Source of the DNA: a virus
Taxonomy: Duplodnaviria; Caudoviricetes
DNA: 49,843 nt
IMG/VR virus record: IMGVR_UViG_3300032212_000017
Location: 1 to 49,843 of that record
Strand: one strand, 5' to 3'
Shown piece after piece: positions 1-49,843 of this stretch (position 1 is the stretch's first letter; the number at the start of each line of letters is the position of its first letter). The notes beneath the pieces were generated by a model. It was not told the DNA's origin. It saw only the letters and a list, made by a program, of their open reading frames with translations, and made no database searches. A program made the translations under genes and the position numbers.

Positions 1-184
1 CCTCGTTCTGTGTAAGATGCAGAGACCTAGGATGTCCTCCTATAGCCTCGTTATGTGCGGGCGATCTACAGCAGCTGTTAATAGTCATCGGCTTATCCCA
101 CCTGAACCTTAACCGAGCAAGTTCTTCCAGGAAGTCAGGATGGAACCGCATTGTCCCACTGCCTTGGCATTTCAGCTCTCCTGC
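1..184. repeat. Terminal direct repeat (circular assembly overlap), left copy
   Basis: 1-184 equals 49660-49843 except C128 vs T49787. The repeat falls inside the endolysin gene, so it is most likely an assembly overlap rather than a physical DTR. Confidence 0.95.
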
Positions 185-238
185 TGTGAAGTTCGGAATT
201 ACCTCGAAGTCGTCTGGAACTAAGTATATTGCACCCAT
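1..238 (-). CDS. Peptidase M15 endolysin, 5' part (continues across the circular junction to 49472)
   Basis: ATG at 238 with AGGAGG upstream. It reads MGAIYLVPDDFEVIPNFTAGELKCQGSGT-MRFHPDF, in frame with ORF 49472-49810. Confidence 0.85.
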   Translation of the reverse strand, partial: MGAIYLVPDDFEVIPNFTAGELKCQGSGTMRFHPDFLEELARLRFRWDKPMTINSCCRSPAHNEAIGGHPRSLHLTQNE

Positions 239-239
239 T

Positions 240-395
240 TTAATCCTCCTTTACAAAATACAATATGAGCGGAACAGACCATATAGTTGCCAATTGAGTA
301 ATTGTTATTATAATATTACTTGTAAGCAAATGTGCGAACAAAGCCCCTATGGTCATACCTGTAGCTAAAAACATTACGTAACTGTACTTAATCAT
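240..395 (-). CDS. 51-aa two-TM membrane protein (holin/antiholin candidate)
   Basis: Hand-translated as MIKYSYVMFLATGMTIGALFAHLLTSNIIITITQLATIWSVPLILYFVKED. It has an AGGAG RBS and fills the gap between nrdJ and the endolysin. Confidence 0.6.
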   Translation of the reverse strand: MIKYSYVMFLATGMTIGALFAHLLTSNIIITITQLATIWSVPLILYFVKED

Positions 396-404
396 TTCAA
401 TCTC

Positions 405-1309
405 CTATTCACAAGTTTTCTTACCCGTATCGGGATCTATATAGCAAGCACCACCATCCTCAACAGCATTCAGTATACCGTATCGCTCGCCAGCTGCGCG
501 GAAAGTCGTGCAACCCTTGCATCCTGCTTTCCATGCTGACATATAAATATCTTTGAACTCCTCCCATGTCACATTCTCGCCTACATTCAGTGTCTTACTT
601 ACAGCCGAGTCTTGCCATTTACTTGCTGTAATCAGTACACTTAAATGCTCTTGTACAGTACACTCATCTGCTGTCTTGCCTTTGACCCCTAGTTCTCTGT
701 ATGCATAATCAGATACACGTTCAACAATCGGTCCCTCTTCTGTTTGGATTGTGCGATCATAAAAGTGAGAGAACACAGGTTCAATACCGCTAGAGATATT
801 ATCAGCCGACAAACTGATAGTACCTGTCGGGGCAATTGACGTTAGATGACTATTACGAATACCTTTTTCGCGAATCATCTCCTGGGTTTCTTTACTTAAC
901 TTTTTAATAAACCTACCCTCAAGATACTTCTCTGCATCGTACAAAGGGAACGAACCCTTTTCTTCAGCTAACTGAGCACTCGCTTGATAAATAGCATTCA
1001 CCCGCACACGTTCAAGCTTGTCATGCCACTTGTTGAACTCAGGAGAACCGTAAATCATCCCCATAGCTTCACCAGTATTAGCAAGTGCTGTTACACCAAG
1101 ACCCATTCTCCTCTTAGCTTTTGCTTCCTTGTCTTGTGCCTTTAATGGGTAAGTTGTCTTATCAACAACATTGTCCATAGCACGAACTACATGCGGGATA
1201 TCAGCTTCAAATTTCTCCCAGTCGAACTTAAGATCCTCCGTTAAATATTTCACTAAATTAAATGAGCCTAACAAACAAGCTCCGTATGGTGGTAGTGGTT
1301 GTTCTCCGC
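405..1309 (-). CDS. nrdJ: Class II (adenosylcobalamin-dependent) ribonucleotide reductase, exon 2
   Basis: (C)GEQPLPPYGACLLGSFNL, RRMGLGV, SIAPTGTIS, SSGIEP, WKAGCKGCTTFR and a C-terminal Cys pair. No small-subunit gene is seen. Confidence 0.9.
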
Positions 1310-1484
1310 CTCACACTGCTAGTATCAATGACTTTCTAGCTGTGCGCTGGACTGTCGCATACATCAGTAGATGTCCTCTTCGCTCAGTCTCTCACGCTGG
1401 CTTTACCCTTGCGCCCTGTAGGAGTGTCATCTCCGTCCAAGTCGATCAGAAGAGGTTTTAAATCCGCACGTTATTAATTGGCTA
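1310..1484 (-). ncRNA. Group I intron, 175 nt, no ORF
   Basis: The 5' exon ends in U (AAUCCGU pairs with GCGGAUU, P1 with U.G) and the intron ends in G. P3 is CCUCUUC/GAAGAGG and P7 is GACUG/CAGUC; P5, P8 and P9 stems are present. Removal restores TNP-C-GEQPL in frame (1689 nt, 562 aa). Confidence 0.92.
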
Positions 1485-2268
1485 ACGGATTGGTTGCTGC
1501 TATTGTTTCGCAATAATATAAATTGTTGTATCCATTAATACGATCCACGAATAGTATTCCAGGCTCTGCCCAGTCCCATGTTGCTCGCATCATCTTGTCC
1601 CACAGGTAACGAGCATCAACACGCTTATACACCCTTTCATTGAACCTTAGTTCAAAATCCTTACCTTTCTCCACGCAACGCATGAACTCGTCAGTCACCC
1701 CTACTGAGATATTGAACTGAGTAAGGTTATCTGAGTTTGTCTTAGCCTCAATGAACTCTTCAATATCAGGATGATCAACCCGCAGTACACCCATCTGAGC
1801 ACCACGTCGATTACCTGCGCTTGCTACTGTCTTACAGACAGAATCAAATATCTGCATGAAAGAGACTACACCACTGGATTTGCTATCAAGTGATACGATC
1901 AAATCATCTTTAGGGCGGATAGTACTGAAATCATATCCAATACCGCCACCTAGACGCATCGTCTGGGCAGCTTCTTTAGCAGCTTCCATGATACCGTCCA
2001 TTGAGTCTTCAATAGTTCGGCTAACAAAACAATTAAAAGCAGTTACCTTTCGAGGCGAACCAATAGCCGATTGCACTCGTCCAGCTGGTAAAAACCTCTG
2101 CTCTAATAGTATATCTCTGAAAGCATAAAAATGAGCAGGATCATCTGACAAAGTATTCCCTATTCGCGAATGCTTCTCTCTGAATGTCTCCCCCTCCTGT
2201 CGGTATTTCATCGCATCAATCTCAACTGATACTGATAAAGTGGGGCCGTACTGTATTTCTTTATTCAT
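1485..2268 (-). CDS. nrdJ: Class II ribonucleotide reductase, exon 1
   Basis: FLPAGR, NCFV, GGGIGYDFS, RRGAQM, HPDIEEFI, NISV, EPGILF; ends at ATNP. Confidence 0.9.
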
Positions 2269-2361
2269 CTCTTCTCCTAGGTTAATCTAATAAATTATGT
2301 AAAAGCAACAATTAAAGTTAAAGTAATCACTAACGATAGCATAAAAGCTATAAATCCAGGG

Positions 2362-2694
2362 CTAAGGTGTTTCATCATCAGACTCTTCTACATTTAATTC
2401 AGGGTTTTCTAAGCTGTATAAATACGCTGCACTCATATTGTCACGTACCTTTTCTAACTCAGATATCATGGTATTAATCTTCGCTGCCCTCTCTTTAACT
2501 GTTTTTTGTTTGTCTGTACTGAAGCCTAGATCCAAATCTATCTTACGCCCACAATCCCAAAACCCTACGCTGACATCGACGTATTTTGGACTCCATTCAT
2601 CTATACACACAATCCAGCTCATCATACCAGTATCGTTACTTTTTAATGGATTTAACCACTTACGAGACTCACCAAATATTTTTCCACCGCTCAT
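2362..2694 (-). CDS. Hypothetical protein
   Basis: 110-aa ORF with RBS, co-oriented and tightly packed. Confidence 0.7.
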   Translation of the reverse strand: MSGGKIFGESRKWLNPLKSNDTGMMSWIVCIDEWSPKYVDVSVGFWDCGRKIDLDLGFSTDKQKTVKERAAKINTMISELEKVRDNMSAAYLYSLENPELNVEESDDETP

Positions 2695-3029
2695 TCATAC
2701 TCTCCTACAAGAAACTCTAAATGTTGAACTGCTTTCTGGTAATCCTGCTTTCCGTTCTTCTTCTGAGCACGTAGAATGTACTCGATAGCTGAACTCAAGC
2801 AATGAGATTGGTACTTACTCAGTTAGTTACTGTCAGAGTCAACCACAGCTCGGACTACATCACGTACCTCTACATCTTTCTCAGGGATCAGCATGTAATG
2901 TTTAGGTGATGTAATTACATCGTGTTTAGCTGGTTTAGGGTTTTCACGCACCAACCCTACATTCCAATCTACCGGCTCACCATCTTGCTTTCTATCTTCT
3001 TCGGGGTAAAACCCATCAAAACCTGCCAT
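2691..3029 (-). pseudogene. DUF3310 (T7 gp1.7/SaV-like) protein with an in-frame TAA at 2823-2825
   Basis: DVITSPKHY precedes the stop. After the stop the same frame continues as SAIEYILRAQKKNGKQDYQKAVQHL, the typical C-terminal motif, and ends in an ATGA overlap with the next gene. Confidence 0.75.
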
Positions 3030-3030
3030 T

Positions 3031-3435
3031 TCAGCCTCCTGATCCTGCGCCTATATCCGATTTCACTTGATGTTCCTCCCAGTTTTTAATTTGTTCTTCT
3101 GTCATTTCATCAGGACAGTATTCGAGCATTAATCGATCTATTAATTGCTGACTATGTTCTAATTGACGTTCTAGTTTTTGTATTAATGCTTTTGTCTTAT
3201 AATGTTCCACTACATCCTGCCTTTTCATGTTGTTAGTACCAAGACCAGTGTTATTTTCTTGCCAGTCTTCTCTAATCTCAGTTTGTCGTTGTTTGGCTAT
3301 GTGCATAGCGTATTGTCTTTCTAATTCCTTGTCATCAAATTGCCTGTAAGTATAACCATCTTTGCGGTAAAACCACAGCCCATCAAAATCTCTAAAATAT
3401 TCAATACCGTCAACTTTTGCAGTAATAATATTCAT
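3031..3435 (-). CDS. Hypothetical protein
   Basis: 134-aa ORF with GGAGG RBS. Confidence 0.7.
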   Translation of the reverse strand: MNIITAKVDGIEYFRDFDGLWFYRKDGYTYRQFDDKELERQYAMHIAKQRQTEIREDWQENNTGLGTNNMKRQDVVEHYKTKALIQKLERQLEHSQQLIDRLMLEYCPDEMTEEQIKNWEEHQVKSDIGAGSGG

Positions 3436-3447
3436 TAATAGCCTCCA

Positions 3448-3714
3448 TTAATAATCATGATACGGTCTCGTTTCTCCGTTCTTATCTTGATTGAAAATAT
3501 TTATTAGCTCTTTCGCTATCTTCTCCCCTTTTTCTATAAATCCTTGAATAGCATTCCTTTTTTCCTCTGATTTAAAAACAGATAGATGAGCGTCTTTCGT
3601 TGATACGTGCATCCATAGCACACCGCGCTTTTTCTGCCTGCGCATATAGCACTCAAAACGCCATGTCAGGTTTTCAGGTGATTGGTATTCTTTCTCACCA
3701 TCATAATACTTCAT
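3448..3714 (-). CDS. Hypothetical protein
   Basis: 88-aa ORF coupled to the upstream gene by ATGA overlap. Confidence 0.65.
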   Translation of the reverse strand: MKYYDGEKEYQSPENLTWRFECYMRRQKKRGVLWMHVSTKDAHLSVFKSEEKRNAIQGFIEKGEKIAKELINIFNQDKNGETRPYHDY

Positions 3715-3932
3715 ATTTTATCCTTTAATTCAGACAGTTTAAGAATAGGTTTTTCAAAAGCATGTTTCTTCAGGTTGAAACCTAACTGTAAATCCTCCAT
3801 ATCGTTACCGTAACACCCTACAGCTTGCTCTGTCCATAGACAAACCTTCCCTTGTTCGTCGTAATGTACCTCATGGATACCTAAGCTACCATCTTCGTAC
3901 TGAATAATACGATTGTTCCAATAATGTTCCAC
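3711..3932 (-). CDS. Conserved phage hypothetical protein (WNxR...IHEVHY type)
   Basis: WNNRII, LGIHEVHYD and AFEKPIL motifs, familiar from small phage proteins. Confidence 0.7.
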   Translation of the reverse strand: MEHYWNNRIIQYEDGSLGIHEVHYDEQGKVCLWTEQAVGCYGNDMEDLQLGFNLKKHAFEKPILKLSELKDKI

Positions 3933-4150
3933 TACAAACCCCCCTTAATCTCTTTGATCAATTCATCTAACGTCTCTGTGTTCTCTTTCATAAGATCCAC
4001 TAACACAGCGACACGTTCTTCGTAAGGTGCGCTCTCTAAGAACTCGTTCAGTCTGTTCTGGTACGCATGAGCCTCCCTGCGCTGAACAGGGTCTGAGTAC
4101 ATCCGATCAATCATCTTCGCTTTGTACCGTCTTGTTTCTTCGTCGTTCAT
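3932..4150 (-). CDS. Hypothetical protein
   Basis: 72-aa coupled ORF. Confidence 0.6.
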   Translation of the reverse strand: MNDEETRRYKAKMIDRMYSDPVQRREAHAYQNRLNEFLESAPYEERVAVLVDLMKENTETLDELIKEIKGGL

Positions 4151-4332
4151 AGCTCTTCCATCAGGCCATGTACCTGTGTTAACTCTTTAATTAACATTTC
4201 AAGCTCAGCTTTGGTTAGGCTGGAGCTGAAGTAATAATCACAACACTCAGTTAAAGTAAGTGTTGTCTTATCCTTAGAAACATTGAAATCTACTACCGAG
4301 TCTTTCTCTAGTTTTTCAAGTATATTTTTCAT
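4147..4332 (-). CDS. Hypothetical protein
   Basis: 61-aa coupled ORF. Confidence 0.6.
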   Translation of the reverse strand: MKNILEKLEKDSVVDFNVSKDKTTLTLTECCDYYFSSSLTKAELEMLIKELTQVHGLMEEL

Positions 4333-5087
4333 AGTTTACTCGGTGTCAGCGTATTCGCTTTCGTCTGTTTAGAGCCGATATTACTTCTACCACGTAGAGG
4401 TGTACCGCAATCAGCACAAGAATATCTCTGGTACTGCATGGTCTTAGTTGTCTCAATCCCACGCTTATGTACGTGCTCTGAACCGCAATTAGAGCAAACA
4501 GGGCGTTCTGTGTCCATGAACAGTGCATGATTAGGATGATCTTTAATCCAAGGAAGCAGTGTCTTATACAGAGGTTCTAGTAGTTTGACATCCTGCTTGT
4601 TGTATCGTTCCATCTGCCTCCAAGCTTTATCATCGCCAGCCATGCACTGATTCCACAGCTCCATGCCGATGTGTTTTACCTTCGCACCTAAACCTAAAGC
4701 TTGCGCTACGTAGTCCAACTTATTGCTAGGGAACTTGAACCGCTTCCTGCATGTCTTTAGCAGATCAATCTGATGAAAAGGAGTAGGTACACCCATGTCA
4801 TTAATAGCGAACTCCTTGTTCAATGTAGGGATATCGAACTTAACACCATTGTAGTGGACAATTGCATCAGCCTCACTCATTAAGTCGAATATCTCCTTCA
4901 GCATCTCTTTCTCAGAGGATTGGTGAACTGAATTAAAGAAGACTTCTTTCTTACCATGCCATTTAGCTGCCCAACATAAGGTGTAACCAGGTTCTACTAT
5001 CTGGTTAATACCTACGTTCTGATTCCATAACCCCCAAGTGTAAACTTTATTAGGTGCTGTTTCTATATCTAAGTGTAAAATCTTCAT
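4329..5087 (-). CDS. RNase H-like (RNase_H_2/DEDD) 3'-5' exonuclease with C-terminal Zn ribbon
   Basis: LDIET, YNGVKFD, SNKLDY, YNKQDV, then CSNCGS...CADCG. Confidence 0.85.
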   Translation of the reverse strand: MKILHLDIETAPNKVYTWGLWNQNVGINQIVEPGYTLCWAAKWHGKKEVFFNSVHQSSEKEMLKEIFDLMSEADAIVHYNGVKFDIPTLNKEFAINDMGVPTPFHQIDLLKTCRKRFKFPSNKLDYVAQALGLGAKVKHIGMELWNQCMAGDDKAWRQMERYNKQDVKLLEPLYKTLLPWIKDHPNHALFMDTERPVCSNCGSEHVHKRGIETTKTMQYQRYSCADCGTPLRGRSNIGSKQTKANTLTPSKL

Positions 5088-5536
5088 AGTATTCCTAGCT
5101 CCATACAGTGTCTAGCGTAACACGCTGCTAAATTTGTAGTAAATCTTTTTGAGTGTCTGTGGTAGAATGACGCCCTCCATTTATTAGAGGTTTCATCCTT
5201 ATGTACACCCACAACAATATTATTTGTTGATTTGTTTTGTTGATTCTCAAAATGAGAACACTTGACAAGATTTACGTACCTATTGTTGAGTTTATCTCTA
5301 TCTAAATGATCAACATGTTCAGGTGGAAATTCTCCCTCCATGTATAAAAATACCAATCTATGTAAACTATAGGTCTTTCTTGATATTGATACTTTTAAAT
5401 ATCCTTCATCATTTACCCATCCAACTTCATCTCCTGCTTTAGTATTACCTAGAGACTTTCTGCGTGTGAATATACCAGTAGAGGGAGAATAATTCATTAT
5501 ATATTTCAAATAATCTTGTGTCAGCCTCTTCTTCAT
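5084..5536 (-). CDS. HNH homing endonuclease
   Basis: HRLVF...VDHLDRDKLNNRYVNL...NQQN with an AP2-like C-terminus (VGVH...KWRA). Confidence 0.88.
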   Translation of the reverse strand: MKKRLTQDYLKYIMNYSPSTGIFTRRKSLGNTKAGDEVGWVNDEGYLKVSISRKTYSLHRLVFLYMEGEFPPEHVDHLDRDKLNNRYVNLVKCSHFENQQNKSTNNIVVGVHKDETSNKWRASFYHRHSKRFTTNLAACYARHCMELGIL

Positions 5537-5772
5537 AAAAGTCCTCTTCTTCTTAATTCAGCTGCAACAGCCACGTTAAAATCTTTAACAGGTACTTTCC
5601 GTTTCTCTAGTTGTACACTGATGTACAGACTAGCACTCTGGACAGCTTGTTGATCGCTGTACTTACATCTCTTTAGCTTCTGTACCATATCTACGTAATC
5701 CTCGGCTAAGTCACGGTACATGTGTTCAGCGAGTTGTATAACCTTATCGTTCACACCATACCTTTGATTCAA
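5533..5772 (-). CDS. Hypothetical protein (true start probably the GTG of VNDKVIQ)
   Basis: Coupled ORF on the coding strand. Confidence 0.55.
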   Translation of the reverse strand: MNQRYGVNDKVIQLAEHMYRDLAEDYVDMVQKLKRCKYSDQQAVQSASLYISVQLEKRKVPVKDFNVAVAAELRRRGLL

Positions 5773-5907
5773 TCAAGAATTGTTTCAGCAACTCGCCGTC
5801 CTCTTTCCTAGTCGGATTGGCTGAAGACAGCCAGAGGGTTGCGATGGTCTGTAAATCAATCAAGAACATACAGGTGTCGTGGATTTGGTCGTTCATACGG
5901 TCGTCCA

Positions 5908-6147
5908 TTACTGAACCCTACTCTTGTATTCCTTTTTAGTCATACTTTCGATAGTACAAGGGATGGGTTTATCCTCTCTGTCATACATCGCTACTTTTTC
6001 ATACCCCCACGAATACAATACACCGAACTCACAAGCGTAACTGAATCTACCGTAAACCTTACCGTCTACAACAGGTGCTTTTATAACCTTAGCGTCAGTG
6101 TTACACGCAGGCAACAATAAGGTCAATACTAAAATTAAATACTTCAT
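5908..6147 (-). CDS. Small predicted lipoprotein
   Basis: MKYLILVLTLLLPAC: signal peptide with lipobox. Confidence 0.7.
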   Translation of the reverse strand: MKYLILVLTLLLPACNTDAKVIKAPVVDGKVYGRFSYACEFGVLYSWGYEKVAMYDREDKPIPCTIESMTKKEYKSRVQ

Positions 6148-6551
6148 AACTTTTCCTTTAAAGAATTGATAAGGTCTTTGTTCTTCTGCTTACCGCGTTC
6201 TGTTTTACATTTCCGCATACGCTTACGAATTTTACTGATTTGCTTCTCTATGTCTGACTTGTGGTTCGGGTGGATTGGTTGATCTCTCCAGTCTGTTTCC
6301 CAGTACGATACCAAGTTTTGTAGATAGAGTAATACATCGTTCGAGCGACTACGCTTGGCCCACGATTTAATGCGTCCTTCTGCATGATTACAACTCCTAT
6401 GTAAGACCCGACGACACCTTCCCGTAAAATGATCGTGGTCGAGGGTACTTTCGTGTACCTCAATTGTCTGCTGACAGAGGGGGCAAATACCACCCTGCTT
6501 TTTGAGTAACTGCTCACGATAAGCTTTAACCTCTTTTGGTTTTAGTCTCAT
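6144..6551 (-). CDS. Endonuclease VII family protein (resolvase-like)
   Basis: QGGICPLC...LDHDH.TGRCRRVLHRSCN.AEG. Confidence 0.85.
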   Translation of the reverse strand: MRLKPKEVKAYREQLLKKQGGICPLCQQTIEVHESTLDHDHFTGRCRRVLHRSCNHAEGRIKSWAKRSRSNDVLLYLQNLVSYWETDWRDQPIHPNHKSDIEKQISKIRKRMRKCKTERGKQKNKDLINSLKEKL

Positions 6552-7309
6552 ACCTCAGTGCGTCCAATTGCAAGGAGAACGTAATTCACCTCGTACTCCT
6601 TAGAATATCCCTGCTCCGCGTACAAATCTTTCACTGCCTGTAACCTCTCTGCTGCTGTGTCGTACTGAAGGAGGAAGTCTCTGGCCTTCACATGACCGTA
6701 ACCAGACTTGGCGTACTCACCTGACTTCAGTTTAGGGCGTACTGGGCTTAAAATATTGTCAGCTGAATCTCCGCAAGTTAGCTGGTAAGCTAAGAAGTTA
6801 CCCGCATCTTCTTCGTTCACCCAAAAGATATTACCTGCGTGGTGTCCTCGCCATTTATAATACCAACCACTCACGGTTTGAAAATCTTTATCTAATGTTG
6901 CAATGATAGGTGCACTGGCATGTAAGCCATCATCTAAAGCTAATATCATTTGTTTTGCTAACATATCATCCGCCTCATATCCATCAGGTGCAATCTCTGC
7001 ATCCCAGTGCTGAATCAGGTAATCTTTAGTTGCTTGGTAATGCGGTGGTTTCTCTTTATCCTTCCGATTAGCCTTGTAATTCTCAGCAATCTCGTACCTA
7101 AAATTAGTCGGTGATGATAGAATACACCTCATCGTTTCACACTGAGTTTTTTCCTGCATATCAAGCAACATCTCTTTGACTGAGTGCAGGATGAAATTAA
7201 CAGGTTCGTCAGGATCACGGCTGAGGTACAGCATTAGGTCGGAATCTACAAGCAACACACGTCCTGGAATAACCGTTCTTTGCTCTCGGATAGGGAGGGT
7301 TAATGTCAT
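6548..7309 (-). CDS. 5'-3' exonuclease (T7 gp6/FEN-like)
   Basis: VDSD, NFR, YKANR, EADD, DKD and GDSADNI motifs. Start placed at the ATG at 7309 (ATGA overlap). Confidence 0.88.
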   Translation of the reverse strand: MTLTLPIREQRTVIPGRVLLVDSDLMLYLSRDPDEPVNFILHSVKEMLLDMQEKTQCETMRCILSSPTNFRYEIAENYKANRKDKEKPPHYQATKDYLIQHWDAEIAPDGYEADDMLAKQMILALDDGLHASAPIIATLDKDFQTVSGWYYKWRGHHAGNIFWVNEEDAGNFLAYQLTCGDSADNILSPVRPKLKSGEYAKSGYGHVKARDFLLQYDTAAERLQAVKDLYAEQGYSKEYEVNYVLLAIGRTEV

Positions 7310-7494
7310 AACGTCCATACCCAATACAGACCAGTTGAAACAAAGCCTAACAAAGATACAATAAACAGTATTAGAAAACCCCATGCTATAAATACAGGCC
7401 ACTCATGGCTTTCTGTCGCTTGAATAATTTTACCTACTAGGGCTATTATAATACCGAATGTTATTAGTAGTTTCAATTCAATATCCATAATCAA
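7306..7494 (-). CDS. Small two-TM membrane protein
   Basis: Two hydrophobic segments; coupled to the exonuclease gene. Confidence 0.6.
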   Translation of the reverse strand: MIMDIELKLLITFGIIIALVGKIIQATESHEWPVFIAWGFLILFIVSLLGFVSTGLYWVWTL

Positions 7495-7663
7495 CTCGCA
7501 ATCAAATCAAAATTATTCAAAGTAAGCACCATCGCCATCCTGCGGGTCTCACCCTGCTTAAGTTGGAAGTGCAGCTCACCGATGATATCTTCAAAGTTAG
7601 GATGATCGAATATCAGATCCATCATCAGGTGGATGTACTCTTTATCTGTTGTCTCTTCGCGAT

Positions 7664-7936
7664 TCATGACTCACCCACCGTACTCTCTAAAAACATCACC
7701 AACTCCTTCTTCTTCTCGTACTCATAACCCGAGTCACGCCACGCAAGTGCTAACTCGGTGATACGTTCAGCTTTAGCACAATCTTTAATCAACATCTGAT
7801 CCAGAGCGCCTTGTACGTACTCAACAGACTTGTGTTGTACTACACAGTCACCGTCTACGATAAGCCACCACCGTTGAGATTCAGGGTCTCTTTTAATGTG
7901 TGGTTTAGTCATCATATCCACCGTATCCACCTTCAT
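7664..7936 (-). CDS. Hypothetical protein
   Basis: Coding-strand ORF; start uncertain. Confidence 0.55.
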   Translation of the reverse strand: MKVDTVDMMTKPHIKRDPESQRWWLIVDGDCVVQHKSVEYVQGALDQMLIKDCAKAERITELALAWRDSGYEYEKKKELVMFLESTVGES

Positions 7937-8204
7937 CTCGGTAATCTATATACGTAACAATAGGATCGTGTCCTGATTCTAATTTAAAATCATGTATTAC
8001 TTTGATTACAGCAGGATCATCTGTCACTAACTCAATATCAGTTTCTTCAAGTTCACCACTAATATCTGAGTGCTTCCCTAGCACTTCTCCGAAATAAATA
8101 GTTTTTCCGATTGCCTCGGCTACATCTACAGGGTCTGCTAAAAAGACACCTTCAAGGTCGCCCATACGTCCACAATCCCAATAAAATTTATATAAAGCTT
8201 TCAT
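7905..8204 (-). CDS. Conserved phage hypothetical protein (WDCGRMG...FGEVLGKHS)
   Basis: Recognisable conserved phage motif; ATG at 8204 with AGGAG RBS. Confidence 0.75.
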   Translation of the reverse strand: MKALYKFYWDCGRMGDLEGVFLADPVDVAEAIGKTIYFGEVLGKHSDISGELEETDIELVTDDPAVIKVIHDFKLESGHDPIVTYIDYRDEGGYGGYDD

Positions 8205-8300
8205 TCGTTCTCTCCTACGCCGTCCCTGGCGCTTGTTCACCACTTACGCGGCATGTTCCATAGGTTCAAAGGTGGTAGATCAGGTTCTGCCCATGTTATA

Positions 8301-9008
8301 TCAAAAAGGCGCGTCTGAATCATCAAACTCAGGCTCACCAGCTGACGCTGCATCTGCTGTAGCTTCCATCGCTACCTGATCTGAGACTAACTGCTCAAGA
8401 CGTGAACCACTGAAGTTAGTTGCTGACTTGATCTTCTCTTGCACCCAGTCATGCAGTGAGCTGAAGATATCTTGATCAGGTTCATCAAAATCGAACACAA
8501 CAGGGGCTTTACTCGGCTGTGCAACGTCCATACCTGCTACCATCGGACCGACTGAAACTACCTTGGCTTTACCACCCGATGTTGAACCAATCTGCACAAG
8601 ACACGCTTCACCCAGTACAGCACTGATACTCTCAGCTCCAGGTTTTAAAGCTTGGACTAACTTGAACAGTGCGCCTTTAGAGGTGACTGTGTAATCTTTA
8701 CTCTGCCAGCGTGGTAAGTCCTCACCTTTGATGTTAATAGTCTCGGTAGGGAACTCGTAAGTTACTTGTACCTGTGGTTGAATGACTGGCATACCTGTGA
8801 CTTCAGAAGTCTTCTTAGCGAACCCATCATCACCTTTAACGGCTGTGCCGTCACCAGCTTCTACATAGTACTGAGGGACTGACTGACCGTTAATCCATGC
8901 TGTATTGTGCTGTTCGCCTAGATCAATGATCTGTACAATACGTGCAGGAAAAGATCCATCGGGGATTCGTCCGTTGTCTTGTTTAGTTTGTTGCATGTTT
9001 AAGCTCAT
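8301..9008 (-). CDS. Putative single-stranded DNA-binding protein
   Basis: ARIVQIIDLG OB-like N-terminus, acidic tail ending EFDDSDAPF, and position between polymerase and exonuclease. Confidence 0.7.
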   Translation of the reverse strand: MSLNMQQTKQDNGRIPDGSFPARIVQIIDLGEQHNTAWINGQSVPQYYVEAGDGTAVKGDDGFAKKTSEVTGMPVIQPQVQVTYEFPTETINIKGEDLPRWQSKDYTVTSKGALFKLVQALKPGAESISAVLGEACLVQIGSTSGGKAKVVSVGPMVAGMDVAQPSKAPVVFDFDEPDQDIFSSLHDWVQEKIKSATNFSGSRLEQLVSDQVAMEATADAASAGEPEFDDSDAPF

Positions 9009-9286
9009 TACTTCTCCTCCAAGTCTTCAAAACTACCTTCTACGAATATTACCCATTCTGGGGACAGGACATTAGTGCTACTAGGGATCTGAATATTACC
9101 CTTCGAAGATACCCTAAAAACATCTAACAATGTACCACTGTAGTCATTTATATCATAAGGCAGAGGTAAGGTTGGCAATGCAGTCAACCCTCTCTTAACG
9201 TACACACGGACTAGCTTAGGTTTATCCAGCTCCTGTACGAATTGCTGTAATTCTTCGATCTTCTGAAGTGCTTGTTGTTTGTTCAT
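9008..9286 (-). CDS. Hypothetical protein
   Basis: 92-aa coupled ORF. Confidence 0.6.
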   Translation of the reverse strand: MNKQQALQKIEELQQFVQELDKPKLVRVYVKRGLTALPTLPLPYDINDYSGTLLDVFRVSSKGNIQIPSSTNVLSPEWVIFVEGSFEDLEEK

Positions 9287-9483
9287 TTAGTTTCCTCTTG
9301 GTTTGTTGTCTCGTTTAGTAATTCTTGTCTGTGGTCGCCTTCGCTTAGCAGCTCGGCTCGAATAGTTTGTAAACTGTTGATTACGAAGTCTAGTTGTTCC
9401 ATATCATCTACCTCTAAAGTAGAGGTAGTTGTCTCACTATATTCTATTCTATTAGCACCTGTCAATACTGTGTAGTCCATCAA
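9283..9483 (-). CDS. Hypothetical protein
   Basis: 66-aa ORF with GAGG RBS. Confidence 0.55.
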   Translation of the reverse strand: MMDYTVLTGANRIEYSETTTSTLEVDDMEQLDFVINSLQTIRAELLSEGDHRQELLNETTNQEETK

Positions 9484-9529
9484 TCACCTCTCTTTAACTA
9501 TTTGACCAACTTTGTTCTGATAAGTTCAA

Positions 9530-10660
9530 TCAGTGACACTCCAACCAGCTGTTCCCAGTAGACCACTCGCCATCTAAAGGTACGTTCATCTTAAAATACT
9601 CTCCTGCTCTAATAATACTTTTGACACCGAGTTCTCCAATAAGTTCCGCATCTTTTTCAAAACATTGAAATAAGGCTTCGTCATGGTATGCCACTACTCT
9701 TTGTGCGGGTATTCCACGCTGTTTAATCCACTTATCCATGAACACTAAACTGAGGTTCATAATCTTCTGTCCTGCTGATTGACACTTAGCATTAAAAACA
9801 GAGTGCTTGGCTCTAGTGACGATCTTAGAACCATCTATTGTACAGATGTATTTCTTTTGGTTCTTCTCGAACTCCTGTTCTGTTTCTTCTATAGCTGAAC
9901 GTAAAGCCCAGTTCTGTTCCCAGTACGCATTCCACCACACCTCTGCCTGTTTTAACGGTACGCCTAAAGTACGTGCTAGTGTTGGTGGTTGGCAGTTGTA
10001 CTGCAAAGCAAAGGTTCCAGGCTTTATATCCTGTCGCTCATCTTTCTGCACATCCTGCATAGCTTTACCTAACCATACACTTGCGTTCTCTGTGTGCTCA
10101 TCCCAATCAGGATCGAGGAGTTTATCAGCGTATTCTCCGTTATCGAACGGGTACGTGTAATGTCCCTTCACCCTAGCCTCTAAAGAACTCGCATCATAAC
10201 CTACTAATACCTTACCTTCAGGTGCTTGGAACAGTGATCTGAACTCAGCCCCGAGTAAAGAAGTGCTTCGAGGGATATTAGCCACAGTCCTGTGCTTCTC
10301 TCTGTGAGTATTAGTCAATCCTGAGCTGGCAGCTGGTAATCTACCATCTAAAGCAAGGCGCGGATGATTCAGCCAACCAGTACCTTTATCTTCATTCAAT
10401 AAAACAGAGCGTCTGTTGCGTAGAGATAACCAAATAATAATCGGTTTAACTAATTGAACTTTATCACCTAACCGTTCTAAGTTAAGGCAGATTTGGCCGT
10501 TCTCATGGAATTTAGGACTGGTCTTAACTAGCTGTCCACGATCATCTCTAACAGGCTTCCCGTTCTTTTTCTGTACGTTCCAGTACAGCGGCTTCCACGA
10601 AATAACTTCTTTATCAGGTATTTTGACTTTGATATCATTTTTCATTCCATACCAAGGCAT
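9530..10660 (-). CDS. Family A DNA polymerase, C-terminal polymerase fragment (part 3)
   Basis: Motif A GYDASSLEAR, motif B RQDIKPGTFALQY, motif C YHDE, and ANIPR. It has its own GGAGG RBS. Confidence 0.92.
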   Translation of the reverse strand: MPWYGMKNDIKVKIPDKEVISWKPLYWNVQKKNGKPVRDDRGQLVKTSPKFHENGQICLNLERLGDKVQLVKPIIIWLSLRNRRSVLLNEDKGTGWLNHPRLALDGRLPAASSGLTNTHREKHRTVANIPRSTSLLGAEFRSLFQAPEGKVLVGYDASSLEARVKGHYTYPFDNGEYADKLLDPDWDEHTENASVWLGKAMQDVQKDERQDIKPGTFALQYNCQPPTLARTLGVPLKQAEVWWNAYWEQNWALRSAIEETEQEFEKNQKKYICTIDGSKIVTRAKHSVFNAKCQSAGQKIMNLSLVFMDKWIKQRGIPAQRVVAYHDEALFQCFEKDAELIGELGVKSIIRAGEYFKMNVPLDGEWSTGNSWLECH

Positions 10661-11213
10661 AACTCTCCTCCATATATTTTAAAACTTGTTTTATCTCATC
10701 TATGGTTGCATTATTTTTGATCGCGTTTGCTCTGTGGCTGATAATCCTAACGTTTCCTTTGACATAACCCAAGCTTGGGATTATGCGATCTAGGCTCGGC
10801 GAATCATCTGTTCTTTGTCCGTCTCCTTGTTTTAGCTTAACGCCAAATACCGGGCAAAACGTAGGCATACATAGATCATCTACAGTTAAATCAAACACAA
10901 CCCCTTTCTTTTTAGCCCTTTTTCTAGCGTCGTATAACATGTACTGGAGTGGGTTATTTTTTCGCCTTATCTTGGTCAATTCTCTGTCTCTTTCCTTTAC
11001 TTTTTCTAACCCATATTTCTGTACTCTTCTTGCTCTTGCTTTTTTATTTTCTTCTGTGCTTGGCTTAAAATAATCAGGGTCTTCTTTCCGCTTCTGCTCC
11101 GCCCACCTCCTCATATACTCTTTGCGTTCTGGGGTACGATTTCTTTCCCTTTGGTATTTCCTCCTAGCTGCTATCTTCTCTTCCTCAGTTTTATATTTCT
11201 TATGTGCTGGCAT
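10635..11213 (-). CDS. Free-standing HNH-type homing endonuclease inserted in the DNA polymerase gene
   Basis: Basic N-terminus, then CPVFG...SPSLDRIIPSLGYVKGNVRIISHRAN. The ATG at 11213 overlaps the stop of pol part 2. Confidence 0.88.
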   Translation of the reverse strand: MPAHKKYKTEEEKIAARRKYQRERNRTPERKEYMRRWAEQKRKEDPDYFKPSTEENKKARARRVQKYGLEKVKERDRELTKIRRKNNPLQYMLYDARKRAKKKGVVFDLTVDDLCMPTFCPVFGVKLKQGDGQRTDDSPSLDRIIPSLGYVKGNVRIISHRANAIKNNATIDEIKQVLKYMEESYALVWNEK

Positions 11214-11683
11214 TATTTGTCCTCCCAAAATACTTCTTCATATTGACCTATATACTCGTCTTTAACAGACCCTTTCAACAGCCACTCTTTTATTTGTTTC
11301 TGGTCCTTTAATTCCATCGGTAATGAATCAATGATAGGTTCGTGGAATGGGAGTTCAACTTTTATTCCATTCTTAATACCATAATATGAATCCCAATCTT
11401 CTTGGGCTATTTCATCAAACCATTTCTCACAAGCAGCACTCGGCTCCCCATTCTTCTTGAATTGAAGCTTAGGTGGAGTCCATAAATTCAGTTCACCCTT
11501 TTTAAGCGGCCTACTCGGTAGTTTAGGCTCAACCTCCTGTCTGATACGCTCCATCTCTGCATCGATATGAATAACCAGCTTTTTAGCGGCTTCTTGATCG
11601 AAACAGACACCGGCTCTTTCCTGACGGCACATAAGGTCGTAGGTTTTCTGCGCCAGCTTTACGTGGAAGGGTAGGTTAATCAT
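11213..11683 (-). CDS. Family A DNA polymerase, middle fragment (part 2, thumb region)
   Basis: RQERAGVCFD, PKLQFKKNG and QIKEWLL, typical of the segment that follows the exo domain in T7/LUZ24-like PolA. Confidence 0.8.
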   Translation of the reverse strand: MINLPFHVKLAQKTYDLMCRQERAGVCFDQEAAKKLVIHIDAEMERIRQEVEPKLPSRPLKKGELNLWTPPKLQFKKNGEPSAACEKWFDEIAQEDWDSYYGIKNGIKVELPFHEPIIDSLPMELKDQKQIKEWLLKGSVKDEYIGQYEEVFWEDK

Positions 11684-12003
11684 AGACTAACATCTATATC
11701 TGCATCAGGATGCTCTTTACAGGCCTGTAATACATCAGCCAACCAATTGAAAAAATCATCAAATGTTCCCCATCCATTTTCTGCACTGTATTTATCAAAT
11801 CCGACTGGATCGCTTGTTAGGATTCTCAAGCCAGCCTCTAAGAACGGTATGATATCCTTTGCCTTGTGCGCCCCTATAATTTCAGGGTGCCATAGGGGGT
11901 AATACACTCCTGTTTGCACGGCCATTTCTATTAGGTTGTGAGTAATGTTACTATCGAACACGCCTACACATCTCTCTTCTACTAGACTAAAATCTAAGCT
12001 CAT
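11680..12003 (-). CDS. Conserved phage hypothetical protein (NITHNL...NGWG) lying between pol parts 1 and 2
   Basis: Recognisable small phage protein motifs; unrelated to polymerase. Confidence 0.75.
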   Translation of the reverse strand: MSLDFSLVEERCVGVFDSNITHNLIEMAVQTGVYYPLWHPEIIGAHKAKDIIPFLEAGLRILTSDPVGFDKYSAENGWGTFDDFFNWLADVLQACKEHPDADIDVSL

Positions 12004-12494
12004 ACCTCAATCTCCAACTTCCCACACAGGTACTCAAATACCTGCTCTGTTAAGACAACATCTGCCTCGCATCGTTCAACGTAAACTTCTATCGGCTCAT
12101 CCTTCCAGCTTTCAACAACAGGCTTCACACCATTCAGACGCTCTGCGTAAGCGGCTAATGAATGCCCTCCTGGAAGATCAGGGAACCAGCTTCTTGACAT
12201 GGCTAAAGTATCAATTAACTGCACGTTCTTCGCCGTCCCGTCCATTAAAGTGATTGAATCCGGTAAAACGGAGTACCCTTTGATAACCTGCATCTTAATA
12301 AGGGCTTCGAAATCATAACCGAATCCGTTATGTGTAACTACGGTATCTTGATCTTGTAGTACCTCTTCAAAGAAGTACGTGCAACTACCTGTGTGTGTAT
12401 GTGCTTGTCGATCAGTACCTTTAAAACTCCAACAATGAATTTTAGTCAACTCATCTAGAAGTCCATCAAATTCCCCGTCACAAAAGTAGATCAT
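12000..12494 (-). CDS. DNA polymerase 3'-5' exonuclease domain (part 1)
   Basis: ExoI CDGEFDGL, ExoII HNGFGYD, DTL..S, GHSL, ExoIII RCEADV. Confidence 0.88.
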   Translation of the reverse strand: MIYFCDGEFDGLLDELTKIHCWSFKGTDRQAHTHTGSCTYFFEEVLQDQDTVVTHNGFGYDFEALIKMQVIKGYSVLPDSITLMDGTAKNVQLIDTLAMSRSWFPDLPGGHSLAAYAERLNGVKPVVESWKDEPIEVYVERCEADVVLTEQVFEYLCGKLEIEV

Positions 12495-12700
12495 ACTTTA
12501 TACTTCACAATAAAGTTACCCATACCTATTTCCTTTAGTTCATGGTACAGTTCAACACACAAATCTTTATCTTCATCGGTTGCATCGTACAGGTCATCAC
12601 CGTACCGTAAATCCTCCGAAGAATAACCTTTATCAAGGTACATTGCAGCTATGCCTGCTAGTTCTTTTTCATTCATCATACCTTCCCCGCTAGTCCGCAA
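12491..12700 (-). CDS. Hypothetical protein
   Basis: Acidic coupled ORF. Confidence 0.55.
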   Translation of the reverse strand: MRTSGEGMMNEKELAGIAAMYLDKGYSSEDLRYGDDLYDATDEDKDLCVELYHELKEIGMGNFIVKYKV

Positions 12701-12915
12701 TACCCGCCTGAAACCTCAGTCATCGAGCCATGTTGCCTTCTGATTTCAGGAACCCACATCATACAGTCAGAGGCTATGCAGTTCGAATTAATGGCCAAAC
12801 TTGAACCAGTATCTCCTTGTTCCTTTCCGTGCCTGTTACAACTAACCTCTCCAAGTCCAGTTCGAACCCTGGAATGTGGACACCAGCGCGTTTTAGCTTG
12901 TTCTTCAGTCATCAT
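12676..12915 (-). CDS. Conserved Cys-rich phage protein (EAKTRWCP...CIASDCMMW...GYCGLAG)
   Basis: Familiar Cys-rich small phage protein pattern. Confidence 0.7.
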   Translation of the reverse strand: MMTEEQAKTRWCPHSRVRTGLGEVSCNRHGKEQGDTGSSLAINSNCIASDCMMWVPEIRRQHGSMTEVSGGYCGLAGKV

Positions 12916-13047
12916 CGCTCCCGTACCAGCTCGATTACAACATTTAGAAGATCATCTATTTCAGATAATTCGTGTGTTGTGAGGCCACTGTTGGCAATTT
13001 CTCCGTAAGTTTCCCACGCATCCTTTACCAATTCTATACGTTCTTCA

Positions 13048-13293
13048 TTAGTCATCTTGATGTAACCTCTCTTCTAGAACCTCTAAATCACCCAGTAGGA
13101 ACTCTGCATCGTACCCGTCCACCTCAGCTGACAACAAACTTGTCTCAGCGGGGATACTCGGCTCGGCTGGTTCGATCTCAGACCCTGGAATCTCTGGTGA
13201 GGTGTCCCACTTAAGTTCTATACCATGCTCTAGCTCTATATCAAGGTCATCGATACAGACCTTCAGGGTGTATGTTTCTGTTTTTGTGGTCAT
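13048..13293 (-). CDS. Highly acidic hypothetical protein
   Basis: 81 aa, very rich in D/E. Confidence 0.6.
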   Translation of the reverse strand: MTTKTETYTLKVCIDDLDIELEHGIELKWDTSPEIPGSEIEPAEPSIPAETSLLSAEVDGYDAEFLLGDLEVLEERLHQDD

Positions 13294-13655
13294 AGCGTTT
13301 CCTCTAATAATTCAGGGTTTTCGTGTATGTTGCCGATTACTTCGTGCAAGCTTGCCGCATGATCGTAAAAAGGCAGGAAGGACGCGTCTCCGTGCTCTGC
13401 AATATGGAAGCATCCATCGCTGTATTTCACTATTCCTTGGTATCCACCCCATACAAAGTCGCCTATAATAATATCCCCCTCATAAATCTCAGCACCGTTC
13501 TTGTCTTTCAGGCCGGTGTATTGCATGATTTCGGCATCAGGTAAGTTTTGTTTGTCGCAACCTCTGTACCCTGCAATAAACATCCACCTATCATTTGTGA
13601 ACCACATTTGATTACCATCCCAAGCCCTGAACTTAATTTCTCTACCCATCAACAT
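13290..13655 (-). CDS. YopX family protein
   Basis: REIKFRAWD...MQYTGLKDKNG.EIYEGDI...EVIGNIHENPELL. Confidence 0.92.
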   Translation of the reverse strand: MLMGREIKFRAWDGNQMWFTNDRWMFIAGYRGCDKQNLPDAEIMQYTGLKDKNGAEIYEGDIIIGDFVWGGYQGIVKYSDGCFHIAEHGDASFLPFYDHAASLHEVIGNIHENPELLEETL

Positions 13656-13848
13656 TCTCCTTATCGTACATGTATTTATTAAACTCCAGGCACTCTAACT
13701 TTGTATCTGACTTCCCATCCTGCTGCTGGATACGCAGTACCTTGATTGAACACCCTGCTGCTTTGATCTCATTGAACAGCATGTTAGTCCTGATTGTACC
13801 ACATCCTGAGAGGGTTGCAAGGGCTAGTGTAAGTGTTAGTAGTTTCAT
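13642..13848 (-). CDS. Small predicted lipoprotein
   Basis: MKLLTLTLALATLSGC lipobox. Confidence 0.75.
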   Translation of the reverse strand: MKLLTLTLALATLSGCGTIRTNMLFNEIKAAGCSIKVLRIQQQDGKSDTKLECLEFNKYMYDKENVDG

Positions 13849-14046
13849 TCATTTACCACCATCTACTGTTGTCAAGTGGAACCATGTCGCATCATTACAT
13901 ATAACGTAGTTAAGCACCAAATTAATTTCATCAATACCTTTATGTTGTTCACATAAAGACAAAACTTTATTGATTTTCCAACCGGCTATATCACTGGCAC
14001 AGCCTTGTGCCATTACCACTGCTAAAAATACCATTAATAACTTCAT
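13849..14046 (-). CDS. Small predicted lipoprotein
   Basis: MKLLMVFLAVVMAQGC lipobox. Confidence 0.7.
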   Translation of the reverse strand: MKLLMVFLAVVMAQGCASDIAGWKINKVLSLCEQHKGIDEINLVLNYVICNDATWFHLTTVDGGK

Positions 14047-14519
14047 CTCACACCCCTCGCTGCTCTAGCTTTAGATAATTGCTCTCTTTTTTCGTTCCAA
14101 TGTAATTCTCTATGGCAATTAGAACATAACACAACACACTTTTCAACCTCTTCTTTCATCAGTTGTTTGTTTTTCTCAGTTAACGCTTTCATCATCATGC
14201 TTGTAATATGGAATACCTTATCTTTTACATGGTGGAAATCTAACGCAACAAAGGTTTTATCGTAACCGCAATCCCTACATTTTAATTCAACTAACGATCC
14301 TAAGTATTCAATCCACTGTACCCTGTAATGTTGGTATTGCTTTTTCTTACCTTCCGCTACTTTACCTTTGTTCTCTTCCCTGTACTTCTTATTCCGCGCA
14401 TTGATTGCTTCTTTGTTCTGTTGATAATACAACCTTCTTTGTTCATTCAGTCTATCTTTATTCTTAGCTCTCCATTTTTTATCATACTCTCTCTTTTTCT
14501 CTTTGTCTCTAGGCTTCAT
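14043..14519 (-). CDS. HNH endonuclease
   Basis: Basic helical N-terminus; CRDCG...LDFHH...KCVVLCSNCHRELH. Confidence 0.85.
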   Translation of the reverse strand: MKPRDKEKKREYDKKWRAKNKDRLNEQRRLYYQQNKEAINARNKKYREENKGKVAEGKKKQYQHYRVQWIEYLGSLVELKCRDCGYDKTFVALDFHHVKDKVFHITSMMMKALTEKNKQLMKEEVEKCVVLCSNCHRELHWNEKREQLSKARAARGVR

Positions 14520-16213
14520 ATATTAAACTCACTTTTAGGTTCAAGGTAAGAACCTGTATCTTTATCGTAAAACACATCGAACTTACCGGAATTACCAAAG
14601 CCAGAGTTCAACAGTAAATGGAATGTACTTGTATTTTTTTCGACCTCATCATCAGCGTATTGGTTCCGTATAATACCTAACATCAGCTTAGTTTTCTCAG
14701 CCATTGCTCTTGATCCTCTGAACTGAGCGACCTTGATGTTTGCCCCTTCTTCGTGACTCTTTCCTTGAGGTGGTTCTTTCAAGTGAGCGAAGCAGTAATA
14801 AAAGAAACCAAGGTCTTGTGCCATACCCTGGATTTCATTGCTGAATCGTCGTAACTCTTTCTCTGTCTCAGAGGCATCTGTGCCGTCTGTGAGCTGAGTG
14901 ATAGGATCAATAAACACATCACGTACACCTAGTTCAACAACAGCGTACCGGATAGCTGGCTTTAATCTATCCCACATATTGGTCTTACCAACATCTGAAT
15001 AAGAGGCTCTGAACAGATGTATCTTGCCTTTCAGGCTCTCTACACCTGCTGTCAGTTCTTCTTGTGTGAACAGTCCTTTATCCACATGCTCAGGGTTATG
15101 GAACTGCTTATGCATGAACTTGCCAGCCACAGCCTTAACAACCTGATCAGGTGTCTGCTCGAAGTCGCAAGTGAATACTGGTAGTCCTTCTGTATTTACT
15201 ACAAAATCAATCATCTGGTTCTTGAACTCTGATTTGCCACCTTTAACAGCCGATCCTACATAAATACCTTCACCTTTGAAGTCTCTACGTCCATAGGTTA
15301 GACGGTTCAATGACTCCCAAGGCCACTTCCTGCCCCATACAGGCATCTCAATAGCTTGTTCGTACACATCATCAACGCTCAGTATACCGTCTGGTGTGGG
15401 TACTTTTGTATTAAACAGTGCGTTGATCAGCTCGGATTTCTTACCATCCACAAGCATCTGGTTAGCATCCATACCCTTACTGATTGACCACGTTTTATAT
15501 TCAGGGTGTAATGCTCTGATTTTCTCAGCTGCTTTATTCCCCGCCTCGTCATTATCAAGGCAGATATTAACCTCTTTGAACTTACTTAGAAAGTCGCTCT
15601 GATCAGAGAGTGTGGATAACTTGTCAGAACCGAGTAACGCAACACAGCTCGGATATTCTTTGTATCCTTTTCTGAGTCCGTATTCTCTAAGGGCTTGAGC
15701 GGCAGCACAGGCATCGAAAGCGCCCTCAAAGATCCAGAGCTTATGGAAGGAGGTACACTCCCGCTGTCCGAACAACTCGGTTCGTAATCCTTTTGTTGAT
15801 CCAACTCGGTACGGTGCATGTCCTTGCTCTGCTCGTTTAGACTCGTATCCGACCACCCTAGAATCAACAGTAATAGGACTATAAACGGAATGAACTTCTC
15901 TAGTTTCTTCATTGTAATCTACTACCATATTGTAATGTTCAAGGGTTTCAGCTGTCAGTCCACGTACAGGGACAGGAGCAGCTTTAAGTTTCTGTATATC
16001 TTGTACTGCTGTACTCATATCTGTACCTGTGTTTGTACCTGTTTCACCCGTTGGTTCATAATCTCCCCCTTGAATATAAGGCTTACCGGACTTGTGGTGA
16101 TGTGCTCGGTTACAGTACCACGTCTTGCCGTCCTGGAGCAAGAACAAGTGGTCTCCGTTTGTATCATGCTTTGTCTCTCTACACGCTGGACAAGCTCGAT
16201 CATTCATTCTCAT
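14516..16213 (-). CDS. T7 gp4-like DNA primase-helicase
   Basis: N-terminal CPAC Zn domain, TOPRIM EGAFDA and LDNDEAG, Walker A-like GGKSE, FIDPI, FRGSRA. Confidence 0.92.
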   Translation of the reverse strand: MRMNDRACPACRETKHDTNGDHLFLLQDGKTWYCNRAHHHKSGKPYIQGGDYEPTGETGTNTGTDMSTAVQDIQKLKAAPVPVRGLTAETLEHYNMVVDYNEETREVHSVYSPITVDSRVVGYESKRAEQGHAPYRVGSTKGLRTELFGQRECTSFHKLWIFEGAFDACAAAQALREYGLRKGYKEYPSCVALLGSDKLSTLSDQSDFLSKFKEVNICLDNDEAGNKAAEKIRALHPEYKTWSISKGMDANQMLVDGKKSELINALFNTKVPTPDGILSVDDVYEQAIEMPVWGRKWPWESLNRLTYGRRDFKGEGIYVGSAVKGGKSEFKNQMIDFVVNTEGLPVFTCDFEQTPDQVVKAVAGKFMHKQFHNPEHVDKGLFTQEELTAGVESLKGKIHLFRASYSDVGKTNMWDRLKPAIRYAVVELGVRDVFIDPITQLTDGTDASETEKELRRFSNEIQGMAQDLGFFYYCFAHLKEPPQGKSHEEGANIKVAQFRGSRAMAEKTKLMLGIIRNQYADDEVEKNTSTFHLLLNSGFGNSGKFDVFYDKDTGSYLEPKSEFNI

Positions 16214-16231
16214 CTCCTTAGTGGCATAATG

Positions 16232-16453
16232 CTAGGTGTTAGGATGTTTAGTTTCAAAGCACCGTTTACCTTTAAACCTATAATCTACATTATCAAGCTG
16301 ATTTAGGTGTAAATCCTCTTGCTCTACGGTGTCATAATCTCTTTTATTACAAACCCAGCCTTCTGGATCGTAAGTATCACCTTGAGCATACTCAAGAAAT
16401 CTACAGTTATGACAATGCTTACCATCTATGCCGTGATCCCAGTTTTCTCTCAC
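16232..16453 (-). CDS. Cys-rich hypothetical protein
   Basis: CHNC...C...C pattern. Confidence 0.6.
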   Translation of the reverse strand: MRENWDHGIDGKHCHNCRFLEYAQGDTYDPEGWVCNKRDYDTVEQEDLHLNQLDNVDYRFKGKRCFETKHPNT

Positions 16454-16484
16454 CTTCTCATCTCCTATTGATTATCGGCAGGGG

Positions 16485-16703
16485 TTAATATTCGATCACA
16501 ACCGGACAATTACCATCAATCATTACTAATTGATCGCCTTTTTCATCATGTGCTGTGAAGCATGAATAAGGGTCGCCGGTTATATATCTGGTATTTTCTT
16601 TAATGTAAGCAATAGTTTTAGTTCCAACTTTCCAGCCTACTTGGTAGGTTTCTGCGCCTTGTGCTGTAACTATGCTTATTTTATTTATCTCACTCATCAT
16701 CAC
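16485..16703 (-). CDS. Hypothetical protein
   Basis: 72-aa ORF with GAGG RBS. Confidence 0.6.
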   Translation of the reverse strand: MMMSEINKISIVTAQGAETYQVGWKVGTKTIAYIKENTRYITGDPYSCFTAHDEKGDQLVMIDGNCPVVIEY

Positions 16704-17029
16704 ACCTCGTTAGTTATGGTTGGTTGGTTTAAATCTTTGTACTTTAAGAAAGCTGACATAATGGCAATAGTTGCATCCTTAGAGTTAAATTCAGAATTAT
16801 CAAATCGGTAGAAAAATAACTCGCCTATTTTTCCAAATGACCACTCTAAATGGTTGTTATCTTCTGCATACCTACCAGCACCGTCCAAACACGCCAAAAC
16901 ATCGTCAGCATACTCAGGCATTCCGCCCCATGAGGTCAAATAACCATAATCATCTGAACCGGCTCTACATTCCCTTCCTACTGCTTTATGGAAAGCAACT
17001 GCTAATTTATGTTTATCCATCTTATCCAC
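16700..17029 (-). CDS. Hypothetical protein
   Basis: 109-aa coupled ORF. Confidence 0.6.
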   Translation of the reverse strand: MDKMDKHKLAVAFHKAVGRECRAGSDDYGYLTSWGGMPEYADDVLACLDGAGRYAEDNNHLEWSFGKIGELFFYRFDNSEFNSKDATIAIMSAFLKYKDLNQPTITNEV

Positions 17030-17053
17030 TCTCTCTATTGGTTAGCTGGCTGG

Positions 17054-17284
17054 TTAATAATTTCTTTTAATTAAATCTTCTCTACGCTCATTATCAAGAC
17101 GGCTCCAATGATCGTATTCGTGATTATGCCTATCAAGTTCTGCTTGATTCTGATTGCAACATTCTTCACAGTAGCCTTCATGTAATTGATCCGTTGGCTC
17201 TCCGCATTGTGGGCAGTTTAATTCATTCACTTGGATTCTCCCTTTGTGTGCGTTGGTTTTGTATGCGTCGAGTCCATGCCTCAT
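17054..17284 (-). CDS. Small Zn-finger protein (start probably the GTG of VNELNC)
   Basis: CPQCG...YCEEC. Confidence 0.55.
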   Translation of the reverse strand: MRHGLDAYKTNAHKGRIQVNELNCPQCGEPTDQLHEGYCEECCNQNQAELDRHNHEYDHWSRLDNERREDLIKRNY

Positions 17285-17385
17285 ATCCGCACTCTATTAC
17301 ATCTGGACAATACAAGTTATCTGGGTGCGCTAATTCGCCAGATAAAAACCGAAGCTCTTTGCCGCAATCAGGACAAACCAACTTA

Positions 17386-17868
17386 TCAGCACTCATTGTC
17401 ATGCTCCTTTAGTGCAATGGCTTTGCGCTTTCTCTGGTGACTCTTAGTTAATAAAGCATCTTCAAAGCTATAGTTAAAATTATCAATTCTGTTTTTTAGT
17501 GTTGATAGCGGGAGGTTGTATTCATCTGCCCACTGCTGCATTGTTTGAGTTTTGCCGTTATATGTAAACATTCTATTTGTTCGTTTATTGTTGCATTGTG
17601 TTTTTGTCGAAGCCCATCTGCAATTAGATGGCTCATAATCTCCATTGTTATCGATTCTATCTATAGTCATTCCTTCGGGTCTTTCACCCATGTCAGTAAA
17701 AAAACTTTCAAATGAGTTATTCCATGCGTCACAAATCTTTATGCCTCTACCGCCATAGCAATGGTATCTTTTATCGTTTGGATTGTTGCACCTATCTTTC
17801 ATGTGTGACCATGTTCTGTATTCTGCCGACCTGCACATGCCGTGTATAGGATTGCCTTTAGTGTTCAT
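17386..17868 (-). CDS. HNH-family homing endonuclease
   Basis: HGM...W..MK.RC.NPN...YGGRGI.IC..W...DMGERPEG.TIDRIDNNGDYEPSNCRWA. Confidence 0.88.
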   Translation of the reverse strand: MNTKGNPIHGMCRSAEYRTWSHMKDRCNNPNDKRYHCYGGRGIKICDAWNNSFESFFTDMGERPEGMTIDRIDNNGDYEPSNCRWASTKTQCNNKRTNRMFTYNGKTQTMQQWADEYNLPLSTLKNRIDNFNYSFEDALLTKSHQRKRKAIALKEHDNEC

Positions 17869-18199
17869 TATTCGCCCCTTCGAGCCTTATAATTGCTTCA
17901 CAGATGGCTTCTCTCAAGTCTTCACCTATTGTGTTCGACACGACCTGCATTGTATTTTCATCAAGCAATACCAATCGAGTGTAATCACCGCCCTGAGTAA
18001 TTTTATTAAGATAGCCGTCTTTAAGATACTTATCCCATAACTCCATAGCCTGCTGCCAGTTTGTTGAGGGAGTGAATACGCCATAAGTCCATGCGTCATA
18101 CGTTGGATGATGTAATATCAATTCTTTGTCATCCCTTATCCCGTATGACATAAACTTCCAACCCAAAGCTTCTGCAACTTTTTTATCTAGGTCACTCAT
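17858..18199 (-). CDS. NinX/DUF2591-like phage protein (paralog A)
   Basis: LDKKVAEALGW...FTPSTNWQQAM...AICEA; start moved to the ATG at 18199. Confidence 0.65.
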   Translation of the reverse strand: MSDLDKKVAEALGWKFMSYGIRDDKELILHHPTYDAWTYGVFTPSTNWQQAMELWDKYLKDGYLNKITQGGDYTRLVLLDENTMQVVSNTIGEDLREAICEAIIRLEGANNEH

Positions 18200-18593
18200 C
18201 ACTATCACTCCCGATAGGTTGTGGTAAGGGCATCCAGTGGGTTGCATCAGTATATGGCGCGTAGGAATTATGGTTAGTCCGTTCACAATAAAACAAATAC
18301 TCTCTTGGTTGGTGTATATTGTGGTCATCGTAATAACCTTTATGAACTGATTTGCCTCGTAGAAATAGACACTCCTGACCGCTTTCTGGTTGTTCATCCT
18401 CAACACTACGCCAGTACATATCTTTTTCCATATCTCTGGTAGCGTTGTGATGTGCTATGAGCTTGCTTAATACATCTGCTAACTCGTTAGGGTTATGTAG
18501 TCTCAATATAGAAATTAGGGATTTAATAACTTCTAACTCTTCAACGCTTATCTGCTCTGGTGTGTTAGTCATACCATTATTCACTACATTCAC
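18192..18593 (-). CDS. DUF551 domain protein
   Basis: WRSVEDEQP...THWMPLPQP. Confidence 0.8.
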   Translation of the reverse strand: MNVVNNGMTNTPEQISVEELEVIKSLISILRLHNPNELADVLSKLIAHHNATRDMEKDMYWRSVEDEQPESGQECLFLRGKSVHKGYYDDHNIHQPREYLFYCERTNHNSYAPYTDATHWMPLPQPIGSDSDE

Positions 18594-18777
18594 TCCCTAG
18601 CTTCTCTAAAGCTTGTTCGATACTTGTACATATACTGACAAGCTGTTCTTTGTTTAGTTCCTCAGTACCCTGAATACAAGACATCAGCTTATTACACCCT
18701 CTGAGATACACCTGGAGATATTTCCCCTGTATATCATGTATTGCTTGTATACGTTGTTCTAAGTCGTCTGTGCTCAT
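18577..18777 (-). CDS. Hypothetical protein
   Basis: 66-aa coupled ORF. Confidence 0.55.
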   Translation of the reverse strand: MSTDDLEQRIQAIHDIQGKYLQVYLRGCNKLMSCIQGTEELNKEQLVSICTSIEQALEKLGSECSE

Positions 18778-19271
18778 ATCTTACGCTCCACAGTTACAAT
18801 AGTATCGTTATGCCACCCGCCATGTGCTACCAGTAATATCTCTTGAATTTCAAACCCGTATTTCTTACCGATACCACCTGAGTTCCAGCCGAATGTGATA
18901 CAAACGCCACCTGTCTTAGTCACTCTACTAACCTCTTTCTTTAAATTAGACCAGAAACTAGCTTGTGTTGTCTGCATATTGACTGTTCTACCCATTGACT
19001 TATAGCACTCAGATACTTGTCTTGGGCTGTACGGTGGATCGAACAACACTGTATCGTACACGCAGTCCTGAGTTTTCAAGAACTCTAATGCATCTTGATT
19101 GAACATCGTATCGAACTGCGGGTCGATATCATTAGTGACATCAGCTAATGTGTTTCCATTAGCAAACGGATCGCAGCTGTACCCTTGCATAACCCTGCCT
19201 AATAACTCATCGATAGGTTTTATACTAAACGTATTCTTATTCGGCATAGCCCATGCTCTGTTGATAATCAT
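18774..19271 (-). CDS. Small phage DNA methyltransferase (N6-adenine/N4-cytosine type)
   Basis: CDPFA (motif I-like) and the FDPPYS catalytic motif. Confidence 0.8.
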   Translation of the reverse strand: MIINRAWAMPNKNTFSIKPIDELLGRVMQGYSCDPFANGNTLADVTNDIDPQFDTMFNQDALEFLKTQDCVYDTVLFDPPYSPRQVSECYKSMGRTVNMQTTQASFWSNLKKEVSRVTKTGGVCITFGWNSGGIGKKYGFEIQEILLVAHGGWHNDTIVTVERKI

Positions 19272-19282
19272 AGTAAATTTCC

Positions 19283-19513
19283 TTACTTGTTTAAGTAAAC
19301 ATCACGCAATAACAGCTGTGATTTGATTTCAATATCGGTATAAACAATACACGTTTTTTCATTGGCAAATTCATAGCCCTCCAAGTCTTCGGTACATGCC
19401 ACGTTTATAAATCTTGGATCGACCCAGCTCTCTGTTTCCCGAAAAGCTTTTTGTGATGGGTAGACATTCAAGATTACTTCACCGTCTTTTAATTCTGTTG
19501 TGTAGACTTTCAT
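19283..19513 (-). CDS. Hypothetical protein
   Basis: 76-aa ORF with RBS. Confidence 0.6.
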   Translation of the reverse strand: MKVYTTELKDGEVILNVYPSQKAFRETESWVDPRFINVACTEDLEGYEFANEKTCIVYTDIEIKSQLLLRDVYLNK

Positions 19514-19636
19514 ACCTTACCTCCTACAATACACTCATTAACAAATAATCTCAGAAGATACATCATCGTTTCATGGTCAAGGTTATATCTCTTAGCTGCA
19601 TTAAACGTCCTGATCTGCATTTCGTGGAGCTTTTGT

Positions 19637-20005
19637 TCAGTCATCCTCTGTATCCTCTCTAATGTACCCTAATTCAACTAGTAGATCATCAGGTATCGTC
19701 TTATCCCTTTCAATCAGATAATTGTAAAACCTGTCTGGACTCATATGTATTTCACGAAGCCAATTAGTAATCATTTTGCGCCCTTTAGCTCTATTACAAG
19801 GTTTGCATACCAAGATTAAATTACCTATTCTGTTACTGCCGCATAAATGGTCAGGATTAATATGATCAATCTCCCCATACAGCGCGTAAAATGGAGTATC
19901 ACAATACGGACAGTCCGGCCAATAATCGTCTATTAACTCTATTTCCTTTCGGATCACTGTCTCCCGCCTATGGTTAAGACTACTTCGTTTCGTCCTCTTG
20001 CTCAT
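19637..20005 (-). CDS. HNH endonuclease
   Basis: CPYC...EIDHINP...N...NLILVCKPCNRAKG. Confidence 0.85.
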   Translation of the reverse strand: MSKRTKRSSLNHRRETVIRKEIELIDDYWPDCPYCDTPFYALYGEIDHINPDHLCGSNRIGNLILVCKPCNRAKGRKMITNWLREIHMSPDRFYNYLIERDKTIPDDLLVELGYIREDTEDD

Positions 20006-20216
20006 TACTATCCTCTATCGGCTGTTGCCTATTAAACAAAGAGGACTTAGTTTTCGTCTTATTTACAGTCCTCTCTATCCATTGACAAACTTCATATACA
20101 GAAGTTCCCGCCTTGAAGAAATAAAAAGCCTGTACAAGCTCACCCTGGACGATTCCTTCAAAGGCATCAAATTCAGCCTGGATGGTTCTTGTGTTAATCA
20201 TGTGTGATTGTTTCAT
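19980..20216 (-). CDS. Hypothetical protein
   Basis: Coupled coding-strand ORF. Confidence 0.55.
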   Translation of the reverse strand: MKQSHMINTRTIQAEFDAFEGIVQGELVQAFYFFKAGTSVYEVCQWIERTVNKTKTKSSLFNRQQPIEDSNEQEDETK

Positions 20217-20437
20217 TGTATATCCTTGGTAAATGTCAAGTGTTTTGGATTATCTGTATTACCTTCATACAGTGATACGTTGCCAGTGCGCATATCGACC
20301 CTGAAATTAATATACTTACATTCCCAGTTATCAAGGGCAAACTTAGAACCACTAGCCATAGTATGCGTATTTACAAAAGCACACACTGTATCTATATGGT
20401 TATCCCAGTTAGGTGATTCTGTTTTAACTATTTTCAT
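20213..20437 (-). CDS. Hypothetical protein
   Basis: Coupled coding-strand ORF. Confidence 0.6.
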   Translation of the reverse strand: MKIVKTESPNWDNHIDTVCAFVNTHTMASGSKFALDNWECKYINFRVDMRTGNVSLYEGNTDNPKHLTFTKDIQ

Positions 20438-20801
20438 TATATACCCCCTTAGTTAACGTTACTACAGCCTTACAGATGGCTATACATAACGTTTCACCTT
20501 CACCCTCATAATAATTATCAACATCAGTCATAAAACAGACTCGCCTGTTGCCTCCTAACAGCGTATATATATGAATACTGTTTCCGTTTGCTTCAACCTT
20601 TTCTAGTAAGTCCATAGCCTGCGCTTTATCTGTTGAGGGAGTGAATGCGCCCATATGATGAGTATATATCTCTGTTTCAATCTTTAAATAAAGATCATCT
20701 TCTTTCGGGCTGGTGTGTACTGGATTGGTGCCTGTGTATATCTCACACTCTCCGTACTTCCATTTCAAAGCCTCGGCAACTTCTTTGTCTAATTCATACA
20801 T
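20424..20801 (-). CDS. NinX/DUF2591-like phage protein (paralog B)
   Basis: LDKEVAEALKW...FTPSTDKAQAM...AICKA; start moved to the ATG at 20801. Confidence 0.65.
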   Translation of the reverse strand: MYELDKEVAEALKWKYGECEIYTGTNPVHTSPKEDDLYLKIETEIYTHHMGAFTPSTDKAQAMDLLEKVEANGNSIHIYTLLGGNRRVCFMTDVDNYYEGEGETLCIAICKAVVTLTKGVYNENS

Positions 20802-20994
20802 TGCATTCCCCCTCGAACCCACGCAGTAATAACGCTGTATGCATTAAACCATGTACACGACAGGCTTTATGGCCGTACACGTACCCATCATCCAGCTTTA
20901 AAGGGATGAACATCATTATCTGCTCACCGTTCTGTACGAAGTCAATACCTCTTGACTGGATGAAATCTGTGATATCATTGTGTGAACCGTTCAT
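20794..20994 (-). CDS. Hypothetical protein
   Basis: 66-aa ORF with RBS. Confidence 0.55.
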   Translation of the reverse strand: MNGSHNDITDFIQSRGIDFVQNGEQIMMFIPLKLDDGYVYGHKACRVHGLMHTALLLRGFEGECNV

Positions 20995-21163
20995 ACCTTA
21001 TTCTCCTTTACTAGTTTCTCTAACTCACTGATTGTTTCATCCAAGAAATCAGTCAATAAAGAATAGCTAATACCACCTGCTTCTATAGGGAATTGATTAA
21101 TCCCGTTCTTAATCTCTTTCGCTGTAAGGACAGCCGTTTCTAATTTACCTATATCAACGTTAT

Positions 21164-21418
21164 TCATACCTTATCCCCTATAGATCTCAGAATAGACTGA
21201 TCAGCAGCCTTGAACTGTGCCTTGAGCTGCTTGTGTGTACGCTCAGCACCTGATAGTACCTGAATAGCTACCCTAGCATTCCTGCCTCTGTCAGCCATTA
21301 TATTAGCCTCGTGAGTGTCCATGAATACACCCTCTTGATGCTGAACGTAGTTCACTGGGTCTGTGTAGTACAGTAAAGCTTGTTTAAGCTGTTTGTATTC
21401 TTGTGTTGTTATTTGCAT
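21164..21418 (-). CDS. Hypothetical early protein
   Basis: 84 aa, AAGGAG RBS. Confidence 0.65.
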   Translation of the reverse strand: MQITTQEYKQLKQALLYYTDPVNYVQHQEGVFMDTHEANIMADRGRNARVAIQVLSGAERTHKQLKAQFKAADQSILRSIGDKV

Positions 21419-21428
21419 GTTCTTCTCC

Positions 21429-21719
21429 TTAAATCAACTTAGAAGCTGAGTTCATAGCATTGTTGTACCCTTCAACATATCCGAACATTTCCTGCTTAGA
21501 GCTGAAATGACGTTGCATGGGTACACAGTGCCGCTGATCAAATACAGTGATAGACAGCGCACCTCGTGAGTCCTGCTTGCCGAATACTATGTACCGGATA
21601 TCTATATCAGACCGTGAACTGAAGTTATTACAGAACGTCTGGAATTGTGCTGGCATGTGACGCTCGTTATCAGCTAGTCGGAAGCTGTTAGTTTTGTACT
21701 CTGTATCTGTTGTATTCAT
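21429..21719 (-). CDS. Hypothetical early protein
   Basis: 96 aa, AGGTG RBS, downstream of a predicted promoter. Confidence 0.65.
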   Translation of the reverse strand: MNTTDTEYKTNSFRLADNERHMPAQFQTFCNNFSSRSDIDIRYIVFGKQDSRGALSITVFDQRHCVPMQRHFSSKQEMFGYVEGYNNAMNSASKLI

Positions 21720-21772
21720 ATATCACCTATTCAATCTGTTAGTAGTTGATTTGTACGCTCAGTGGTGGGAGT

Positions 21773-21801
21773 AATGTATCATACTGTTTATCAAGATACA
21801 A
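21773..21801 (-). promoter_or_regulatory. Putative sigma70 early promoter
   Basis: TTGTAT-N17-TACATT with a TGn extension, in an intergenic gap. Confidence 0.5.
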
Positions 21802-22091
21802 CTTATTGTGGTGTACTTATCGAAATCACCCATAATAAGAACACAGCCACCCATATCCATTCATTTTGTAAGATATACTCAATCATCTGGATATCTCCGT
21901 CTGATTAATAAACATCTGTACGTTGTACCCATGTTGCTGCTTACCTGTTCTAAAGCTGAGCTGGATAAAGTACTCTGCTTGTTTCAGGGCTGCACGTAGT
22001 TCTTGGCGGATCTGGGTTTGTTCTTGTTGTCTTGCGATCTGTTTGTCGAATATGCTCATGGTTTAGTCCTCTGTTATCATACTTAAGCTTG

Positions 22092-22328
22092 CTAAAAATT
22101 GGCTTTATACACCACTCTATTCGTTGTAGCATCAACAATGCATACTGGAAAGCCTTCAGCTAATGCTTCAGCCTTAGCTCCTACATAACTACCAGTAAAT
22201 GACCAGTAACAGTCAGGTGTACCGCCCCATTCATCTAAATAATCTAGATGTTCACCTAACGAGACCATGTTACCCTCTCCATCATCAAAGCCTTCATTAG
22301 TGCCATTAAAAAATAAATATTCGTTCAT
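22092..22328 (-). CDS. Hypothetical early protein
   Basis: 78-aa acidic ORF with RBS. Confidence 0.6.
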   Translation of the reverse strand: MNEYLFFNGTNEGFDDGEGNMVSLGEHLDYLDEWGGTPDCYWSFTGSYVGAKAEALAEGFPVCIVDATTNRVVYKANF

Positions 22329-22438
22329 CAGTCGTCCTTCCTTCCACCCTGATGGGTGAGTATATAGATAAAACGGTAAACCCCCGCAAGGGTGATTATG
22401 ATTGCTAGTGTGATTAGAGCTAACATATCAAATACCAT

Positions 22439-22654
22439 TCACTCTATCATAGCCGCACCTGTAAGATGCCAACCTTTAAATGTACGATCTTCAGCAATAG
22501 CAGCCACCTGTAGTCCGTGTTTAGTAAAGTGTGGTAACAGAGTATCGACATCAAAATAATCCATCTCTTCAGCTGAATCGATAGATACCCAACCCCTTGA
22601 GGTATTCCACCATAAATTTCTGTCACCATGTTTACGTACTATAAGATAATTCAT
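22439..22654 (-). CDS. Hypothetical early protein (first gene of the left arm)
   Basis: 71 aa, GAGG RBS. Confidence 0.6.
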   Translation of the reverse strand: MNYLIVRKHGDRNLWWNTSRGWVSIDSAEEMDYFDVDTLLPHFTKHGLQVAAIAEDRTFKGWHLTGAAMIE

Positions 22655-22714
22655 TCTCTTAATCCTCTATTAACGCATCGCTTATCAGCTCTGCTGTTCG
22701 TTGTGTATGGTTAC

Positions 22715-22742
22715 ATAATACACTGATTCACTGATAATGCAA
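22715..22742 (-). promoter_or_regulatory. Putative sigma70 promoter for the left (early) arm
   Basis: TTGCAT-N16-TATTAT, about 60 nt upstream of the first leftward gene. Confidence 0.5.
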
Positions 22743-22888
22743 TAGCTGAACTATACCGTTCATCCGGTATACTGTATAAATACAGCTGAGCTACAGGTAA
22801 ATCTAGCTGTCATAACAGTAAAGAATCAATAACTTACAGCTGAATATAACCGCTTGTCTGAAATACTGTAAATAACCTTAAATAAATT

Positions 22889-22915
22889 GAACTAAATTGA
22901 ATATAAATGGTCTAA
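22889..22915 (+). promoter_or_regulatory. Putative sigmaE/ECF-type promoter 1
   Basis: GAACTA-N16-TCTAA preceded by AAATAAATT, the same upstream string as at 24783. Confidence 0.6.
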
Positions 22916-22999
22916 TAAGTAGTCTTATTGTTCAAGGACAGACGATAAGACGCTTACCCTTATATAGTAAAGGACGAGTCACGTCAGAGACGAGGACTC

Positions 23000-23537
23000 T
23001 TAGCTGATAATATATTAAAGTCAAGATCAAAGTCAAAACATGGATAGAGTGATAAATACTAAATGTTGTTATCATATTCTTATAGACAGAGTGAAGAACT
23101 GATAGTTCAAAGTATTATAGTTCATACAGCGTAACACCATGATAGTTATAGTCTATAACATACAGTATAATGATTGATTTAGCTAATATAATCAGATAGT
23201 TATGATTAAGATAGAATACATAGATAATGATTGATGATAACTAGTATTCAAGTAATTGATTGAATAGTTAGTAAATGATAGGTGTAATATACCCTAGTAA
23301 TGACCCATAAACATTACTTATCCATATAATACACGGGATAGTACCGACTACAGATTACAGCTATAAGCCCTGGTTATGACAGCTATACACTCGGTTAATC
23401 AAGGATATAAGCAGATTATTATATAAGGGGTATGGGGGAATGTTTGAGTAGAAGATAAATTGGGGTACCCACCAGCATAAATTTTAACAGTTTCTAGAAG
23501 TTTTTGTTTTTAGTTCGTTTAACCTACGAGGCACTGT
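23000..23537. other. AT-rich non-coding region, likely genome termini and/or origin
   Basis: No ORF of 60 aa or more, repeated (G/T/A)ATAGTT, G-rich GGGGTATGGGGG and GGGGTACCC, and position between the divergent arms. Confidence 0.5.
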
Positions 23538-23750
23538 ATGGACGAAGATGAATACGATACACAGTACGAGTACGACCTAGACTCTTACCACCTCCAGACA
23601 GCTCTTGAATTAGCTCTCGGAACTGATGAGGTTCTAAGTAACGAGGATGTACCTCCTGAGATCAGGATACGTACAGTCCTTCAAGCAACTAACATCTTCC
23701 TGAAGTGTATGACTGAGGAAGGGTATATCGAAGGAGCATTGGGACAATGA
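23538..23750 (+). CDS. Acidic hypothetical protein
   Basis: 70 aa, GAGG RBS, first gene of the right arm. Confidence 0.65.
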   Translation: MDEDEYDTQYEYDLDSYHLQTALELALGTDEVLSNEDVPPEIRIRTVLQATNIFLKCMTEEGYIEGALGQ

Positions 23751-23992
23751 TTTATATGTGGTCAGAAGCTATACCTGTATTCTGTAAACAATACAAGTAC
23801 GGACAGAGAGTACATGGTTTAAGACAGAATTATATTCGTCCTGATACTCTGTACATCTTCGATTGGGAGTTTGATACCGTAGACCCTGAATATACAAGGA
23901 AGTTGTTGTACAAAGCTTATATTCCAGCTTTAAGGAATAGTACAGGACTAATTATACAAGACTTAGATTACAATCTCTCGGAATACGAATGA
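23747..23992 (+). CDS. Mini-protein homologous to the terminase ATPase Walker B region
   Basis: GQRVHGLRQNYIRPDTLYIFDWEFD aligns ungapped to TerL GQKIRGRKWRGKRPDLIVIDDLEND, followed by KL...K..IP.L...G.I. Confidence 0.7.
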   Translation: MIYMWSEAIPVFCKQYKYGQRVHGLRQNYIRPDTLYIFDWEFDTVDPEYTRKLLYKAYIPALRNSTGLIIQDLDYNLSEYE

Positions 23993-24408
23993 CCACCATC
24001 GCATACAAGGATGGGGTTATAGCAGTAGACTCTCGGTGCACCAGAGATAATACAATCGTTTCAGACAGCTATAACAAAATCAAGGTAGTACAAGACGTAC
24101 AGTTCATCCTGTGCGGTGTACTGAGTGAAGAGCAAGCCTTTATTTCAGCTTACTTCGGAGAAGAGCCACAGGACGAGATAGAGATGTCAGCTCTGGTTGT
24201 ACATCAGAACAGGGTGTACTCAGTAGTCTTCGACCAGGGGAAGATTTACAAGCTGGATATCACCGGTTCAACAGATGCGATGGGTTCAGGTGAAGACCAT
24301 GCTTTAACAGCTATGGATCTTGGACTGAGTGCTAAGGAGGCTGTCCGAATGGCAGCTAAGAGAGACACAGGGACAGGTGGACGGATTAGAGTTCTGGAGG
24401 TTAAATGA
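23989..24408 (+). CDS. Ntn-hydrolase (HslV/proteasome beta-like) protein
   Basis: N-terminal MTTIA...DSRCT, plus AMGSG and D..TGG motifs. Confidence 0.8.
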   Translation: MTTIAYKDGVIAVDSRCTRDNTIVSDSYNKIKVVQDVQFILCGVLSEEQAFISAYFGEEPQDEIEMSALVVHQNRVYSVVFDQGKIYKLDITGSTDAMGSGEDHALTAMDLGLSAKEAVRMAAKRDTGTGGRIRVLEVK

Positions 24409-24534
24409 GTAAACTACGCAGAGAGCCACAAAAAAAGAGCAGTATCCCGCACGAGCTAGAGCAACTACGGTGGGACCTAGCGTTTAGCAAAGACCCTGAG
24501 AAGAAAGCCAAGTTACTGAAGGAGATCGAAGAGT

Positions 24535-24756
24535 ATGAGCAAAGAGCTGAAAAGTTATCTAAATAGCTGGTTAAAACTCAGCTTAGGTACAGATACTGAA
24601 GTGACTGATCAGGACACGTACTGGAACAGGCATGGTGGGTCATACATAACTCCTAGCCGCACTGAATGGACTATAGGTAACCAAACACTTGATGGGCGTA
24701 AGGTAGTAGGGTACGGGTTCTTTGGAGAGCCTATTTTTGGGATGGAATTGCCTTAA
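24535..24756 (+). CDS. Hypothetical protein
   Basis: 73-aa ORF. Confidence 0.55.
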   Translation: MSKELKSYLNSWLKLSLGTDTEVTDQDTYWNRHGGSYITPSRTEWTIGNQTLDGRKVVGYGFFGEPIFGMELP

Positions 24757-24791
24757 AACATACCGCTCGTCGGAAACATTGAAAATAAATT

Positions 24792-24818
24792 GAACTTTTT
24801 TGCTTTTGTGTTGTCAAA
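24792..24818 (+). promoter_or_regulatory. Putative sigmaE/ECF-type promoter 2
   Basis: GAACTT-N16-TCAAA, matching the RpoE consensus, upstream of the packaging/structural operon. Confidence 0.65.
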
Positions 24819-24823
24819 TAGGG

Positions 24824-25205
24824 AAAGGAAGTACAAGTAATCAATTAGTTGCTTGAATACTAAGATGGGTTTAAGGTTTCAGTAAGAAAACGATAAGATA
24901 CTTCACACTGTTGTAAAGGTTCCTTTTAACTTGTAGGCCCACATCGAATAGGTACATGGTTATCTACCTCCCCTCGCTATTGCGTTTTTATGGGTTAAAG
25001 ATAACCTTTTCTAAAAGGGACGAATAAATCTTATAATAGTCCTTCTTTTACTCTCACGCCAAGAAGAATATCAGTCAGTTTCCGTATCGAGGCTTAAGGC
25101 GCACCAGAGAGTTCTTTATTCTCTCCCTCTCAGGAGGTGGTCTAGGAAATGTCTACCTTAGACAGTACGCAAGGATGATATCATTTCAGCTACCTAGGAG
25201 GTAGT
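24824..25205 (+). ncRNA. Candidate structured leader or ncRNA
   Basis: About 380 nt without an ORF, with at least seven successive or nested stems found by eye. Confidence 0.45.
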
Positions 25206-25207
25206 AC

Positions 25208-25411
25208 ATGTCTAGTTTATTCCTGATCTTTACTTTATGCGGTGTCCCTCAGTACTTTGTCCTAAGCTCCTCAGAACATCAGCTAGATGGTCCTCCATCT
25301 TATATAGCTGGTAAAATGTCCTTAGAAGCTTTCAAGGGTATTCTAGAGAACGACAAGTACATCAAGAAAGAAATTAAACTAGATCAAGTCACAGGAATGT
25401 ATTGCGCGTAA
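25208..25411 (+). CDS. Hypothetical protein with hydrophobic N-terminus
   Basis: 67 aa, AGGAGG RBS lying within a hairpin. Confidence 0.6.
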   Translation: MSSLFLIFTLCGVPQYFVLSSSEHQLDGPPSYIAGKMSLEAFKGILENDKYIKKEIKLDQVTGMYCA

Positions 25412-25412
25412 T

Positions 25413-26153
25413 ATGGCTAAAATAAGAGCTAAGAAAGTACAAGCCGCTGAACAGGCCGCAATCAAGGCAAAGCGCCAGAAAGAGAAGGAAGAGGCTGAGG
25501 CGCAAGGCTTAGTATGGACACCTCCTAAAATAGGTGGTCAGTTCAAAGATGATGATATCCAATCGTTTCTAAAGCATACAAAAGAGGTCATGGAAGTCCT
25601 TGAGCATGTACAAGATATCCAGATCACACACCCTTCGTTCTATGTAACTAACAAGAACATCAAGACAGCTGATAAGTTCTTAGCTGTTGCAGCTTACCTT
25701 GTTTTCGGTAATTCAAGACTTGCTTCTAAGTTCATGGGTGGCAGGGTAAAACCAGGAACTATCAGGAAGTGGAAACACGACAACACTTGGTATCCTGAAG
25801 TTGAGCAAGCGATCAAGAAGTCCCAAGGTTGGAAGTGGGACGCTAAAGCAACCAGTATCATAGATAAAGCCTCAGACGCGATACTAGAGCGTTTAGAGAA
25901 AGGTGATGAGGTTATTACAGCTAAGGGTGAAACCCTACACAGAGCTGTGAGTGCTAAGGATGCAGCTAGTGTCCTGACACAGACCTTTAACACCAGAGCA
26001 TTACAGCGCGGTGATCCGACTTCTCGCTCAGAGAAGAGTGCAACATCAGATGACCGTTTAAAGAAACTAGAACAAGCTTTCCGTGATATGGGTGCTCAGG
26101 CAAAACCTATCGAAGGAGAGGTTGTGATTGAAAAGGATACAAAAGATGCCTAG
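25413..26153 (+). CDS. Terminase small subunit (putative)
   Basis: HTH-like KPGTIRKWK..W, then ERLEKGD and RG.PTS; lies upstream of TerL. Confidence 0.7.
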   Translation: MAKIRAKKVQAAEQAAIKAKRQKEKEEAEAQGLVWTPPKIGGQFKDDDIQSFLKHTKEVMEVLEHVQDIQITHPSFYVTNKNIKTADKFLAVAAYLVFGNSRLASKFMGGRVKPGTIRKWKHDNTWYPEVEQAIKKSQGWKWDAKATSIIDKASDAILERLEKGDEVITAKGETLHRAVSAKDAASVLTQTFNTRALQRGDPTSRSEKSATSDDRLKKLEQAFRDMGAQAKPIEGEVVIEKDTKDA

Positions 26154-26328
26154 CAACACCAAGAAAGATAAAAAGAAGCCATTACCTGCTGAAGAACTAG
26201 GTACAGGTATGGCAAGTAAAGCAGGTGAAGCTTTATCTCGTAAGCGTAAATCACGTATGCAGCAGATTGAAGCAATGACCACAGGGCGCAGAGCAAGACG
26301 AGACCAGCAGCGCAAAGACGAGAAGTAA
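26146..26328 (+). CDS. Small basic protein
   Basis: MPSNTKKDKKK...LGTGMA; K/R-rich. Confidence 0.55.
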   Translation: MPSNTKKDKKKPLPAEELGTGMASKAGEALSRKRKSRMQQIEAMTTGRRARRDQQRKDEK

Positions 26329-26340
26329 GGGTTTTAATAC

Positions 26341-27798
26341 ATGTTAGATAGAGCACTAATCGAGGGATTCAGTACCTCAGTGCTTTCTAAGCGATACGAT
26401 AACCCCTTACCTACCCCTGAGTTCCACAGAGAACTTTGGGAGCTTTGTACATCAGATGCTAAGAAAGTAGCGATCATTGCGCCACGTGGACACGCAAAAT
26501 CAACATCAGTGACACATGCGTACACCTTAGCGAATGTTCTGTTCAAGCAAAGAAGATACGTGATAATCATCTCTGATACAGAAGAACAGGCTGTAGAGTT
26601 CTTAGGTGATATCAGAGCCGAAGTTCGTGAGAACGAAGATATTAAGCCAGGGACAGGACTGTTTGGAATCTCACGAATACTTAAAGATGCTGAAACGAAT
26701 TTCATCTGCGAGTTCGAGGATGGTTCGCAATTCCGTATCATGGCTAAAGGAGCTGGACAAAAAATACGGGGCCGTAAGTGGCGTGGCAAGCGCCCTGATC
26801 TTATTGTTATTGATGATCTTGAAAACGATGAGTTAGTTGAGAATCAGGACCGAAGGGAGAAATTACGTTCTTGGTTCATGAAGTCAGTTATCCCATCACT
26901 CTCTAAAGACGGTATTATCAGATACGTTGGGACAATCCTGCACTTAGATGCACTACTAGAGCGTATTTCACATAACTCTGAGTGGTTATCCCGTAGGTAC
27001 AGAGCACACAAAGGTTTTAACGACTTCACTGATATACTCTGGCCTGAATTACATACTGAACAGTCTTTACGGGCTATCCGAGAGGATTACAAAGCTCAGG
27101 GTATGCCAGAAGGATACAGTTGCGAGTACCTGAATGACCCTGTCGCTGTTGAAGACCGCTTATTCAGAGATCAAGACTTTCTTGAGATGCAGCCAGAGGA
27201 CTTCAATAAGTCGATGGTGTATTACGCAGCAGCGGATTTTGCTATCTCACAGAAAGAAAGAGCTGATAATACAGTTATGGTTGTCGGTGCAATGGATGAA
27301 AACGGTGTTCTTTATATTGTAGATAGAGTGAAAGGACGTATTGACTCTGAACAGATCATCGAAGATATGATTAACATACAGAAACGGTACGATCCTGAGA
27401 TATTCTTAGTTGAATCAGAGAAGATTGATAAAGCAATCGGCCCTTTCCTAAGAAAGAGCATGATTGAGCAGAACACCTATATTAACCTACACCCTGAGAC
27501 ACCTACAAAAGATAAAATAGCGCGTGCTCAGAGTATCGCAGCTAGAATGAAACAAGGCGCTATTCGTTTCCATAAAGAGAACGATTGGTACGAAGATTTT
27601 TACAGTAACTTAGCAGTTGTGACCCGCTCTGGCGTAAAAGGAGCACACGACGATGACCTGGATGCATTCGCATGGCTAGGTTTAGCTATTGATAAGTTCT
27701 GGAACGCTCCAACTTTCGCTGAAATTGATCAAGAAGAGTACGAAGATGAGATGTTTGAATACATGGATCTTGGTGCTTCTGAAATCACAGGATACTAA
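26341..27798 (+). CDS. terL: Terminase large subunit
   Basis: Walker A APRGHAKST, Walker B LIVIDDLE, coupling motif VGT, nuclease ADFA and HDDDLDA. Confidence 0.95.
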   Translation: MLDRALIEGFSTSVLSKRYDNPLPTPEFHRELWELCTSDAKKVAIIAPRGHAKSTSVTHAYTLANVLFKQRRYVIIISDTEEQAVEFLGDIRAEVRENEDIKPGTGLFGISRILKDAETNFICEFEDGSQFRIMAKGAGQKIRGRKWRGKRPDLIVIDDLENDELVENQDRREKLRSWFMKSVIPSLSKDGIIRYVGTILHLDALLERISHNSEWLSRRYRAHKGFNDFTDILWPELHTEQSLRAIREDYKAQGMPEGYSCEYLNDPVAVEDRLFRDQDFLEMQPEDFNKSMVYYAAADFAISQKERADNTVMVVGAMDENGVLYIVDRVKGRIDSEQIIEDMINIQKRYDPEIFLVESEKIDKAIGPFLRKSMIEQNTYINLHPETPTKDKIARAQSIAARMKQGAIRFHKENDWYEDFYSNLAVVTRSGVKGAHDDDLDAFAWLGLAIDKFWNAPTFAEIDQEEYEDEMFEYMDLGASEITGY

Positions 27799-29747
27799 TG
27801 CTTAACTTACAAGATATACTTAATTCTGATAATATCCTTGATTTACTACAAGAGGATGCTATTCTCGATATAGCTGAACAGGTATTCCAAGGGTATCAAG
27901 ATGACCTGATGTCTCGTGGTGAGTGGAACCAGCGTATCGAGAAATGGACTAGACTTGCTGCACAGGTACAAGAGGTTAAAAATACCCCTTGGCCTAATGC
28001 CAGCAACGTGAAGTACCCTTTAGTCACAGAAGCGTGTATTCAATTCAGTTCAAGGATGTATCCAGCGATTGTTCAAGGTACATCTCCTGCTAAAGGTCGT
28101 GTGATTGGTTATGACCCACAAGGACAGAAACTAGAACGTGCTACTCGGTTATCTAAACACATCAGTTATCAGCTCTTAGAGCAGATGACAGAATGGGAAG
28201 AGATGCATGATCGAATGAGCATGATAGTCGGTTTAGCTGGGTCAGCCTTCAAGAAAAGTTATTACTGCCCGATTAAGAGACGTAATGTATCAGAATTAGT
28301 ACTTCCTCAGAATTTTGTTGTGAATTACTACACAAAAGACCTAGAATCATGCCGTAGGTACTCACACGAGACTGAGATACACGGTAATGAAATCGTTAGT
28401 ATGCAGAGGATGGGTCTGTACTCAGATGTGGATCTCCGTACGCCTGAGCAGAAACAAGATACAGTTAAGAACGAAGTACACGGTTTATCAGCTCCACGAG
28501 TTGACTCAACAACACCATATAACTGCATCGAACAACACATGTACCTCGATCTGGACGAAGATGGGTATCAAGAACCTTACATCGCGACACTAGATGTCAA
28601 TAGTAAAGCTTTATTACGTTTAGTCCCTTGTTATGATGAGGCAGGTATCTCGTACAACTTCGATGGTGAGGTACAAGATATCCAGAAAGACCAGTACTTC
28701 ACTAAATACGGGCTATTACCATCTCCTGATGGCTCGTTTTATGATTACGGGTTCGGTCAGTACGTTGGACCTGTGAATGAAGCGGTTGATACCTTGTTCA
28801 ATCAGCTCATAGATGCTGGTACTTTGTCAAACATGGGTGGTGGCTTCATCAGTAAAGGCATCCGTCTTAAAGGTGGTGCTCAGAGACGTAGAATCGGTGA
28901 ATGGCTTCCTGTGAATGCAACAGGTGATGATTTACGTAAAGGTATCTTCCCGAACCCGATTAAAGAGCCATCTCCTACCCTGCTCAATCTAGCTACGTTC
29001 CTGATCAATGCAGGGCAGCGTCTAGCAGGTACAATTGACTCAATGGTAGGTGAGAATCCAGGCCAGAATCAGAAAGCTACAACTACGATGGCTGTAATGG
29101 ATCAAGGACAGAAGGTATTTTCTGGTATTTACAAAAGGTTCTTACGCTCATTCAAGCAAGAACTTAAGGTTATTTACAACCTGAATAAGAAGTACCTTGA
29201 ACCACAGGAGTATTTCACTGTTTTAGATACCGATCTTCCAGCTGAAGTTCTTTTACAGGATTACCAGAACGAAGATTTAGATGTCGTTCCAAGTGCAGAT
29301 CCTAGCTTCACAAATGAACAGCAGAAACTACAAAAAGCAGCTATCCAGTTAGAGATGGCTCAAATGGGTCTTATCCCATTAGAAGTTGCTAAAGCAGCTA
29401 TGATTGACGCTCATGAGCTACCTAATAAAGAACAACTCATGCAGCCTATGCCTCGTGTACCATCTTTAGATGAACAGAAGTTCGAAGATGAGAGTATGCG
29501 TGAGTGGACTAAAGTTAAGATAGACACCATGTTGAAAATAAGTCAAACTGGTGCGCTTAATGCTAAAGCGTTCAGAGATGTCGCTGAAGCTGAAGCAGTT
29601 GAGCCTGGAAGACAGGCGGGTATCTACAAAATGATTCTAGATGAATTAAACCGAGATATCGACAGAGAGATTGATAGAGAAGCAGGCCAACAGGAGGCTA
29701 ATAGTGGAACAGGTGGAGCAGAAACTCCAGAAGCTGGAGCAACTTGA
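27798..29747 (+). CDS. Portal protein
   Basis: 649 aa directly after TerL; PWPNASNV, GSAFKK, FYDYGF and QLIDAGTL motifs. Confidence 0.88.
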   Translation: MLNLQDILNSDNILDLLQEDAILDIAEQVFQGYQDDLMSRGEWNQRIEKWTRLAAQVQEVKNTPWPNASNVKYPLVTEACIQFSSRMYPAIVQGTSPAKGRVIGYDPQGQKLERATRLSKHISYQLLEQMTEWEEMHDRMSMIVGLAGSAFKKSYYCPIKRRNVSELVLPQNFVVNYYTKDLESCRRYSHETEIHGNEIVSMQRMGLYSDVDLRTPEQKQDTVKNEVHGLSAPRVDSTTPYNCIEQHMYLDLDEDGYQEPYIATLDVNSKALLRLVPCYDEAGISYNFDGEVQDIQKDQYFTKYGLLPSPDGSFYDYGFGQYVGPVNEAVDTLFNQLIDAGTLSNMGGGFISKGIRLKGGAQRRRIGEWLPVNATGDDLRKGIFPNPIKEPSPTLLNLATFLINAGQRLAGTIDSMVGENPGQNQKATTTMAVMDQGQKVFSGIYKRFLRSFKQELKVIYNLNKKYLEPQEYFTVLDTDLPAEVLLQDYQNEDLDVVPSADPSFTNEQQKLQKAAIQLEMAQMGLIPLEVAKAAMIDAHELPNKEQLMQPMPRVPSLDEQKFEDESMREWTKVKIDTMLKISQTGALNAKAFRDVAEAEAVEPGRQAGIYKMILDELNRDIDREIDREAGQQEANSGTGGAETPEAGAT

Positions 29748-29964
29748 GGAATTATTAACAGAACAGGTGTTTAAAGAGTGGATAGACCACCCTGTAACCG
29801 AGTACTGTAAACTGAACCTTGAGATTAAACTACAAGCGCGTGAAGATTTCTTAAAACAAGCAGCGTACATCAACGAAGAGAAAGGTCTTATCCAAGCAGC
29901 AGAAGCAAGAGGTTTAATCCTTGCTTACAAAGATATGCTAGATATCAGTTGGGAGGATGAATGA
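29704..29964 (+). CDS. Hypothetical protein
   Basis: GTG start with AGGAGG RBS; W..HPVT motif seen after portal genes in such phages. Confidence 0.65.
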   Translation: MEQVEQKLQKLEQLEELLTEQVFKEWIDHPVTEYCKLNLEIKLQAREDFLKQAAYINEEKGLIQAAEARGLILAYKDMLDISWEDE

Positions 29965-30287
29965 TTAAAGGTAAGCCAGCAGGACACAGGGTTCTGATAC
30001 AACCTGATAAGGTTGAAGAGACAGATGAGTTATACAAACGTGCTGCGGAAGCAGGAATCGATTTGTCTCACACACAAGAGAAAGAGCGCGAAGATGCAGC
30101 TCAAACAATAGGCACTATCTTACAAATAGGTGATACAGCTTGGAAAGATTACAAGTGTGATCCTTGGGCTAAGGTTGGTGATAGAGTAGCATACGGACGT
30201 TACTCAGGAAAAGTAATCTGTGATCCAGACTCAGGTGAAGAGCTTTGGATTATTAACGATGATGACGTTCAGTACGTCTTTGAATAG
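29961..30287 (+). CDS. groES: GroES-like co-chaperonin
   Basis: KPAGHRVLI, VGDRVAYGRYSG, IINDDDV. Confidence 0.85.
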   Translation: MIKGKPAGHRVLIQPDKVEETDELYKRAAEAGIDLSHTQEKEREDAAQTIGTILQIGDTAWKDYKCDPWAKVGDRVAYGRYSGKVICDPDSGEELWIINDDDVQYVFE

Positions 30288-30296
30288 GAAAATACC

Positions 30297-31166
30297 ATGA
30301 GCGAAGAGCTTGAGCCACAAGATCCACAAGCACCAATTGAAGGAACGGAAGGAACTGAAGAAGTTGTACCTTCTAGAGAAGAAATACTAGCAGCGATTGC
30401 TGGTGAAGAACCAGAACCTGCGGCAGCTGATCCAGAACCAGCTGAACCAGAATACAGTGAAATTGAACAACAAGCATTAGAACAAGGTTGGAATCCAGAA
30501 GGCGCAGAGGGTAAACGTAACCTCTCAGCTGAAGAGTTTCTTGACCGTAAGCCTCTGTACGACAGAGCACACAAGCAAGACAAACAGATCAAAAATATGC
30601 AAGAAGCCATTGATGCAATGGTTCAGCAGAACAAAAGTATCAGTGAACGTGAGTATCAACGAGCATTAGCAGACCTTGAAGTTAAAATGGGTAATGCTGT
30701 TGATAACATGGACAAAGAAGCTGCCACTGAAGTCTCGAAAGAGATAGCAGCACTTGAGGCGAACAAACCTGCTGAGGAAACCACAAAAGTAGAGCCTGAG
30801 TATGATCCTCTGTATCTCGATTGGAAAGATAAAAATTCATGGTATGATCCTGATTCTGACGACTACGATCCAATGAAGGCTATGTATACAAATCAATTAA
30901 CAGAAGCTTACGCCCCTTTAATGAAAAAAGGAAAACCTTTTTCCGAGGTTTTGTCAGAAGTTGATGCTGCTGTGCAAGAGAAATTCAAACCTACTAATCC
31001 GAACCGAGGTAAAGCGGCAGCAGTCGCACCAAGTACTCCGAGTACACCTAAGCCAAAAGCTAAGAGCTTATCTGACTTAGGGTTGTCAGCGGAGGAAGAA
31101 AAGATCGCAAGAACTATAATCCGAGGCGGTGTATCCGAAGAAGATTATATTAAGATGTATTCATAG
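30297..31166 (+). CDS. Scaffolding protein (putative)
   Basis: Acidic coiled-coil protein with GW.P...SAEEF, lying between portal and capsid genes. Confidence 0.75.
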   Translation: MSEELEPQDPQAPIEGTEGTEEVVPSREEILAAIAGEEPEPAAADPEPAEPEYSEIEQQALEQGWNPEGAEGKRNLSAEEFLDRKPLYDRAHKQDKQIKNMQEAIDAMVQQNKSISEREYQRALADLEVKMGNAVDNMDKEAATEVSKEIAALEANKPAEETTKVEPEYDPLYLDWKDKNSWYDPDSDDYDPMKAMYTNQLTEAYAPLMKKGKPFSEVLSEVDAAVQEKFKPTNPNRGKAAAVAPSTPSTPKPKAKSLSDLGLSAEEEKIARTIIRGGVSEEDYIKMYS

Positions 31167-31200
31167 AAACTAGCTAAAGAGCTAATAAGAGGAAAAGAAC

Positions 31201-31653
31201 ATGGCTAAAGCACCAAGTAAAACAACCAGATCAGAACGACCAGAACGTCCGAAACGTGTACCTATGAACGGTTCCGTGGACATCCTAGAAGTAGGCAAGA
31301 AAGACCCCGATCACGAGTACCGATGGGTATCTGACAATAAAAAAGGCAGACTCCAGCGTTTTGATGGTGCGTGGTGGGATAAGGTTTCACACAAAGATGT
31401 ACAAGTCGCGTTAGGAGCTGAAAATCACTCCGATGGTTCAAGTTCTCACGTTGTAACTCGTGTAGGTACACATGCAGATGGCTCACCTGAAATGGGGTAT
31501 CTGATGCGTATTCCGAAAAAGTTCTACGAAGAGGATCAGAAAGCCAAACAAGACGCTATTTCAGCTGTGGAGCAAAGTCAATTACAAAGTGACGGAAGTT
31601 ACGAAAAAGGTCAATATGGTGAAGTTAAACTTGGAGCTACCCGCTCTAAATAG
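31201..31653 (+). CDS. Conserved virion-module protein
   Basis: YRWV...LMRIPK..YEED motif; position before the capsid genes. Confidence 0.7.
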   Translation: MAKAPSKTTRSERPERPKRVPMNGSVDILEVGKKDPDHEYRWVSDNKKGRLQRFDGAWWDKVSHKDVQVALGAENHSDGSSSHVVTRVGTHADGSPEMGYLMRIPKKFYEEDQKAKQDAISAVEQSQLQSDGSYEKGQYGEVKLGATRSK

Positions 31654-31660
31654 TAACATC

Positions 31661-31687
31661 CCTGTATTGACATCATTTTAATACAGG
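31661..31687 (+). promoter_or_regulatory. RBS-sequestering hairpin
   Basis: CCTGTATTGA/TTAATACAGG stem overlapping the AGGAG of ORF 31697. Confidence 0.55.
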
Positions 31688-31696
31688 AGAAAATTT

Positions 31697-32260
31697 ATGG
31701 CCAATCCAGACAAGGCAAATGGTTTTCGTCCAATTGGTACACTATCAGGCGGTCCGTTCACAGCGGGCAATGTACGCTTTATTGGTGTAGCAGATGGCGA
31801 AGATATCTTTATTGGTGACATGGTAAACTTGGAATCAGGTTTAGCAGATCCAATGGCAACTAATGATGCAGCTATTCTAGGTGCAGTAATTGGTGTAGGT
31901 AAATACGACGAGCTAACTGGCTCTGTTGCTTCTTTAGCTGACGTAGCTAATCTAGAGAATCGTTATTACGATGATTCTGCAAGCACTCATACTGACTATT
32001 ACGTAGCTGTGGCATTAGCCACTGACTGTGTATTCGAAGTTCAGTCTGATGCTGATTTAGATTTAGCGGTCGGTGATCCTTGTGATCTTGCTGATGCAGC
32101 AGGTAATGCTCCATCAGGTCGTTCACGTCAGGAAGTTGGTGCTAATACTAACTCTGACTTTGTTGTGGTAGCTATTCCAGACTACCCAGATAACGATTCA
32201 ACACTGGCTAATACGCGCTATCATGTTCGTGTTACTCGTGCTGAACAAGCATTAGGTTAA
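31697..32260 (+). CDS. Capsid decoration/cement-like protein
   Basis: MAN.D...GFRP, IFIGD.V and FEVQ motifs; immediately before the MCP. Confidence 0.7.
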   Translation: MANPDKANGFRPIGTLSGGPFTAGNVRFIGVADGEDIFIGDMVNLESGLADPMATNDAAILGAVIGVGKYDELTGSVASLADVANLENRYYDDSASTHTDYYVAVALATDCVFEVQSDADLDLAVGDPCDLADAAGNAPSGRSRQEVGANTNSDFVVVAIPDYPDNDSTLANTRYHVRVTRAEQALG

Positions 32261-32273
32261 GGAGGAATAGATC

Positions 32274-33170
32274 ATGGCAGTTAATAGTTCTAATTTTAGT
32301 AAAGCGTTATGGCCTGGTGTGAATGCATGGTACGGTAAATCGTACGACTCGCATGAAACCCAGTTCACTGATATCTTTGAGACTCGCGATTCTCGCAAGG
32401 CTTTTGAAGAAATCGTTGGTACTTCAGGTCTAGGTTTAGCAGCAGTTAAGGGTGAAGGTGCTCCTGTTTCATACGACACTATGACTCAAGGTTTCACTTC
32501 TCGCTTCCAGCATATCGATTACGCATTAGGTACTATCATCACTCGTAATATGGTTGATGACGATGTGTACGATGTTGTTGGTAAGATGCGTGTTGAAAGC
32601 CTCGCTGAAAGTATGCGTATCACTAAAGAAATTAATGGTGCGAACATCTTGAACCGAGCGTTCAACAACAGTTACACCGGTGGTGATGCTCTAGAGCTTT
32701 GCTCTACATTGCACGTTAATGTAGCTGGTGGTACATACCAGAATGAGCTAACTACAGCAGCTGACTTATCAGAAGCTTCGTTAGAGCAGGCTTGTATTGA
32801 TATCGGTAAGTGGACTAATGATCGTGGTTTACAAATCAAGGCAATGGCTCAGGATTTAATTATCCCTGTTGACCTGATGTTTGAAGCTGATCGTATCATT
32901 AATAGCTCTGGTCGTGTTGCTACAGCGGATAACGATAAGAATGCTATCATGGGTAAGTTTAACATCAAAGTTAATCATTACCTGACTGATACTGATGCGT
33001 TCTTCTTGAAGACTAATGTAAAACATGGCTTGATTCACTTCGAAAGACGTGCTGATGATTTCACTACAGATAACGATTTCGATACTGATAACGCTAAGTA
33101 CAAAGCTACTGGTCGCTACAGCTTCGGCTGGGCAGATCCTAAAGGCATCTATGGCTCGCCCGGAGTTTGA
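32274..33170 (+). CDS. Major capsid protein
   Basis: ALWPGV, K.EG, A.ILNRAF, DLSEASLE, NHYLTD, RYSFGW.DP.GIYGSPG. Confidence 0.9.
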   Translation: MAVNSSNFSKALWPGVNAWYGKSYDSHETQFTDIFETRDSRKAFEEIVGTSGLGLAAVKGEGAPVSYDTMTQGFTSRFQHIDYALGTIITRNMVDDDVYDVVGKMRVESLAESMRITKEINGANILNRAFNNSYTGGDALELCSTLHVNVAGGTYQNELTTAADLSEASLEQACIDIGKWTNDRGLQIKAMAQDLIIPVDLMFEADRIINSSGRVATADNDKNAIMGKFNIKVNHYLTDTDAFFLKTNVKHGLIHFERRADDFTTDNDFDTDNAKYKATGRYSFGWADPKGIYGSPGV

Positions 33171-33227
33171 TAATACTCTAATGTGACCATGAACTACTCA
33201 TATACCTGACCTAAATAGGAGGACAAG

Positions 33228-33875
33228 ATGGGTAAATCAAAGAAAATATGTGAAGTTAAAGATTGTACTGGAAATGTAGTTTCTCATGGTTTATGTGATA
33301 AGCATAGATTGCGATTGAAACGACACGGACATCTAAAATCTACAAGGCCTGATGATTGGGGTAAGAGAGAAAAACATCCCCTTTATAATTCATGGAAGTG
33401 GATGAATAAGATGAGTATGAAATATTCAATTTGCGAAGAATGGAAGGACTTCTGGAAATTTGCAGAAGATATGGGTGAAAAACCCAGCCCTAAACATCAA
33501 ATTCGAAGAGTTGATACTAAAGGTAATTACTCACCGGATAACTGTAGATGGGTTGAAACAAAACCTGATCAAACTGCCGCAGAATATCAAAAACAGTACC
33601 GTAAAGATAATCCAGAGAAGATAAAAAATGCTGAATTAATTAAAATATTTGGTATTACTTTAGAGGATTACAATACAATGCTTGAAGATCAGAATGGATG
33701 TTGTAAGATTTGCAACGTACATTATACAAAAGAGAAACAAGCACTTTCTGTAGATCATTGTCATACAACACAGCAAATACGAGGGTTACTTTGTAATACG
33801 TGTAATAGAGCAATTGGTTTATTAAAAGATAGTACTGAAACTTTACAAAAAGCAATAGAATATCTAAACAAGTAA
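33228..33875 (+). CDS. Two-domain homing endonuclease (HNH-like plus endonuclease VII)
   Basis: N-terminal DMGEKP...GNYSPDNCRW; C-terminal GITLEDY...CKIC...VDHCH...RGLLCNTCN. Confidence 0.85.
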   Translation: MGKSKKICEVKDCTGNVVSHGLCDKHRLRLKRHGHLKSTRPDDWGKREKHPLYNSWKWMNKMSMKYSICEEWKDFWKFAEDMGEKPSPKHQIRRVDTKGNYSPDNCRWVETKPDQTAAEYQKQYRKDNPEKIKNAELIKIFGITLEDYNTMLEDQNGCCKICNVHYTKEKQALSVDHCHTTQQIRGLLCNTCNRAIGLLKDSTETLQKAIEYLNK

Positions 33876-33932
33876 TTTTAACATAGATCGTTGAAAAATA
33901 CGAGTTGACCCCTGCCAAGGGAGGAGTACAAT

Positions 33933-34199
33933 ATGGCTGCTACACATTTATCAGGACCACTGCATTTAGGTGGAACACAAGTACTAAGTTCACAAGAGGC
34001 TGCTGAAGCTGACGTTGCTGCACCTACGGCCTATACAGCTCACGCCTCTGGCGCAACAGCTGTTACGTCTAATGCTGCTACTGACTTAGATACTACCGCT
34101 GCTGCTTTAGCTACTCTCGTAACTGAAGTAACCGCGATTGAAGATAAGCTTAACGCATTACTTGCTAAACTCCGTACTCACGGTATTATAGCTTCTTAG
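33933..34199 (+). CDS. Head fibre/decoration-like protein
   Basis: TH.SGP N-terminus and KLNALLAKLR..GII coiled-coil C-terminus. Confidence 0.65.
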   Translation: MAATHLSGPLHLGGTQVLSSQEAAEADVAAPTAYTAHASGATAVTSNAATDLDTTAAALATLVTEVTAIEDKLNALLAKLRTHGIIAS

Positions 34200-34206
34200 G
34201 TGATGT

Positions 34207-34404
34207 ATGAAATGTAGTTGCGGAAAACGCTGCGACTTGTTGAACACAAGGTTAATGGTAGATGAGATTCATAAAGAATACATCTGCCTTCCTTGTGGTT
34301 CACGAATCCTTGAAATTAAAGATAAGTTCGAGAACTTCACGGTTAAAGAGGTTAACGGGCTTACACAGAAAACTACTCAGTGGAATACACGGGGTACGAA
34401 GTGA
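34207..34404 (+). CDS. Small Zn-ribbon protein
   Basis: CSCG...CLPCG. Confidence 0.5.
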   Translation: MKCSCGKRCDLLNTRLMVDEIHKEYICLPCGSRILEIKDKFENFTVKEVNGLTQKTTQWNTRGTK

Positions 34405-34498
34405 AGTGCAAAATGACACATTACACCTGCAAAGAATTAACTAAACTGTCTAAGTTAGATCCTAAGTATAAACCAACTGTATGGGAACGGATTAAAAA

Positions 34499-34819
34499 AT
34501 GGCTGCGAAACTTCTAGATCAAGCAGCTGCAACAGGTGCTAGTAATGATTGGCAGGTACGGGCAGGTGCATCTGAGCATACTATTCAGAGTACTTGCACA
34601 GGCAGTCCTACGGCTGTGACAACAGAGTTCGAAGGGTCATTAGATGGTACAACATGGTATCAGTTAGCTGAACACAAATGGACAAGTAATGAAATAACAG
34701 CTCAAGCCTCTATGTTCCACGTCAGTTCTAAATTGATTACACATACAAGAATAAACTTAAGTACCTTAACAGGTGGTACATCTCCAACAGTTACATGCCT
34801 GTACGAGTGGAATGATTAA
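34499..34819 (+). CDS. Putative virion structural protein
   Basis: EGSLDGTTW beta-sandwich motif; T/S/G-rich. Confidence 0.65.
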   Translation: MAAKLLDQAAATGASNDWQVRAGASEHTIQSTCTGSPTAVTTEFEGSLDGTTWYQLAEHKWTSNEITAQASMFHVSSKLITHTRINLSTLTGGTSPTVTCLYEWND

Positions 34820-35400
34820 TGTCTGATGATACTCAAATTTATAATAATGGAGAGTTAGAGGGTCGGTCAACCGTAGATGGCTCTGTAGTCAGAATAGAAG
34901 TTGATCCTTATTCCGGTTCTCTCCAGACTATTGAAACAGAACATGCTAGGATACATGCAGGGGATGGGTTCCAAGTATCTGGTAAAATATCGACAATCGG
35001 TACTGGCGCATCTGAATACTTTTTGGTAGTTCCTTCAATAGTGATGCACTGGCGGCACTTTAGGATTGTAACAACCGAGGCCCCTATTGATATAGTCCTG
35101 TACGAAAATCCAACAGTAACTGCTAACGGAACTTCATTAACTATACAGAACAGAAATAGACTGAGTACACATACCGCTGGTGCTACTGTATACGGTGGAT
35201 CAACAGTAACTGCTGATGGAACAGCTATCTTTACAGACATGATACCTACATCAGCAAAAGATTCAGGTGGTGATGTAGAGGGTTTACCTGTCGAATGGAT
35301 TATTAATGGTGGAAATACCTATGCATTAAAAATTACTAACAATAGTGGTGGGAATATTGATATTATTTATCAGTTTTTCTGGTACGAATTAGACTTATAG
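34819..35400 (+). CDS. Putative virion structural protein
   Basis: H..IH.G, NRNR and C-terminal WYE motifs; within the structural operon. Confidence 0.65.
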   Translation: MSDDTQIYNNGELEGRSTVDGSVVRIEVDPYSGSLQTIETEHARIHAGDGFQVSGKISTIGTGASEYFLVVPSIVMHWRHFRIVTTEAPIDIVLYENPTVTANGTSLTIQNRNRLSTHTAGATVYGGSTVTADGTAIFTDMIPTSAKDSGGDVEGLPVEWIINGGNTYALKITNNSGGNIDIIYQFFWYELDL

Positions 35401-35420
35401 GAAACTCATAGGAAAGTATA

Positions 35421-35819
35421 ATGGCCGATACAACAGACGTTCAGTACATCTTTAAAGGTACTCGTAAGATTAAAGTTAAACTCACTGGTATCTCGGATGG
35501 TACAGGTGAAACTACAATATCTAAGGTAGATATTTCATCTTTGATTGGTCCAGATGGTACTGCTCCGACTAAGACAGTTGTAGAGTCTATCGAAGCTAAT
35601 GTACAAGGCTTCAGTTCAGTTAAATTGTACTGGGATCATACGGCAAATGATGAATTAGCTGTACTCGGTACAGGATTCTCTTATTACGATTGGAACGATG
35701 TAGGTGGTTTTACTGATCCTGGAAGTACTGGTGGTACAGGAGATATTCTTCTGACCTCAACAGGTGCTACGGCAACAGCTACTTATGATATTGTTATAAC
35801 GGCTCGGCTAAAAGACTAA
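35421..35819 (+). CDS. Putative virion structural protein
   Basis: SDGTGE...KVD.S.L and TGDILLTS motifs. Confidence 0.7.
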   Translation: MADTTDVQYIFKGTRKIKVKLTGISDGTGETTISKVDISSLIGPDGTAPTKTVVESIEANVQGFSSVKLYWDHTANDELAVLGTGFSYYDWNDVGGFTDPGSTGGTGDILLTSTGATATATYDIVITARLKD

Positions 35820-36961
35820 TGGCAACTCCTGTAGATGTTGATATTTCTGGCTGGACGATTCAAGGCTCTACTCCGTACTATGACGGTAATTATCCAGCAA
35901 GTTCTAGGTTAAGTATTACGAGCATTACTGGTACAGTGGGTGGTGGTAATTCGATCACTGTTAATGGTGCAGGTTTTAATACTGGCCCTGCTAACTACAA
36001 GATGGAAAACTTTAGTGGTGGTGTAGCCGGTAACGATATCACAACAGGTAATACGTCTTTCGACGAGGTGTATGCCTCTAGTGTCCCTACATTTAATGCT
36101 GATGCGCGTAGTTCTGGTTTGTCAGCAGATACCTTTAAAGCAGGTGCTGTGAACTGGGAAGCTGCTGTAATGAAGTTCCAGCAAGGGACTGGTTTTACTG
36201 AGTGGTTCGCCTCTTACGCTAGAAAGATACCATCAGGAAAGAATCAAACACACAGGGCAAGTGAAGACGGCTCACCTTCATCTTTTGGTACAGGATTTTA
36301 TGAGACATCTGCTGATAAGTACATGTGGATGGATGACGGACTTGCTAATAATGATTTAGTTATACCAACTCGTGCTAGCTGGGGTGAACACCATGTTGCT
36401 GGTAATACTTTGGGTGGGGGCTTAGAATCTCCTTTCTATGATTCAGGCGGTGGCAGCGAAAGTTCTAAGCCACCTTGGTGGAACACTTCTTTCCAAAATA
36501 ATTGGTACAGATACAGTAGTTGGGTTCAGGCTGGAGCTACACCACAAACGGACGCAGGTAAGTTCTACTTTCAGGTTTGTAATAATCAAGACACCTTGTG
36601 GGAATATACAGATGATACTATTGCCATTTTCGCGGGTGGTAGTGCCCCTTATGAAGTAAAAGAAGCATGGTTCCCTGGTTGGTACAGAGAACGAACATTA
36701 GCAGAGGGTTCGGATAATATTCAAATATTGTACGATGATTGCTATCTTGCATGGGGAGCTAATTCAGCTGCACGTGTTGAGATCGGCAATGCAAGTACTT
36801 ACGCAGCTTGTACTGATTTAGCTATCTGTCCTTCTACATCATGGGCTGATGGTGCTATAGCAGTAACCCTTCCAGATGGCCCATTAAGCTACGCTTCTGA
36901 TATGTGGTTATACGTAACCCGTGAAAATAATACTGACCGAGTGAGTTATAAAATAATATAA
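35819..36961 (+). CDS. Ig-like (IPT/TIG) plus lectin/lyase-like decoration protein
   Basis: SITVNGAGF at the N-terminus, SWADGAIAV at the C-terminus, aromatic-rich jelly-roll-like core. Confidence 0.55.
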   Translation: MATPVDVDISGWTIQGSTPYYDGNYPASSRLSITSITGTVGGGNSITVNGAGFNTGPANYKMENFSGGVAGNDITTGNTSFDEVYASSVPTFNADARSSGLSADTFKAGAVNWEAAVMKFQQGTGFTEWFASYARKIPSGKNQTHRASEDGSPSSFGTGFYETSADKYMWMDDGLANNDLVIPTRASWGEHHVAGNTLGGGLESPFYDSGGGSESSKPPWWNTSFQNNWYRYSSWVQAGATPQTDAGKFYFQVCNNQDTLWEYTDDTIAIFAGGSAPYEVKEAWFPGWYRERTLAEGSDNIQILYDDCYLAWGANSAARVEIGNASTYAACTDLAICPSTSWADGAIAVTLPDGPLSYASDMWLYVTRENNTDRVSYKII

Positions 36962-38073
36962 TGGCTATACAAGTAAATTTAGGTTCAGGTGCAAATACAG
37001 TTACGGGTAACTGGAACTACTCTAATACTCCTACTACAATAGGTACATTAGTTGCTGACCTGATTGATGACACAGGCGCTGCTACTGGTAGGACGTTAAC
37101 TTTAGATTCAGCCTTTACAGGTGCATCCGGTACAGATGCAACAGCTACATCAGGCGCTGGTGGATTGCCTCAAGAGTTCTTTGATTACTACTGGTACGAC
37201 AGTGCAGACACAGCAGAGATATCAATATCTGCGACTAATGGTGAGGCTTATACATTAACTATCTCTGGGCATCAAGGTTCACTCGCAGCTCGTAATACGG
37301 ATTTCTTTGCTTCCGGCGGCCCTGCTGGAGCTACAGAGTATAATAATTCAGGTACTGCAACACCTACTGCTCCTGTAACCATTAACGGTACAGTGTCAGG
37401 CACGAGTGTAACTATCCGTCAAGATTTACAGTCATCATTCGCTTATATTAATGGTTTTACGATTGAATTCACTGCTGGCACATCTGTCTCAGCAATCACT
37501 GATCCAGTTACTGATGCCAGTACAGGTAACACATTCAGTGTCTCAGGTTTTGGCTCAGATATAACCTCCATCACTTTAAAAGATGATGTAGCTACAACTC
37601 ATACAGCTTCAGGTACAATCCAGTCAGGTACAGGCGATGGTCCTTATACTTGGGACATGCCTAATATAACAAGTTATGGTACTGATACGCTAGGTACACC
37701 ATTTGATTCTGCGTACTGGGGACATACAGCTGAAGTCACTGATGGTACTGATACAGGTGCTATCACAATTGTTGTTAATGAGAAGTCTGGATGGAATTCA
37801 GTAGACGTAAGTGCTACGCCTAACACAGCTTCTGGTTCAGTGTTCTTCGGTTGGACAGGAACACCTGCTCAGTACGACCAAGTGTACTATCCAACAGCGA
37901 ATAATACATCTGTTGATGCAGATGGTATACTTACAACTGATCAGTTAACTGGTTCAATCACAATGGTGTACTTCGATCAATCAGATAGCAAATGGAAGCC
38001 TTTCAGTATAATAATCTCGGTACTATCTGGTAGTATTGGTCTAGGCCGAGTCATCAAAAGAAGACGTAGGTAA
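36961..38073 (+). CDS. T/G/S-rich beta-sandwich virion protein with poly-Arg tail
   Basis: Composition and position; ends VIKRRRR. Confidence 0.6.
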   Translation: MAIQVNLGSGANTVTGNWNYSNTPTTIGTLVADLIDDTGAATGRTLTLDSAFTGASGTDATATSGAGGLPQEFFDYYWYDSADTAEISISATNGEAYTLTISGHQGSLAARNTDFFASGGPAGATEYNNSGTATPTAPVTINGTVSGTSVTIRQDLQSSFAYINGFTIEFTAGTSVSAITDPVTDASTGNTFSVSGFGSDITSITLKDDVATTHTASGTIQSGTGDGPYTWDMPNITSYGTDTLGTPFDSAYWGHTAEVTDGTDTGAITIVVNEKSGWNSVDVSATPNTASGSVFFGWTGTPAQYDQVYYPTANNTSVDADGILTTDQLTGSITMVYFDQSDSKWKPFSIIISVLSGSIGLGRVIKRRRR

Positions 38074-38564
38074 TGTCAAGAGCTGATTACTTAAAACTTG
38101 GCGACCACAACGCGATCTGTGATGTATGTGGTTTCAAATACAAATCGTCCGACCTCCAGCGTAGATGGGATGGGTTGTACGTTTGTAGACAGGACTTCGA
38201 GCCTCGCCATCCTAGTGACTTCTTCAGGATGAAAGAAGAGAACACCTCTGTCCCTTGGGCAAGACCTGATGTAAGTGATGACCCTAATGATTCTGTAGGT
38301 GATACAGATACAACATTAACAGTTGATACAGATACTACAGTACAATATTACAGTACAGCTTTAACAGCTAACCGAACAATTACATTAGATACTACAGGTG
38401 CAAGAGAAGGCTCTCAGTTCACTGTGTTTCGTACAGATGGAGCTGCCTTTACTTTAGATGTAGGTGGCTTACAAACAATCCCTGTAAGTACAGACGCTGT
38501 TGTTACAGTTAATTTCAACGGTACTGCTTGGGTACTTAAAGATTACACGATTACGGAGATATAA
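38073..38564 (+). CDS. Conserved Zn-binding head-tail region protein with C-terminal extension
   Basis: ICDVCGFKYK...WDGL.VC...EPRHP. Confidence 0.7.
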   Translation: MSRADYLKLGDHNAICDVCGFKYKSSDLQRRWDGLYVCRQDFEPRHPSDFFRMKEENTSVPWARPDVSDDPNDSVGDTDTTLTVDTDTTVQYYSTALTANRTITLDTTGAREGSQFTVFRTDGAAFTLDVGGLQTIPVSTDAVVTVNFNGTAWVLKDYTITEI

Positions 38565-39286
38565 TGGCAACTTCTGGAAGCACTGACTTCACACTTAACC
38601 GTAACGAGATTATTAACGCTGCATTCCGCACAATCGGTGTCGGTGTACGTGGTGAGACTTTATCTGCTGAAGAGGTTGCAGATGGCTCTGAGGCACTGAA
38701 TTTAATGCTTAAAGCTTGGGATGCTTACGGTCTTCCTTTATGGCGTAGAGATCAAACCTCTTTAACTTTAGTTGCTTCACAGAACAGTTATACCTTCGGA
38801 CCAACAGGTGCTGATGTAACTGTCCCTAGACCACTGAGAATCCTTGAGATTAATAGAAAAGATACATCCGGTAATGAAGCCGAGATGAACCTCGTGTCTT
38901 TAGAAGAATGGTCTCGTTTACCTAATAAAACGACAACAACTGTCGGTACTCCTGTGTCTTGTTACTTCGACCCAACTACTTCATCCAGTACATTAAAAGT
39001 ATGGCCTATGCCCGATGCTACAGCTGCTGCTGCTTACACACTGGATATCTGGTTCCACTCTCCAATTGAAGATATGGATGCAAGTACAGATAACTTCGAC
39101 TGTCCTCCTGAGTGGCTAGAGGCTATCAAGTACGGTTTAGCTATTCGTTTAGCTGATGAGTACAGTATTCCTGATCAGATGTATTACAGGATTCGTAGAC
39201 GTGCTGATGACTCTTTAGAATTAGCTAAATCATTCGACGTAGAAGATACAAGCTTTTACTTCCAACCTGACTCTGAGGGCTGCTAA
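38564..39286 (+). CDS. Head-to-tail adaptor (P22 gp4-like)
   Basis: II..A...IGV...LN.ML..W, VWP.PD, P.EW..A..YGLA.RLA.EY. Confidence 0.75.
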   Translation: MATSGSTDFTLNRNEIINAAFRTIGVGVRGETLSAEEVADGSEALNLMLKAWDAYGLPLWRRDQTSLTLVASQNSYTFGPTGADVTVPRPLRILEINRKDTSGNEAEMNLVSLEEWSRLPNKTTTTVGTPVSCYFDPTTSSSTLKVWPMPDATAAAAYTLDIWFHSPIEDMDASTDNFDCPPEWLEAIKYGLAIRLADEYSIPDQMYYRIRRRADDSLELAKSFDVEDTSFYFQPDSEGC

Positions 39287-40737
39287 TGGCTGTTGTACAC
39301 CTAGAAGCACCTAAGTTCAAAGGGTACGTAGCAGGTACTAATGCACCTTTATCAGGTGGTAAAGTTTACGTGTACGATGCAGGTACATCTGATTTAGCAA
39401 CTATTTACACTTCTCAGGCTGCTGATACAGAGCACACTAATCCTGTCATCCTGGATGCTAACGGAGAAGAAGAGATATGGTACAACTCTAATGTTAAAGT
39501 TATTGTTAAAGATTCGGACGATGTTCAACAGTACAGTTTCGATAATATCGTGGCAACAATTGAGCCGACAGTTTCAGGTGTTTATAATCTGGTGCAGACA
39601 GGTGGATTCGAGACAGATTCTGATTCTGATGGAGAACCTGATAATTGGACTCTTGCTGCTGATACGAGCGGGACTATCGCTATTGATGCTACCTCTGGTA
39701 ATCATGCTAATGGCTCTAACGCACTTAAGTTCACTTCTGGAGGGTTCGGTGGTGGATCTGCAACAACAACCCCGTACTCGGAAGTAACTGCTGGAGATGA
39801 TGTACAGGTTGCTTTCAGACTGAAGAGTTCTATAGCAACAGTTAAGAACATCGTGACTGTTCTGTGGTATCAAAACAACGCAGGTTTAGCATCTAGCACA
39901 GCCAGTACAGCAGTTTACAGTGATACTGCGACTAACCCTACTTCTTGGACGTATAAGTCATTCTCAGCGACTGTTCCAGTAGATGCCTATTATTGTAAGA
40001 TAAAAATCGAAGGTGTAGAATCTTCAGGTACAACAATCACAGCAGGTGCTAATACGCATTACGATGATGTCCGTCTGTACCAAGGACCGGTTATTTTTCC
40101 TAATATCACAGCACCAGTTACTGCATCCGAAGCAGAACTGAACATCATGGACGGAGTGACTTCATCTACTGCTGAACTTAATATCCTTGATGGTGTAACT
40201 GCCACATTCGATGAACTGAATTATGCCGATGGTCCGAACGCAGCAACTAAATTCTTATTATTAGATAGCAGTGCAGAAGTACCGTTAGCTCAACGTCCTG
40301 TAGGTTCTCCAGTTCAGGTTAAATCTGTTAATAATACAACAGAGGTTACTGGTACGCCTACAGCTATGCCTTTTGATACATCAATACCACAAATAACTGA
40401 AGGTCATGAGGCTGCAACCCTTTCCTTTACTCCACTGTTTGATGATTCAATACTTAATATTGAGTGTCATTGTCCTTCTACAATCACAACACCAACACAA
40501 GTTGTTATAGCTTTATTCGCAGATGGTGCTACGGATGCTATAGCAGCTGAAGGATACGATGCTGGTACTTATAACCAAAGTACATTACGTCATCGAATGG
40601 TATCTGGCACTACTAGCGCTATAGATTTCGATCTAAGGTTAGGATCAAATGGCTCTTCCTCTATCACAGTGAATGCTAACAGTCAATTAGGTTCTTTAGC
40701 AGCTAGTACAATTACCATTACAGAAGTAAAAGTATGA
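39286..40737 (+). CDS. Tail fibre/spike-like protein with head-binding-type N-terminus and CBM-like domain
   Basis: PLSGGKVYVYDAGT...NPVILDANGE; NLV..GGFE...PDNW carbohydrate-binding-like segment; AELNI.DG repeats. Confidence 0.7.
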   Translation: MAVVHLEAPKFKGYVAGTNAPLSGGKVYVYDAGTSDLATIYTSQAADTEHTNPVILDANGEEEIWYNSNVKVIVKDSDDVQQYSFDNIVATIEPTVSGVYNLVQTGGFETDSDSDGEPDNWTLAADTSGTIAIDATSGNHANGSNALKFTSGGFGGGSATTTPYSEVTAGDDVQVAFRLKSSIATVKNIVTVLWYQNNAGLASSTASTAVYSDTATNPTSWTYKSFSATVPVDAYYCKIKIEGVESSGTTITAGANTHYDDVRLYQGPVIFPNITAPVTASEAELNIMDGVTSSTAELNILDGVTATFDELNYADGPNAATKFLLLDSSAEVPLAQRPVGSPVQVKSVNNTTEVTGTPTAMPFDTSIPQITEGHEAATLSFTPLFDDSILNIECHCPSTITTPTQVVIALFADGATDAIAAEGYDAGTYNQSTLRHRMVSGTTSAIDFDLRLGSNGSSSITVNANSQLGSLAASTITITEVKV

Positions 40738-42155
40738 GAATACCATTCCTTGACCAAACCGGTGGTTCTCGTGCTCGTGATGTGGATTACCAACTTACTC
40801 AGAACTGGTACGTTGAATTATCTCAGTCAGGTAAGTCTCAGGTTGTTCTGTACCCAACACCAGGACTTACAGTATTCGGTAATTTAGGTGCTGGTCCTAT
40901 ACGTGGCTCAATCGTCTTTAACGACTTCCTGTACGTAGTGGCTGGTAATACAGTTTATCAAGTGAACAACGCCGGTGGTGCAACGACTTTAACAGGTACT
41001 TTGAACACCACAGGTGGTCGTGTATCTTTAGCGCATAACGGCCAGCGTATCTTGATTGCTGACGGTACTAACGGATATTATTGCACAGCAACAACGGTTA
41101 CAACAATCACAGATGCTGACTACCCTGACACAGCCTCTCAGTGTGTGTTCTTTGATTCGTACTTTATTGTAAATGATCCGACGAATGTTGGTCGTTTCTA
41201 TATCTCTGATTCATACGCTACTGATGCTACTGATTCATGGTCAGCTACTTCATTCGCTACAGCAGAACGTGATCCTGACTCATTAGTCTCAATCGTAGCT
41301 AATAACAGGGAACTGTGGTTCATTGGCTCTGAGACAGCAGAGGTATGGTTCAACTCAGGTGCTTTAACAGTTCCTTTTGAACCTGTACAGAACGCATTCA
41401 GTCAATGGGGTTGTGCAGCTGAGCACTCAACAGCTGAAGCAGATGGTTCTGTGTTCTGGCTGAGTAAGAACAAACAAGGCCAAGGTCAGGTAATCCAGAC
41501 AAAGGGATATAACCCTACGATTATCTCGACAGATGCTATTGCTACTAAGATAGCTGATATGAGCGTGATAAACGATGCCTTTGGTTATACTTATCAGGCA
41601 TTCCGTCACACGTTTTACGTTCTAACCTTTCCTACAGAAGCAGTTACTTTAGTGTACGATATAGCCACTCAAACATGGCATGAATGGGTCTCTAAAGGTA
41701 TTGGTAGACACAGAGGTAATTCCCATTCATTCTTTAACGGTGAACATATAGTAGGGGACTACACCGATGGTAAGTTATACAAGCTTGATTATTCTGTGTA
41801 CACTGATAACGGCGATGTCATCACGCGGAAGAGGCGATCTCCACATTTACATACCGACGATAAGTATGCTTTCCACCGCTCTCTGAGGATTGACTTCAAA
41901 GAAGGTATTGGGAATGCTGCTGAGGCTGACCCTCAAGCAATGCTACGGTGGTCAGACGATGGAGGACACACGTGGAGCAACGAATACTGGCGAGACATAG
42001 GTGCGGTAGGGGAGTACAAGAATAAGGCGATATGGCGCAAACTAGGGCGTTCTGATGACCGTGTGTACGAGTTAACTATCACAGATGGTGTATTTGCTGT
42101 TGTTTTAGACGGGTTTGCTGATATTGATACCTCTGGAGCAGAGAATGTCACATAG
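40734..42155 (+). CDS. Tail hub/packaged DNA stabilisation protein (P22 gp10-like)
   Basis: LYPTPGL, F.TAE..PD, FYVLTFP, YD.AT..WH, L.WSDDGGHTW, W..LG. Confidence 0.85.
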   Translation: MRIPFLDQTGGSRARDVDYQLTQNWYVELSQSGKSQVVLYPTPGLTVFGNLGAGPIRGSIVFNDFLYVVAGNTVYQVNNAGGATTLTGTLNTTGGRVSLAHNGQRILIADGTNGYYCTATTVTTITDADYPDTASQCVFFDSYFIVNDPTNVGRFYISDSYATDATDSWSATSFATAERDPDSLVSIVANNRELWFIGSETAEVWFNSGALTVPFEPVQNAFSQWGCAAEHSTAEADGSVFWLSKNKQGQGQVIQTKGYNPTIISTDAIATKIADMSVINDAFGYTYQAFRHTFYVLTFPTEAVTLVYDIATQTWHEWVSKGIGRHRGNSHSFFNGEHIVGDYTDGKLYKLDYSVYTDNGDVITRKRRSPHLHTDDKYAFHRSLRIDFKEGIGNAAEADPQAMLRWSDDGGHTWSNEYWRDIGAVGEYKNKAIWRKLGRSDDRVYELTITDGVFAVVLDGFADIDTSGAENVT

Positions 42156-42489
42156 AAGACCGATACACCCTGTATCTGAAGTAACCTCTGAATGGTTAAA
42201 GCAAGTCTCTCAGTACAGTTTAGATGTCAGACAGATAGAGGTTGATATAGATGTAACTTCTGTTCCAGCTAATACAACCGATGAGCAGACAGTTACAATC
42301 ACTGGAGTAAAAGCAGAGGATGTTATCATCTCTGTGAATAAACCTTCTCACAGCACAGGCTTAGGTATCGTAGGATACAGAGTATCGGCAGATGATACTA
42401 TTGCAATAACTTACATGAACGCAACAGGTTCTGCGATAGACCCTGCTTCAGAAACTTATATTGTTGTACTATTAAAGAATAGGATTTGA
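42145..42489 (+). CDS. Putative structural protein
   Basis: ATG with GGAG RBS; RVSA.DT...N.TG.AIDP motif. Confidence 0.6.
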   Translation: MSHRRPIHPVSEVTSEWLKQVSQYSLDVRQIEVDIDVTSVPANTTDEQTVTITGVKAEDVIISVNKPSHSTGLGIVGYRVSADDTIAITYMNATGSAIDPASETYIVVLLKNRI

Positions 42490-42490
42490 A

Positions 42491-43381
42491 ATGGCTAATT
42501 TTATTAGTAATTTATGGGATGATCTAACAGGCAAGACTGCTGCTGAAGATTCCAGTGCTGCATTACAAGCTGGTACAGACGCTGCTATGGCTTTAGGTGA
42601 GAAAGGACTTGCTTTACAAGAAGATATTTTTGATTGGACCAAAGAGACGTGGGAGGCACAACAGGCTGACATTAAGCCGTATCAGGAGGCTGGGTTAGAG
42701 GCTTTAGCCAAATACCAAGCGATACAGGCAGACCCTGATGCTTTAGCCGATGACCCTACTTTACAGTTCTTACAACGTATGGGACAAGAGCAGGTCGAGT
42801 CCTCTGCTGCGGCTCGTGGTACTCAGTTATCAGGACGCACACTCGAAGCTTTAAGTGAGCGAGGTCAGAGTATCGCCTCTCAATACAGAGGGCAGGTCTT
42901 AGGTGAATTGTCTAATTTAATGGCTTTAGGTACAGGTACAGGCTTACAGGCCACAGCAGGGGCTACAGGTGCTGTTGGTGCAGCAGGAGCAGGTGTCAGT
43001 AAAGGGTACGGTGCATTAGCTGACCTAGCACAACAAGGTGGTATGACACAGGCTGCTAATATCATGGGTGCTTACGGTGGATTCTCGAACCTATTGAGTG
43101 GTGGTATGCAAGCTGCTGCCTTGGCTTGTTCTCGTACATTTAAAGAGAATTACACAGAGATAAACACTGATGATTTACTGGCTCAGCTGAATGCTTTGGA
43201 TATTGAAGAATGGAATTACATCGGTGAGGATGCTACACACGTATCCCCTTACGCTGAGGATTTCCAGAAAGTAACCGGTAAAGGTGATGGCAAAACTATC
43301 CCTGTTGTAGATGTTATTGGTTTACTGATGGGAGCTGTGCAATCCCTTTCTGCTAAAGTTAATGAATTGGAGGCTAAGTAA
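42491..43381 (+). CDS. DNA ejection protein (P22 gp7-like) with C-terminal peptidase S74 chaperone domain
   Basis: PY.EAG..AL and SAAARG.QLSG.TL..L motifs; C-terminal CSRTFKEN...WNY...AED...coiled coil. Confidence 0.75.
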   Translation: MANFISNLWDDLTGKTAAEDSSAALQAGTDAAMALGEKGLALQEDIFDWTKETWEAQQADIKPYQEAGLEALAKYQAIQADPDALADDPTLQFLQRMGQEQVESSAAARGTQLSGRTLEALSERGQSIASQYRGQVLGELSNLMALGTGTGLQATAGATGAVGAAGAGVSKGYGALADLAQQGGMTQAANIMGAYGGFSNLLSGGMQAAALACSRTFKENYTEINTDDLLAQLNALDIEEWNYIGEDATHVSPYAEDFQKVTGKGDGKTIPVVDVIGLLMGAVQSLSAKVNELEAK

Positions 43382-44499
43382 TGGCTGTTGATATCTCACA
43401 AACATTAGCAATGATCGCAGGGATGCCTGGAAAGACTATAGGCCAAGGCTTAAGTAAGGCTGCTCAGTTGTATTCTCAGAAAGAAGATAGAGCAGAAGCA
43501 ATGAAAGTTTCTAAGGCGAAACTCACAGCTACTCAAGAGGCGAATGCTTTAAAGAAAATAGAAGCACGCCGAACAGTTATGCAGAACTACAGTTTTGAGA
43601 TGGCGAATGCGTACAAAGATCACCCTGAAGGTGAGGATCGTAATCAAGCTTTGCAGACAGTAACTAAAAAATACTTACCTAATATGAAACTTGTCGGTGT
43701 ACCTGATGAAGCTTTAACTGCAATGTCAGCTGGAGATTATCCAACCTTCGAGCAAACAGTCAGTACTGCCTCTATGGTTCCTGATTACGCTAAACAACTT
43801 AGCCCTGAAGCTTTATCTAAACCAGCTGCTAAAGATTTCACCCAAGAATCTGTCAAGCAGTACTTGAAATCAGGTGATCAAGGAGACTTAGTACCTCGTG
43901 AAACAGGTCCAGGTGTTAAAGTTGTGGTGGGTGGTGAAGGTACTGAATTCGATAAAGCTGTTGGTAAAGCATTCGGTAAGGATTTTGTAGCGCGTAGAAA
44001 AGATGCTCAAGATGCATCTAAATCACTAAGAACATCAAACGAAGCGGTTGACTTGCTTAATAGCGGTATCGTTACGGGAACGGGTGCTGAACTTATCACT
44101 TCATTCGGTAAAGCTCTGAAGAAAGTCTCTGGTGGGATATATAAAGGCGAAGCAGAGGCTAATACAGAGGCTTACATGGCTAATCAAGCTAAAGCTGTTG
44201 CTAATATCATCAAAGCCTTTGGTGCAGGTACTGGTTTGTCTGACGCTGATAGAGAATACGCAGAGAAAGCTGCTGCTGGTAAGATTACCATGACAGAGGA
44301 ATCTTTACGTAAGATTATTGACATTAACAACAGGGCTTCTCGATACGTCATTCAAGATTTCAATGAAGACGCTAAAGCCTTAAATAAACGTGGAACTATT
44401 CCTTTTGATATCAGTGTAGAGATACCTGAAGTCAAAGGTGCTGAGACTACAATGACGGATGAGGAATACGAGGCGCGTAAGAAGGAACTTGGATTGTGA
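43381..44499 (+). CDS. Putative DNA ejection/internal virion protein
   Basis: Helical and A/K-rich, with FGAGTGLSDADREY; position after the gp7-like gene. Confidence 0.65.
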   Translation: MAVDISQTLAMIAGMPGKTIGQGLSKAAQLYSQKEDRAEAMKVSKAKLTATQEANALKKIEARRTVMQNYSFEMANAYKDHPEGEDRNQALQTVTKKYLPNMKLVGVPDEALTAMSAGDYPTFEQTVSTASMVPDYAKQLSPEALSKPAAKDFTQESVKQYLKSGDQGDLVPRETGPGVKVVVGGEGTEFDKAVGKAFGKDFVARRKDAQDASKSLRTSNEAVDLLNSGIVTGTGAELITSFGKALKKVSGGIYKGEAEANTEAYMANQAKAVANIIKAFGAGTGLSDADREYAEKAAAGKITMTEESLRKIIDINNRASRYVIQDFNEDAKALNKRGTIPFDISVEIPEVKGAETTMTDEEYEARKKELGL

Positions 44500-46172
44500 G
44501 TGCTACTCCTGAAACCCTGAAGCAGATGTTCTACGAGGCTGAGCAACGTGGGGATAAAGAAACTGCGATTGCTATTATGGGTAAATTACAAGAAACCCAA
44601 ACTGCTCCTGAACCATCTCCTGAAACTACATTCACACCTCAAGATAAAAGCTTCTTAGACAGAGTACAAGAGAAGTACACAGCTCGTGGTGTGGAAGTAA
44701 CCGAATCGATACTTGACTATATGTCTGATGATTTAACCGCTAATGAATTGATGGTGCAGACAGTCGGTAAAGGTGTGGCTGGTAGTTTTATGGATTTAGC
44801 TGGTGAAACTATCTCTCAAAGTCTATCAGGACTACGTTTATTAATTCCTGATGCAGTGGCTGATGCTACCAAGCAAGGTATGATCAAGGCATGGGACACT
44901 GTTGCTAATACTGAGGTTGGTGAAGCTGCAATCAATGCTGCGGAAAAAGGTATTAAAGCTTACGATGAATGGAGTAAGGAAAACCCAAGGGCAGCTAAAG
45001 ATGTGGAGTCTGTTGTTAACATAGGTATGTTAGTGGCTCCTGCGAAGGTGAAGAAGAACGCTCCTCCTGGATTCTTAAGTAAAGTATCGGACTCTACAGT
45101 TGGCAAGACAGCTCGTGCTTTAGAGGCATCTGCTGCTAAAACAATCGCTAAACGTAAAACAAAATACCTTGACACTCTTTTAACGCCTAAACAAACAGCT
45201 AAGGTTCGTACATCACAAGTTGCACAAACGGAAGAAGTGGGTAAAGGATTACTTGCTCGTAGTGTTGTAAAGAAAACACCACATCAAGAGGCTATCGCTA
45301 AGGAAGTTGCTAAAGTTAAAGCCCTTAAACCAGGAATGAGCTTGCAGAAAAGCTACGAAGAGATATCTAAAGTTAATCTAGGGTTAGCCAAGAAACTAGA
45401 GCGTGATGTTGCTAAAGAGAAGATAATCCTGTCAAGGAATTCTACGAATGAAGTAGTAGACAAAGCAGTGTCTGATCTTATCGCCTCTAACCCTGTAGTA
45501 ACTGGCGAAGCAGCTAATATAGCTAATAAGGTAGCTACTAAGGCTAAACAACTTATTGATCAAAATCCCCCTAATCCTGCTGGTTTACTGAAAGCACGTA
45601 AAGATTTAGATGCTTGGATACTGAAGCAGAAAGGTGATGCTATCTTTGATCCAGCTCTTGAGAATTCTTTAACTCACTCAACCAGAGCTGTACGTACTGC
45701 AATGAACGATGCTTTAGATGCTTCTGTTAAAAGTACAGCTGTTAAAGAAGAACTGAAACGACAGTCTTTACTGTTCGATGCTATGGATGTAATTCGCCCT
45801 AAAGCGGCTGATGAAGCTAATACATGGGTGATGAGAGCATGGCAGAACGCTGCTGCTGTTTTACCTTTCCAACGTAAAGCTACTCAAGAAGTAGGTTTAT
45901 TACTTGGTCTAACCTCTTTCGGTGCAGCTAGTACATTTGCCCCTTACTTCCAAGCAGCGGCTTTAGGTACTGGTGCTACTTACGGAACTTATCGTATAGC
46001 TTCTTCTCCAGCAGCCCGTAAAGGTATTGCTAAGATCCTGAACCTGACTGATCAGGCTATTAAAGTATCGACTAATAAGGAGATGCTGAAGCAGTTACGT
46101 GCTGATCGTATGTTCCTTGTTGAATTACTCAAGAATGACGAACTAGAACAGGAGCAGCAAGGTGAAAGATGA
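44496..46172 (+). CDS. Putative DNA ejection/internal virion protein
   Basis: 558-aa helical protein with a hydrophobic C-terminal segment; third gene of the ejection trio. Confidence 0.65.
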   Translation: MSATPETLKQMFYEAEQRGDKETAIAIMGKLQETQTAPEPSPETTFTPQDKSFLDRVQEKYTARGVEVTESILDYMSDDLTANELMVQTVGKGVAGSFMDLAGETISQSLSGLRLLIPDAVADATKQGMIKAWDTVANTEVGEAAINAAEKGIKAYDEWSKENPRAAKDVESVVNIGMLVAPAKVKKNAPPGFLSKVSDSTVGKTARALEASAAKTIAKRKTKYLDTLLTPKQTAKVRTSQVAQTEEVGKGLLARSVVKKTPHQEAIAKEVAKVKALKPGMSLQKSYEEISKVNLGLAKKLERDVAKEKIILSRNSTNEVVDKAVSDLIASNPVVTGEAANIANKVATKAKQLIDQNPPNPAGLLKARKDLDAWILKQKGDAIFDPALENSLTHSTRAVRTAMNDALDASVKSTAVKEELKRQSLLFDAMDVIRPKAADEANTWVMRAWQNAAAVLPFQRKATQEVGLLLGLTSFGAASTFAPYFQAAALGTGATYGTYRIASSPAARKGIAKILNLTDQAIKVSTNKEMLKQLRADRMFLVELLKNDELEQEQQGER

Positions 46173-46410
46173 AGAGTTAAAGAAAGCCTTAGAAGAAGTC
46201 CTTGATGCAAGAGCACCTGTTGATAAAGAAACACATATAAAACACCATGAGTTCGTTGATATCTTGATAGAAGAACGTCAGAAAAAGAAAGAAAGGAACG
46301 AGAAGATTAAAACTCAAGTAATAGGTTGGGGTATCTTAGCCATCCTCTCAGGTATAGGTACAGCTTTGTATCATTGGTTTTCACACTTCGTACAGAACGG
46401 GGGTCAGTAG
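46162..46410 (+). CDS. Single-TM membrane protein (lysis-related candidate)
   Basis: Charged N-terminus, then VIGWGILAILSGIGTALYHWF. Confidence 0.65.
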   Translation: MKDEELKKALEEVLDARAPVDKETHIKHHEFVDILIEERQKKKERNEKIKTQVIGWGILAILSGIGTALYHWFSHFVQNGGQ

Positions 46411-48593
46411 TGCCTAATCCATTCCAATACCCTGTCTTTACAGCTCGTCACCCTACAACTAACGTACCTTTAGCTGGTGGTAAGGTGTACTTCTATGACG
46501 CTGGTACAACTGACCTTAAAGATACGTACTCAGACAGCGTATTACAGACAGCTAATACTAACCCTGTTATCTTAGATGCTAACGGTGAAGCGGATATCTA
46601 CCTCTCTGGCTCGTACAAGGTTAAGTTAACCCAGTCCGATAATACGCAAGTGTGGGTGTATGATAATATCACAGCTATCGAGGAGTTGTCTGAGTGGACT
46701 ATTCTAGGTGCAGCTACGTATGTATCAGCTACATCTTTTACAGTCTCTGGTGATCAGACAGCTGTACTGCATCCAGGTAGACGTGTTAAACTAGCTGACT
46801 CAAGTACCTTGTACGGTACTATTTCAACTTCTGTGTACGGTATACTTACAACTGTGACTGTTACACTTGATTCAGGAAGTATCACTAACTCATTAACATC
46901 TTGCTCTTACGGTATTATTTCAGCTGATAATACATCCATTGGATTCTTACCGTCAGGTACAGGAGCGATTGGTCGTTCTTTGGATAATAAATTATCTGAT
47001 TTCCTTTCTGTTAAAGATTTTGGTGTCACAGGTGACGGAGTAACTGATGACACAACTGCTTTACAAGTGGCTTTAGATGCTGCTATAGACCTTAAAAAAC
47101 CATTGTATGTACCGTCTGGAACTTATATCGTATCTTCTACTTTGAATTGGATACGTACCGGTGACGATTTTCCACCATTAATTTTAATAGGTGACGGAGT
47201 AGAGTCAACCATTTTTACTAATAAAGTAAGTGGTGGTGCTATGTTGTTTATTAATGGAGGTCAATCAGGTACAGACTTTATACGAGGATCTAAGCTAGAA
47301 GCGTTTTCAATCAAAGGTGATGGGGCTGCTACAACATCGGATGGTATTTACCTATCAGGTTGTTGGCAGACTCAGATGATGAGGGTAAGTATTAACTCGT
47401 TATCTGGTACAGCGGTATCTATAGGTGGATTGACTGGGCAAAATCCTGATAATACAGCTACAGCTAATACATTAATATCTAATTGTAACCTAGATTCTAA
47501 TGCGAAAGGCTTAGTCAGCGAGGTAAATAACAATACTCCTAATTTAAGTATTCTAGAATCCTCTATACGGAATAATAGCTTATCAGGTATTGAATACAAC
47601 TCTTCTTATCTGACTGTTAGAGATTCAAGCGTATCTTTTAATGGATTATCAAATCAAGCAAGTGCGGTAGGGGGTATCACTATTGAACAACAAGATGGTG
47701 CAAACTACCGATGTAAAGGGCTTCTCATAGAAAGAACCGAGCTTGATTCTAATTACCCTCACCAGGTTAAGATAACAGCGGCAGAGCTACCTGTCTTAAA
47801 AGCGTGTTCTATACAGATGAGCGACCAGTACGTGACGCTTACATCAGGTATGCCACCATCACAAATAATACTAGGTGGTACAGCTACAGATGAGCGTGTA
47901 TGGGGACCGGTTGTCAAGGATTGCAGATTATCTGTAAACAACACCACCCCTGTTGCGTGGAATTCTCATGTGTTCTTTAAGTTATTTGATGGATGTGTTG
48001 GTGCGAAACTGGAACACTTCATGTTTAATTTCAGCGATTCAGGGACTGGTCTTGGTACTAATTATTTCTACATCTCAGAAGATGCAAAAGCAGGGGGTAA
48101 TCACTCTGCGTATGATAGCAGAAAGTATTACGTGGACTATGATCAGCCGATTTTAAGCTACCCTACAGGTAGTCTTAACGATACAGCTATTGCTGTTCAA
48201 TACCCTAAATCGTTTGCTAGGAATAACTTCACACTGAATCATGGCAGTGCTGTAGATGATGATACGGCAATAATCATACCAACACCAGATAATGAGACTA
48301 ATGGTGGTAATTATGGTTCGATAGTGATTACTATAGCAGGTAATGCAGCGTATAGTGGAATCATTGGATACAGGGGCGAGAGTTCACCAGCTTGTTATAT
48401 CATAGCAGGTGCTGCATCTATAACAGTTACTACAGGTGTATTAACTGGCACTACAGGTGTAGATACTGAACTGACAGTCTCCGCACACTCTGATGGAAAC
48501 CTATATATTGAAAACAGACTAGGCTCTACGCAGAATGTACAGGTTACATTTTTAATGAGCACAGGATTTTATGACCAGATTACTTATGATTGA
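46410..48593 (+). CDS. Tailspike with pectate-lyase-3/beta-helix depolymerase domain
   Basis: GTG start at 46410; PLAGGKVYFYDAGT...NPVILDANGE; SVKDFGVTGDGVTDDTTALQ...LYVPSGTY followed by beta-helix repeats. Confidence 0.88.
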   Translation: MPNPFQYPVFTARHPTTNVPLAGGKVYFYDAGTTDLKDTYSDSVLQTANTNPVILDANGEADIYLSGSYKVKLTQSDNTQVWVYDNITAIEELSEWTILGAATYVSATSFTVSGDQTAVLHPGRRVKLADSSTLYGTISTSVYGILTTVTVTLDSGSITNSLTSCSYGIISADNTSIGFLPSGTGAIGRSLDNKLSDFLSVKDFGVTGDGVTDDTTALQVALDAAIDLKKPLYVPSGTYIVSSTLNWIRTGDDFPPLILIGDGVESTIFTNKVSGGAMLFINGGQSGTDFIRGSKLEAFSIKGDGAATTSDGIYLSGCWQTQMMRVSINSLSGTAVSIGGLTGQNPDNTATANTLISNCNLDSNAKGLVSEVNNNTPNLSILESSIRNNSLSGIEYNSSYLTVRDSSVSFNGLSNQASAVGGITIEQQDGANYRCKGLLIERTELDSNYPHQVKITAAELPVLKACSIQMSDQYVTLTSGMPPSQIILGGTATDERVWGPVVKDCRLSVNNTTPVAWNSHVFFKLFDGCVGAKLEHFMFNFSDSGTGLGTNYFYISEDAKAGGNHSAYDSRKYYVDYDQPILSYPTGSLNDTAIAVQYPKSFARNNFTLNHGSAVDDDTAIIIPTPDNETNGGNYGSIVITIAGNAAYSGIIGYRGESSPACYIIAGAASITVTTGVLTGTTGVDTELTVSAHSDGNLYIENRLGSTQNVQVTFLMSTGFYDQITYD

Positions 48594-48710
48594 TGTACTG
48601 TACGAGAGGTTTGTATGAGTTTGATATCAATAATACCATCCTTAGTACGGTCGTGAGATAAAACTTCACTCCCTTTGAATAAATCTAGGATCTGAATTAA
48701 GAGGTTTAAA

Positions 48711-49115
48711 ATGAATTTATTTTCCTTAATTGGTAGTATCTTTGAACCAGCTACTAAGCTGATTGATAATCTACACACATCAGAAGAAGAGCGTCTTGAG
48801 ATAAAAATGAAGATGTTTGAAGTTCAAATGGAAGCAGCTAAACAAGCTCAGGAATACGAGTCTCAGTTATTAAAAGCTAAGACAGATATTATTACAGCTG
48901 AAGCTAAAGGCGGGAGCTGGATACAACGTAACTGGCGACCTGTGACGATGCTTACATTCCTTGTATTAGTTGTCCTTGATGCACTAGGTATTTTACCTAA
49001 TCCTCTAGCGGAACAGGCATGGACTTTATTACAAATCGGACTCGGTGGTTATGTGGTTGGTCGTTCAGTAGAAAAAGTTACTCCTACTATTACGAAAGCG
49101 ATGCGTAAAGATTAG
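48711..49115 (+). CDS. Holin (3TM/GTA-holin family)
   Basis: LID.LHTSEEE...EA...SW....WRP...LGGYV.GRS.EK. Confidence 0.8.
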   Translation: MNLFSLIGSIFEPATKLIDNLHTSEEERLEIKMKMFEVQMEAAKQAQEYESQLLKAKTDIITAEAKGGSWIQRNWRPVTMLTFLVLVVLDALGILPNPLAEQAWTLLQIGLGGYVVGRSVEKVTPTITKAMRKD

Positions 49116-49117
49116 AC

Positions 49118-49141
49118 AAAAAGAAGGGAGCCGAAGCTCCC
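49118..49141 (-). terminator. Rho-independent terminator of the left arm
   Basis: Minus strand reads GGGAGC-TTCG-GCTCCC followed by TTCTTTTT. Confidence 0.85.
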
Positions 49142-49172
49142 GAAGATTTGTGGGATGATTAATATTTTAACC

Positions 49173-49194
49173 AGGCCGCGTAAGCGGTCTTTTT
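49173..49194 (+). terminator. Rho-independent terminator of the right arm
   Basis: AGGCCGC-GTAA-GCGGTCT followed by TTTT. Confidence 0.8.
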
Positions 49195-49199
49195 ATGTC

Positions 49200-49463
49200 T
49201 CATTTAAACTTCCTCGCATGGTGACTACACTTCCCGTTAGTATTCCATTTACTGCATCGATGAAAGTACCTATCCTCGTATTCCAATCCGATATCTCTTG
49301 AGCTTATAGCTCCATCCTCAATCTGTATTCGACCAAGAATGAAATTAAAAACCTCTTTTGCTACAGAATGTTTTCCTGTACATATGTGCTCAACAGCTCC
49401 TTTCTGCCTTGCACAAAAAGCACACGTAACACAACTTTTATCCATTAACTCTTCAACACTCAT
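49200..49463 (-). CDS. Cys-rich hypothetical protein
   Basis: CVTCAFC...C...N..GKC; GGAGG RBS. Confidence 0.6.
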   Translation of the reverse strand: MSVEELMDKSCVTCAFCARQKGAVEHICTGKHSVAKEVFNFILGRIQIEDGAISSRDIGLEYEDRYFHRCSKWNTNGKCSHHARKFK

Positions 49464-49471
49464 ACACCCTC

Positions 49472-49843
49472 CTAATAAAAGAAATCTCTACGCTCAAGTC
49501 CAATATCAACTCGTCTGTCAATATGAAGGAACTGCTTATCTACATTCAGTCCAACGCTCCACCCTAATTCCCTCGCTAGATGATGTAACTTCCCTCGATC
49601 TGTCCCATCCATCCCTCTGATACTTATATCCACAGCTAAAGTCCCTACTCCCCCTCTCGCCTCGTTCTGTGTAAGATGCAGAGACCTAGGATGTCCTCCT
49701 ATAGCCTCGTTATGTGCGGGCGATCTACAGCAGCTGTTAATAGTCATCGGCTTATCCCACCTGAACCTTAACCGAGCAAGTTCTTCTAGGAAGTCAGGAT
49801 GGAACCGCATTGTCCCACTGCCTTGGCATTTCAGCTCTCCTGC
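49472..49843 (-). CDS. Peptidase M15 (Zn peptidase) endolysin, 3' part
   Basis: INSCCRSPAHN..IGG.PRSLH...AVDI...FLHID. Confidence 0.85.
   Translation of the reverse strand, partial: AGELKCQGSGTMRFHPDFLEELARLRFRWDKPMTINSCCRSPAHNEAIGGHPRSLHLTQNEARGGVGTLAVDISIRGMDGTDRGKLHHLARELGWSVGLNVDKQFLHIDRRVDIGLERRDFFY
49660..49843. repeat. Terminal direct repeat (circular assembly overlap), right copy
   Basis: Matches 1-184 with a single synonymous mismatch. Confidence 0.95.

Follow-up and report, generated by a model that had tools for sequence, protein, structure and literature searches.

A stand-alone fragment of the terminase ATPase core in a phage genome, a possible decoy for terminase-sensing defence

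The stretch of DNA analysed here (hereafter the window) corresponds to an entire virus record. It is 49,843 bases long, carries a 184-bp terminal repeat and occurs in one sequencing run, labelled microbial mat metagenome, that may be its source. It is organized as two diverging arms: a minus-strand left arm that carries ribonucleotide reductase, pieces of a DNA polymerase, a primase/helicase and several HNH genes, and a plus-strand right arm encoding the terminase, a portal of the SU10 type, and capsid and ejection proteins. The arms are separated by an AT-rich gap of about 870 bp (22660-23530), in which a short segment at 22901-23109 is similar to the nearest relative, a sister phage (L001), and in which promoter-like sites score no better than in shuffled sequence; promoter and terminator scans gave shuffle-level scores only. 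Where the arm toward terL begins, a variable slot holds an accessory gene, here called the mini gene, for an 81-residue protein (P0001, the mini-protein). The features on which the discussion draws are the following.

23538-23750, plus strand: orf70, the conserved left flank of the slot (74% identity in the sister phage)
23730-23736, plus strand: Shine-Dalgarno-like GAAGGAG inside the 3' end of orf70, with the ATG 10 nt downstream
23732-24419, plus strand: exchangeable slot of 688 bp containing the mini gene and an HslV-like gene
23747-23992, plus strand: intact mini-terminase ORF (P0001, 81 aa), member of a four-protein family (alignment A2)
23801-23875, plus strand: mini-protein residues 19-43, ungapped match to TerL 139-163 (G..G-L..RPD and the Walker B strand)
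23894-23956, plus strand: mini-protein residues 50-70, predicted helix and strand, like the TerL post-Walker-B helix (K..W..a.lP.L) and the next strand
23989-24408, plus strand: HslV-family peptidase-like gene sharing the slot (phrog_1040, E 6e-39)
24405-24566, plus strand: orf53, the conserved right flank (63% identity in the sister phage)
25413-26153, plus strand: 246-aa gene upstream of terL, putative small terminase by position only
26341-27798, plus strand: large terminase TerL, 485 aa (phrog_38, E 6e-83; Terminase_6C)
26755-26919, plus strand: TerL residues 139-193, homologous to the mini-protein

ATGA overlaps join the mini gene to orf70 on one side and to the HslV-like gene on the other. 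The initial annotation had described an intact ORF with a ribosome-binding site and such overlaps on both sides, and the ORF at 23747-23992, the GAAGGAG and both overlaps are all confirmed. Codon use is ordinary (codon adaptation 0.72, compared with 0.71 for TerL) and the GC content is 35%, against 41.6% for the window. The mini gene, the putative terS and terL share one orientation, with the mini gene upstream of the other two. The 246-aa gene stands upstream of terL in relatives as well; family searches with it returned no significant match, and we infer a small terminase from its position alone.

The slot is exchanged in the sister phage, whose TerL is 71% and whose 246-aa upstream gene is 78% identical to those of the window. 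The sister keeps the order orf70, orf53, orf73 (in part), orf67, the 246-aa gene, orf66 and terL, with an unrelated 59-aa ORF in place of the mini gene and the HslV-like gene; the swap is directly visible on a contig from the sequencing run that contains the window, where 196 unrelated bases stand in place of the 688. Across the whole L001 record the profile of the mini-protein family described below matches the sister's TerL only. The HslV-like gene is no guide to the mini gene elsewhere: among its homologs with an upstream ORF, the mini gene occupied that place in 0 of 74. Relatives of the HslV-like gene are encoded in 319 viral stretches, at about 50% identity or less. The sister record also carries tRNA-Pro, -Leu and -Val (L001:5803-6059); ARAGORN found no tRNA in the window, where the corresponding region (24760-25200) keeps short stretches of 80-91% similarity (24762-24818 and 24947-25010); further contigs of the run match 24779-24820 too.

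The initial annotation had noted a gap-free match of 10 identities in 25 residues between the mini-protein and the TerL of the same phage. Recounting gave the same figure for residues 19-43 against TerL 139-163 (36 of 75 nucleotides identical), and BLASTP extended the match to TerL 139-193 (18/56, E 1e-4 for the single pair). Similarity to terL at the DNA level is confined to this codon-aligned core. The pairwise score was reached by 19 of 20000 shuffles, and when small ORFs were compared with the hallmark proteins of the window (209 pairs) the mini/TerL pair ranked first (1 of 300 shuffles), with nothing convincing among the other small ORFs, the best of which gave 3 of 300. The single pair is nevertheless weak and proves nothing by itself, because 10 of the 146 small ORFs in the window score equally well against some other ORF (two of the ten being the terminal-repeat pair). 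The homology becomes convincing only because a family of homologs supports it.

This family was assembled by phmmer over 1.84 billion representatives, followed by a profile built from P0001 and P0123. The phmmer search returned two non-self matches: P0123 (60 aa, E 7e-5) and P0122 (E 1e-7), a 587-aa repeat protein that was dropped as spurious. The two-sequence profile then added P0124 (81 aa) and P0125 (76 aa). The source contigs measure 49,171 (P0123), 1,010 (P0124) and 6,304 bases (P0125), and identity to P0001 is 42-44% for P0123, 35% for P0124 and 29% for P0125; since P0123 and P0124 closely resemble one another, the four members amount to about three independent lineages. The three stand-alone homologs (60-81 aa) share the pattern G-x4-GL-x5-RPDT-x6-E and a later Leu, and eleven columns are invariant in all four members (M1, W5, G19, G24, L25, R31, P32, D33, T34, E41 and L62). 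Two features are the family's own: a conserved N-terminus, M-[IV]-[FY]-[IM]-W-[ST]-[DE], without colinearity to TerL, and an invariant Thr after RPD where 93% of TerL sequences have Leu. Lengths and C-termini differ between members.

The family is rare, at four proteins. Searching related phages for conserved short homologs had been proposed as a check, and its outcome is divided: three intact homologs exist among the protein representatives, and none stands alone in 89 TerL-related loci. Whole virus records, 8 and then 40 more, likewise yielded no stand-alone member, but many of them are fragments and TerL itself was missed in some, so that members may have escaped notice; in the 40 further records all 19 profile matches lie in frames of 288-526 aa at terL loci. 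Viral, metagenome and genome scans for the loci of P0123, P0124 and P0125 recovered none, the metagenome scan returning only the window's own contig, and motif matches (1 viral and 58 in genomes) looked like chance. The sequencing run contained no variant of the mini ORF. Searches of P0001 against Pfam, PHROGs and PDB sequences gave nothing and the Atlas no usable match; an Atlas feature search with P0125 gave 30 unnamed clusters, the best three of them viral, 66-81 aa long and scoring 0.90-0.92, which serve as leads only.

It is at the profile level that the relationship to the terminase core is clearest. Aligned by hhalign with 90 TerL sequences, the family gave a probability of 93.2 (E 3e-7) over 48 columns, covering TerL 138-190; the initial annotation had suggested both that the mini-protein is a stand-alone relative of the TerL Walker B core and that a profile match to terminase ATPases should be sought, and at the level of the family both are borne out. 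In the reverse direction, an HMM of the TerL core (114 sequences, with the window's TerL left out) gave the four members 9.0-13.7 bits, a score that none of 5000 shuffles reached for any member, and put the mini ORF ahead of every other non-TerL segment of the 778 taken from the window. Searched with the family profile, 16,580 six-frame segments placed terminases directly below the mini ORF itself (own TerL, E 6.7e-5), and with P0001 removed from the profile TerL segments again came first after the mini ORF (E 0.0015). A profile of the three foreign members placed the window's TerL first and the sister's second of the 114 terminases scored (118 given), a preference that points to an origin from this clade's terL. 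Weak agreement comes from a tblastn of P0125 against 50,697 phage records, whose top match was a terminase (E 5). In 400 bacterial genomes (E<=0.01) there was no stand-alone member, and the two matches were a Mu-like TerL and a non-terminase with KRPDAVII...IAIEAERT. Taken together, homology to the TerL core and maintenance of the gene are well supported, and we hold both with high confidence.

What the family keeps and what it has lost can be read against the phrog_38-type TerL ATPase, of which PhiV-1 gp19 is a solved relative (8dgc/9o4e). Shared with it are the RG-x-K-x-x-G-K-RPD motif region, the Walker B strand, the Glu at +2 from the Asp pair (E161 in TerL, present in 120/120 TerL and 4/4 members), the helix that follows and, in three members, the P-x-L; the invariant G24, L25, R31, P32, D33 and E41 fall on conserved TerL columns, while the family has His or Val in place of the Arg in the RG motif of TerL. 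Set against a TerL of 485 aa, the 81-aa mini-protein has a new N-terminus and lacks the RNase H-like nuclease, the GT coupling motif and Walker A. All four members are without the Walker A sequence, which reads APRGHAKS in this clade. The Walker B acidic pair, DD in 120/120 TerL, reads FD, TE, TD and TQ, so that the first Asp is replaced in every member (F, T, T, T). The GT motif, invariant as G197/T198 in TerL, is absent from the family, and Terminase_6C matches TerL 297-445 only and nothing in P0001. The absence of Walker A and nuclease and the Phe in place of the first Walker B Asp, which the initial annotation had reported for the mini-protein, were thus found again. Because all of these elements are lost, the four members are predicted from their sequences to be non-enzymes that neither bind nor hydrolyze ATP.

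Structure prediction added little. AlphaFold2 models of P0001, from the single sequence and then with the four-row alignment, had pLDDT of 41 and 40 and are uninformative, and these low-confidence models place a helix at residues 47-63. The Atlas model of P0125 is better (pLDDT 0.69) and has no named structural match above the bar. Derivation of the N-terminal hexapeptide from TerL 230-236 (z ~4) or 73-79 (z ~3) was considered and rejected, a single Trp driving the match.

Large terminases set off bacterial immunity almost universally (Avs1-3, Upx), yet they are too essential for phages to give up. The ATPase domain of the terminase alone activates EcAvs2; it is bound in a large pocket where an ATP acts as a bridge, and E1444 and E1462 of EcAvs2 form salt bridges to Arg154 of the PhiV-1 terminase (PMC13601566). 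In the same source the Avs2 interface is large and ATP-bridged, with contacts to Walker A, and a second Avs2 structure likewise depends on Walker A and ATP contacts (10.64898/2026.08.25.746987). For Upx, modelling has the receptor thread the core strands b1, b4, b5 and b6, which are disengaged and bound through beta-augmentation (PMC13601566). Small phage proteins can trigger these sensors too: Ksap1, at 74 aa a small sheet with helices, binds and activates Avs2 (PMC11564622), as do Ksap2 and T4 vs.8 activate it (PMC13601566). PMC13601566 treats as open both the ways in which phages escape terminase sensors and the reason for their carrying small terminase-like proteins, Ksap1 and vs.8 among them.

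Against this background the best single reading of the family, if a tentative one, is that the mini-protein may be a terminase mimic that occupies an Avs2- or Upx-type sensor without fully triggering it. On this reading a partial duplication of terL in this clade would have given rise to the mini gene; its product, made together with TerL or ahead of it, would bind the sensor; and the fragment would fill part of the pocket without bringing Walker A, ATP or the nuclease helix, so that the bound sensor would stay inactive. That a minimal copy of the ATPase core (four strands and one helix, taken from the clade's own terL) blocks Avs2- or Upx-type activation, as a self-derived PAMP decoy, is a proposal we regard as somewhat doubtful. 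The residues retained are compatible with sensor contact. In an alignment to 8dgc_E, PhiV-1 Arg154 corresponds to TerL R151 and to R31 of the mini-protein, invariant in 4/4 members; an Arg occupies this position in 120/120 TerL, and since it is structurally conserved there, its retention need not reflect sensor binding. For Trp179 of PhiV-1, which is another residue contacted by EcAvs2, the family offers no clear equivalent. The strands modelled as bound by Upx appear to include those kept in the mini-protein, which cannot supply the Walker A and ATP contacts of the Avs2 interface.

One premise of the initial annotation, that a broken Walker B makes the protein non-activating, is not supported. 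Terminases in which one Walker B Asp and one nuclease Asp were changed to Ala (PMC13601566, supplement file 2) still activate SeAvs3 in 4/4 cases, EcAvs2 in 3/3 with an activating wild type and SeUpx in 4/5, whereas activation of KpAvs2 fell in 3/4 (PMC13601566). Because Asp mutants still trigger sensors, a non-activating protein does not follow from a broken Walker B, and activation by Ksap1, Ksap2 and vs.8 counts against a decoy in the same way. Co-folding of an Avs2 region (residues 760-1405 of the EcAvs2 ortholog of genome G273) with P0125 scored 0.01 against a mark of 0.32, the fold of the partner being uncertain, and so speaks neither for nor against binding.

The terminase fragment may instead have been co-opted as a small alpha/beta scaffold with a role outside terminase sensing, for example inhibition of another host ATPase or defence protein, in which case being recognised by Avs2 would only be a cost to the phage, an idea already put forward for Ksap1, Ksap2 and vs.8. 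The family's private N-terminus and its invariant Thr after RPD fit such a role, as does the suggestion of Evans et al. that proteins of this kind may be anti-defence proteins that Avs2 learned to recognise (PMC13601566), and the best PDB profile matches, although non-significant (E 0.2-1.3), are Walker B regions of ABC ATPases. Yet most invariant family columns coincide with conserved TerL columns and the foreign members score best on this clade's TerL, which is what would be expected if terminase likeness is what selection keeps; we consider the scaffold unlikely on balance. That same preference for the clade's TerL, together with the shared orientation upstream of the putative terS and terL, could also speak for a part in the packaging motor, dominant-negative or regulatory, in which the mini-protein would bind TerL, TerS or portal and either time the phage's own packaging or poison the motor of a co-infecting relative. 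Such a relative is at hand, as the sister co-occurs in the same sequencing run, and its TerL, about 60% identical in the ATPase half and 86% in the nuclease half, leaves room for self/non-self discrimination. The sister nevertheless has no mini gene despite its closely similar upstream gene and TerL, so the gene is not needed for packaging, and the role as a packaging regulator raised in the initial annotation is weakened to that extent. The retained segment (core sheet plus one helix) is also not known to be a ring-assembly element, and a part in the motor seems distinctly improbable.

Two further accounts deny the mini ORF a selected function or a terminase origin. A decaying, functionless remnant of an old terL duplication would explain why both structure predictions have pLDDT of about 40 and why members vary from 60 to 81 aa with different C-termini. 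It sits poorly with four intact members that, at 29-42% identity, share a novel start and the eleven invariant columns, with the absence of terL DNA similarity outside the codon-aligned core and with the confidence of the P0125 model; the family, the shared start, the Shine-Dalgarno sequence and the two ATGA overlaps support the earlier view of a maintained gene rather than debris, and decay is accordingly very unlikely. Convergence or chance, by which a short G..GL..GKRPD motif would have arisen in, for example, a PD-(D/E)XK nuclease-like fold, is the least probable account. In its favour, each member on its own scores low (9-14 bits), P0001 matches no terminase model of Pfam or PHROGs, and one of the two bacterial-genome matches is the non-terminase already mentioned. 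The match, however, extends over 48 columns and takes in the P-x-L and the helix downstream, the profile picks terminases among 16580 segments, and inspection of alignment A2 revealed no conserved (D/E)xK on the strand after the PD strand.

Returning to the mini-protein as a candidate terminase mimic, stand-alone terminase-like proteins are already known and the family differs from each of them. T4 vs.8 is likewise stand-alone, lineage-restricted and homologous to the terminase ATPase of its own phage, but it keeps Walker A and B, is modelled with a bridging ATP and is toxic with EcAvs2 (PMC13601566); the mini family, an internal fragment with neither Walker motif intact, is set apart from it by description. 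Ksap1 (74 aa) and Ksap2 are also small and lineage-restricted; their own fold is a terminase-like central sheet of 4-6 strands with flanking helices (PMC11564622, PMC13601566). As described in these sources, the Ksap proteins resemble no known protein in sequence, and their activation of Avs2 is proven; by description they are distinct from the mini family, in which descent from terminase is visible in sequence. An anti-Avs role possibly shared with the mini-protein is held by ORF55 and ORF83 of phage DruSM1, annotated as DNA ligase and DprA/Smf-like, which in the available text are no terminase mimics (10.1101/2025.06.06.658234). No terminase-fragment decoy is described in the literature searched, a set that excludes most subscription papers, nor in the available text of EVADES and PMC13581612. 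What is new here, as judged from sequence, is an internal, Walker-A-less terminase fragment whose descent from the clade's own terL is visible. The family thereby offers four natural minimal terminase fragments, traceable by sequence, that could map the smallest terminase element visible to a sensor. If the decoy reading is true, phages have turned the molecular pattern that betrays them into a shield, which we have not found described for bacterial NLR-like sensors.

Several observations lie beside this argument. Compared with P0003 and P0004, its two closest relatives, the window's TerL is 59-64% identical in the ATPase half outside the core, 61-80% at residues 131-200 and 84-86% in the nuclease half; L001:7974-9440 and P0004 have the same length and the same 71% identity to it. 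The lower identity of the ATPase half suggests that the domain read by sensors has been exchanged or is under diversifying pressure. An HNH-like gene, identified by sequence, lies directly before terL in the sister (L001:7424-8005) and not in the window, and homing could explain the divergent 5' half of terL. Two Avs2-like genes of about 1,420 aa stand 13 kb apart on one contig (L246 and L248, G071:C100), both under the family cut-off. In the left arm of the window (minus strand, 4329-12494) the DNA polymerase is split over ORFs at 4329-5087, 9530-10660, 11213-11683 and 12000-12494. An endonuclease gene at 10635-11228 lies between two of these ORFs, and an intron or a homing element may be the cause. 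The ribonucleotide reductase (minus strand, 405-2268) likewise occupies two ORFs, 1474-2268 and 405-1274, whose 200-bp gap is possibly an intron. In the right arm, a GroES-like gene (29961-30287; phrog_3188, E 8e-9) lies between the portal and the capsid block.
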